A DNA stretch of 64,000 bases from Macrostomum lignano. Lineage: Eukaryota. The DNA is taken from contig NIVC01000529.1 in assembly GCA_002269645.1 (NCBI GenBank), forward strand, positions 170,213 to 234,212, given 5' to 3'. Within the stretch, counting starts at the first letter, position 1. Every line of letters begins with the position of its first letter. Positions 1 to 64,000 of the stretch are shown piece by piece. The position numbers and the translations under genes are program-made. The notes under the pieces were generated by a model. That model made no database searches. It saw only the letters and a list, made by a program, of their open reading frames with translations, and was not told the DNA's origin.

Positions 1-1192
1 GTTTGACATTAGCTCAGTGCAGGACTGCCTACTAGATTTTCCAATCAACAAGGAGCGTTTGAGAAGACAATCGAAAGAGGATTCAGAGCTCCGGAAGTTA
101 TTCGCTCAAGTCAAGTTTGGCTGGAATGCAGAAGGACTTCGAGAACTACAACAGTTTAGCCGATTCAGGGACGAGTTAGTCATTGAGAATGGATTGCTGT
201 ACAGAGGTATTCGGCTGGTTGTACCAAAGCAGGAGCGTTCTGCAACTTTGCGATTGCTGCACGAAGGACACATCGGACCAGAAAAGATGAAATCCATAGC
301 TAGACAATGCGTCTGGTGGCCTGAAGTAGATCGAGACATCGAAAAGTATGCGAAAGGATGTAGTTCGTGCCAGGAAAACAAGGATCATGGGGCCACCCGA
401 CAATGGACTTCGTGGCCGGATGAGACCGAATGCTGGTCAAGAGTTCACATGGACTACGCAGGGCCTATGAAGGGAGGAAACTACATGTTGGTACTGATTG
501 ATGCATTTAGTAAATGGGCTGAAGTTCACGTGACTAAGGGAACCACTTCATCTGAGACAATCAAGCGACTGCGAAGAACGTTCGCCCAAGAAGGCGTGCC
601 CGTGACTATTGTTTCCGACAATGGACCTCAATTTGTATCGAAAGAAATGCAAGGTTGGTTAAAAGGAATCAACTGCCGACATGTTCTCACACCACCGTAT
701 CATCCAAGGTCAAATGGACTGGCCGAGCGCTTTGTGAGAGATTTAAAAAATCACGTCCGAGCCGCTGAAGAAGACGACCTTCAGAGTTGCGTCGACCGGT
801 TTCTGCTTCAATACCGGAACGCGAAACATTCTACGACCGGAAAATCGCCCTCTGAGCTGATGAGAGGTCACCTACTTCGCACCCCTGCATTTTCTCTGGC
901 ACGTGAGCCAGTCTGGGTGAAAACCTACAACAACGAGATGACAAAGTGGAAGTCTGGCGAAGTGGTGGCAACAGAGGGAAAGGTTGTGGTCGACGTTGAG
1001 CTGGAGGACGGAAGGCGTGGACGCTACCACCGTGAACAGACAAAGCCAAGGAGTTCCGGTTCCAATGACCTGGTGGAGATGGAGACTGAAGAACATGTGC
1101 ACACGGATCAAGAGTCTGGTCTTCGGAGAAGTAATCGCCATCGGCAAGTACCAAGGCGACTTGAGTACCGCAAGCTTGGTGTACCTACCTAG
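1..1192 (+). mobile_element. Ty3/Gypsy LTR retrotransposon pol 3' end (integrase zinc finger + rve core), open at the window's left edge
   Basis: HHCC motif HEGH...CSSC; DDE core WSRVHMDYAGP / SDNGPQF / HPRSNGLAERFVR; stop at 1190-1192. Confidence 0.95.
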
Positions 1193-1204
1193 CTGTTAAC
1201 TAAT

Positions 1205-1220
1205 GGGAAGGAGTGTTAGC
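1205..1220 (+). mobile_element. Polypurine tract and start of the 3' LTR of the Gypsy element
   Basis: GGGAAGGAG (1205-1213) immediately followed by TGTTAG at 1214, just after the pol stop. The LTR's right end was not located. Confidence 0.75.
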
Positions 1221-2568
1221 ACTGTGATGAACTTTTATTTATTAGAGAATGCACTTTGCTTAGTAGCCGTCAACGGCTGAGAATCCTATTGATGTCTATG
1301 GACATTTGTACAGTTCAATTCGGTGGCTTAAAGAGTTGCCAAAATATAATTGAAAAGACCAAGCGTCTGCAGAGTTAAGCTAAAGGCTGAGACTCGATCA
1401 ATTTTCTTACTCGTCCCAAAAAACGAACACGCCCTGCAGGAAAGAATGACCATTCACGAAGGTGTACGGTAGAGCCTAGTTGATGCCAGCCCTGAGGCTG
1501 AGCCCCGGGCAGCAGGTTAAGCAACAGGCCTGCTAGGTTAGGTTTAGGTGCTCCTCCTTTCTGCTATTCTTTTTTTCTGGGCTGGCATCCCAGCGCGGTT
1601 TTATCCCCTGTTTTTATCTGGCCATTAGTTGCCTCCAATTCTTCGGAGTTATGAGCTCTGCCCTCCCTGCCCGGTCCATCCTTCTCTGTCCTTGGTCCAT
1701 CTACTGGCTCCTCTGGTTGTCTCCCTGCCTAAGTTCTGTCTCCCTCTCTGTCTCCCTCTCTGTCTCCCTCTGTCTCTGGCTCTCATCCTGACAGTGGATT
1801 GGTGTCCTGGGGAATGAGTTCGCCCGATTCGGGGATACCGGCTGAGTCCGGGTCCTCTTGCTCCTTGTGCCCCTTCCCAACCCCTTGGCCTGGCCTCCAA
1901 TATTGAGCTGGATAGGCGATACCCTTGGGTTTGTAGCCGGTAGACGGTCTTCCTGCCTGGAGTCTCGCCCTCGGAAACAAGCCTTCCAGACTCGCTCCAA
2001 TAATTAAGCCATTTCCGCAGACTTCGGGGTTTCCCCGCTCTCGGACCGCTTTTAGTAGTAAACCAAGCTTTTTTCGCTTTTTTCCAATTTTTTCTGCGCA
2101 CTCCCGAGGACTTGTCTGCTGGGGGGTAGCCTGCGTGGACTCGGTCCTAGCACCGTCCCTGATTCCACTTTTTGGGTTGGCGTTGTCTTATACCGTAGGT
2201 TTGGGCTAGTAGCACCAATACACTATAGGTTCTCACCAGAGTCCTGAGCTCTGGTCCCAACCCCAATTGTGGCCTCTCGGGCTACATGCCCCTGGCAGTA
2301 TGGCCCAGTCAGATCCCTGCGGCAGAGCCCCCTTTCGGGCTGATCCGCGGTAAGCCCCTGGCTTTCCACCCCCGTTTAACAACATTGTATACAAGCATAT
2401 ATGCCTATGCACGAAATGCCCACCTTCAATGCCCACCGCTAGGCTCTTCTCTTTGTGTTTATGCTACTTTGTTATAATATCTAGGTGTGCTCTTAACTTG
2501 CAGGCAACTGAGGTCGTATTGTAGCATTCAGCACCACTGTAGCAGATAGTTCGTGGTTCAATTATGGC

Positions 2569-3508
2569 TAGGGATTCCAAAATCCCGACATTTTACAATC
2601 CCGGGATTGAATAGTCCCGAAATCCCGATGCTGTTGAAATCCCGGGATTCAAAATCCCGGAATCCCGGTGCTTTTGCAATCCCGGGATTAAAAATCCCGG
2701 GATTCGATTCCCAAAAAAATCCCGGGATTCAAATCCCGGATTTTTGGCCCCAATCCCGGGATCCCGGGATCCCGGGATTGGAATCCCTAAATTGCTAGAC
2801 GGACTGTGCGGCGTGCCGCGTGCAGTAGTCATGGTCTCGCGACTCTCAGAGTCTCAGGGCCTTTTCATATTACCGATTCCAGAACCAGAATCGGTTCGGA
2901 ATTCGAAGAAAAACAGCAGTATAACTATTAAACTCTGTTAATATTTGACTGCCTTAACAGCCTCACTTAGCACAATTTTTCACTTTCTTCTTGGCGACTG
3001 TCATTCAATAATAAAAACTTTATAGCACGTATCTCCCTCTAGTTATGGAGACAAAAAGTTTATACTTCACAAATTGGTTCTTGTTCTGGAACCAGAGCAA
3101 GCAATATGAAAAGGCCCTCAGTCTCGTCTCGTGGTAGAAAACGAAAAAAAGTTAAAATTATCTATCATTTACAGTTCACATTAACAATTTTTAGCTCAAT
3201 TAGGACAGGAGCTTTGCAAATGTTTAACGTTTCATTGAGAAACAGCAAAAACAAATAAATGTTTTATTATTCAAATAAACGTTTAGACTTTAAATTATCT
3301 AATTTAGGCATTGAAAGGTCGTTCTAATCCCGGACCAATCCCGGGATTAAGGCCTTGAAATCCCGGGATCCCGATCCCGGTCTTTTGCAATCCCGGGATT
3401 AAAAATCCCGGGATTCGATTCCCAAAAAAATCCCGGGATTCAAATCCCGGATTTTTGGCCCCAATCCCGGGATCCCGGGATCCCGGGATCCCGGGATTGG
3501 AATCCCTA
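2569..3508. mobile_element. Non-autonomous hAT DNA transposon (940 bp) with a duplicated right end
   Basis: TIRs TAGGGATTCCAA (2569-2580) / TTGGAATCCCTA (to 3508); perfect 8-bp TSD ATTATGGC at 2561-2568 and 3509-3516; many subterminal AATCCCGGGATT palindromes; extra internal right end finishing at 2789. Confidence 0.92.
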
Positions 3509-4787
3509 ATTATGGCTCGTTGAAATTCAGTTTAAGAGAGAAAAATGCTAGGCTGAATGTTACTCACACCTGCTTGGGCTTGCTGGGTTTGGGCCAACTG
3601 ATGAAATGTCATAAGTCATTGTACAGCGCGTGTCTGTTTTTGTAAGCTAATTAACCCCAAATTCAATGGAATTTTTACCTACAGTATCGCGTATTCCGAT
3701 ATCGATACATTAAGCAATTTTTGTAGTCAGCTCTTGTAGCACTAGCTCAAAACCAGGAGAGCGCCAGCGCCAAGGGGAATTTCCTATCGAACACCATTTT
3801 CATTTGATCATTTTATTTTTTTTCGGATTTTAAAAATGATACTAAATAACCCCATTCAAAGGCTACTGTTGGATAAAAGTATCCATTCAGAGTCAAATGA
3901 GTGAGCGTTTACTTTGATTTTGCTCTTAACTCCAATAAAAATTACACAGATAAGGGCCGGCTTGCCCCCCCCCCCCACCCGGGAAAAAGTCTTGAATCCG
4001 CCGCTAAGTTGACCCAAAAATAGTCCTGGTCCTGGATGATAAGTCTATTTTAGAAGTCCCCGCCTGGACCTGGACGTCCTCTCCTCTTCCTCCCTTGACC
4101 CGGGTCCCAGACTCCCAGGGGTTGCCTATTGGCTGAGGGGGGTTAAATGACAAAAGAATGGTTGGGACTTGGGAGCTCGCTCCATTTGCGGCATGCGTGC
4201 AACATCAGTGAGTGAACCCTAGTGGAAATTTTCCAGTTCAAAGTCCTCTCCGTCACGTGTTTTTCACGCCCAACCCCCCATTTTTTAATTCGTGCTAGGC
4301 CAGCCGGGGCCAACCCTGGAAACTTCTTGCCAAACGAATGTACATTGCCTATGTACGTTTGGCCGCTCTTCTCTCCCCCTTGTCTTATTTTACTTACCAC
4401 GAAGAGCGCGCAGCGGCCGCGCGGCCCGAACCCCGTACACTTTAGGTCCAGACAGCGTATTCAAGACAAATAGCTGGGCTGGGGTTTCCTAAAAAACCTC
4501 CGATTCCTTTCCTCCCCCACGCCAAGTCCTCCTCCACTCAGCCAAGGCGTGCCTGGAGTGGCCATCTTATAATCTTATATAGACATAAACAAATTCATTT
4601 TTGCCTACTATATATAGACCAATCTTTAATTTCATTCGATTGACAGCTTTAAAACTGCGGCCGCCAAGACTCAGCTTAGAGCCATAGCCAACTTTACAAT
4701 TTTTCTTGTCTACGTTGACTCGTTGAGCCAAAGTTTCAAGGTTCAAGGCGAGTAAATAAAAAAGATCGAAGAAGTCTAAGAAGAGCA

Positions 4788-7700
4788 ATGAAAGCTCTGG
4801 CATCTAGCAATGGCCGACGAAACAGCAGGGAGTCGCCAAAATTTGTGATTAGCAGGCCAATTGGAACTATCCTACGCGACCCTCTGCAGCTCAAGGTGCT
4901 AGTACCCAAATCTGGTCGATCTGTTGAGCACAAACTGTCCGGCGCTTTGCGAACGCATCAGCAACAGCAGCAGCAGCAACAGCTGCAACAGCAACAATTG
5001 CAGCAGCAATGCCAGTGCCATCATGAGCAATGCCAGCAGCCGCCGCCAGTCCCAGCTGCTCCGACGGTCACCTGCACCTTAATCAGCGCACACGACGCCA
5101 TCCACGTGTCAATCCAATCAAAGCGGGAGTCGTCAGACTGTAGGACTCATTTCGATCTGGTGATGCGCCTGTTGCAGCCCCGCCTGCGAGCTGCCCACCT
5201 GCTGTGCAAAGTCATGTACAGGAATATTCGCGATGAGGTCAAGGAGATGGGACCCTACCTGCTCGGGGTCACCGAGCCCGTCTGCTGCTACCGGTTGGAG
5301 GAAATGAACTGCCAGGTAAGCTTTATTGATTTTCATATACTGAGAATCAATCAGCCGTACGCAGCCTTTGCGCGGCGCATCTGAAGACTGCGTAACGGCT
5401 GTTCAGTCCAAGGACTGGGGGGTCGTCACACACAGCCTCAATGCTGGCACCCATTTTACAGAGCCTGGGTGAACTGAAGCAATGCAGAGTAAAGGACACA
5501 AATAGTTCCAGTGGGATCGGGAATCGAACCCCCGACCTTCGATCCAGTCGTGAGTCCGACGCTCTAAGCATAAGGCTACACCCCCCGTAAGACGGTCTCT
5601 TACTGTGAAGACTTGTAGGAACGATGTCACCAGTGTCTACTTGACTTACTTGACTCAGCTTCAGGGGGTTCCGGGCATCCGGATACAGAGGAGAGGCGTC
5701 GGCGCCCATTCCACTAATACCTGGCGACCGCGGGCGGCTGCTGCTGCGGTGTCGTGCAGGGAGATCCGGTGGTGCCGGTGTCCGCAGCGCGGTCCCCCTC
5801 CGGAGAGTCCAGGAGGTGGATTGTCGCTTGCCCGTTAGCCCTTAGGTAGTGGACGAGCTGGCAGAGATTCTCGGGCCTGAAAACGTCGGAGAAGTCCGGG
5901 TTTGGGCCGAGGTAGTTGAGTCTGTCCTGACTAAAGGCGAGACAGTCACAGATGAAGTGCTCCGCATTCTCTACACCGGAGAGGCAGAATGGGAATTCCT
6001 CGCTACGGATTTTCCCTGGAGGTAGCGATGCCTGGCAAAACAGCCATGACCCGAGAGGGCCATGGTCACCGCCCTGATGTCCCTGCGGTTGAGTCCAAGC
6101 AGGACCCTTCGCAGGGCGCAGGGCGCATTGTGCCCACAGCCTTCTTGCGAATATTTTTCGACTCCAGCTTCCCAAACCAAAGCTCGAACCTCGGCTTCAC
6201 CAGTAGCAGTTCACGTCTTACTTATTTATCATGAAGTGACAAGTATGAAAGCATGCTCAACGAACTCCTGAGATCAGACAAATTAATTTTACTCAACAGG
6301 TGTCACCCAAGACCAATCATTACCATGTCTACTTGGCCCTTCAACTGGTGTCAGTTGAACCAGTCGTGGGTCAGTGCTGCAACGACAACAACAACAGCAG
6401 CAGCTGCAACAAGAACAACAGCAATAGTCTGACAGCAGATGACAACTCCAGCCGATGCGGCGCTGGCGGCGGCGGTGACGGCGAGCTGTACGACTGCGCC
6501 GACGTCGAGTCGGTGATCGATGATCTTGCCTCGCTGATGTCGGCGGCGGCGACTCCGCCTAGGTCGACTCGATCGCGACATCAGAGCATCAGCAGCAGCG
6601 CCTCGGTGTCGCTGGAGGAGCCTCTGCTAGCGATGTCGCCTGTTGGTACTCAGCTGCCCGATTTCACCGTGAAATGGTCGCCATTGGCAACGCTGAAGAT
6701 TAGCACGGATTCTTCAGATAGCGAATCGCCACTTTATTGTGTGCCGCAGCTTCTGTGCCTGTGCTCAGAGATGTTCTCGGAGCTGCTCATGGTGCAGCGG
6801 CCGGGAGGCGCGGCCGGGGAGGCTGGGGAGCTGGTCGTCCCCGGGGTGGCCAAGTCTGACCTGCTGCTGCTGCTGCAGCTCATTCATCCTGGCACACCGT
6901 GCACCGTGAACTTGGCCAATGTGCAGCAGGTGAGCTCGCTCGTTATCAGCTGATCAGACTGTTAAACTACTCTTAAGAGAGATTGAGAGTATTAAAAGAC
7001 TCTTGTCAACTCCTGACTCATCAGAAGCTATCTCCTGACTCTTATCAGCTATGTCCTGACTCTTATCAGCTGTCTCACTGACTCTTATCAGCTATGTCCT
7101 GACTCTTATCAGCTGTCTCACTGACTCTTATCAGCTATGTCCTGACTCTTATCAGCTGTCTCACTGACTCTTATCAGCTGTCTCACTGACTCTTATCAGC
7201 CATGTCCTGACTCTCTATCAGCTACGTCCTGACCCTTATCAGCTGTCTCACTGACTCTTATCAGCTGTCTCACTGACTCTTATCAGCTATGTCCTGACTC
7301 TTATCAGCTATGTCCTGACTCTTATCAGCTGTCTCACTGACTCTTATCAGCTGTCTCACTGACTCTTATCAGCTGTCTCACTGACTCTTATCAGCTATGT
7401 CCTGACTCTTATCAGCTGTCTCACTGACTCTTATCAGCCATGTCCTGACTCTCTATCAGCTATGTCCTGACTCTTATCAGCTGTCTCACTGACTCTTATC
7501 AGCTGTCTCACTGACTCTTATCAGCTATGTCCTGACTCTTATCAGCTGTCTCACTGACTCTTATCAGCCATGTCCTGACTCTCTATCAGCTATCTCCTGA
7601 CTCCTATCAGCTATCTCCTGACTCTATCAGCTATCTCCTGACTCTTATCAGCAGCTATCTCCTGACTCTTATCAGCAGCTATCTCCTGACTCTTATCAGC

Positions 7701-8076
7701 TCTCTCACTGACTCTTATCAGCAGCTATGTCCTGACTCTTATCAGCTATCTCCTGACTCTTATCAGCTAGCTCCTGACCTGACTCTTATCAGCTAGCTCC
7801 TGACTCTTATCAGCTATCTCCTGACTCTTATCAGCTAGTTTCTGACCATTAATATCTCTGACTACTCTAAACTCCCCTCAGGTGCTCAGCCTGGCGGCAA
7901 AATTCCGAGTGCCTCATCTGCGCAGCACTGCCGACCAGCTGCTCTGCCGCAGTGTACACGCCAGCCCGCCAGTCAGCGCCTCCCGCCGTCAAGAGCTGTG
8001 CTCTCTGGCTACTCAGTACTCGTTGCCCTGTCTAGCCGAGCTGCTCCGCCTGAGACTGTCCGAGTCTGAGAACTGA
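4788..8076 (+). CDS. BTB/POZ-domain protein with polyQ tract, 3 exons: 4788-5315, 6300-6929, 7882-8076 (about 450 aa)
   Basis: All introns are phase 0 with GT-AG ends (CAG|gtaag, caacag|GTG, CAG|gtgag, ctcag|GTG). The joined C-terminus [19 protein letters not shown]...[18 protein letters not shown]...[22 protein letters not shown] fits the BTB fold pattern. Confidence 0.8.
5346..5586 (-). mobile_element. tRNA-derived SINE in intron 1 of the BTB gene
   Basis: Minus strand GGGGGGTGTAGCCTTATGC (A-box-like) and GGTTCGATTCC (B box, 5520-5530), then a body TGTGTCCTT...CATTGCTTCAGTTCACCCAGG..TGTAAAATGGGT resembling Deu/Nin-type SINE cores, and a (TGAT)n tail. Confidence 0.8.
5635..6190 (-). mobile_element. 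5'-truncated non-LTR retrotransposon (I/R1/LOA-like) 3' end, frameshifted
   Basis: Joining two frames gives [31 protein letters not shown]|[23 protein letters not shown], the post-RNase H CCHC region; 3' UTR ends in an AAGTC-like tail near 5635. Confidence 0.75.
7010..7855 (+). repeat. Minisatellite (21-22 bp, CTGACTCTTATCAGCTGTCTCA / ...CTATGTC) filling BTB intron 2
   Basis: About 40 tandem units read directly. Confidence 0.95.
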
Positions 8077-8244
8077 GGCTGGGACCTGCTGTAAAGCTGG
8101 GAGTCACTAATAATTGTAATTTAGTAATTTAGCAGTTTTAATGTGTATTTGTAGTTTGAATTCATGCAGCCTGTGATCTCTTAGCTATAAAAGTTGAATG
8201 AATTTATGGTCGTATCAAACTGCAGCTGCGACCCGCCAGCGACT

Positions 8245-8580
8245 CACGTGACCCCGTCAGTGACTATTAGTGACTCTAATGACCCATCAGTGACTTTAAT
8301 GACCCATCAGTTATTCCAATGACCCAGTGACCCTAATGACCCATCAGTGACTCTATGACCCATCAGTGCCTATAATGACCCATCAGTGACTCCATAAACC
8401 ATCAGTGACTCTATGACCCATCAGTGCCTATAATGATCCATCAGTGACTCTATGAACCATCAGTGACTCTTTAAACCATCAGTAACTCTAATGACCCATC
8501 AGTGACTATAATGACCCATCACGGCCATCAGTGACTATAATGACCCATCAGTGACTCTATGACCCATCAGTGACTCTAAT
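8245..8580 (+). repeat. Minisatellite (about 20 bp, TGACCCATCAGTGACTCTAA) downstream of the BTB gene
   Basis: Tandem units read directly. Confidence 0.9.
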
Positions 8581-10643
8581 CATCTGTGACTCACTTGTTG
8601 ACTTTGTTGACTTTGTAGTAAGTATAGTTGAAAAAGCAATCCGTTAAGCATTATAACTATTAATTTTTTTGTAATGTTTCCAAAGTTTACTGGTAAACTT
8701 GCATCGTACTTGTGTTAGTATATTTTCAGTCATGTCACATTCTTATGACAATACGCTCAATAAATACTACTTCCAACTTATCGTAAGTTAATATTTTTCA
8801 ACAATGCTTCAAATGGCCATTCATCTCAGTCCTGATTTTTTGGGCATAACACAGCTGCAAATATCTTCCTAAATTTTTTAACAAAATTCCTCAATGTTGC
8901 AAGCAATCACTTTATTTTGAAGCACTTTTTTACTTTTGCTTTTATAATTGCGATCACAATTTGTACTACAGAAGCCCTGCGCGAAATCGTTTACATTTTC
9001 TGCGACGGTTCAATCAGTGTAAAAAAAGTCATTTAAACAATTCGAATCGCATGTTAAGCGTTGTTTTGGACCATATTTCTTTGTCCTAAATACTCGTATG
9101 ACTTACTTTCTAGCTCTTTTTTTCGCTTGTCCTCCTGTTGTGTTGGCTCTGTTCTAAGTAAAGTTTTTTCACTTTATTATTTATTTGATTTTATTCAATA
9201 GTACTTTTTTTTACTGATGCATGGTTGGCTTTACAGTCGCAGAAATTACTTATAAACATGTCTCACTTTTTCATGTATCGTCTTTTGCTTTTTTCATTTC
9301 ATTGTTGCTTTCTTTTTATAATTTAGAAATTTAGCAGCGCTTAAAATTCTCAAACAATTAGCAAATTGCAAAATTTTCCTTTCTACCTTAGCTTTATTCT
9401 CAATTCATTTTTATGTTTTTGTACTAGCTGGTGGGTTCCTTACACGTTTATTATAAAATTAATCAATAAAATAACTGTCATTTACTTTAAAAAATCAATA
9501 ATTCACGGAATTAAAAAGTTCCAAACGACGCCTTCACCTTCGCATTTGCGCTCGTACGAGCTATGTTTAAAATGGCCAACAGCACCAATCGCTATTTTGT
9601 ATGCAAGTAGAAATAGTATAAACTGTGCATTATGATCATTTTATAGAAAATTACATCGACAGTCTATAATGTGATAGAGCATAGAATTTACACACCGTGA
9701 ACGGCCAATAAAATCAACTGCAAACTCTATTGACTCCTCACTGAAAAAGCGTGTTTATGCGTGCATATATCCATGGGAATTCAACACAATTGTGTCTGTC
9801 ATGTACTTGCATGCAAACTGCCTCTTCGGGGTCGGATATAGCACACGGTTAACATACAATAAACCATTAGTAATAATTTTAGAGCCAAATTTCTCATTTT
9901 AGCTGAAAGCAAGTACGCTTTGTCAAAAAATTGCATAAGACCTACTAGACGTGACATTGTCCTACATCTAATACTAAGCGGAAAGTGAGCCACAAATCCG
10001 CCGGCTAGTGCATTCAGACGACTGTCGATTCATAATCACAGTCGGTTACCAGATACAACGGTTTACCAATATACGAACTTACTTCGTTATAACAAATCTA
10101 GTGCATTTAATAAGTTATAAAAACAAAAACTTGGAAGTGTAAAAAAATTAAAAAAGTTATGAAACAAGTTTTCTTTAATGTTAAAAATTCACGCACAGGT
10201 AGTTGTCATTTTTTAACTGACATTACTTGGGCAAGTTAAGTCTTGGAAAACCTGCCGACCAGCAGGCAGCAGGCAGGCTTCGAGGCTTGCTGGCTGCTTG
10301 CGTCTTGTTTATGAATTTTTTGGTACAAAAGCTTACGCCTACATCTGGATTAAACCTTAGGCCTAGTGGCTGTAATTAGGAATATAGACCTATACGGATT
10401 TAGATGGCTACCAGCATCAACTGCACTGCTTAGGCCTACTTGCTAACCAAAACCAACCAGTCCAACCTTAACCTAACCAGTGGCAGTAACCACAAGCACA
10501 AGCAATGGTTATGGACTAGACCTAGGCAAGCCAAGTATATATATCTGTAGTTGTAGTTGTATCTGTAGCTGCCATAGGCACCTTTTTACCATATTTGCCA
10601 TAGGATCCCATACCTGTCTATAGCTACAGCTAGGCCTACAGCT

Positions 10644-10755
10644 GGCTATCCTGAAGATTCCCGCGTTTAATTATAACCCCCACCCCCCACCACCCTTGAA
10701 TAGAGGGCGAAATAATTCCGTAAAATAATTAAACGCGGGAATCTTCAGGATTGCC
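10644..10755. mobile_element. 112-bp MITE with 31-bp TIRs and an 8-bp TSD (Merlin-like)
   Basis: GGCTATCCTGAAGATTCCCGCGTTTAATTAT (10644-10674) vs ATAATTAAACGCGGGAATCTTCAGGATTGCC (10725-10755), 1 mismatch; TSD CTACAGCT at 10636-10643 and 10756-10763. GG...CC ends with an 8-bp TSD suggest Merlin (inference). Confidence 0.85.
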
Positions 10756-13700
10756 CTACAGCTATGGCGGAACACTATCTAAAAATATTATTGCCTGAAA
10801 GACCCAACCAAAAGTTAACTTCCATATTCCAGAAGGTGGCCTTTACCCCAGAAAATTCTGGTGTATTTTGGCATTTTGACAATCTTGGCATACATTTGGC
10901 ATATAGAATTTTCAGGTTCAACATGAAGCACACATAGTTGGCGTACAAAAAATTTCCCTGTTAGAGTTAATGTACTCATGTAGTTAAATATCAACCAGTC
11001 AAAGCTCTTAAAAATAAGTGAAAACTAAAATAAAAAATATTAATGAAATTTATGGGAAAAAGCAAAATTAAAACAAAGAATATCATTTTTAGCAAAAAAT
11101 GCCATGGTAAAGTTAAAAAAAACTGTTTCATTTATAATAATAAATAATAAAAAAATTGGCATACAAGCAACTGTGGGCTTAGTATACAAAAACATGAATT
11201 TTCATTCCCACATATGTATGCCTGCCATGATCCAGACGGCGGACTATGGGTTAACTTGACCTATACTAACTTTTTGTTTATTATAAATAAACTTTGCAAT
11301 AGGACAGACAGCAAATACATGATCATCATGACATTAGATGAAGGTGGGGCTAGGATCATAACAATGCCTATAACAGCCAGAGCCAGGCAGCCAGCCAATC
11401 ATAATCATATTCAAGTGCAAACTACTCTACCTTCTAATTCACTAACTGTCTAATTTTTTCAATAGATATTTAAATTAAATAGAATATATCTCTAAAATGT
11501 TGCAATAAACAAAATTACGCATACAAAAAAATCTCTAACTTTTTACTTTATACCTTTTTAACTTTTAATAACTTTTTGCATGACTCACAATATCTTATTA
11601 TAAAAATGGCTTCACAAGTTATTTAGCAATAATCTTTGTTGGTTTGTTTGCTGGTGGACAAAAAGGTGGCAGACAAAATGATCATGCTCCAACAAAATCT
11701 GTGCACACTGGCAAAAACTTGTGCACTTGCATGTAATTTTTTGGCTAACTTATACAACTTTAAAAGGTATATATATATTAATATATAGTTTTTTCCAAAA
11801 AACTTGGCATGATTTTATTGAAAAGTGCAAGAAACTTGCATTGTAAAATTGTTGCTGTTGCTATGCTATTGTGTTTTTTTATTATGATTTAGGATTACAT
11901 TTGTAATTAATATTAAAAAATCTATATTTGTTCTGAACTTATTATTTAGAAATAAAAAAATTAAAGTAGAAATTAAAAATTATAGAAATTTAAAAAATTC
12001 TTTTTTATTTATTTTCCTAGGGCCTCTTTGTTATAACTTTGTTTATATTTTAAAAAAAGTATGGTTGAATTAAATTGGGTTTTTGATATTAAGTACTAAA
12101 AATCTTTTACATTTCTTAAGCTTATTCTATCTCTCTCTCTTTCCTCTCTCTCTCTCTCTTGCTCTTTCTCTCCCTCTCTCTGTCTCTCCCTATATATATT
12201 ATTCTTATAAAGTTATAAACAGTCAACAGGACAATATAATATACATTAAAGTATTATTTTTAAAGGTTTATCTAAAGCCTATGCATTGTTTTTCCCATTG
12301 AAAAAAATTGCAGTAACAATAAACTGATGACAACAAGTTGTTGCTTGTTGTCTCTTGTTATCACCATGTCATATATCAACCAATCAGTCTGCCAAAAAGC
12401 AGGTAGCACTCTGGATTCAGAAGTTTACATTTGTATAATATTACTGACTTCAAGCAAGTTGGCCCTAGAGTATAGATGGGATGAATATTTAGAAAAATTG
12501 GAATCAAAACCATTATGCTAAATTTTATATCAGAGTGCCTTTTTTGCAAATTGATAAATAAAACACTTTTGTTACAGTTTCAACAAGTTTTTCTAAGTTT
12601 TTCTTAGAAAATACTAGTGTATACACTTGCAAATTCTTATCAAATTAATATTAAAAGACATTAGCTACTTTAACCAAGTCAACTATTTGACTATCAATAA
12701 ATCAAATAAATTTCTTAATTTTAAATATCAACAAACATGAAAAAAACAGGATATTAAACATATAAATGATGCTAGACAACATATTAATTATAGCATTTAT
12801 ATTAGGTGATTTTAGACCTAGGTCAGCCTTTTTTATAGCAGAGGGCATCTGATATTAATTAAGTTATCTCCTATTATAGTCAATAAGAAATTTCTCTCTA
12901 ATCAAATAATAATATTATCTTAACTATCAAGTTAAGGTTATATATATAATATAATATATTAGATTATTTGAAGCTAACTAATAATATTTTTATATATATA
13001 GTTTATTGTGTAGAATGCACAACTTCAATAGTTTTAAATCTCCTAGGCTATTATTAATTTGAAAAAAAGTGTATTTAAATTAAGGTATTAATTTGTTTTC
13101 TTATATATAATATATAATATGGTTCCAATAATTTTATGCCAAAAGGTATACCAAAATATCTTTTAAAACATTTGTATACCAAGTGTATACTAAATATTTC
13201 CAAATATATAGTAGACATTTTTAGCATTTAGGTACGTGACAATCTTTAATTTAGACTGGGTGTTATTAACTATTAAATTTAGTCTAGTTTATGAGTTTAT
13301 GAGTATTTGAAATGAGTCAAATATAAAAAACAGATTTTTCATGTTTTCAATGTTTGAATTTTGAATTTTTTTTGTCCCATGGGGGTTTTATGCATTAGTC
13401 TATATACTAAAATGGTTTGTTGGTATCTAGGTATCTATGTAATCAATTTCAGAAAAAAATGCTAAATTCATTTTTTAAACTGTAAGAAGGCTCATTCCAT
13501 ATAAGCACAGTCGTAACATGACAGGCTATTTTTACTTATAAAATGAAATCTAATAATATATTATACTAAACCAATATTTTAAATAAAAGATTATTTTGTC
13601 TAGAATATATTTAGAGAGTTTCATATAGATATCATCATTAGTATAGATGCTATTAAACCTTAAATGACACTTATGGTCGTAACGACAGGATTTTTGACAT

Positions 13701-16299
13701 ATAGAAACTAAAAGGTAAAAGTCGTATAACATTTTTCATTTTTGAGATTTTGCAATACATTTTTTAAATTTGACTAAGAACATCTTTAGAAATCATACTC
13801 TTTTATTAGAATATATAAACTCAAAAGGCAACAAAGATACAAAAGAAAAGGCAGCCTTATGGTTGTAACATATTTTTTCTGTCAATTTAGTAACTTTGAG
13901 GTACTAATACATTAAAAATATAATAGATTATTTGGTCACCAATGCTTTTATCTGATGATGCAAGTACTTACTTTTATCTATAGTTTGTTTCAACCTTCAA
14001 AAGCTTTCTATTTGTTTTTAAAAGGTACAAAATCTTAATGATGTCTTTTGCTTCGAAAAATGTCCAAATTTTTACAAAAATGACTTTTTGCCAATTGATA
14101 ACATACTAATCCAACATTTTATCATTCATTTATTCTTAGATTGTATATATTGCACATAAAAACATTTGGTAAAAAATAGGCTAATAAGGCAATGGCAAGC
14201 AAAAATATTGACTTTTTTCTATTTTCCAAATATGTCTATCTTATATGGAATGAGTCAGAAGTATAAAAAATATGAGAATTATAAGTGTTGTACTTATGGT
14301 TTTCTCATGGTGGCCTGGTAGGTCTTTGAATCCCATTGCTGCCACCAGTGAAGTACTTGCAGTTTTCTTGCTGTCTAGCACAATGACTTGGGCTCTCCGT
14401 CTTCTCACTTGGAAGCCTTCTTAACTCTTAGTAGCGCAGGTAGTGCTGCCACCAGTTCCTTCAGGTCTTGGCCTTCAATGAAGTGAGCTTCCCATCGGAA
14501 TGAAATAACAAAGTCAATGAACTCAGCACCGGGTGCAGATTTACAGTTCAATGTACAAAGTGTCTCGTCAGCAGCACCTGCCAGGCTTGGTTGGTTCAGG
14601 GAGGGCTGAGTTAGCCTCTCGTAGGCTTGAGGTTGGGCTTTAGTGGGGTCTCAGTCAGACCAGTACAAGCAGATTCAGTGTATGCAAAGGGCACTTAGTT
14701 AGACACTGATGCACATGGGAGCTTAGTGGATTCTCCGCAGATAAGAAGCCTCCTTAATGGAAACAAGGGGAGAGGCGTCTTATTTATAGCCGGGACAGCC
14801 CACATCAGAGAAGCTGGGGGCTGAGAAATGCAAAGCAAAACAGGCAGGAGGGAAGGGAGCAGCAACAGACAGCCAAAAGGAGGGAGGCAGGAAGCTGACC
14901 AGCAGCAGACAGCAATCCAGGGCGAGGGCAAGGGCAACTGCTAACAAAGTGTGATGCCCAACACTAAACTAGCGGATCACTACATAGGCAAAAATAGGGG
15001 AATTTTCATATGCAACAAGGTCCTAAGTAGTCATATATGCTACTGTATACCACAGGAGTTTTTAAATATTTTAGAATAGTTATTCTATTAGACTATCCAA
15101 TCAAGTTAAACCTGCTTTCAATCTTATTCCTTTAGAAAGGACTATTATCTGCTTTACCCACTAAAGCATCTATTTTTTAAATCTGGTAATTTTTTCTATC
15201 TAGTTAAAAATTTAAATTGACAAATATATATAACATATCTGAATATATCTGATTTTCTTGATAATATGCAGAATTTCAACAAAAGTGATTCTAAATGTTA
15301 ATATTAATAGTCAAATAGTGCTCTAAAACTCTAGAATGGTCAGTCTGTAAACACATTGGATGCAATTGAGTAAAAATTTTGTAAATTATCTACATGTTTA
15401 TTAATTTAAACTTTTCCTACCTGCATTACTGATAGTAATCTGTTAAAGGTTTAAATGTAAAAAAATCAAAGCTTTGTTTGTCTGCAAATCCTAATTATTT
15501 TCATTACTCTCCACATTTTATGCTGTTATAGTACTTGCCTTAGTAATATGACTAAGTCTAGATTTACTACTATCTATAATCTTGCCAAGTCAATCTTTAT
15601 GATTCTGGACTAAAAGAAATTTCAAACTCCCCCCTGCCGCTTATTTTCCTTCCCTCCCTGCCTTTCGCCCTCTTGCCCTCTTCCTGTTAATAGAAAATAT
15701 TTTGGAAGGTCCCGACCACCGCCTTTAACGCCCCATTCTCCCTTCCCCAAAAAAATTAGTAATAGAGAATTGCTCTCGTAAAAATATGGAGAGCTGCGAA
15801 TGATGGAGGGCCATTGTGTTGCTGATTGCCAATCCGCATCGAGGAAAGAGATTAGAGACAGGCGGCTACAAATTTTCACTCAAGATTTTGTTGGTTCACC
15901 AACCATCCACCGTCTTCACTTGGCCCTCTTGACACTGAAGGGTGAAGGGAGAGTGAGAGTGTGTGAAACGCGAGAGCTGTCAGGTCTCAATTAAATAATA
16001 ATGCCTGACAATTCATCTTTTCTCTGTCTGCCCTGTCAATCTCCAGATTCCAGGCCAGTTTAGCTTGCATTTCCAGCTTCGAACCTTTATTCTGTGTGGA
16101 CTTGACCTACCGGATGTCTGAAGGGAACTCTGGGAGCCGCTATTCACTTTGCATGCTGCACGTGTTGTATTGAGTAGCTTTCACTGACTTTGACTCTCAG
16201 AACTGTCCGTTAAATTGTCCATTAAAATGCTGACTTTCTGTCTGTGTCCATCTGTCTGCTTGCATCTTGAATCTACCTGCTGCTGTCCGCCTGTCTGTG

Positions 16300-16370
16300 C
16301 TGTCTGTGTCTGCCTGTCTGCCCATCCACCTGTCTATCTGTCTATCTGTCTGTCTGTCTGTCTCTGTCTG

Positions 16371-16425
<55 letters not shown>

Positions 16426-16428
16426 GTT

Positions 16429-16520
<92 letters not shown>
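16300..16520 (+). repeat. (TCTG)n microsatellite
   Basis: Read directly; explains the overlapping LSVC/QTDR ORFs. Confidence 0.97.
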
Positions 16521-16943
16521 AGCCTATGCCAACTCTGCCGGCCATCTCTCTTTCTGTCCCTTCCAATCAGCCCCCGTCTGTTCTGATTGGCTGTCTCCAA
16601 TACGCATATATTAAGTGTATTTTATAGGACTAAAAAACTCTGTCACAGTTTACTATACACTACAAATCTGCATCTATGCTGTTATAAAGATAGAATAATA
16701 TATAAGAAAGTAAAATAATAGCTTATCATGACTCTGCCTGGCGGTCTCCGCCTGTTCGACAGCGGCACCAACTGTAAATTGGGTTGCTACCCACCCGGAA
16801 CTAACAATAATAATTGCTGAATCAGCTTTGCCGACAACAACAACAAAAGCATCGGCAGCAGCGGCGGCAGTAGCTGTTGCAGTTGCGGTTGCTGTTGCTC
16901 AGTCAATAATTGGCCTAATTATCATAATAATAACAATAGAAGC

Positions 16944-29304
<12,361 letters not shown>

Positions 29305-29739
29305 TTATGCCTGATTAGCATCAGTATGAAAATTTAGCATGAAAGTACTTTTTTGTACTTTTCATTGCGTGTTGAATAGAGAAGAGCAGCTTATAGTGCT
29401 AATATAAATGGCGAAGATATGATGCAGGCTCCTCCTATTATTATTCATTTCTAGATCTTGTTGGTGATAATTATTTATAATTATTTTTGGCGATTTTTCG
29501 GCTTCTGCTTTTTGGCCTGTCTGCCTTGCTTGTTTCACGTAGTTCTTGGCAAATTCAGTTTAGTTCCATGAGCTGACGATATATATAATTAAAAATGATA
29601 ATAATTCGATTCATATTCTAAAGATGATTGTCTAAGGCTAAGCAGCTCTATCACAAAGCTTTGCTAGCGTCTTAAATATTTGTTTTTGTACACTGCTTTG
29701 CACTGCCATTTGCACATTTAAATCCCTCCCTTAAATACT

Positions 29740-30400
29740 CCCCATCTCACTCCTGAACACTCGCCATCTTACCCCTGAGCACTAGCCATCTCACCCTTGA
29801 GCACTCGCCATCTCACGTCTGAGGACTCCCTCATCTCATTCCTTAGGACTCCCCATCTCACTCCTGAGGACTCCCCATCTCACCCCTAAGGACTCCCTCA
29901 TCTCACTCCTTAGGACTCCCCATCTCACCCCTAAGGACTCCCTCATCTCACTCCTGAGGACTCCCCATCTCACCCCTAAGGACTCCCTCATCTCACTCCT
30001 GAGGACTCCCTCATCTCACTCCTGAGGACTCCCCATCTCACTCCTGAGGACTTCCTATCTCACCCCTAAGGACTCCCCCATCTCACCCCTGAGGACTCCC
30101 CCATCTCACCCCTAAGGACTCCCTCATCTCATTCCTTAGGACTCCCCCATCTCACCCCTGAGGACTCCCCCATCTCACCCCTAAGGACTCCCCATCTCAC
30201 TCCTGAGGACTTCCTATCTCACCCCTAAGGACTCCCCCATCTCACCCCTGAGGACTCCCTCATCTCATTCCTTAGGACTCCCCATCTCACCCCTAAGGAC
30301 TCCCTCATCTCATTCCTGAGTACTCCCCATCTCACTCCTCAGGACTCCCCATCTCACTCCTGAGGACTCCCCATCTCACTTCTGAAGACTCTCCATCTCA
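29740..30400 (+). repeat. 22-23 bp minisatellite (CTCCCCATCTCACTCCTGAGGA)
   Basis: Tandem units read directly. Confidence 0.93.
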
Positions 30401-31609
30401 CAAGTAATGAATACTTATCTCACCCATTTATTTTCCTCTCCAGTTTCGTATTTTGCTGCTAAAATTTTTGGTTTCTTTTAACAAAAAAGTTTTTTTATTA
30501 TAAATTATAAATTTAGATAATAATTCACTACTTTTTCTACTTGTGCGAGTAGAAAGTTGCGCAAATTGATGGCCTTTTCAGCTGATATAACCGATTATAT
30601 TATACGATTGCATTTTTGTACGCCCGCAATGCTCAGTTGAACCACCGCTCGCCCCAAGGACCCCTGCAGAGGAGAGTAAATTGAAGCCTAGTCAAGCTTA
30701 TGTCTGCTGCTTTTTCCAGGATTTTTATCGTCGCTTCGAAATACGCGCTTTTTGCTTCCTTTTTTCCCCTGGACTCAATTGCTGCTCCCGTCAGGCAGTT
30801 TAAATAGAATAAATAGCCTGCTCAGCTTAAACTTGTTACTCTCATTGTTAATTCTTCTGATTGTGCTCTATTTTTTTCCATTTGTAATAGTATATATTTT
30901 AAATGCGTAAGGTGTGCTTTTTACTCTAGTAATTGTGTTTTGCGTGTTGTTAGTCAATATCTATATATTTAACTATTGTACACAATTATATTAATATTGA
31001 ATATAACTTTACTTGCGTTTAATATACATGTGTGTTTCTTAAACATTTTATTTTATTCTATAATATCTATAGTCGGATACTTGGGAGTTTTACTCTGCCT
31101 CAAGACTTGTGCCTGGCCTGTGTACATTATCTCTGAGCCACTGGTGGCATAAGAAATACTGCTATACGCAAAACACAGTTTTGTAATGTTTCCTAGACCT
31201 GCGCTTGCTGCTGCTGTTGTTGCTATTCGACCATATAGAAAATGTTTCGTTTTAATTTATTCACGTCTTAAAAAGTTATGCTCATTTGTTACATTAGTAT
31301 TATTGTTTATAATAAGTACCTGCGGTTCTGCTCGCTCTGACTGCTCTAAGTGAAATAGAATATAATCGCTTTTAAACTTTATTAATGTTTGATAAGATTT
31401 TATGGCCTTCATTATTGACGCTCGACGTATCCAGCTGGTGGGATTGAAATTCTTAAAGTTTTTTATGACGCTTGAACTTTTTTCTGTACTTTATTTGCTT
31501 GTTATTGGTCTTTTTTGTTACTCCTGTTTTTTATTATTCAAGAAATCGAGTAGAAAATCATCCGCTTTCAATTCAATACGAATAAGGTTTATCTACACAC
31601 ACGCGTGGA

Positions 31610-32355
31610 CCAACCCCATGACGGCTTTTCTCACCCTAATGTACACCTGGCCTGACCAGACCACAAGAGCCTCTCCACCAATGTACACTCGGCCTGACCA
31701 GCCCACGAGAGCCTCTCTCCCCCCAATGTACACTCGGCCTGACCAGCCCACAAGAGCCTCTCCCCCAATGTACACCTGGTCTGACCAGCCCACAAGAGCC
31801 TCTCCCCCCAATGTACACTCGGTCTGACCAGCCCCAAACGAGAGCCTCTCCCCCAATGTACACTCGGCCTGACCAGCCCCAAACGAGAGCCTCTCCCCCA
31901 ATGTACACTCGGCCTGACCAGCCCCAAACGAGAGCTTTTGTCTCTCTTCCCAATGTGCACTCGGCCTGACCAGCCCCAAACGAGAGCCTCTCCCCCAATG
32001 TACACTCGGTCTGACCAGCCCCAAACGAGAGCCTCTCCCCCAATGTACACTCGGTCTGACCAGCCCCAAACGAGAGCCTCTCCCCCAATGTACACTCGGT
32101 CTGACCAGCCCCAAACGAGAGCCTCTCCCCCAATGTACACTCGGCCTGACCAGCCCCAAACGAGAGCCTCTCCCCCAATGTACACTCGGCCTGACCAGCC
32201 CCAAACGAGAGCTTTTGTCTCTCTTCCCAATGTGCACTCGGCCTGACCAGCCCCAAACGAGAGCTTTTGTCTCTCTTCCCAATGTGCACTCGGCCTGACC
32301 AGCCCCAAACGAGAGCTTTTGTCTCTCTTCCCAATGTGCACTCGACCTGACCAGT
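31610..32355 (+). repeat. About 45-bp minisatellite (CCCAATGTACACTCGGCCTGACCAGCCCCAAACGAGAGCCTCTCC)
   Basis: Tandem units read directly. Confidence 0.93.
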
Positions 32356-32707
32356 CACTTGAAGGTTTTTCTACTTCGATCTCTACCTCTCCTTGATCTC
32401 TTCTTACTCAAGCTTGTATCTCTCCCTGCTTCCTGGATTTTCTCCATTTCGGTTTGAATGTCTAGCTATTTCTAAGTCTGGAATTTTTCTGCTATTTTGA
32501 CAAGCCAACTATTTGATGCCTATATTTACTTATGCCTGCATGCATATGCATATGTTTATATAACATAATATCTATATTTAAATTTATATGTGCAAGTAGA
32601 GTCTGCGCACTCTTCAATAAAAGCAAAATTGCAGTGCAGTGCTGCGTTTTTCTCAGCAATATTTAACAATTGCTCCTTCATCATTGAACTTTTTTCTGTG
32701 CTTTGTA

Positions 32708-34520
32708 GTGAGATTTGAGAGTGGAAGCTGATCTCAAGTAGGTGAGATTTGAGAGTAGAAGCTGATCTCAGTAGGTGAGATTTGAGAGTAGAAGCTGATC
32801 TCAGTAGGTGAGATTTGAGAGTAGAAGCTAATCTCAGTAGGAGAGATTTGAGAGTAGAAGCTGATCTCAGTAGGTGAGATTTGAGAGTAGAAGCTGATCT
32901 CAGTAGGTGAGATTTGAGAGTAGAAGCTAATCTCAGTAGGAGAGATTTGAGAGTAGAAGCTTATCTCAGTAGGAGAGATTTGAGAGTAGAAGTTGATCTC
33001 AGTAGGTGAGATTTCAGAGTAGAAGCTGATCTCAGTAGGAGAGATTTGAGAGTAGAAGCTGATCTCAGTAGGTGAGATTTGAGAGTAGAAGCTTATCTCA
33101 GTAGGAGAGATTTGAGAGTAGAAGTTGATCTCAGTAGGTGAGATTTCAGAGTAGAAGCTGATCTCAGTAGGTGAGATTTGAGAGTAGAATCTTACTTAGT
33201 AGGTGAGATTTCAGAGTAGAAGCCAATCTCAGTAGGAGAGATTTGTGAGTAGAAGCTGACCTCAGTGAGAATGAGATTTCAGAGTAGAAGCTGATCTCAG
33301 TAGGAGAGATTTGAGAGTGGAAGCTGACCTCAGTGAGAATGAGATTTGAGAGTAGAAGCTGATCTCAGTGAGAATAAGATTTGAGAGTAGAAGCTGATCT
33401 CAGTGAGAATGAGATTTGAGAGTAGAAGCTGATCTCAGCAGGAGAGATTTGAGAGTAGAAGCTGATCTCAGTAGGTGAGATTTGAGAGTAGAAACTGATC
33501 TCAGTAGGAGAGATTTAAGAGTAGAAGCTTATCTCAGTAGGTGAGATTTGAGAGTAGAAGCTGATCTCAGCAGGAGAGATTTGAGAGTAGAAGCTGATCT
33601 CAGTAGGTGAGATTTGAGAGTAGAAGCTGATCTCAGCAGGAGAGATTTGAGAGTAGAAGCTGATCTCAGTAGGAGAGATTTGAGAGTAGAAGCTGATCTC
33701 AGTAGGTGAGATTTGAGAGTAGAAGCTTATCTCAGTAGGTGAGATTTGAGAGTAGAAGCCAATCTCAGTAGGTGAGATTTGAGAGTAGAAGCTGATCTCA
33801 GTAGGTGAGATTTGAGAGTAGAAGCTGACCTCAGTGAGAATGAGATTTCAGAGTAGAAGCTTATCTCAGTAGGTGAGATTTGAGAGTAGAAGCTTATCTC
33901 AGCAGGTGAGATTTGAGAGTAGAAGCCAATCTCAGTAGGAGAGATTTGAGAGTAGAAGCTGATCTCAGTAGGTGAGATTTGAGAGTAGAAGCTGATCTCA
34001 GTAGGTGAGATTTGAGAGTAGAAACTGATCTCAGTAGGTGAGATTTGAGAGTAGAAGCTGATCTCAGTAGGTGAGATTTGAGAGTAGAAGCTTATCTCAG
34101 TAGGTGAGATTTGAGAGTAGAAGCTTATCTCAGCAGGTGAGATTTGAGAGTAGAAGCCAATCTCAGTAGGTGAGATTTGAGAGTAGAAGCTGATCTCAGT
34201 AGGTGAGATTTGAGAGTAGAAGCTGATTTCAGTAGGTGAGATTTGAGAGTAGAAGCTTATCTCAGTAGGTGAGATTTGAGAGTAGAAGCTTATCTCAGCA
34301 GGTGAGATTTGAGAGTAGAAGCCAATCTCAGTAGGTGAGATTTGAGAGTAGAAGCTGATCTCAGTAGGTGAGATTTGAGAGTAGAAGCTGACCTCAGTAG
34401 GAGAGATTTGAGAGTAGAAGCTTATCTCAGCAGCTGAGATTTGAGAATAGAAGCTGATTTCAGTAGGAGAGATTTGAGAGTGGAAGCTGATCTCGGTGAG
34501 TGAGATTTCTGAGTGGACGC
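32708..34520 (+). repeat. 33-bp minisatellite array (GAGATTTGAGAGTAGAAGCTGATCTCAGTAGGT), about 1.8 kb, ending just upstream of USP14
   Basis: About 55 tandem units. Confidence 0.96.
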
Positions 34521-34614
34521 TGAAGTCTCGCATAAACAATCTCATTTCAGCAATCCTTGCCTAATAAATTCAACACGAAAACGCACCCCAATTAAAAGAT
34601 AGCGCTGAGAAATC

Positions 34615-37600
34615 ATGTCATCACTTACTGTACACGTCAAATGGCAGAAGCAGAAATTCTCCGATGTCCCCGTGGACACCAGCCAACCACCAGAGCTGTT
34701 CAAAGCCACTCTGTACAGCCTCTCTGGTGTGCCTCCGGACCGGCAGAAGGTGAGGCTTTGACTTGATGGGTATCCGTTGGGGTGTCTTGAGTCTCCGGAA
34801 TCGCGGATTGTCCCTTCTCCTAAGACGGTTGTCCACTCCGCTTTGAATTGGGTTGTCCAAAAATTCTCCGATGGGATGTGATGTTCACTATGTTCTAAAC
34901 AATCTAAAACCGAAGTGTCCACAATCCATTTAGGGTGTCCGCAATCCTAATCTAGGATGTCCACAATCCTAATCTAGGATGTCCACAATCTAGGGTGTCC
35001 GCAATCCTAATCTAGGGTGTCCACAATCCTAATCTGGGATGTCCGCAATCCTAATCTAGGGTGTCCACAATCCTAATCTAGGATGTCCGCAATCCTAATC
35101 TAGGATGTCCACAATCTAGGGTGTCCACAATCCTAATCTAGAATGTCCACAATCCTAATCTAGAATGTCCACAATCTAGGGTGTCCACAATCCTAATCTA
35201 GGATGTCCACAATCTAGGATGTCCACAATCCTGATTTAGGGTGTCCGCAATCCTAATCTGGGATGTCCACAATCCTAATCTAGGGTGTCCGCAATCCTAA
35301 TCTGGGATGTCTGCAATCCTAATCTAGGGTGTCCACAATCCTAATCTGGGGTGTCCACAATCCTAATCTGGGGTGTCCGCAAGCCTAATCTGGATGACTC
35401 AAACTCAAACTCTACCTCTAACTCCAGGTAATGGTGAAGGGCGCCGTGCTGCCAGACGACAGCTGGTCGGGCATCGCCCTGAAGCCCGGCGCCACGGTTA
35501 TGCTGCTTGGGTCGGCCGAGGCTCTGCCGGAGGCTCCGGCCACGCCGCCTGTAAAATTTGTTGAAGACATGGACGAAAGCGAACTGGCCAAGGCGATAGA
35601 CTTGCCGCCGGGTTTGAACAATTTGGGCAATACCTGCTATATGAATGCCACATTGCAGTGCCTGCGCAGCGTGCCAGAGCTCAGGTCCATACTGTCCAAG
35701 AATCGGCTGGCTGGCCTGGGCGGTGCGGCAGCTTCAGGCGGAGGTCCCGAGGTGCTGGTATCGGCCATGTCTAATCTGTTTGCCGCGCTGGAAAAATCTG
35801 GCAACTCCGTGTCGCCGCACGTATTTTTGCACCTGATGCACGCCGCGTTTCCGCAGTTTGCTACCAAAGCTGAAGGCGGTGTGTTTCAGCAGCAGGATGC
35901 CAACGAGTGCTGGGTGGAGCTGGTGCGCTGTCTGCAGAGCCGGCTGCCCGTGAGTTATGAACTGGGGGGGGGGGGCAAATTCATTTAGGGCTTGTGTGCA
36001 CGAACATTTGCCGTTGGATGTTGTGTGAGATTCACAGCCATCAGAGCCAACCTCACATCGGGGGTCAGAGGGGGACAAACCTTGATCGGGGTCAGGGGGA
36101 CAAACCTTGATCGGGGGTCAGAGGGGGGACAAACCTTGATTGGGGGTCAGAGGGGGACAAACCTTGATCGGGGGTCAGAGGGGGACAAACCTTGATCGGG
36201 GGTCAGAGGGGGACAAACCTTGATCGGGGTCAGAGGGGGACAAACCTTGATCGGGGGTCAGAGGGGGACAAACCTTGATCGGGGTCAGAGGGGGACAAAC
36301 CTTGATCGGGGGTCAGGGGGGGACAAACCTTCATCGGGGTCAGGGGGGACAAACCTTGATCGATCGGGGGTCAGAGGGGGACAAACCTTGATCGGGGGTC
36401 AGAGGGGGACAAACCTTGATCGGGGGTCAGAGGGGGACAAACCTTGATCGGGGGTCAGAGGGGGACAAACCTTGATCGGGGTCAGGGAGGACAAACCTTG
36501 ATCGGGGGTCAGGGGGGACAAACCTTGATCGGGGGTCAGGGGGACAAACCTTGATCGGGGTCAGAGGGGGGACAAACCTTGATCGGGGGTCAGAGGGGGA
36601 CAAACCTTGATCGGGGTCAGAGGGGGGGACAAACCTTGATCGGGGGTCAGGGGGGACAAACCTTCATCGGGGTCAGGGGGGACAAACCTTGATCGATCGG
36701 GGGTCAGAGGGGACAAACCTTGATCGGGGGTCAGAGGGGGACAAACCTTGATCGGGGGTCAGAGGGGGACAAACCTTGATCGGGGGTCAGAGGGGGACAA
36801 ACCTTGATCGGGGTCAGAGGGGGACAAACCTTGATCGGGGTCAGAGGGGGACAAACCTTGATCGGGGGTCAGAGGGGGACAAACCTTGATCGGGGGTCAG
36901 AGGGGGACAAACCTTGATCGGGGGTCAGAGGGGGCAAACTTTGATCGGGGTCAGGGAGTGGGTAAACCTTGATAGGGTATCAGACGTCACAACCGGAAGT
37001 GAGGTTAATTACCCAAATTTTGGTGGCAGATTGGTATTTTAACAAAACTGTAACTTCCTAACCTGGCCAAGACAACCGAGGCCGGCGGTTCAACGGACGT
37101 CTCCTTCACTGACCGCTACCTGACCGGCTCCATGACCTGCCGGCTGACCTGCCAGGAGTGCGGCCCCGAAGCCGAGCCGGAGGTCAATTTGGTTGAGACG
37201 TTCAGCCAGTTGAGCTGCTTCATCGACAAGGACGTCAAGTACTTGCACACGGGGCTGACTAACGCTATGAAGAGCTCGCTGACTAAGCGCTGCGACCGGC
37301 TTGGCAGGGACGCCGTGTACTCCAAGCAGAGCAAGATTACCCGCCTGCCGGCCTATCTGACTGTCCAGTTTGTCCGCTTCTACTATAAGGAGAAGGAGCA
37401 GGTCAACGCCAAGGTGCTCAAGGATGTGAAATTCTCCCTGACGCTTGACGTCTATCAGCTGTGCTCCGAGGAGCTGCAGGCCCGGCTGAAGCCTGTGCGG
37501 GAGCAGGTGAGGCTGACTGGCGGATAGGCGGGCAGACAGCAGACACTAAGACTCTGGATAGACACCAAGGCAGACAAACAGACAGACAGACAGACAACAG

Positions 37601-37642
37601 ACACCAAGACAGACACCAAGACAGACACCAAGACAGACACCA

Positions 37643-37675
<33 letters not shown>

Positions 37676-37690
37676 CCAAGACAGACACCA

Positions 37691-37745
<55 letters not shown>

Positions 37746-37784
37746 GACAGACAGACACTAAGACAGACAGACGGACAGACACTA

Positions 37785-37839
<55 letters not shown>

Positions 37840-40052
37840 GACAGACAGACACTAAGACAGACAGACAGACAGACACAGTGAGTGACGTTCCCCCCCCCCC
37901 CAAAACCCTCGCAGCTCCGCCGCATGGACGAATGGCTCGCCCTGCAGTCCGGAGCCGCCAAGCGACGTCCCGGCGGCCCGGCCGTGGCCCAAGGCGCGGA
38001 GCAGGCCGCCACCGCCGACACGGGCACCAACAACGCTTCGTGGCCTCCGTCGCTGCCGCCGCTGGACCCGGGAGCGCCACCACCGCCGGCCTACTACTTC
38101 GAGGACGATCCGGGCTCCAACGCTAGCGGACAGTACATGCTGCAGGCGGTGCTCACGCATCAGGTGCGCTTCGTTGGCTTTTCATGTATAATCAGCTGGC
38201 TTTGCTTAGCTTAGGACTAGCCTAATTCCATTTACATGTATTAGCCAACCCATACCCACTCCGTAGCCAACCTAATCCTTCATCTTAGAGTAGACAACCC
38301 AATTCTTCTTAGGGTAGACAATCTAATCCTCCATCTTAGGGTAGACAACCTAATCCTTTTTTCTTAGGGTAGACAACCTAATCCTTTTTTCTTAGGGTAG
38401 ACAACCTAATCCTTTATCTTAGGGTAGACAACATAATCCTCCATCTTAGGGTAGACAATCTAAATTCTCTATCTTAGGGTAGACAATCTAAATCCTCTAT
38501 CGTAGGGTAGACAATCTAAATTCTCTATCTTAGGGTAGACAATCTAAATCCTCCATCTTAGGGTAGACAATCTAAATCAGGGGTCGGCAAACTGCGGCCC
38601 GCGGGCCAGATCCGGCCCGCGTCATCTTCAAGTCCGGCCCGCAGCACTCTTACTATCTGACAATGTAAAAGTGGCCCGCGAACCAATTTTGTGTTGATAC
38701 ATTCAACTTTTCAAGCAAAATTAGCTTTCACCTCGGCATTCCTATCACAATACTGTGTCAATTTCAATTGTCGTGTTGTTGGTGGCATTTGGTCTATCAT
38801 ATAAAATTGTCGGCTATCCTTTAGTAGAATCGTTCGTTAAATTAATTTTTGTTTGAATTCGATTTCTTTCTATTTTTAGAGTCCAAAAATATGAAACAAG
38901 TGAACAATCTAACAGTTTACAATTAAATATACTGGCAGCTAAATTGTTTGTTATAGTCAATTGCCACATCACGACACGAGGGTACTATTTTAACGTTGGG
39001 TAATAGGGGTAATAGTGTCACTGGGTAATTTTATCCAGGACACATTTTTCCACAATTTTTGAATTTGTGCGTTGATGTCAGGAATTCTTAAAATAGTATA
39101 AGTTTTGCGCGCACAAAGCATTAATATGTCTATGGTCAAAGTCGGTGACAGTGCGGAGCTGGGGGACTTTTAAAGGGAGATGCATTTGAGATTGAAAAAT
39201 TAGCTACCGAGCTGCCATACTGGGATTCAAGTCAAGCCACTGCTTACTTTGCTGATTTTGGACTATTACTCTCTGGATGGCTGGATCTGGATGACCAGTG
39301 GCCTCAAGTTGGATTGTGTCACTGTTTAACTTTCAGTAGTACCCTCGTGTCGTGATTTGGCAATTAACTATAACAAACAATTTAGCTGCCAGTACATGTT
39401 AAACTGTTGGATCGTTCACTTGTTTACATTTTTACTCTAAAATTAGAAATGAATTAAATTCAAGCGAAAAAATAATTTAACAAACGATTCTATAGGATAC
39501 CAGATTGTCATTTATAGCCTCAATTTGTTGTGCATTTTTTGGCCCGCCACCTCAGCCAGTCGTCCAATCCGGCCCGCACTGAAAAAAGTTTGCCGACCCC
39601 TGATCTAAATCCTCCGTCTTAGGGTAGACAATCTAAATCCTCCATCTTAGGGTAGACAATCTAAATCCTCCATCTTAGGGTAGACAATCTAAATCCTCCA
39701 TCTTAGGGTAGACAATCTAAATCCTCCATCTTAGGGTAGACAATCTAAATCCTCGCATTTCCAATCCATCCCTCAGGGCCGGTCGAGCTCCTCCGGTCAC
39801 TACTTGGCCTGGGTGCGCAAAGCGGACCAGCCCGCCAACGCCAATCCCGAGGAGGATGTCTGGTTCAAGTTCGACGACGACTACGTCTCCCCAGTTACTG
39901 GGGCCGACATCCTGCGCCTGAGTGGCGGCGGCGACTGGCACTGCGCCTACCTGCTGTTGTACGGACCGCGGCAGCTTGACCGGGATTATTCCAGCCTGCC
40001 GCCTCCCACCGATGCCTCTGCTAGCCAGGGTGGCGCGGCCGGCACCAATTGA
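34615..40052 (+). CDS. USP14: Ubiquitin C-terminal hydrolase 14, exons 34615-34749, 35428-35949, 37072-37506, 37915-38163, 39777-40052 (about 538 aa)
   Basis: Ubl domain MSSLTVHVKWQKQKF...PPELFKATLYSLSGVPPDRQK|VMVKG; Cys box GLNNLGNTCYMN; QQDANECW; His box GRSSSSGHY; FKFDDD; SGGGDWHCAY. All introns are phase 0 GT-AG. Confidence 0.95.
34900..35390 (+). repeat. About 22-bp minisatellite (GTGTCCACAATCCTAATCTAGG) in USP14 intron 1
   Basis: Tandem units read directly. Confidence 0.93.
36040..36975 (+). repeat. About 28-bp G-rich minisatellite (GGGGGTCAGAGGGGGACAAACCTTGATC) in USP14 intron 2
   Basis: Tandem units read directly. Confidence 0.95.
37535..37877 (+). repeat. (GACA)n microsatellite in USP14 intron 3
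   Basis: Read directly. Confidence 0.95.
38270..39752 (+). repeat. 28-bp minisatellite (CTTAGGGTAGACAATCTAAATCCTCCAT) in USP14 intron 4, interrupted by a hAT element
   Basis: Units on both sides of 38578-39602. Confidence 0.9.
38578..39602. mobile_element. Non-autonomous hAT (Buster/Charlie-type) element, 1025 bp
   Basis: Perfect 16-bp TIR CAGGGGTCGGCAAACT / AGTTTGCCGACCCCTG; 8-bp TSD ATCTAAAT (38570-38577, 39603-39610) with central TA; subterminal GGCCCGC motifs. Confidence 0.95.
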
Positions 40053-41129
40053 TGCGGTTTATTTTTAGCTTATTGATTAATAATTCAATTATTATTTCAT
40101 AATTGTCCGATTGGTTGGCTCAGACTGTGACAGTTATAAAACTGGCTCTATAATTGGGTTCTCTTATGGTTTTTTGAAACTTTCGATACATATCGGTGGA
40201 ATCGTAGTTTTCTAAACTGTTTTCATACGTATCGGTTTCATTTGGGGTTTTCTTAATTTCGATACATATCGGCAGCATCGAAGCACTATTGAAGTTTCCC
40301 TAAATACTGCCTTGAACAAATAGTCCCCGTGAGTCTGAGGTTGCGACGTACCATTGGCAAATAACTGCATCCTGTGGCGTGTTTCTGCTATCTGCTAAAG
40401 CTCCATTCTTCCTATTCTTCCCCATACAATGACTTCTCCTGTGTAACTGACTGTGCTTCAACCCTATGGACAAACAACAGTTTGCTTTTTGTTATATTAT
40501 TTTACTATCCAGCAAATTTGAATGTTCTGAAATATTTTCTGCTCTTTTCCTTTCTTTGCTTTTTCTATGTAGTAGCAGAATTTCTAGTTGACTTAGGTCT
40601 GCTTGTGCGGGGGGGAGCTGGCGTTTTGTCTTCTATTGCTATTTTTCCACATTAATTTGATTTCCGCTCTGTTAATGCAGTTTGGCATTTCCGTTTGTTT
40701 TGCCTTTCACACAATCCGATTTGCCAGTGAAAAAGTTTAATTAATATAATTTATCAATTATTTGATATTTTGTGTATTGGCGAAGATCAAGTAGTGAAGC
40801 CCTGTGGTCCACTCAATATCCCAGTGACCGTGTGTGTTCCCCAAACTGCGTGCGTCTGTCTGTATTTCCTTCTTTAGCGCTTCTATTTAGCTCTTTCTCG
40901 TTTTATTTCCCAACAAGTTGAGTTTGATATCAGTGAAAATAATAATATGCAAACATTGACGTGCTCGGGCCGCCTTTGTCTCTTATATTTATTTTGAAAT
41001 ATTTATCTTTGTTTTGTTGCTTTTTATTGCAGTGTAACCGTTGACTGATTATAGTCATTTTAATAACCTTAGTGAGCAGCATTCGCCCTCCCTTACCGCC
41101 ACTCTTTATAACTGAATTTGACCCGCCAC

Positions 41130-41375
41130 CCCTCTCCTCCAGTCCCCAACTGAACCGCCACCCCTCCTCCCAGTCCTTATCTGAACCGCCACCCCTCCCC
41201 CCAGTCCTTATCTGAACCGCCACCCCTCCCCCCAGTCCTTATCTGAACCGCCACCCCTCCCCCAGTCCTTATCTGAACCGCCACCCCTCCCCCCAGTCCT
41301 TATCTGAACCGCCACCCCTCCCCCAGTCCTTATCTGAACCACCACCTCTCCCCCAGTCCTTATCTGAACCGCCAC
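41130..41375 (+). repeat. 30-31 bp minisatellite (CCAGTCCTTATCTGAACCGCCACCCCTCCC) upstream of ATP5ME
   Basis: Tandem units read directly. Confidence 0.9.
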
Positions 41376-41427
41376 TCCAAATAAGCCGTTCATTCGCTGT
41401 CAACCGCATGCATGCTCTCAGCCAGCC

Positions 41428-41733
41428 ATGGCGCAAAAGCCGGAGCCGTTCTACAACTTCAGCCGCCAGCCGCAGCCCTATTACGATATTAAGCTGCCTC
41501 AGCCGAAGGCGGTCTCGCCTTTGATCCGAGCCGCCCGCTGGGGCTTTTTATTGACCGGCATAATTTACGGCTACACCAGGTTCAATTATCTGGTGCGCAA
41601 GGAGGAGCGCGAGTGGCCGCAGACCCGGGCCATTCTGGAGCGGCGTAAGCACGAGTACGAGGCCAGTCAGAAGATGCGCGGCGAAGTTGAGATGCTCGAA
41701 CTGGCTAAGGAGGCCGGCGTGAAGCCCAAGTGA
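41428..41733 (+). CDS. ATP5ME: Mitochondrial ATP synthase subunit e, 101 aa, intronless
   Basis: VSPLIRAARWGFLLTGIIYGYTRFNYL matches the subunit e signature VSPLIK.GR...L..G..YG..R.NYL, followed by a coiled-coil tail. Confidence 0.85.
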   Translation: MAQKPEPFYNFSRQPQPYYDIKLPQPKAVSPLIRAARWGFLLTGIIYGYTRFNYLVRKEEREWPQTRAILERRKHEYEASQKMRGEVEMLELAKEAGVKPK

Positions 41734-42189
41734 ACTCTGTTCTTGTTTTAATACTTTTTTGGCCTCTGACTATTTAAAATAACCCAAACACCGTTATAAT
41801 AACTTTATTATTAGCTCTAGTGTCTATAGCAAATAATCTAATATATCCGATAAAAATTTGTGTGCTACTACTGCTATGCTAGCAGTACTGTAGTTTGGTT
41901 AATTACCATTTTTAATAGGATCCCATCTTAGTTATATCAATCTATATTTTATATTTTCCATTCGTAGTTTTGTCAAACTATTGTTAAATTGAAAGTGGCA
42001 TCTGTGTACTTTATGAACGTCAACACCTGCTGAAGGATTCTAAGCTATTTCTATTAGGGAAATTGTTAAGATGAAAAAATATTATTTGACTAAATATAGC
42101 GTTGCCCCAGATATCCAACTGTCTGTTTGACTTCAAAATTTTATTGATATTTTTTTACTTTTTATCACCTTAAGTGCTTCATTCAGCGA

Positions 42190-42450
42190 GGTTCCTGGTA
42201 GGGGGGTCAATTTCCCCTTGATATTTTCATATATCTGGGTTTCTGTATGGGGGTCAATGTCCCCTTGATTTCAGTATTTAGCCAGGTTCTTGTAGGGGGT
42301 CAATGTCCCCTTGATTCCAGTATTTAGCCAGGTTCTTGTAGGGGGTCAATGTCCCCTTGATTCCAGTAATTAGCCAGGTTCTTGTAGGGGGTCAATGTCC
42401 CCTTGATTCCAGTATTTAGCCAGGTTCTTGTAGGGGGTCAATGCCCCTCA
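42190..42450 (+). repeat. 46-bp minisatellite (GCCAGGTTCTTGTAGGGGGTCAATGTCCCCTTGATTCCAGTATTTA)
   Basis: Tandem units read directly. Confidence 0.9.
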
Positions 42451-42456
42451 TTCCAG

Positions 42457-43242
42457 TACTCAGCCAACAGTCCGTCACCCCTCCCGCAGTCTAATGGTAA
42501 GCAGAATTCGCAGCAGCTCAGTCGCCAACGCGTCGCCACCGCCGCTGCCGCCACCCAGACTGACGTAGGCACTGTTGATGACCTTCGGCACCTTGAAGAG
42601 CTGGCGGAGCTGCGGCTTCGCCTGTCAGTGGCCACCGATCAGCTGATCCGCCTGCGCTCCGCCTACTGCGCCTTCCCCGGCAGGGAGGACGCTCTCGATC
42701 GGTGGTCGCGCAGCGTCTTTCTCGGCATCTTCCACGACGATGACGAGGACTTGTCTTCATCGTCTGACACTGACTCTGACGGCAGTGGTGCCGAAAGCGG
42801 CGGCAGCAGTTCGGCAGACGCCGACGGCGAGCTGTTCAAGCCGAGGCGCCTTCGACGAGTTTCAGTCTCGTCGGCGTCTCGATCTCGGTCTAGGACCAAC
42901 TCGGCGACTTATTTGGCTACAAATATCAGAACAAAGACCAGTCATAGGAGTAGCAGTCTTTGCAACAGACGCCAAAACTCTTTAGCGTCGTTAATAACGA
43001 AATTAACCGCGCTGCTGGTATGGATTTTATCGGCGTTGGTGCTTTGGCCCGCTGGGGTAGCTTGGCGACGTTGTCGACGATTAACAGCGGCGGCGACAGC
43101 GACAAGGATAAGGAGGCCGAACGCTCTGATTGGCTGGCGGCCCCGGCCTCGCTGCTGCCTGCTGGCCTTGCTGATTGGCTACGCCGTCTGCCTGCACCTC
43201 GTGTTGGCCCACTGTCTACTGGGCTTCCTGGCCGATTATTAA
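42457..43242 (+). CDS. Probable terminal exon of an unknown coiled-coil/membrane protein (5' boundary uncertain)
   Basis: Long GC-rich ORF after a minisatellite and several YAG acceptors (42456/42463/42470); heptad-like LRHLEELAELRLRLSVATDQL, acidic Ser/Asp tract, and two hydrophobic segments; no ATG inside the early part. Confidence 0.45.
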   Translation, partial: YSANSPSPLPQSNGKQNSQQLSRQRVATAAAATQTDVGTVDDLRHLEELAELRLRLSVATDQLIRLRSAYCAFPGREDALDRWSRSVFLGIFHDDDEDLSSSSDTDSDGSGAESGGSSSADADGELFKPRRLRRVSVSSASRSRSRTNSATYLATNIRTKTSHRSSSLCNRRQNSLASLITKLTALLVWILSALVLWPAGVAWRRCRRLTAAATATRIRRPNALIGWRPRPRCCLLALLIGYAVCLHLVLAHCLLGFLADY

Positions 43243-44916
43243 CACTGTGCCATCCACCGCTATGAGTCACAAGGGCATCACGTTAGTTTTAAAATCGTAA
43301 GAGTCGCGAGAAAGTCGTTTAAGACTCGTGTTAGCGCTTAGCTTTCTACACACTAACTCGAGTAGACTAAATAGAGTTTTTTAATAAATGCGAAATGCGA
43401 TTCTAATTCATAAAGCGATGCAGGTGCGCTTTAGACGACTCTATCGCGCCTCAGATACGACCTGCGGCCTTAGAGTCATTATCACTTAGAATCACTTACA
43501 TTGCCCCAGAGTCGTAGAGTCGACTCTTTGACAACTCTTTAGCGAATTGTACCATGATATCTCGTAGTTCTAGAGTCAATTATTTCCTATTTATTTATGT
43601 TACCTGTAAAGCACTGGGACGATTTCTGGCCTTGGTACCGTTTTCATCGGTCGCTGTCGGTGGTCAACATAATTAGCATGACCGCTTGTCTCCTCGCTAG
43701 CTGTTGCGGGTCACTTGTATACTTTTTTACAGCTTACGAAACTCCAACTAGCCTACTGTACTTAGTAGAAATTTGAGCATTTGCAGAACCACAATAACTC
43801 AACAGCCATTGTTTTGTTTGTGATTTGAATCTTTAGAGTCAGAGTTGCATGAGAGTCGCCCTCCCCACAGAGAGTATTTTATCCAGGGTCCATGGACTGT
43901 AGTAAATTTCTAACTTTGTCTACAGAGCTGTTGTCCTTGATTTTGCAAAATTAATCTGAATAAAATATGTGATACGATTTCGGTAATTAGCTACTTTGTT
44001 TAAGTTGTTCTCAATGGTTATGAGTAATCCCCATATCCGTCCTTCGACTAATTATCATAACAAATGTGCCTTTTGCTGCCAAATGATTACATTCAAATTT
44101 ATTCTCATCTTCCACTGATGTACTCGTAATGTGCAAGTAGACGGTGAGATTTTGTTAAAAATTGTGTCACACTCACACTGGACTAGTTGCAGTAGTAGTT
44201 GGTGCATTTTTTCTTAACATGCTTAGAATAATGTTTTTATTGTGATTGCTATATTTTATTTGAATTTCGTTACTAAGGGGTGAATTGTTGATGTGCATAC
44301 TCCTAAAATATAGTCAAATCCACGTATTATTTTCAAATCGAAATACTACATAATACAATATAGTCTGTGATTTATTGATTATTGTATAGAACTTTCTTTA
44401 AAAATAGATTATTACATACATTAGGTGCATCAACTAAGATAATGAGGAAAATCTAAATAATTCGCTTATCTGGGTTGTTTATATGCTTCTAAACTTTTGT
44501 TATCACAAAGATTAACGCATTGGCGGGAGTGTAAAACACAGTATTTCTCTTTATTAAATTTACACGGAATAATGAAAACAATTCACGGGAAAACTTCTGA
44601 TCGAACAGTTCAGGTCTCCTGAAAATCGGTTCAGCCGTTTTTGCTAAAATTGATCACACACACATACCTACCGACGACATATATCTATAGATATAGATAT
44701 ATATATATAGATTCCTAATCCAGGATGTGGGCTTGCTTATTTAGATTCCCTATTCAGGACAAGGGCGTTTAAATTCCATAATTATGGTTTAGGACTTAAG
44801 AGCCAGCTCCTGTAGCTATTGAGACTAAGAGTACATAAGTTGCTTCTAGGGGTCTGATTACAAGTTTACATGCCAAACTGTTTAGTTCTCAAATTGACAA
44901 AGTGAGCCAGTTATAT

Positions 44917-45555
44917 TCAGGTATTCATGTACTTCGCGGCACAGTTGACCGTCACATTGACGAAGCTCTTGACGTAGACTCGATTCTCGCCGCCATTTTT
45001 CGGGCTGCATCTCTGCTGTAGCTTGTACACCTGACGGAAGTAGACTATGTCAACGCATTTTACTGGCTGTTGCCGACCGTTGCTCTTGTACACGATTGCT
45101 TCAGACTGAATGCATTCGGCGTGCACTATTAGCATTGGCACGGTGTCCGGGTAGTGCATCACCCTGTAGCGCACTGGACACACCCGACTGCTCAGATCTC
45201 TCAGCGGCTTCATTACCGGCATTGCTTCCGGGTACTGATCGTCGGTTTCCGATGTCTTTGCAAGCTCTTGCATCTGTTCAGCCAGGCTGTTCCACTCTTG
45301 AATTCTTAGCTCCTTCGGTAGATAAGTGTCGGCTGTGGAGTTCACGATCTCCTCGATAAGGCAGTCGGTATTGGAAATCTTTGTAAAACAGTTGCTTACG
45401 ATTGACCTTGAATTGTCGTCTCGACAAGTGACATCTGCGCTGCTGTTCAGTCGAATAAACGTTCGAGGCTTAGAGCTGCCATCGGCGAGCACCGAGTAAA
45501 CTGTTATTGCTGCTAATAGCGAGCAGCAGATCGCGGCCTTCCTCGTGGGCATCAT
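44917..45555 (-). CDS. Secreted IL-17-like cystine-knot protein, 212 aa, intronless
   Basis: Signal peptide (MMPTRKAAICCSLLAAITVYSVLA); C-terminal SSRVCPVRYRVMHYPDTVPMLIVHAEC...KCVDIVYFRQVY...C...YVKSFVNVTVNC parallels the invertebrate IL-17 pattern RSxCPWxY...PxxIxEAxC...CxPVxY..VL..C...VxVGC. Confidence 0.65.
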   Translation of the reverse strand: MMPTRKAAICCSLLAAITVYSVLADGSSKPRTFIRLNSSADVTCRDDNSRSIVSNCFTKISNTDCLIEEIVNSTADTYLPKELRIQEWNSLAEQMQELAKTSETDDQYPEAMPVMKPLRDLSSRVCPVRYRVMHYPDTVPMLIVHAECIQSEAIVYKSNGRQQPVKCVDIVYFRQVYKLQQRCSPKNGGENRVYVKSFVNVTVNCAAKYMNT

Positions 45556-48010
45556 GTTTTTGGGGCTTACTAGACTTTAAGACGTTTACAAAGATTTTGG
45601 TTTCAAATGGATTTCATTAAGCTAACTCATGCAAGCAGGGTGCTGCTCTTTTTATGTGTTTCTAGATGTTTACAATGAAAAACTCCATGTCCCGGGCTGA
45701 ACACGCCAGTGACTAAATTAAGCCAGGAAGGTGGTATTATCAAGAAGTGAACGAATCTGTGTGTTTACGTGTGTCAGTTTGTCACGGGAGCTATACTATC
45801 CTGTGCAAAATATAGCCAGTAGTGTCAGTGTCGGCCCAATTGACACCTGCGTAACGTGTACTGCAGCAGTCATTTCTAATTTTAAACTACTTTTACTTGA
45901 AAACACGCGTAGGCGTGTGTACATGTAGTAAATCTCTGCTGGACTGTAGATTGATTTATAAGTCTGGTCATTTGATTTATATCTAATATATCATGTATCA
46001 TCATATATTTAGTTCCAGTTTGGATTTGATTTTAGTAGCTTATAGTTATCTATTAAGGTCCTCCTGTAGGCTAAAAATTCCATTTCATAATAAGTAGTAC
46101 ATGTATAAGTAACGTGTATAGTGACATCGTTATGAGTCATGACAATTCACACATGTGATGGGTTTCGACCTTCCGGCCCCCTTGTGGGGAAGCCTTCGGG
46201 CCTCAGGCTCAGAAATAAATCAATTAGAGACCTGGCCCCCCACTCCTGTCAGATGGTCAGCCCCATGGTAGCTTGATCGTGTGGCGAGCAGTCTAGGTCC
46301 TATAGCTAAGAGAGGGACAGCGAGAGAGACAAGCAGGGAGAATTTTGAAGGTAGAAATTAGTTAATCCGCAGATTAGCTAACTCGCTGCCACCAGCCCGT
46401 ACGTCCTGGCTCACCACACCGGGACTCTCGAAATCGGGCTTCCGACTAGAAGGGGCTTTGCACTTACCTGCCAACTAGTGTCTTTTTGCTGTCAATCTCG
46501 AAGTCATAGCCGATGATAAGGGACACTGCTGGGACTAGATCGCATTGGCCATGCAGGTACAGAGGGGACTTGTGCAGGGGATTCTTGCAGTGGCGAGACT
46601 ATGGGGTAGCTCCACGTACTATTACATTGCTAAATGCGAAGAATTGTACTTTTGGCCTTCGACGCGCCAACTAGCCTCTCCTAGCGCTGATGATAGACTA
46701 ACTCGAACTTCAGAGACCGCATGATTCATTACCCGAGCCGCTTGGCTAACCTAGAGTGCACAAAGTACATCTCTGGCGCCGATTCTGCACTTCTGGCAGT
46801 TTTGCTCACTGATTTGATAGATTGGTCGACTGAGAACTGCCTTGCCATTGGTCCACTGTGACCGGCGCCTACTAGCTTAGCTACTCATCTGAGCCATCGG
46901 CGAACAAAGAAATAAAACCGATAAAAATAACTGTTAGATTTAACCTTCTCCTTAGATCGCTTCACACTTCAGATTGAATTGGAGTTTAGACTACTAGCAG
47001 TATTATTGAATGACTTCTGCCTCAGCAACAGCACTACTGAACAAAATGAGCAAAACAGGGGACAGATAAGGGACCACCCAATCAAGCAAGTCTAGATAGC
47101 CTCTCACCCAACCAATCAGAAACTCAACAGCCGGAGACCAGGAAATCCACAGTAACCGAATCGGCTTGATGCTTCGCAGCTGTAGACTCGGGATGATGCT
47201 GTCACAGTCTTCGCAGATAGCTAGCAGGTGATGATCTTAACTTTGATGTTCGCTGCTGATGACCGGGGGACTCGTCCTTGATGATGAGGGGGGAAGTCGC
47301 AATCCGGGGATCAAGAAACGACGGTCGGACTCCGGGAACCAGAAATGTCGGGAAGGTTCCTCCGCGGGAGAGCCGGGTGAGGGTCCGAGCGGGCCAAAAA
47401 CACCGGTTTAAATAGCCGCCAACTAGACCACAGTTTGTTATAATGGAACACGTCGATTCTGATTGGCTGAGCCGTTTTGTTAAAATGAGCGCCGAATTTT
47501 CTGATTGGCTAAGCTTATTGCTACCCAGAATCACGTGACCGGGAGATCCTATCAGTTCCCACAGGGTCGTAAAAAGATGACAGGTGCGGCCATAAATTAA
47601 TCAAAATCGCAACAAAATGATTTATGACTTTTCGCGAAGGATTGACAGAAATTAATGAAAAAATATACATTAGAAAGCTCTTATTAAATAGAAAGTGAAG
47701 ATAATGAAGAGAAATCACTAATCGCTAATCCCAAAGTACTTTTAGGGGTAAAACGCATAGCTGTCAAAGCTGTCACACGCTTGAGTGAACCCGGACAATT
47801 GGCTCTGACCTCACAAATCTTGATGGCCTGTCAAAAATGATGAGAAAAAAGCTGCCATTCGCATCCCCTCAGGCCATCTGGCGCCAGCCTCAACACTGAG
47901 TGAGGCGCAGGTGGCTGTCAGACAAACTTTGAAAGCGATGATTTACGACCCAAAAAGCTGCGCCTATGTTATTATGACTACTAGTATGACCAAACATTAT
48001 ATCTAGTATA

Positions 48011-48239
48011 AGTAGTAGAGGATAACACAACTCTGCCGCAGGGAAAGCCACGGAAATTCCGTGGGCCCGGATCAGAAGGGCGCCTATGTGTTTGCATAGC
48101 TCAACTCTGCCGCAGGCAAAGCCACGGAAATTCCGTGGGCCCGGATCAGAAGGGCGCCTATGTGTTTGCATAGCTCAACTCTGCCGCAGGCAAAGCCATG
48201 GGAATTCCGTAGACTCCTAATGAGAGTACATAGGCACCT
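48011..48239 (+). repeat. Maverick left TIR (contains two full 74-bp internal units)
   Basis: AGTAGTAGAGGATAACACAACTCTGCCGCAG...TAGGCACCT; reverse complement of 63852-64000. Confidence 0.95.
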
Positions 48240-48696
48240 CATGGGGGAATCCACAAGTATGCACAGAGGCGAGCTAGGGGAATCTCTAGAAATTGTGTTG
48301 AACGATTGGCAAATATCAGCGGTATTTTATTGTATTCAGTATTATACTAATACTTTATTATATAATTTTATCGGTAATAACAAACTTCTGTAAACAAAAA
48401 TAGTGGTAGCCAAGCCTCTCTCTCTCCCGCTGTCTGGGAGCTGGCGGCGGCGGCGGCTTTGTTGCTGAAAGGAGAGAGTGCTCAGTTATCAGTAGTTTTA
48501 TTGCCACCCTCGACTGGGTGGGGTAAAGTTGGCGGCGTATTCAAAAGAATTTAGCGGGGCGTGCGGGAATTTAACAAGGGCTCAATACCTGGATGCGCTG
48601 ATGAAATCATTGGACATTGGGTGGCTGACTGTAAACATAGCAAAGCTGAAAACATAGCGGCTATGTTTTTATTAACACAGATTTGGTTGAAGTGGG

Positions 48697-48704
48697 TATA
48701 TAAG
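48697..48704 (+). promoter_or_regulatory. Candidate TATA box for the first Maverick ORF
   Basis: TATATAAG about 80 nt upstream of ATG 48780, in the TIR-proximal region. Confidence 0.4.
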
Positions 48705-48779
48705 AGGCTAAATATGTGCATATGAGAAGTTTAAATTTAAATTTTATTTTAAACTAAATTTCTCATAGATTTTTAAATA

Positions 48780-49763
48780 ATGAATAAATCTCGGTGTCCA
48801 TCCTACGTGCACGAGGTGTGCATCAGCTGCAATTCATGTGAGCTCGGTGGGTTAAAGCTCCATAACAAAAAAGACAGCTGCATTATAAGTCGCTGGTTGC
48901 TTTGCCACGAGTGCCAGACAACTGAGCTGTTCAATGTGCGCCGCCAAGTTCGGGCCCATAAAAATCACACCATCATTAATTGGAGCTCGCCTGATAGCAT
49001 CGAACGAGCCCGCTTTACTGTACTGGAGGCCGCCCACCGCCAGGAGCAACTCAACATGATCGAGCGTCATCGAGCCCCGGTCAGCACCCTGAGCCAGACG
49101 ATTCAAGGTGTGCGAAATCAATCTGCAATAATTTCAACTACATGTACTTTTGATTTGATTTCCGTTGCACTTGCTGCTGCAGATCAGCATCCAGCTGATG
49201 TTGCCAGCCTTCCTGGACCTGCCAGCGTCGACTATCCAGCTGCTGCTCCTGGACCTGCTGGCATCGACCATCAAGCTGCCAGCGTTGACGTTCCAGCGGC
49301 TGGTGCTCTCAGTCTTCAGACACCGGTAAATCGCCATGACGATGATGCTGCTGCCGCTGATTTTGTTGCTCCGCCAGAATTGGACACGGCTTTCTTTGAG
49401 GAGCACGAGTTGGAGCCGGAGGAGACGAACGAAAAAGCCACGGTCGAGCAGCAGCCACCGCACAGGGCTGTTCCAGTCGCTGGAAAAAATATGGCTGGAA
49501 TGATGGCGGATGCCAGCCTGTCTGATCTCCTACGAGATTTCGAACCTCATGCTACCCCACCGGTGGTACCAGAGTTTCCACAATCAGCAGGAGTCGAACC
49601 TCATGCTACCCCACCGGTGGTTCAACAATCAGCAGGAGTCCAAGCCGCTGAACCGATGGCTGCACCGTCAGTTTGCCTTCAATTCGTCCTACCGAGTAGC
49701 GTTGTGGGCGAGTACTCAATTGACTTTGGAGGGGGGATCCGTATTCGCTTGAGTAACTCTTAA
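48780..49763 (+). CDS. Maverick accessory ORF, 327 aa: N-terminal ZZ-like zinc finger, acidic/Pro-Ala low-complexity region
   Basis: HEVCISCNSC...RWLLCHEC...AHKNHTII resembles the ZZ finger spacing; intact ORF with ATG. Confidence 0.6.
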   Translation: MNKSRCPSYVHEVCISCNSCELGGLKLHNKKDSCIISRWLLCHECQTTELFNVRRQVRAHKNHTIINWSSPDSIERARFTVLEAAHRQEQLNMIERHRAPVSTLSQTIQGVRNQSAIISTTCTFDLISVALAAADQHPADVASLPGPASVDYPAAAPGPAGIDHQAASVDVPAAGALSLQTPVNRHDDDAAAADFVAPPELDTAFFEEHELEPEETNEKATVEQQPPHRAVPVAGKNMAGMMADASLSDLLRDFEPHATPPVVPEFPQSAGVEPHATPPVVQQSAGVQAAEPMAAPSVCLQFVLPSSVVGEYSIDFGGGIRIRLSNS

Positions 49764-50524
49764 TTTGCTTTAGCCTGGAGTATTTTGTTGGCAAGGGAAA
49801 CGAATTTTTAGCACGCAAAAAAAGTTCTACAAAAATGAGTGGACTTTTGATAAGGGGAGGAGCTCTAAAAGAAGTTAAAAACTGCTTAAATTAAATTAAT
49901 CTTTTCAGTGCATGTTACCTGTGATTTATCTCGTTGGGCTGGGCTAAGCAGTTTATCAAGCTGGAGGCTCTTTGATACCAATATTTAGTTATTAGGAGAG
50001 CAAGAATGTACATGGTAGCTTATAATGAATTATACTGCTTTCTATGCAGAAAGTTTGTAATTTAATGCTAAATAAAAGTTTCTTCTTCTAAATTATTTTC
50101 TTGCTACAAAGCCGTTTATACCAAATACACGTTGTTTTTGCATTGTTTTTTTCTCATAATAAACATTGAATTATTTTTAGAAAAAACGCAAACTAGACAG
50201 TAAAATAGCAAATCAACTCGTATCGGTGGATTTGATGCTAAAAGCTATCGCATCATGGCAACCTATTCGCATTACTCGACTATTAGTTTTGATTTTGAGG
50301 TTTTTACTATCCGCGGGCTGCTTTTCTATAGCTTGGTGCTCGTTGCTAAGTCTCAATATCGCGAATAGAATAAGAGCATCTTAACTAGATCCGATCTCTA
50401 CTTTGCATTTTTCTTAATTATTCCTTTTTAAGCTAAGCATTGCCATTGGCCTTAAAATTGATCAATTCGAAGCTGGAAGCAGACAAATCTGCATCAGCAT
50501 TGCCTGGCAGCCGGCAGTCGCAAC

Positions 50525-53500
50525 ATGCAGGATCCTACAACATGTTCTAGGCGAAGAGCAGGTGAAGGAGCAGGTGAGTTTTGCCACTCTGTTAATGTAA
50601 AAAATCAATTATTTTCTTACCAATATTTGAAGTGGAAAAATTTTAAACCTTCAACTCGAAATGTGTAACTAATTCAGTTTTAATTAATGCGTAATAACAC
50701 CCGCCCACCCCGAGTCCGTACACCAACCCTGACTCTGCACATCCCCGTCCTCGACTCTGCACACCCCCTCCTCGACTCTTCACACCCCTCCTCGACTCCG
50801 CACACCCCCTCCTCGACTCCGCACACCCCCTCCTCGACTCTGCACATCCCTTCTTCGACTCCGGACACCCCACCTCGACTCTGGACACCACACCTCGACT
50901 CTGGACACCCCACCTCGACTTCGCACACCTCTGCACACCTATATCGATTGTATACATCCAAAAACACCCTCCTCGATTCTGAATACAGACATCGATTATT
51001 ATGAATAGCTAATTGAGCTGGATTTATAAGAATCATGAGACTCTCAGTTTATGTTTCTCGATTTTCACTATCTTATCTCTCGATTTTATTTTTAGGGTCT
51101 TCATGTGTTATCTCCTTGGTGAACAGTGCCCACGATGATGTACTGCAGATTCATCGCTTCGCCCCAACAGCTGACATTGATCCATTCGAGTTTCTAGACC
51201 TGGTCAAACATGCGGTTCTGCAGTATCTCGAAGTTCGTCTTGACTCCTTTGACAACTGTTCGCTAAGAGCACAAATTAAGCTAAACGTGCGCATGATTCG
51301 GGTGCAGGCAGCAGAAGCAGTCAATGTTGAAAACAAATGGATGAGTACAAATCTTTGTATGCTGGTTGATGTGCAGGAATTTGATGACTGGTGGAGGCAG
51401 CAATTTGCAGAGTTAGAGCAGAGAGTAGACGTGTACAACGCTAATGGCAGTGGATGGGCCATTGACAAAATAAATTTCTTCGACCTTTGCTCTGCCCTCG
51501 CTGTTCGAACTCCCTACTATTCGGGGCATGCGGCTGGGTTTAGTTTGCCGACTGCGCTTTTTCAAAAGAAGGCCGTCATTTCTCCTCCTAGCAGCGGTGA
51601 AAATTGCTTTGTTTACGCGTGCCTTGCCTTTCTTCACAAAGATCACTGCCGTATTAAGAAGTCAGCTCAACGAGAATCCTCGTACACCGAATGGCTAGAT
51701 GAGATTAACATTACGGGACTGAGTCTGCCGATCAATTTGTACGATCTGTCTGCTGTCGAGGAATTAAATCCAACCCTTTGCTTCACTGTTTTCACCTGGG
51801 AGAATGAAGCTGCTGAAGTCCTCCGACAGCCAAGCGCAGCTACCATGAGAGGACGAACAGTTGTCCTGCTGATGTTTCTTCCACCATCCACGAACGAGAA
51901 CTCAGCTGGTGGTCATTGGTGTGCTGTCTCGAACATCAACAGATTGCTGAACAGTAAAGCCCACCTGTACCAGCGAAAGTGGTGTGAGCGATGTCTGCTG
52001 TCATTTCACACTAGCAAGGCGTTCGATGAGCACTGTGAAGATATCTGTGAGCCTGGTGGGATTTTTGTTCAGGAAGAACTTCCGGATGAAGATCACAATG
52101 TACTTCGGTTTACGGCGTGGGAAAAGACAATCAGCCCACCATTCATTGTGTACGCCGACTTCGAGGCATTGAATGCACCTCACACAGGGCAGCAGACTGA
52201 AGCTGGTTCGAGCACTGTAAAGCTGACAGAGCATGTTGCCGTTGCTGCTGGTTACTTGGTGGTGCACCGAGCAGGCCTCACAGGGTTATCACCTATAGGA
52301 GTCGACAATGATGTTAACATATTTGTGAGTGAAAATCCGAAAAAGTGTGTTTCTGACTTCTTGCAGTCCCTTGAACAGCTAGCTCGAGAGGTTTATGGCT
52401 GGAACACGGAGTTCAGTCATCAGACGGCTATTAGAACGGAGGCTGCAAAGCAACGCTTCCGCGACGCTATATCGTGTCACTACTGCGGAAGCGGCTTTGA
52501 TAGTGAAAGCGGAAAGCACTGGGATCATGATCACCTCAGTGGCGAATTCCGAGGTGCAGCCTGTGCTCAGTGCAACATGCAGGCTCGTCTAAAAAGGCGC
52601 TTTCTTCCTGTGGTTTTCCACAATCTAAAAGGCTATGACCTTCATCTCATTATGTCAACGGCTTTGGATCTCATGGATGGATGGAGGATTTCGGTTATTC
52701 CACAGAATCCTGAGCAGTTTGTTTCAATGAAAGTTGACTTCAAAATCGATGAGTACGAGAGGGGAGGAAAGACTAAGCCATTGTTCTTTACCATTCAATT
52801 CATTGATTCTAACCAATTTCTCAACGCCAGCTTGGCTCAGCTGATCAAGAACCTGCCAGAAGAAGAGTGCACCATCACTAGCCTGCTAAAAAGTAAGTTT
52901 CCACTGTTGTCTCCAGAAGTTTTATTCAGAAAATGCACTTTTCCGTACGACTACTTAACTAATTCAAATGTCCTTGAGGATACCGAGCTGCCAAGTAAAG
53001 AACAATTCTACAACGTTCTGACTAAAAGCCACTGCAGTGATGAGGATTACAGGCATGCACAGAAAGCATGGCATGAATTCCAAGTTAAAACGCTGAAAGA
53101 GTACATGCTATGCTACCTTGAGCTTGACATTCGGCAGCTCGCCGATGTCTTTGAAAATTTTCGCAAGCTCAGCCTTCGTGATGATGGCCTTGATCCGGTG
53201 CATTTCGTTTCAACCCCGGGATTATCTTTTGCTTCAGCACTGAAGTCTCTCAAATCCAGAATCGAGCTGATTACGGATTCGCAAATGTATGCAACATTCG
53301 AGCGCGGTATTCGCGGTGGCATGTCATTTGTGAACATACACAGAGTGTCAGCCAACTCTCCAGATATTAGAAAAAATTTGGAAGCAGCTGACAATCAGAC
53401 TATCTGCAATGACAATGATGATGATGATGATGACTGTCACGACGAGGGCGCTGATCAAGCTGTTCCTACCGAGCTTCTAGCAGTAGATGCTAACAACCTT

Positions 53501-54868
53501 TACGGTCAAGCTCTTACCATGAACTTACCTGCAAATGGATTTCGCTGGCTTTCCGAAGATGAGCTACAGCTGTGGACCGAGGATCGTATCCGAGGGCTCA
53601 AAATCTCAGATCCAATTGCTTATCTGCTCGATGTCGATCTTCTATATCCAGCAGAGATACATTCCACCACTGAAGATTTGCCTTTTGCACCAGAAAAAGA
53701 AGCACCAAAATTCAAAGAATTTCCTGCCTACATGCAACAGCTTTGGAGGCAGATTACTGGAGACAAAGCAGCCTATCGTTCGGCAGAAAAACTTCTGCTC
53801 ACCTGCCATGACAAGCAGAGTTATGTGCTTCATTCGGCTATCTTGGCATTCTACTTGAGCCATGGAATGAAAATCAAACGAATTAATCGAATGATTGAGT
53901 ACAAACAGGAGCCGATATTTGCTGACTATGTTAACATGAACAGCGTGAAAAGAGCTGCTGCGACAAACAGCTTCGAGAAAGACTACTACAAACTAAAAAA
54001 CAATGCGCTCTTCGGAAAAACAATGGAAAACGTGCGTAAGCGACGTGACATTCGGATTTGCACCAACACTGCAAAAGCAAAGGTGCTGGCTTCAAAACCA
54101 TCCATTAAGAACTTTATCATAATTACCGACTCACTGAGCATAATTGAATTCCAGAAGACTAAGGTCAAGCTTGATCGTCCGATTTTTATTGGCCAGTGTG
54201 TTCTTGACTATTCGAAGCTAATCATGTACGAGTTATTCTACGACAAATTGAAGCCTTGGCTTGAGCAAGAGGGTGCCCGTGTTCGGCTCTGTGGTGGAGA
54301 CACCGACTCGCTCTTTCTTTGCATTCAGAATATGGATGTGCAGTCGGAAGTTCTTCCACTGCTAAAAGCAAAGAAACTCCTTGACACTTCCAACTATTCA
54401 CCTGAGCACCCGCTGTTCTCAAATGAATTGAAAGCTCGCCTCGGTTGCATCAAGGACGAAGGAGCTGGAGCTCGCTATCTCGAATGGTTGCTTTTGAGAC
54501 CAAAGCTGTATTCCTTTCTCGCTAGCACTGCAACTGCTGAAAAGAAAAAAGCCAAAGGCATTCAAGGATGTGTTGTCAAGAAGGAGATTGCGCATAGTGA
54601 TTACTTGAGAGTCTTCAATGATCTGAGTAGCATGTCCGTCATCATCCACAGGATCGCTAGCATCCAACACAGGCTATTCACGCTGCAGCAGCGAAAGTGT
54701 GCCTTAAGCATTTGGGAGGACAAGCGCGCTTGGCTTGCACCGAACTACAGTCTCCCGTTTGGCCATTTTCAACTTCTTCATCCGGAGTCGTCGCAGCTGC
54801 AACAGCACGTGAATGCTACAGCCTCCCGAAAGCGGCGACGGGAAGAAGACTACGAATTTAATAAGTGA
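50525..54868 (+). CDS. Protein-primed family B DNA polymerase; predicted exons 50525-50573 + 51096-54868 (1273 aa)
   Basis: ExoI YADFE, ExoII HNLKGYD, PolA DANNLYG, PolB KLKNNALFGK, PolC GGDTDS, RPKLYS; EndoVII-like CHYC...DHDHLSGEFRGAACAQCN; vOTU-like NCF...GHW. The phase-1 donor CAG|GTGAGT (50573) matches the phase-1 acceptor TTTTTAG|GG (51095). Confidence 0.95.
50720..50985 (+). repeat. 21-22 bp minisatellite (CCTCGACTCTGCACACCCCT) inside the predicted pPolB intron
   Basis: Tandem units read directly. Confidence 0.9.
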
Positions 54869-55596
54869 CTGAGTATAACTTTTTATCACACGGCCTCTAC
54901 ACATTTTATTCTGAATATTTAGTCTTTGGTTTCTTCAAACATATACTCGCCTTTATCCGTTTAAATTATATGCTGTCTCAATTTTGCTATCTCAGATAGA
55001 AGAAGTTGCAGCAATTTGCCTCCCCTGTTTCACCGTAATTTTAGTGTCTTTTTGAACTTTTTGTCTGAAGTCTTAATGCTAGCTATTAATTTATTAGTAA
55101 TTTTATTTCAGTACCTTGTAACTGCACGATTTCTACTCGTAATATTAAATTGCAAAGTCAGTAAATTTAATGTATTGAAATTTTTATTGCTGAGTTTTAT
55201 GTTCATTTATTAATTTTTTAACATGATGCTAAAACATTTCTTTGCATTGCTTTTGTTGAAATTTCTTGCCTATACTAGTAATTTTGCGGTCCAGTTACAT
55301 GTATGAGTGTCAGTCGAGTTTGATTAATTAATTTCTTCATTCACGTGTATCAATCTAAGCAATTTCGCTTTTGGCAGAACCTTTTTGGAATGGGTTCTAT
55401 GCCCTTTTTCTGTTTTTGTGAGGGAGAGATCTGATTACGCGTTTTAGCTCCCAGTTTTCAATTATTCTATGCTCATTTCACCTTTAATTTTTTAGTTAAA
55501 ACTTATTTTTTAAAATAAAAATAAATAATTTAAAGATGCGGTTTTCCGTAATGAATTTACGCAAACATTCAAGAACAAACGGAACACACTTTTTGT

Positions 55597-56187
55597 TTAT
55601 TTTTGATAGGTGATAAACTGGCTGATTAAACTATGTAACGTAGAAAGGTCGAAGCGCAACATGCTCATAGATTTTGCTCCACTAAGAACAAAAGAACCAG
55701 TATGAAATAACAAGCATTTACAATAACGTAATGTATAAATTAGAGCAGAGAACGACTCGGGCTCATACTCAGCGTAAGACAGTATGCCAGAGGCAGCAAG
55801 ATTTGTGAGGGACAAAGCATTGCAGAAGTTAAATTTACCATGAGCAGTAATAGTTTTAATCCGAACACAAATGGCTTGAGGAGGCAGCAGTTGAGCTGGC
55901 ACTCTCCGATGCAGCATAGCCACGAAGCGACGGGCAGCCCTTTTGGCGTCTGCGTGGGTCTTGGCACCGCAGATGCTCAGTTGCCCAGTAGGGTAGAGTA
56001 GCAGAGTCACTCTGGGACTTCGCATCCGCTTGATGAGCACCCGGGGCCAGACGGGCCGGTAGATCACATGAGCCATGCTGAGAGCCAGTTCCCGTAGAGG
56101 TAGCTGAGCGCCCCTGCCACCATCCAGCCTCAGATCTACTCCGCCAACCAGATTGCTCACTCTTAGGGCTGTAGCTGGTGGGCTCAT
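55597..56187 (-). CDS. TATA-binding protein (TBP)-like protein encoded by the Maverick, 196 aa from ATG 56187
   Basis: Both TBP repeats: VSNLVGGVDL...LPLRELAL..AHVIYRP..PRVLIKRMRSPRVTLLLYPTGQLSICGAKT..DAKRAARRF, and IKTITAHG...AEYEPESFSALIYTL..CKCLLFHTGSFVLSGAKS. Confidence 0.9.
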   Translation of the reverse strand: MSPPATALRVSNLVGGVDLRLDGGRGAQLPLRELALSMAHVIYRPVWPRVLIKRMRSPRVTLLLYPTGQLSICGAKTHADAKRAARRFVAMLHRRVPAQLLPPQAICVRIKTITAHGKFNFCNALSLTNLAASGILSYAEYEPESFSALIYTLRYCKCLLFHTGSFVLSGAKSMSMLRFDLSTLHSLISQFITYQK

Positions 56188-56707
56188 TTCGATCGTCAAC
56201 TTCTTCACCAAATCTGCTTCTGCCAACTTTACTGCTCGTGTGCCACGGACACTGCTCGCTTCTTAAGTTGATGCAGAACTTTGGCTTAAGCCAACTGTAG
56301 TGCAGCAACGAATTTCTCACTGCACAGCCAGTATCTGAATCTTCAGTCGAGGGTGCTCCCAAATCTTCTAGGTTATAAACCTGTCTACCAAGCAGCTCAG
56401 TCAGGAAAATAGACTTCCTTTCCCCATTTGTCCAGATCGGACCACTGGCAATCCTCAGAATGTCTTCCGCCAGTTCCATGTACGGACGGGTTCCATCATT
56501 CCACTTAAACTGGTGCAGACTCTTTGATAGCTGTCTGTAGCAAACTCGCATGTCAGGTGAGACTCTCTCCCATGGATACGGAGGTGCGTACACATGGTGA
56601 GCAATTCGGTAGCTTCCCGCTCTGACTTGAACAACTGCCAACTCCTTCACAACAAATTTTTTGCTTGTGCTGTTGCACGGGAATCCTTGGAAGTCAATGT
56701 AGTTCAT
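55856..56707 (-). CDS. DEDD/DnaQ-like exonuclease-fold Maverick ORF (domain approx. 56280-56707); the tail overlaps the TBP-like ORF in another frame
   Basis: IDFQGF...FVVKELAVV...HHVYAPPYPW...HQFKWNDGTRPY...IWTNGERKSIFLTELL...VYNLEDLG...CAVRN pattern of the Polinton-associated DEDD-like family. Confidence 0.65.
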   Translation of the reverse strand: MNYIDFQGFPCNSTSKKFVVKELAVVQVRAGSYRIAHHVYAPPYPWERVSPDMRVCYRQLSKSLHQFKWNDGTRPYMELAEDILRIASGPIWTNGERKSIFLTELLGRQVYNLEDLGAPSTEDSDTGCAVRNSLLHYSWLKPKFCINLRSEQCPWHTSSKVGRSRFGEEVDDRNEPTSYSPKSEQSGWRSRSEAGWWQGRSATSTGTGSQHGSCDLPARLAPGAHQADAKSQSDSATLPYWATEHLRCQDPRRRQKGCPSLRGYAASESASSTAASSSHLCSD

Positions 56708-56735
56708 GATGCAGCTTTCCCTCGAAATTTCGGAG

Positions 56736-57428
56736 TCAGTCCACCTTCTTATATACTTTTCTGCCAGGCAGTTTCAGCCAGGCTGTGTTGCTCCCGTACC
56801 CCTTGACTAGACTCTCCTGTTCTTTCTCCAGTTCACCCCCTCTGCTGGTTGCCATTTTCTTCTTAACTGATTTACCAACAGCAGAAAGCGGAACATTAAG
56901 CTTTTTCTGCTGCAGCAAATCGATGAACTCGTTCCACCCAACTGGTTCACGCTCACATGACGAATCCCTCACTGCGTGCTGAATCAAGTCCAGTATGTTT
57001 GAGGAAGGGATTGACGTGCCTGCGATTTCCACCTCTCCGTTTTCACAAACTCCAATCAGCTCTGGATTGGTGGACAGGATCGTCCATAGACTGCGAGCCC
57101 TGGTTTTGAATTTCTGTGGCACCGACTTGCTGATCTTCTCTTCCCAGGTGTTCATCTGGGGTGTCTCTATTTTCATCAACTTGGCTTCAGTATTTCGTGA
57201 TCCTTCTTTTCCAGCGTGCTTGCGCTTGGCCAGCAAACTTTGCATTGCACTTTGATACATGGCGGTTTTCACATCTTCTGGATAATCCTCGGCATACAAG
57301 ATATCATCGCATTTCTTCTGAGCCTGCTTCAAGTCAGCGTCAGTGCTAGTCTCATTTGGCTTCAAATTCTGCACTAACATCTCATACTCTGCTTTAGAAA
57401 TCAGAACCATTTCTGAAAATTTGTTCAT
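56736..57428 (-). CDS. Conserved Maverick core ORF of unknown function (PZ/PW-type), 230 aa
   Basis: ILYAEDYPEDVKTAMYQ...GEVEIAGTSIPSSNILDLI...PVGWNEFIDLL...NVPLS resembles a conserved Polinton ORF; the PZ versus PW label is not certain. Confidence 0.6.
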   Translation of the reverse strand: MNKFSEMVLISKAEYEMLVQNLKPNETSTDADLKQAQKKCDDILYAEDYPEDVKTAMYQSAMQSLLAKRKHAGKEGSRNTEAKLMKIETPQMNTWEEKISKSVPQKFKTRARSLWTILSTNPELIGVCENGEVEIAGTSIPSSNILDLIQHAVRDSSCEREPVGWNEFIDLLQQKKLNVPLSAVGKSVKKKMATSRGGELEKEQESLVKGYGSNTAWLKLPGRKVYKKVD

Positions 57429-57732
57429 TTTGCTTCTTTTTCTTTACCAGCTTAAGCAGAATCGGGAGTATTTTGATGAAGCCAGCCTTTAACAAGTCTA
57501 TCTTTCTTCTCTGCTGAGTAATTTTTCGAATTATCTCTTTTGACTTTGCAAGAACAGCTTTTTCATCGATCGAAAACGATAAATTGTTTTGTAAGAGATT
57601 ATGACAGGCCTCAACAAGAAAATAACGCACTTCTTTTGGACAATTTTTTATCAACAGCTGCTTGAAGCGCACGGTATATTTAGGTGACGCAAGAACCGCA
57701 AAAAGACTTGCATGTGAATCAAGCACTTCCAT
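57394..57732 (-). CDS. Small basic conserved Maverick ORF, 112 aa
   Basis: LAVL...KQLLIKNC...FLVEACHNLLQNNL...LAKSKEIIRKI...GFIKILPILL resembles the small Polinton ORF found next to the ATPase. Confidence 0.55.
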   Translation of the reverse strand: MEVLDSHASLFAVLASPKYTVRFKQLLIKNCPKEVRYFLVEACHNLLQNNLSFSIDEKAVLAKSKEIIRKITQQRRKIDLLKAGFIKILPILLKLVKKKKQNEQIFRNGSDF

Positions 57733-57774
57733 AGCGATGAAAACAATAGCCGATAAAAAACAAGCTTCACTTTC

Positions 57775-58422
57775 TTAAGCAAATACAAGATGGGGTCGCT
57801 GGTTGGGCAAAATTCTGGCCCGCACTCGCAGCTCATCGGGAGTTGATGGGTGAAAGTCTAGGAACAGGTAGGCTCCCCTGTTCTGCGCGGTCACGTGCTT
57901 GAACACTGACAGCAGAAAGCCGGGCTTCTCTGTAAAGCACTGCCTGCCCAGTGCTGCAATCTGCAGCTGGTCTCGGGGGTTTTTCAAGATAGCTAAGTAC
58001 ATTACATTCAAGCTCATTGTTCGCGACTCTTTTCCCTTGAAAAATATATTCTGAGTCAGCATCACCAAAAAGCACGGCAAGTGATGTGCGATTCCTGTGA
58101 AAAAATTTCGCATTGAAGCAGAATTTGAAGTTTCCTCTATTAAGTCATCGAAAACAACCAGGTCATTGGGCCTAAGTGCTGCCTCGATGTTGGTGGGGAA
58201 TCCCTGGCGCAGCTGCACACCTAGGCTGCTCAGTTCTGCATGGCCTGCCTGTGAGATCCCATAGTACCACAGAACTCTGCCAGGCTTCACATCAAACATG
58301 ACGTCTCTGTACTGGATCAGGTGTTTGACAAAGGTTGTTTTTCCTGCATTGGTGGGCCCGCAGACAATCATGCAGCTTCCCTGCCTGAGGCGGATATCGT
58401 AGCAAACTCGCTTTTCTCCCAT
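57775..58422 (-). CDS. A32-like DNA packaging ATPase, 215 aa
   Basis: Walker A GPTNAGKT, Walker B VVFDD, LTQNIF, SLNVMYLAILKNPRD, YLFLD. Confidence 0.95.
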   Translation of the reverse strand: MGEKRVCYDIRLRQGSCMIVCGPTNAGKTTFVKHLIQYRDVMFDVKPGRVLWYYGISQAGHAELSSLGVQLRQGFPTNIEAALRPNDLVVFDDLIEETSNSASMRNFFTGIAHHLPCFLVMLTQNIFFKGKESRTMSLNVMYLAILKNPRDQLQIAALGRQCFTEKPGFLLSVFKHVTAQNRGAYLFLDFHPSTPDELRVRARILPNQRPHLVFA

Positions 58423-58451
58423 GTCTAATGCATAAATATAGTTCTAGAAAA

Positions 58452-58961
58452 TCACGGACATCTTTTTCTTAAGTTGGCTTCAAACCTCTGTAAGATTCTA
58501 TCATTCAAATGATTTTTTTCATTAGAGTGCAAACTCTTTAAAATACCCTCAAATGACCGATTGATCAGCAACTTTTGATAAGCAAAATAGATGCAAAACA
58601 CTCCGCATTTATTAGAGTTAGCACATTGAAATCTGTTTATATTGCTTCGGAGATAAAAGCCAGTTGTTTTAATCTCTCGAAACAAATTATAAACCACAGA
58701 TAAAATTTCAGGTTCCCAGCCGAGGGAGTTGAACAGCTCAATGCAATTTCCTTGCCCAGCATAGCACACCACCCAATGACCAAATGAGCCATTGTGCTGT
58801 AGTAGGATAAACACAAACTTGTTTTCAAAGGGAATTGATCGATATTTTCTTTTTAGACTCAAAGACAATACATTTTTATAGCGTGAATGTAAAGTAATGA
58901 TGAAGAATTTTCGGCAAGACAAAAATTTTCTGGCGAGATGGAGTAGTTGAATTGCTTCCAT
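58452..58961 (-). CDS. Adenain-like (C5) maturation cysteine protease, 169 aa
   Basis: GHWVVCY (His), ELFNSLG (Asn where Asp is usual), FQCANSNKCGVFCIYF (Gln, Cys). Confidence 0.9.
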   Translation of the reverse strand: MEAIQLLHLARKFLSCRKFFIITLHSRYKNVLSLSLKRKYRSIPFENKFVFILLQHNGSFGHWVVCYAGQGNCIELFNSLGWEPEILSVVYNLFREIKTTGFYLRSNINRFQCANSNKCGVFCIYFAYQKLLINRSFEGILKSLHSNEKNHLNDRILQRFEANLRKRCP

Positions 58962-58966
58962 GCCAG

Positions 58967-60247
58967 TTAAGAGGAATAGTCCAGCAAAAGCTCCCGGTGC
59001 TTGGTGACCTCAATCAGCGAGTCATACAGGCACAGAGCGATCAGGGACACCGTTTCGTCCAGAGCCTGTCGGAAGCGAATCTCCAACCGCAGGTTGCCCT
59101 CCTTCTGTCCGTACCACAGAGCCGCTCCCTCTGGTGTGAGATCGAATGCAAACACCGTGCTGTTGTTGGAGAAGAGCTGGTAAGGGATCCACGGAACCGA
59201 GTTCGTGTGGCTTGCAGATTGACAGCTTTTCAGGTAGTGTAAGTATTCTCTTACAAAGGAATTGTTTTCAGGTGTGAAGGCACCGTGCACACGGTTTCCC
59301 CACCTTTCTTTAGAGCCAACGGCTAAGGTTGAAGCTCTGGAACTGGAACGGGCTCGCGTGATGATGACCGTTGAATGCACGGTGGCTCACGAAGGCCAGC
59401 ATGATGAACTTCGGCAATTTTCCATGAGTGAATCCTTCAATGTTTTTAGATTGAATGCCCTGGGGTAGGATGAAGTTCTGCATTTCAGTTCGCTCGATGG
59501 GATACAGTGCATTTTGGTTTGTCAACCCCTGCTCGTGGGCCAGGCTGATGTGGGGCACCACTTTGACTCGGCGAAGATGCAAAATGCAGTGAGAGATTTC
59601 CATGCGGTATGCCGCGTTGTTTGCATTCGGGCTTCTGATGGCAAAGGCCCCATCGCTGGGCACCAGTTTGATGTGCAAGTGCAGATTGTTTAGCAGAAAC
59701 ACTGGGCATTGGAAAACATCGCTGAAGAGCGGTCCCGCATACTCCATCCATCGGGATTCCCTGTGGCTCTCCGTGTGCTTTCAGCTGCCGAGTTCGGCTC
59801 CAGGAAGCCAGCAGGGTAAAGTTTTAGTTGCTGGGCATCAGATGAGCTCATTAGTGCTTTGAAGTACGCATGGTAGGGATAGAGCTGGTCTCCACCAGAT
59901 ACCACTCGCTGGTTAATGCTCACAATTACATCTGAGAAGGCTGTAGACAAAACAAAGTTTTCTGGGTGCACGTCACTGTCTCTGCGCTCGGTGATGATGC
60001 CATCTCCATCTCGAACATCCTCCCTCAGCAAACCCCCATCCAGTCTCACAAGGCGGCAGCGAATATAAAGAAAAGAATTAAGCAAATCAGTGTATTCATC
60101 GGCAGATTGGTGGCAGTCAAATTCAATGGGGGAGTTTGCAGTAATGGAATTTACTGGGTGAATATCAACATAAGTAGCTTTTTCAATGCAGGTTTGTAGA
60201 ACAGGCGTCTTAAATAAATCAAGTCTGGGATTGAATCCGTAAGCCAT
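58967..60247 (-). pseudogene. Major capsid protein (double jelly-roll, PY), split by two frameshifts (approx. 59750-59800 and approx. 59320-59335)
   Basis: LDLFKTP.LQT.IEK..YVDIHP...PIEF; YPYHAYF; GPLFSDVFQ..FLLNN.LHIKL; YPIER; LPKFIMLAFV..AFNG...PFQF; VFAFDLTP...GNLRLEIRF, distributed over three ORFs. Confidence 0.9.
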
Positions 60248-60249
60248 GT

Positions 60250-60633
60250 CTATGACAGAGAGTCGAGCACGCGTTTCACAGTTTTCTTGCTGACTTTTCG
60301 CTTTCGCTTTCCTCCGCCTGCTGCATTCTTCTTTGCTTTCGTCTTCCTATTCTTAAGCTTTTTCCTACTAGCCTTGCTCGGATTTCTTTCATTGCACCTC
60401 TTATTGGTGCGATCTCTACCAGTTGCCTTTCGGGTGTACTTCTTCTTCAATCGTTTCGGACTTGCTTCAGTATTTCTTTTGCGCCTGACATTGCTATGCG
60501 TTGAGAATGATGATGTAGCCGCTGGGAGGCTGGTATGTCATGATCCCCGGAAAGCTCCCACAGCCATAGAGTGCAGGCTTTTCGTGTCCTGTCCTCACCC
60601 CGAATATTGCTGGATCAGCTGCTGGTAGTTCAT
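60250..60633 (-). pseudogene. Putative core/DNA-condensing protein with a Lys/Arg-rich tail, frameshifted
   Basis: ATG 60633 MNYQQLIQQYSG; FPGIMTYQ in a second frame; KKKYTRK...RKKLKNRKTKAKK..GGGKRKRK tail in a third frame with no ATG of its own. Confidence 0.4.
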
Positions 60634-61455
60634 TGAATGCGTTTCTCCGAATCTGAACTGTGAGCAGAACAGGGCTGAGTGTCTGGGCAATCAGTGGGCA
60701 ACCATAGATGTCACGCAGCTGAACTCGAATGCTGTGAAGAAGACTGATTCGTTGAATCGGGAAGAATATTGTTTTCTTAAATATTTTTGTTTGATAGTTG
60801 CCCCATTCAATGCCGGCTTTCATTCCAACTGTTCTCAACAGGGAGCCCAAGTTGCAATTAGTTGACTCAACGATACTGCAGTGCACATTGATTAAGCTGG
60901 TGCGCGGCAGCCAATGCAGTGCTCGGACACGCGGCTCCCTGGCTGGATTTTCACAGCCTGGTTTCCAAATCCCAGCCAATGCAGAATTTTGCTGGATGGG
61001 AGAAACATCTCTGCTCTCGCAGTGTTGTTGTGCACCACAGTTCGTGAGTTGCGGATTTCGAACTTCATACCGAATTCCCTGTTGCCACTACGCCCCATCA
61101 GGCCGGACTCATCAGCCTCCATCTCAGACTCCCTGTCACTCATTGCATCAAAGAATAGCGAATCAGAGTTGGCCAGCAGCTGATTCAAACGCTCCACCAG
61201 CTCCTCCACTCTAGCAAAGCGTCCGGGTTGAAGAACCAGGGCCTCATGCTCTCTTCCATCTGAGACAGTGAAGCAGTAAGGCTCGTCAACATTGAACCAT
61301 GCAGCAGGCAGATGGATTTCAGCCAGACCTGCCTCATAGTCCACATTTCGATCCAAGTAAATAGGTGAAGGCAGGTAAAAATTAAAGTCACTAGGAGTAC
61401 CTTCAGCATGCTCACTGTTAATCAAAATAGTTCGCATTATAATGTTAAACCTCAT
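60634..61455 (-). pseudogene. Minor capsid protein/penton (PX), one frameshift near 60920
   Basis: SDFNFYLPSPIYL...YEAGLAEIHLP..WFNV; WLGF; then INVHCSIVE...LLRTV...FFPI...SIRVQLRDIYG...TVQIRR in the next frame (3' end approximate). Confidence 0.8.
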
Positions 61456-61474
61456 GAGAAGAGATGCGCAAAAG

Positions 61475-62534
61475 CTAAACCTTTCTTAAGTCTTTTTCAT
61501 CCACCCAGCCTGTCGAGTCGTAGCCGGCCCACTTCACCAGATAGCGAATTTTTCCCTTCCGCTTCTCCGTTTTCAGAATCTTCTCAATCACATACAGTCG
61601 CTGTGAGTCCGGCACCGCCTGCAGCTCATGCTCATGAAAGAGACCCCGGATCTCCTCACCCTTTATGTCCCTAATCTTGTACATGTACGGATAGTGCTTC
61701 GGTGCCCTACATACTACAGTGTACACCTCCTCACTCCAGTTGGCCTTGTATCCTTTGTATCGTGCATTGGAAATTCTCACTGACTGCTTTTCACTGAATT
61801 TGGGCTTCTTTGGCTTTTACAGTCTCAATGGCTCTTCCATTGTAAAGGTTCATCCAGACCTCAGTCTCATTCTCTTTGCATACGCTAGTCGGTGCCATTT
61901 TGATGCTTCTGTGGTAAGTGTTGTTGTACGACTTGACCAGCTTTGGCAACACATCAACCCAATGCAAAGTGCTCTTGTGGGTGAAATATCGCCACATTTT
62001 GTTTTTCAAAGTTCTATTCCACCTCTCTATGATGGCTGCTTTTTGCTCACTATTAGTGGGGAATGCCAAAATTCCCTTGCTTATACAGAGCTCCCGAAAA
62101 TTGGTATTGATGAACTCTTTTCCTTGATCCGTGCGGACTGTGCGTGGCTGGCGCTTTGAGCACCTCAGGATACTCTCGAATGCGAACTTGACTTCCGCAG
62201 CTGATTTGTTTTTTAGAGGCCTGGCCCAACCAGATTTAGAGAGGACATCTATACATGTGAGAATATACTTGTAGCCGTTATTGTATTTTGCAAATGGTAT
62301 CATCTCAACCAGGTCAAGTTCCCACTGATCATCAATAGCCCTAACAATGATTGGTGCCATAGGATAGCGTCTCCTAGCTTGCTTGTGCAGTGTGTACACA
62401 GGCTGCTCAGTCAGCCATTGTCCGATGCTCTTTTTAGATTCACGATTATCCTGTGTTTTCTTGAGCTCGTGCAGAAGCTTTGAGACACCCGAGAAACTGG
62501 CAGGCTGAGCAGGGTTGTAGTAGATCTTTTCCAT
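61475..62534 (-). pseudogene. Retroviral-like (rve) integrase with C-terminal chromodomain, one frameshift near 61810
   Basis: YYNPAQPASFSG; DDE WELDL / TDQGKEF / IERWNRTLK; after the shift KPKF..VRIS...KGY.ANWSEE and IEKILK...YLVKWAGY. Confidence 0.92.
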
Positions 62535-62977
62535 TATCAAAATCAAGCTGAATGAAAGCCTGCAAAACAATTTTTTTAAGTTCTTTTCGCGGTTTGCTCA
62601 TTGAGCCACTGTTCAATGCTCTTTCAATTTTTATGCCCACCCTCTTCTCAACTTGATGCAGCAGCTTTGAGCAAATTGAAAAACTAGCTGGTTGGCCAGG
62701 AGCAAAGTAATTTTTTCCATTTTCTCAAGAAACAAAAGTCAACAGTCTAATTTTTTCTTAAGCACAAGAACAAAGGAAAACAATTTTTTATGAAAAGAAG
62801 CTTTTATATTTTTAGCGGATAAGAAACAATAAGTTGCATGATTTTCTTAAATGGAGAGACTTAATTAAGTTTTCTGGATAAATGAGCAATGTTAATTATA
62901 GAAATTGTTAAATGAGCCAATTTAAGTATGTCACCAGTCACCAAAGTTCTTCAAAGCACTTCTTATTTTCTTCTTCT

Positions 62978-63713
62978 TCACTCCTCATCCTCATTGAGGC
63001 GCAGTCTCATGGCATTCTGCCTGCGCAGCGGATATGGTTGCTTGCGCTTCCTGACGTTCTCGACCGCAGCTGCTTCAGCCCGGAAGCGATACCAGACTGG
63101 GTCCTGCAGCAAATCCGAATCCTGCTTTGGGATAAAGCCAGCTGCAGCACTTGTCACCGGTAGAGGCGTTGATGTGACCACTTCATCGTCGATGCGTAGA
63201 GTGCTTGATTGGACGCCCTCATCCTCAGTCTTCGCAAGCCGCAGTGTCGTCCTTGTTGCTGTTGTCATCATCATCACCGCTCTCGCTCGAAGATCCCGAC
63301 TCCAGCTCATACACATCAGAAATTTGGCGTGGGGCAGACAGCTGCTCGTCGATCCATGCAGCCTGCTCCCACAGTTTTCGCCACAGAGCTGGTGCCAAGC
63401 CACAGTGTTTCGCTTCAAAAATTCTTCGCAGCAATCTTCTGGAAGCCGTCTTAGCCAGATGATGCCGTTCTTAACCTCAACAAACTTATCAAAACCGAGT
63501 TTGATGATCCTCTGTTGCCCGCCTAGGGCCGCCTTCACGAGAGTTCGCTTCAGTTCTTTCAACTTCTCCCATTGTCGGATGTTGAGGTTAAATCCGGGAA
63601 CGCCGGGTTTTAAACTTGCTGTGCTGCCATGTCGATAAAATTTCCGAATCGCAATAACTGTACTCTTCATACTCTTGTACTTGAAGTTTGTAGCCTTCTC
63701 CAATATCGACCAT
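62978..63713 (-). pseudogene. Tandem PC4-like (ssDNA-binding/coactivator fold) protein with an acidic then basic tail, about 3 frameshifts
   Basis: Reconstructed repeat 1: MVDIGEGYKLQVQEYEE|TVIAIRKFY...LKPGVPGFNLNIRQWEKLKE. Repeat 2: IIKLGFDKFVEVKNGIIWLRRL...|EAKHCGLAPALWRKLWEQAAWIDEQL. Compare PC4 [26 protein letters not shown]...[26 protein letters not shown]. Confidence 0.75.
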
Positions 63714-63851
63714 TATTAATTAGTTATTACGATGTAACGGAGCGAGAATTTCAAATTTTTATTATTTGTGAAAACAAATTTTCTGGTTTATATACAAATA
63801 TCTCCTATGTAAACACATGCGGCTATGTATTCACATTACCCTATGGGACAC

Positions 63852-64000
63852 AGGTGCCTATGTACTCTCATTAGGAGTCTACGGAATTCCCATGGCTTTG
63901 CCTGCGGCAGAGTTGAGCTATGCAAACACATAGGCGCCCTTCTGATCCGGCCCACGGAATTTCCGTGGCTTTCTGCGGCAGAGTTGTGTTATCCTCTACT
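63852..64000 (-). repeat. Maverick right TIR (one 74-bp unit fewer than the left), truncated by the window edge
   Basis: AGGTGCCTA...GAGTTGTGTTATCCTCTACT is the reverse complement of the left TIR. Confidence 0.95.

What the first reader, a model, noticed from the sequence alone, without database searches (positions are those of the whole stretch)
55597..56187. TBP homolog inside a Maverick, with an intact TFIIB stirrup but an altered N-terminal DNA-binding half
Seen: uninterrupted, intronless 196-aa ORF with both TBP repeats. By manual alignment to yeast TBP, the C-terminal half keeps both intercalating Phe (F190, F207) and the TFIIB-binding YEPE acidic stirrup (E186/E188). The N-terminal half has Pro (next to Trp) at F99 and Tyr at F116; N69 is kept and N159 is Thr. 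It is far more diverged than any cellular TBP/TRF. Inference: a captured TBP retooled for a non-TATA element promoter, or a decoy sequestering TFIIB. TBP-like genes are known in large DNA viruses (Nucleocytoviricota) but are not part of the canonical Maverick gene set.
Basis: partly seen in the sequence, partly recalled or inferred. Interest (0 to 1): 0.92.

Follow-up and report, generated by a model that had tools for sequence, protein, structure and literature searches.

The report
Maverick TBP with matching promoter box
Virus-like Maverick transposons in this genome carry their own reshaped TATA-binding protein, and a variant TATA-like box sits in front of several of their packaging and capsid genes, which suggests that they switch on those genes with their own promoter factor plugged into the host's transcription machinery.

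Summary
Confirmed: 55597-56187 (-) is an intact 196-aa two-lobed TBP (Pfam E 5e-26; model pLDDT 90, TM about 0.8 to solved TBPs) inside a 16-kb TIR-bounded Maverick. It is a fixed gene of two Maverick families in this genome (36% identical to each other), under purifying selection in both lobes, and not a recent retrocopy. The residue calls are right, but the DNA face is rebuilt in both lobes, not only the N-terminal one; E186/E188/F190/F207 are kept in 14 of 14 proteins. New: CTTAAGAA occurs six times in the element, always on the sense strand, five times 35-110 nt before a cassette gene; NNTAAGAA is kept at matching places in distant subfamilies. The element has a PC4-like gene but no TFIIB. 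Best reading (0.55): an element-specific promoter factor that reads this box and recruits host TFIIB/Pol II, like herpesvirus vTBP but keeping the TFIIB stirrup. Binding and expression are untested. A TBP-like gene is already labelled in one adintovirus paper's figure legend, and this scan noted Polinton TBPs twice before on other DNA, once with a TATAAAC box.

The parts
55597..56187 (-). TBP-fold gene, 196 aa, two lobes
56260..56267 (-). CTTAAGAA box 80 nt before the TBP ATG, inside the upstream gene
   Evidence: present in 29 of 29 family-A loci examined (27 distinct places)
55856..56707 (-). 283-aa ORF: conserved core of about 150 aa (DEDD/RNase-H-like label recalled from its motif; Atlas look-alikes are 167-181-aa unnamed proteins) plus a low-complexity tail that overlaps 332 nt of the TBP gene in another frame
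56748..56755 (-). TATATAAG (canonical TATA, overlapping TATAAGAA) 48 nt before the 283-aa ORF
57772..57779 (-). CTTAAGAA box 47 nt before the 112-aa ORF (spans the ATPase stop codon)
58466..58473 (-). CTTAAGAA box 51 nt before the packaging ATPase ATG
60350..60357 (-). CTTAAGAA box 110 nt before the putative major capsid gene
61483..61490 (-). CTTAAGAA box 35 nt before the putative minor capsid gene
62755..62762 (-). Sixth CTTAAGAA, 42 nt before the ATG of a 23-codon ORF upstream of the integrase
62978..63670 (-). PC4/p15-like ORF (weak Pfam PF02229 hit, under the cut-off; also in family B, where it lies next to the TBP gene)
51035..54868 (+). Protein-primed-type family B DNA polymerase ORF, convergent with the TBP gene (polymerase motifs read by eye; Pfam gave only an endonuclease-VII-like stretch)
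48780..49763 (+). 327-aa ORF of unknown family, 83 nt behind a canonical TATATAAG at 48697
56736..57428 (-). 230-aa conserved Maverick ORF (PZ-like label recalled)
57394..57732 (-). 112-aa conserved Maverick ORF
57775..58422 (-). Packaging ATPase (A32-like, weak Pfam hit)
58452..58961 (-). Adenain-like cysteine protease (weak Pfam hit)
58967..60247 (-). Putative major capsid gene, in several frames in this copy (label from position and recall; no Pfam hit)
60892..61455 (-). Putative minor capsid gene, shortened in this copy (label from position and recall)
61791..62534 (-). Retroviral-type integrase (Pfam rve), shortened in this copy
48011..48239 (+). Left terminal inverted repeat, starting AGTAGT, with tandem sub-repeats
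63852..64000 (-). Right terminal inverted repeat, cut by the contig end

Best explanation
The element encodes its own core-promoter factor. SHOWN: a TBP-fold protein kept under purifying selection in two Maverick families, with the TFIIB-binding acidic stirrup invariant and the DNA face rebuilt in the same way in all members; a sense-strand CTTAAGAA/NNTAAGAA box before several cassette genes, kept at matching places in distant lineages; canonical TATA boxes before other genes; a PC4-like gene; no element TFIIB or RNA polymerase gene found. INFERRED: host TBP first transcribes the genes with canonical TATA boxes (in family B the TBP gene itself has TATAAAAG; in this family the overlapping upstream gene has TATATAAG). 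The element TBP then binds the variant box in the minor groove, recruits host TFIIB through E186/E188 and so host Pol II, and drives the ATPase, capsid and small structural genes (a late programme), and in family A its own gene as well. Loss of Pro191 would allow C at the first base and V203K changes the pocket that reads the second base. The PC4-like protein may help open or stabilise the complex (weakest step).
For: Fold and family. Selection: TBP-frame pN/pS 0.05-0.28 in codons 1-111 and 0.21-0.48 at near-saturated or saturated pS in codons 112-end over 21 pairs of 7 subfamily representatives. Fixed residues in 14 of 14 proteins. Box: 6 of 6 CTTAAGAA in the element on the cassette's sense strand, 0 antisense, about 0.6 expected from an order-2 model; 5 of 6 lie 25-115 nt before one of 10 gene starts, windows that cover 11% of the cassette (binomial p 8e-5, post hoc); an unbiased 6-mer scan ranks CTTAAG and TAAGAA first and second. 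The box is kept before the TBP, ATPase, 112-aa, capsid and 283-aa genes in the second family-A group (synonymous divergence about 1) and before the capsid, minor capsid, 112-aa and 283-aa genes in family B, in different reading frames and once across a stop codon. Published structure-function (passages of PMC1636458): the C-lobe reads the 5' half; Pro191 bars anything but T at base 1; I194/V203/L205 set base 2; wild-type TBP prefers TATATAAG. Viral TBPs that have their own TFIIB usually lose the acidic stirrup (section 11 of PMC7221094); this one keeps it, and no TFIIB domain was found in 14 window ORFs, while the 15 genomic PF00382 matches lie on contigs without a listed element TBP. Precedent for a virus-encoded TBP reading a variant TATA box on late genes: herpesvirus ORF24 and TATTWAA (passages of PMC12529657).
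Against: No binding or expression data. The link between protein and box rests on co-occurrence in the same elements; no TBP-less Maverick was available as a control. Over the whole window the box count alone is not unusual (7 seen, 4.05 expected, 13 of 100 shuffles reach 7). 4 of the 10 gene starts tested lack TAAGAA in the window (PZ-like, protease, integrase, PC4-like). Two of the boxes fall in lysine-rich coding tails that favour AAG AA. Family-B boxes are mostly TATAAGAA, which host TBP could bind (G at base 6 is tolerated). One intercalating Phe is Pro and another Tyr, and all four Phe are required in herpesvirus ORF24, so DNA binding itself may be weak or different. The register of the box on the protein (CTTAAGAA or NNCTTAAG) is not determined. 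The PC4 hits are below Pfam's cut-off.
Confidence: 0.55

Rival explanations
1. The boxes are ordinary, somewhat weak TATA variants read by host TBP; the element TBP is a booster or replacement that acts on TATA-like sites in general (for instance in cells or stages where host TBP is scarce, or free of host inhibitors), without a private specificity.
For: Family-B boxes are mostly TATAAGAA and one family-A box is TATATAAG, the preferred site of wild-type TBP. N69, V71, T112, L114, F190, L205/I and F207 are kept. Family B has lost the basic patch of helix H2 that host regulators use (viral TBPs evading such factors is proposed in passages of PMC7221094).
Against: Family-A boxes start with C-T, which Pro191 of host TBP disallows in one register and which puts C at base 3 in the other. 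A general booster has no need for eight or more fixed changes on the DNA face.
Confidence: 0.2
2. Decoy or dominant-negative: the protein binds TFIIB (or Brf) through the stirrup, binds DNA poorly, and dampens host transcription or a host defence response.
For: E186/E188 invariant while F99, F116, N159 and P191 are changed.
Against: The changed DNA-face residues are invariant across families 36% identical, and the N-lobe is 86-99% identical among family-A subfamilies; a decoy's unused DNA face should drift. TFIIB binds TBP well only on DNA (established knowledge). It leaves the conserved box unexplained.
Confidence: 0.1
3. The box is read by the transcription apparatus of a helper virus (TAAG is the late-promoter core of baculoviruses and nudiviruses, recalled), as virophages share late promoters with their giant viruses; the element TBP is an adapter for that apparatus or acts elsewhere.
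For: TAAG is the core of the box. Shared promoter motifs between virophages or polinton-like viruses and helper viruses are the subject of several papers in the listing (listing and abstract starts only).
Against: No helper virus is known or seen here; the protein is structurally closer to cellular TBPs (TM about 0.8, 22-27% identity) than to large-virus TBPs (TM at most 0.75, 8-22%) and keeps the cellular TFIIB stirrup; in baculoviral promoters the start lies inside TAAG (recalled).
Confidence: 0.07
4. A non-transcriptional role: bending DNA at the terminal repeats for replication or packaging, or steering integration to TATA/TFIIIB sites.
For: TBP-fold proteins bend DNA (established knowledge); the C-lobe travels with the polymerase arm in recombinants.
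Against: No CTTAAGAA or TATA box lies in the terminal repeats. The 15 termini read fall into 10 distinct flanks, and most end in GC-containing words, not TATA. It does not explain the invariant TFIIB stirrup.
Confidence: 0.05
5. A recent, neutral retrocopy of host TBP or TRF2 carried as a passenger.
For: Intronless (but so are the cores of the host TBP and TRF2-like genes); a host-lineage origin is not rejected by AU tests (p 0.62, 0.36, 0.36).
Against: 31-32% identity to either host gene; purifying selection; same gene position in two families whose ATPases are 45% identical; relatives in other data sets.
Confidence: 0.01

Closest known systems
Cellular TBP and TBP-related factors (PF00352; yeast TBP numbering)
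   Same: Two-lobed saddle (TM 0.81 to 3oc3_C), N69, V71, T112, L114, E186, E188, F190, F207, basic pI.
   Different: Core only, no N-terminal extension; F99P, F116Y, V122S/T, T124C, Q158K, N159T, V161T/S, P191 lost, V203K, V208H fixed; carried by a mobile element in well over a hundred listed places.
Beta/gamma-herpesvirus viral TBP (KSHV ORF24; homologues UL87, BcRF1 recalled) on TATTWAA late promoters (PMC12529657, passages)
   Same: Works like it, if the inference holds: a virus-encoded TBP fold with a more polar DNA face, a variant TATA box before structural genes, host Pol II.
   Different: ORF24 is a large multidomain protein that binds Pol II directly, keeps all four Phe and the Pro, lacks the acidic stirrup and needs five more viral activators. 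This protein is a bare 196-aa core that keeps the stirrup, has two of four Phe, and has only a PC4-like companion.
TBP-like proteins of Nucleocytoviricota (PMC7221094, section 11 and passages; BFVD hits)
   Same: Viral TBP fold; loss of host-regulator signatures in the N-lobe (family B).
   Different: Those viruses mostly carry their own TFIIB, and the stirrup co-varies with it (about 40% conserved); here no TFIIB or polymerase gene was found and the stirrup is invariant. Sequence and fold are nearer to cellular TBPs.
'TBP' gene label on a MELD/adintovirus-like element (Starrett et al. 2021, PMC8502044, legend of Fig. 5; preprint 10.1101/697771)
   Same: A TBP-like gene in a polinton-like element has been noticed before.
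   Different: Only a label in a figure legend in the section on non-animal data sets (the figure itself could not be seen, so the element is not known to me); no residue, selection or promoter analysis in the passages found.
Mavericks/Polintons (eight core genes; PMC8097293, passages)
   Same: TIRs, polymerase, integrase, ATPase, protease, putative capsid genes in two opposed modules, intronless, about 16 kb.
   Different: Adds TBP and PC4-like genes and a candidate internal promoter box; the words TBP, TATA and transcription do not occur in that paper's main text nor in PMC10748475.

Membership tests
TBP family (PF00352) | Two TBP repeats above the Pfam cut-off | tested here: met
   90.8 bits, two stretches; family B 68.2 bits
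TBP family (PF00352) | Saddle fold of ten strands and four helices | tested here: met
   Model pLDDT 90.4, 10 strands and 4 helices; Foldseek TM 0.73-0.81 to solved TBPs
Canonical TATA-binding TBP | Four intercalating Phe (99, 116, 190, 207) | tested here: not met
   Pro and Tyr at 99 and 116 in 14 of 14 proteins; a Trp or His sits one place before the Pro
Canonical TATA-binding TBP | Central Asn pair (69, 159) and Pro191 | tested here: not met
   N69 kept, N159 = Thr, P191 = Ser/Thr/Asn in 14 of 14
Canonical TATA-binding TBP | Acidic TFIIB stirrup E186/E188 | tested here: met
   14 of 14
Canonical TATA-binding TBP | Binds TATA DNA and TFIIB | not testable with these tools
   Needs EMSA/SELEX and pull-down
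TRF2/TLF | TRF2-type stirrup (EPELHP in the host paralog) and grouping with host TRF2 | tested here: not met
   Family has EPExF; 31% and 24% identity to the host paralog; does not group with it in free trees, though AU does not reject it
Maverick/Polinton | Terminal inverted repeats starting with an AG-rich terminus; 15-20 kb | tested here: met
   AGTAGT at 48011; inverted copy at 63852-64000; about 16 kb
Maverick/Polinton | 6-bp target-site duplication | tested here: inconclusive
   Not readable in the window (contig ends). One sister insertion shows 5 of 6 matching bases on its two sides, and two other records with the same flank show the sixth
Maverick/Polinton | Protein-primed PolB, rve integrase, packaging ATPase, cysteine protease | tested here: met
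   rve E 9e-13; Peptidase_C5 E 0.003 and Pox_A32 E 0.011 (both under cut-off); polymerase by motifs read by eye
Maverick/Polinton | Major and minor jelly-roll capsid genes | tested here: inconclusive
   ORFs of fitting size and place, no Pfam hit; not folded
Herpesvirus vTBP (ORF24 type) | Pol II-binding N-terminal domain, extra C-terminal DNA-binding domain, no acidic stirrup | tested here: not met
   Bare core of 187-199 aa with the stirrup kept (ORF24 features)
Herpesvirus vTBP (ORF24 type) | Variant TATA box before structural genes | tested here: inconclusive
   A conserved variant box is present; that this protein reads it is inferred
Nucleocytoviricota TBP-TFIIB pair | Element-encoded TFIIB and a co-varying, non-acidic stirrup | tested here: not met
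   No PF00382 hit in 14 window ORFs; genomic PF00382 matches lie elsewhere; stirrup invariant

The most novel reading that the evidence does not exclude
Animal Mavericks can run their own early-to-late transcription cascade with a minimal kit: a re-specified TBP, a PC4-like cofactor and a private TATA-variant box, plugged into host TFIIB and Pol II. The TBP lost a canonical kink residue yet stays specific, and its two lobes are exchanged between element lineages by recombination at the inter-lobe junction, so natural chimeras sample different 5'-half readers. Such short TBPs may be widespread in invertebrate Mavericks, each with its own box.
Probability: 0.4. Interest if true: 0.88.

Novelty: new variant of a known kind. 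Interest (0 to 1): 0.72.

Why it matters
How Mavericks/Polintons express their capsid genes, and whether they have a virus-like temporal programme at all, is open; the two Maverick surveys searched here do not use the word transcription in their main text. A named factor with a named box makes the question testable with an EMSA, a SELEX and 5'-end mapping in a laboratory animal (the closest named database relatives are labelled Macrostomum lignano). It would be a third route to virus-specific late transcription beside herpesvirus vTBP (no TFIIB stirrup) and the large DNA viruses (own TFIIB and polymerase). It also offers a natural altered-specificity TBP that keeps the TFIIB interface, of interest for TBP structure-function and orthogonal promoters.

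Tried and rejected
Expression: the run search listed 20 holders of the stretch but no RNA holder on record, and no reads were laid; expression is untested, which is no evidence either way. Complex prediction of the protein with a 171-aa part of the host TFIIB: no answer, score 0.01, no alignment used, no DNA; not evidence. Context outside this genome: four scans of viral contigs found no relative; the metagenome scan gave 14 loci at 21-33% identity, of which the 7 read were ordinary eukaryotic or prokaryotic TBP loci without Maverick genes; so the relatives P0003-P0005, P0007, P0045, P0156 and 17 other short divergent TBPs have no known context. Origin: quick trees place families A and B together (SH-aLRT 92 and 99) on the eukaryote side, away from the host genes, but AU tests do not reject grouping with host TBP (p 0.62 on 72 rows, where the constrained tree scored higher than the free search; 0.36 on 37 rows) or host TRF2 (0.36); donor unresolved (the trees used a chosen subset of the 155+ proteins held). 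Idea that the element integrates at TATA sites: rejected, 15 termini, 10 distinct flanks, mostly not TATA. Idea that the overlap caused the odd N-lobe residues: rejected, since the TBP frame is the constrained one (overlapping frame pN/pS 1.8-4.6) and the changes are shared by family B. A protein search with the upstream gene's core found nothing. Literature: searches Polinton+Maverick+TATA-binding protein, adintovirus/TBP (25), Macrostomum+Polinton (33), Polinton+PC4 (67; the one hit was a principal-component label), Polinton+TATA-box binding+endogenous (68), Polinton+TBP (69), promoter-motif terms (89), Maverick transposon+TATA-box-binding protein (103) found no study of a Maverick TBP or its promoter; subscription journals, Repbase reports and preprint supplements were not searchable, and one structural paper I wanted was not held. 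The one supplementary file held for PMC8502044 had no hit for TBP, TATA, Macrostomum or PC4; its figures could not be seen.

Full report
1. The observation. Window 55597-56187 on the minus strand is one open frame of 196 codons. Pfam finds PF00352 twice (90.8 bits, E 4.8e-26), and 35 of 37 PDB matches are TBPs. An AlphaFold2 model built on a 10-row alignment has mean pLDDT 90.4 with ten strands and four helices and matches solved TBPs at TM 0.73-0.81; large-virus TBPs match less well (TM at most 0.75, 8-22% identity).

2. The element. The gene lies in a Maverick of about 16 kb. Copies in the genome begin at the same point; the terminus is AGTAGT at 48011 and an inverted copy of the left end lies at 63852-64000, where the contig stops. 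On the plus strand are a 327-aa ORF and a 1277-aa polymerase; on the minus strand a PC4-like ORF, integrase, putative minor and major capsid genes, protease, ATPase, two conserved ORFs, a 283-aa ORF and the TBP gene. The capsid, PZ and DEDD labels are from position and recall; Pfam gave no hit for them.

3. It is a fixed, selected gene. The genome search gave 151 matches (150 of 227 candidates scored); of the 150 rows listed, 94 are near full length without a stop, 10 of them identical to this protein, the rest mostly pieces. The assembly is partly redundant (three records each of host TBP and TRF2), so these are not copy numbers. A second family (B) has the gene behind the same upstream gene, 36% identical to this protein, with 17 near-full-length open matches. 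Close relatives exist in other data sets: three at 70-74% and one at 44% for family A, two for family B; their context is unknown. Among seven family-A subfamily representatives (21 pairs) pN/pS is 0.05-0.28 in codons 1-111; in codons 112-end synonymous sites are near or at saturation (pS 0.56-0.86) while 51-78% of residues are kept. The host's own TBP and TRF2-like genes are present and only 31-32% identical to it. A recent neutral retrocopy is excluded. The donor is not resolved: families A and B form one long-stemmed group on the eukaryote side, but AU tests do not reject a sister position to host TBP or TRF2.

4. What is kept and what is changed. In 14 of 14 family proteins (8 from this genome, 6 from databases) N69, V71, T112, L114, E186, E188, F190 and F207 are kept, and F99P, F116Y, V122S/T, T124C, Q158K, N159T, V161T/S, loss of P191, V203K and V208H are fixed. 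So the DNA face is rebuilt in both lobes, and rebuilt identically in families that share only a third of their residues: a signature of a new specificity rather than of decay (inference). A Trp or His precedes Pro99 and an Arg (Gln in one) follows it; whether the ring takes over the kink cannot be read from my model. Family A keeps most of the basic patch on helix H2; family B has lost it.

5. A candidate target. Printing the DNA before each gene showed a shared word. CTTAAGAA occurs six times in the element, all on the cassette's sense strand, against about 0.6 expected, and once in the 48 kb of host DNA. Five lie 35-110 nt before the TBP, 112-aa, ATPase, major and minor capsid starts; the sixth is 42 nt before a 23-codon ORF. 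With 10 gene starts, windows covering 11% of the cassette hold 5 of 6 (p 8e-5, post hoc), and an unbiased scan ranks CTTAAG and TAAGAA first and second. The independent check is conservation: the second family-A group (synonymous divergence about 1 in the surrounding gene) keeps CTTAAGAA before TBP, ATPase and the 112-aa gene, CCTAAGAA before the capsid gene and TTTAAGAA before the 283-aa gene; family B has CTTAAGAA, CATAAGAA and TATAAGAA at the matching places, but a canonical TATAAAAG before TBP. The word sits in different reading frames and once across a stop codon. It precedes the TBP gene in 29 of 29 family-A loci examined (27 distinct places; loci without a readable upstream ORF were left out). 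Against: over the whole window the count is ordinary, 4 of 10 starts lack TAAGAA, and two boxes lie in lysine-rich tails. Canonical TATATAAG or TATATAA boxes stand before the 327-aa, 283-aa and PC4-like ORFs.

6. How it most likely works. Published work (passages of PMC1636458) has the C-lobe on the 5' half of the box, Pro191 allowing only T at base 1, and I194/V203/L205 setting base 2. The family has lost Pro191 and has Lys at 203, which fits a box starting C-T (inference; the register is not fixed). Large DNA viruses that carry TBP mostly carry TFIIB and let the stirrup drift (PMC7221094, section 11); herpesvirus ORF24 drops the stirrup and binds Pol II itself (PMC12529657, passages). This element shows no TFIIB or polymerase gene and keeps the stirrup, so host TFIIB and Pol II are the likely partners. 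Proposed order: host TBP starts the canonical-TATA genes; the element TBP then drives the box genes, and in family A itself; a PC4-like protein in both families (under Pfam's cut-off) may assist. Confidence 0.55. Rivals: general TBP booster with host-readable boxes 0.2, TFIIB decoy 0.1, helper-virus promoter 0.07, non-transcriptional role 0.05. Binding and expression were not measured.

7. Two side features. The upstream ORF reads on for 332 nt (family A) or 389 nt (family B) into the TBP gene in the same frame relation; the overlap is open more often than synonymous shuffles allow, but the TBP frame carries the constraint. The inter-lobe junction is a recombination join: near-identical N-lobes and structural cassettes are coupled to C-lobes and polymerases of different lineages.

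8. What is known. A 'TBP' gene label appears in the legend of Fig. 5 of Starrett et al. (PMC8502044, section 10 read, figure not visible; preprint passages). PMC11161782, PMC8097293, PMC10748475 and 10.64898/2026.06.19.733378 were searched by term only and do not mention TBP. Eight literature searches found no study of a Maverick TBP or promoter; closed journals, Repbase and preprint supplements were out of reach. This scan holds two earlier unchecked notes on Polinton TBPs in other genomes, one with a TATAAAC box and an early-to-late reading; my motif came from a script sent in the same turn, but I reuse that wording, and I did not test those notes. Nothing was noted for this genome or sequence.

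9. Verdict. It works like a viral late-promoter TBP but is not a member of the herpesvirus or large-virus systems. New variant of a known kind; interest 0.72.

Noticed in passing
window 55856-56187 (-); L031 4696-5084 (-): The upstream gene's frame stays open for 332 nt (family A) or 389 nt (family B) into the TBP gene, in the same frame relation in 31 of 31 loci where both ORFs were found. Synonymous shuffles leave it open in 0.4-4% (family A) and 0.1-8% (family B) of trials, yet its amino acids are unconstrained. Look-alikes of that gene are 167-181 aa, ending about where TBP begins. Reason unknown.
   Followed up: partly
window about 55830-55860 (TBP codons 110-120): Recombination join inside the TBP gene: the structural cassette and N-lobe are about 95% identical in DNA to L037 and L038, whose polymerases are only 41-53% identical in protein; each polymerase type comes with its own C-lobe.
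   Followed up: yes
L014; P0010; several rows: Some copies have the upstream gene and the TBP in one frame (open frames of about 360-390 aa). They may be frameshifted or mis-assembled copies; not pursued.
   Followed up: no
window 58967-62534 (-): In this copy the putative capsid gene lies in several frames and the minor capsid and integrase ORFs are shortened; decay or assembly error.
   Followed up: no
P0012, P0017, P0023, P0030, P0044, P0046, P0066, P0067, P0090, P0106, P0148 and others: A set of short (152-215 aa), divergent TBPs from metagenomes and read assemblies, several with the same Phe-His and shortened C-lobe hairpin; candidates for TBPs of other Mavericks or DNA viruses. No context found.
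   Followed up: partly
window 44917-45555 (-): Intronless interleukin-17-like ORF (Pfam IL17 E 5e-8) about 2.5 kb left of the element.
   Followed up: no
window 24285-25394 (-) and 25902-26294 (-): Tyrosine-recombinase-like ORF resembling a Crypton-type element (label recalled), inside an intron region of a kinase gene with SH2-like exons at 16944-27814.
   Followed up: no
window 46156-48010: A second, unrelated repeat with many copies at 88-96% identity ends right at the Maverick's left terminus.
   Followed up: no
L032 6966-8636 (-); L036 2638-3646 (+): Family-B copies interrupted by reverse-transcriptase or integrase-bearing retroelements.
   Followed up: no
L034, L035: The host TBP and TRF2-like genes have single-exon cores and three records each in this assembly, so element copy counts may be inflated by redundant contigs.
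   Followed up: partly
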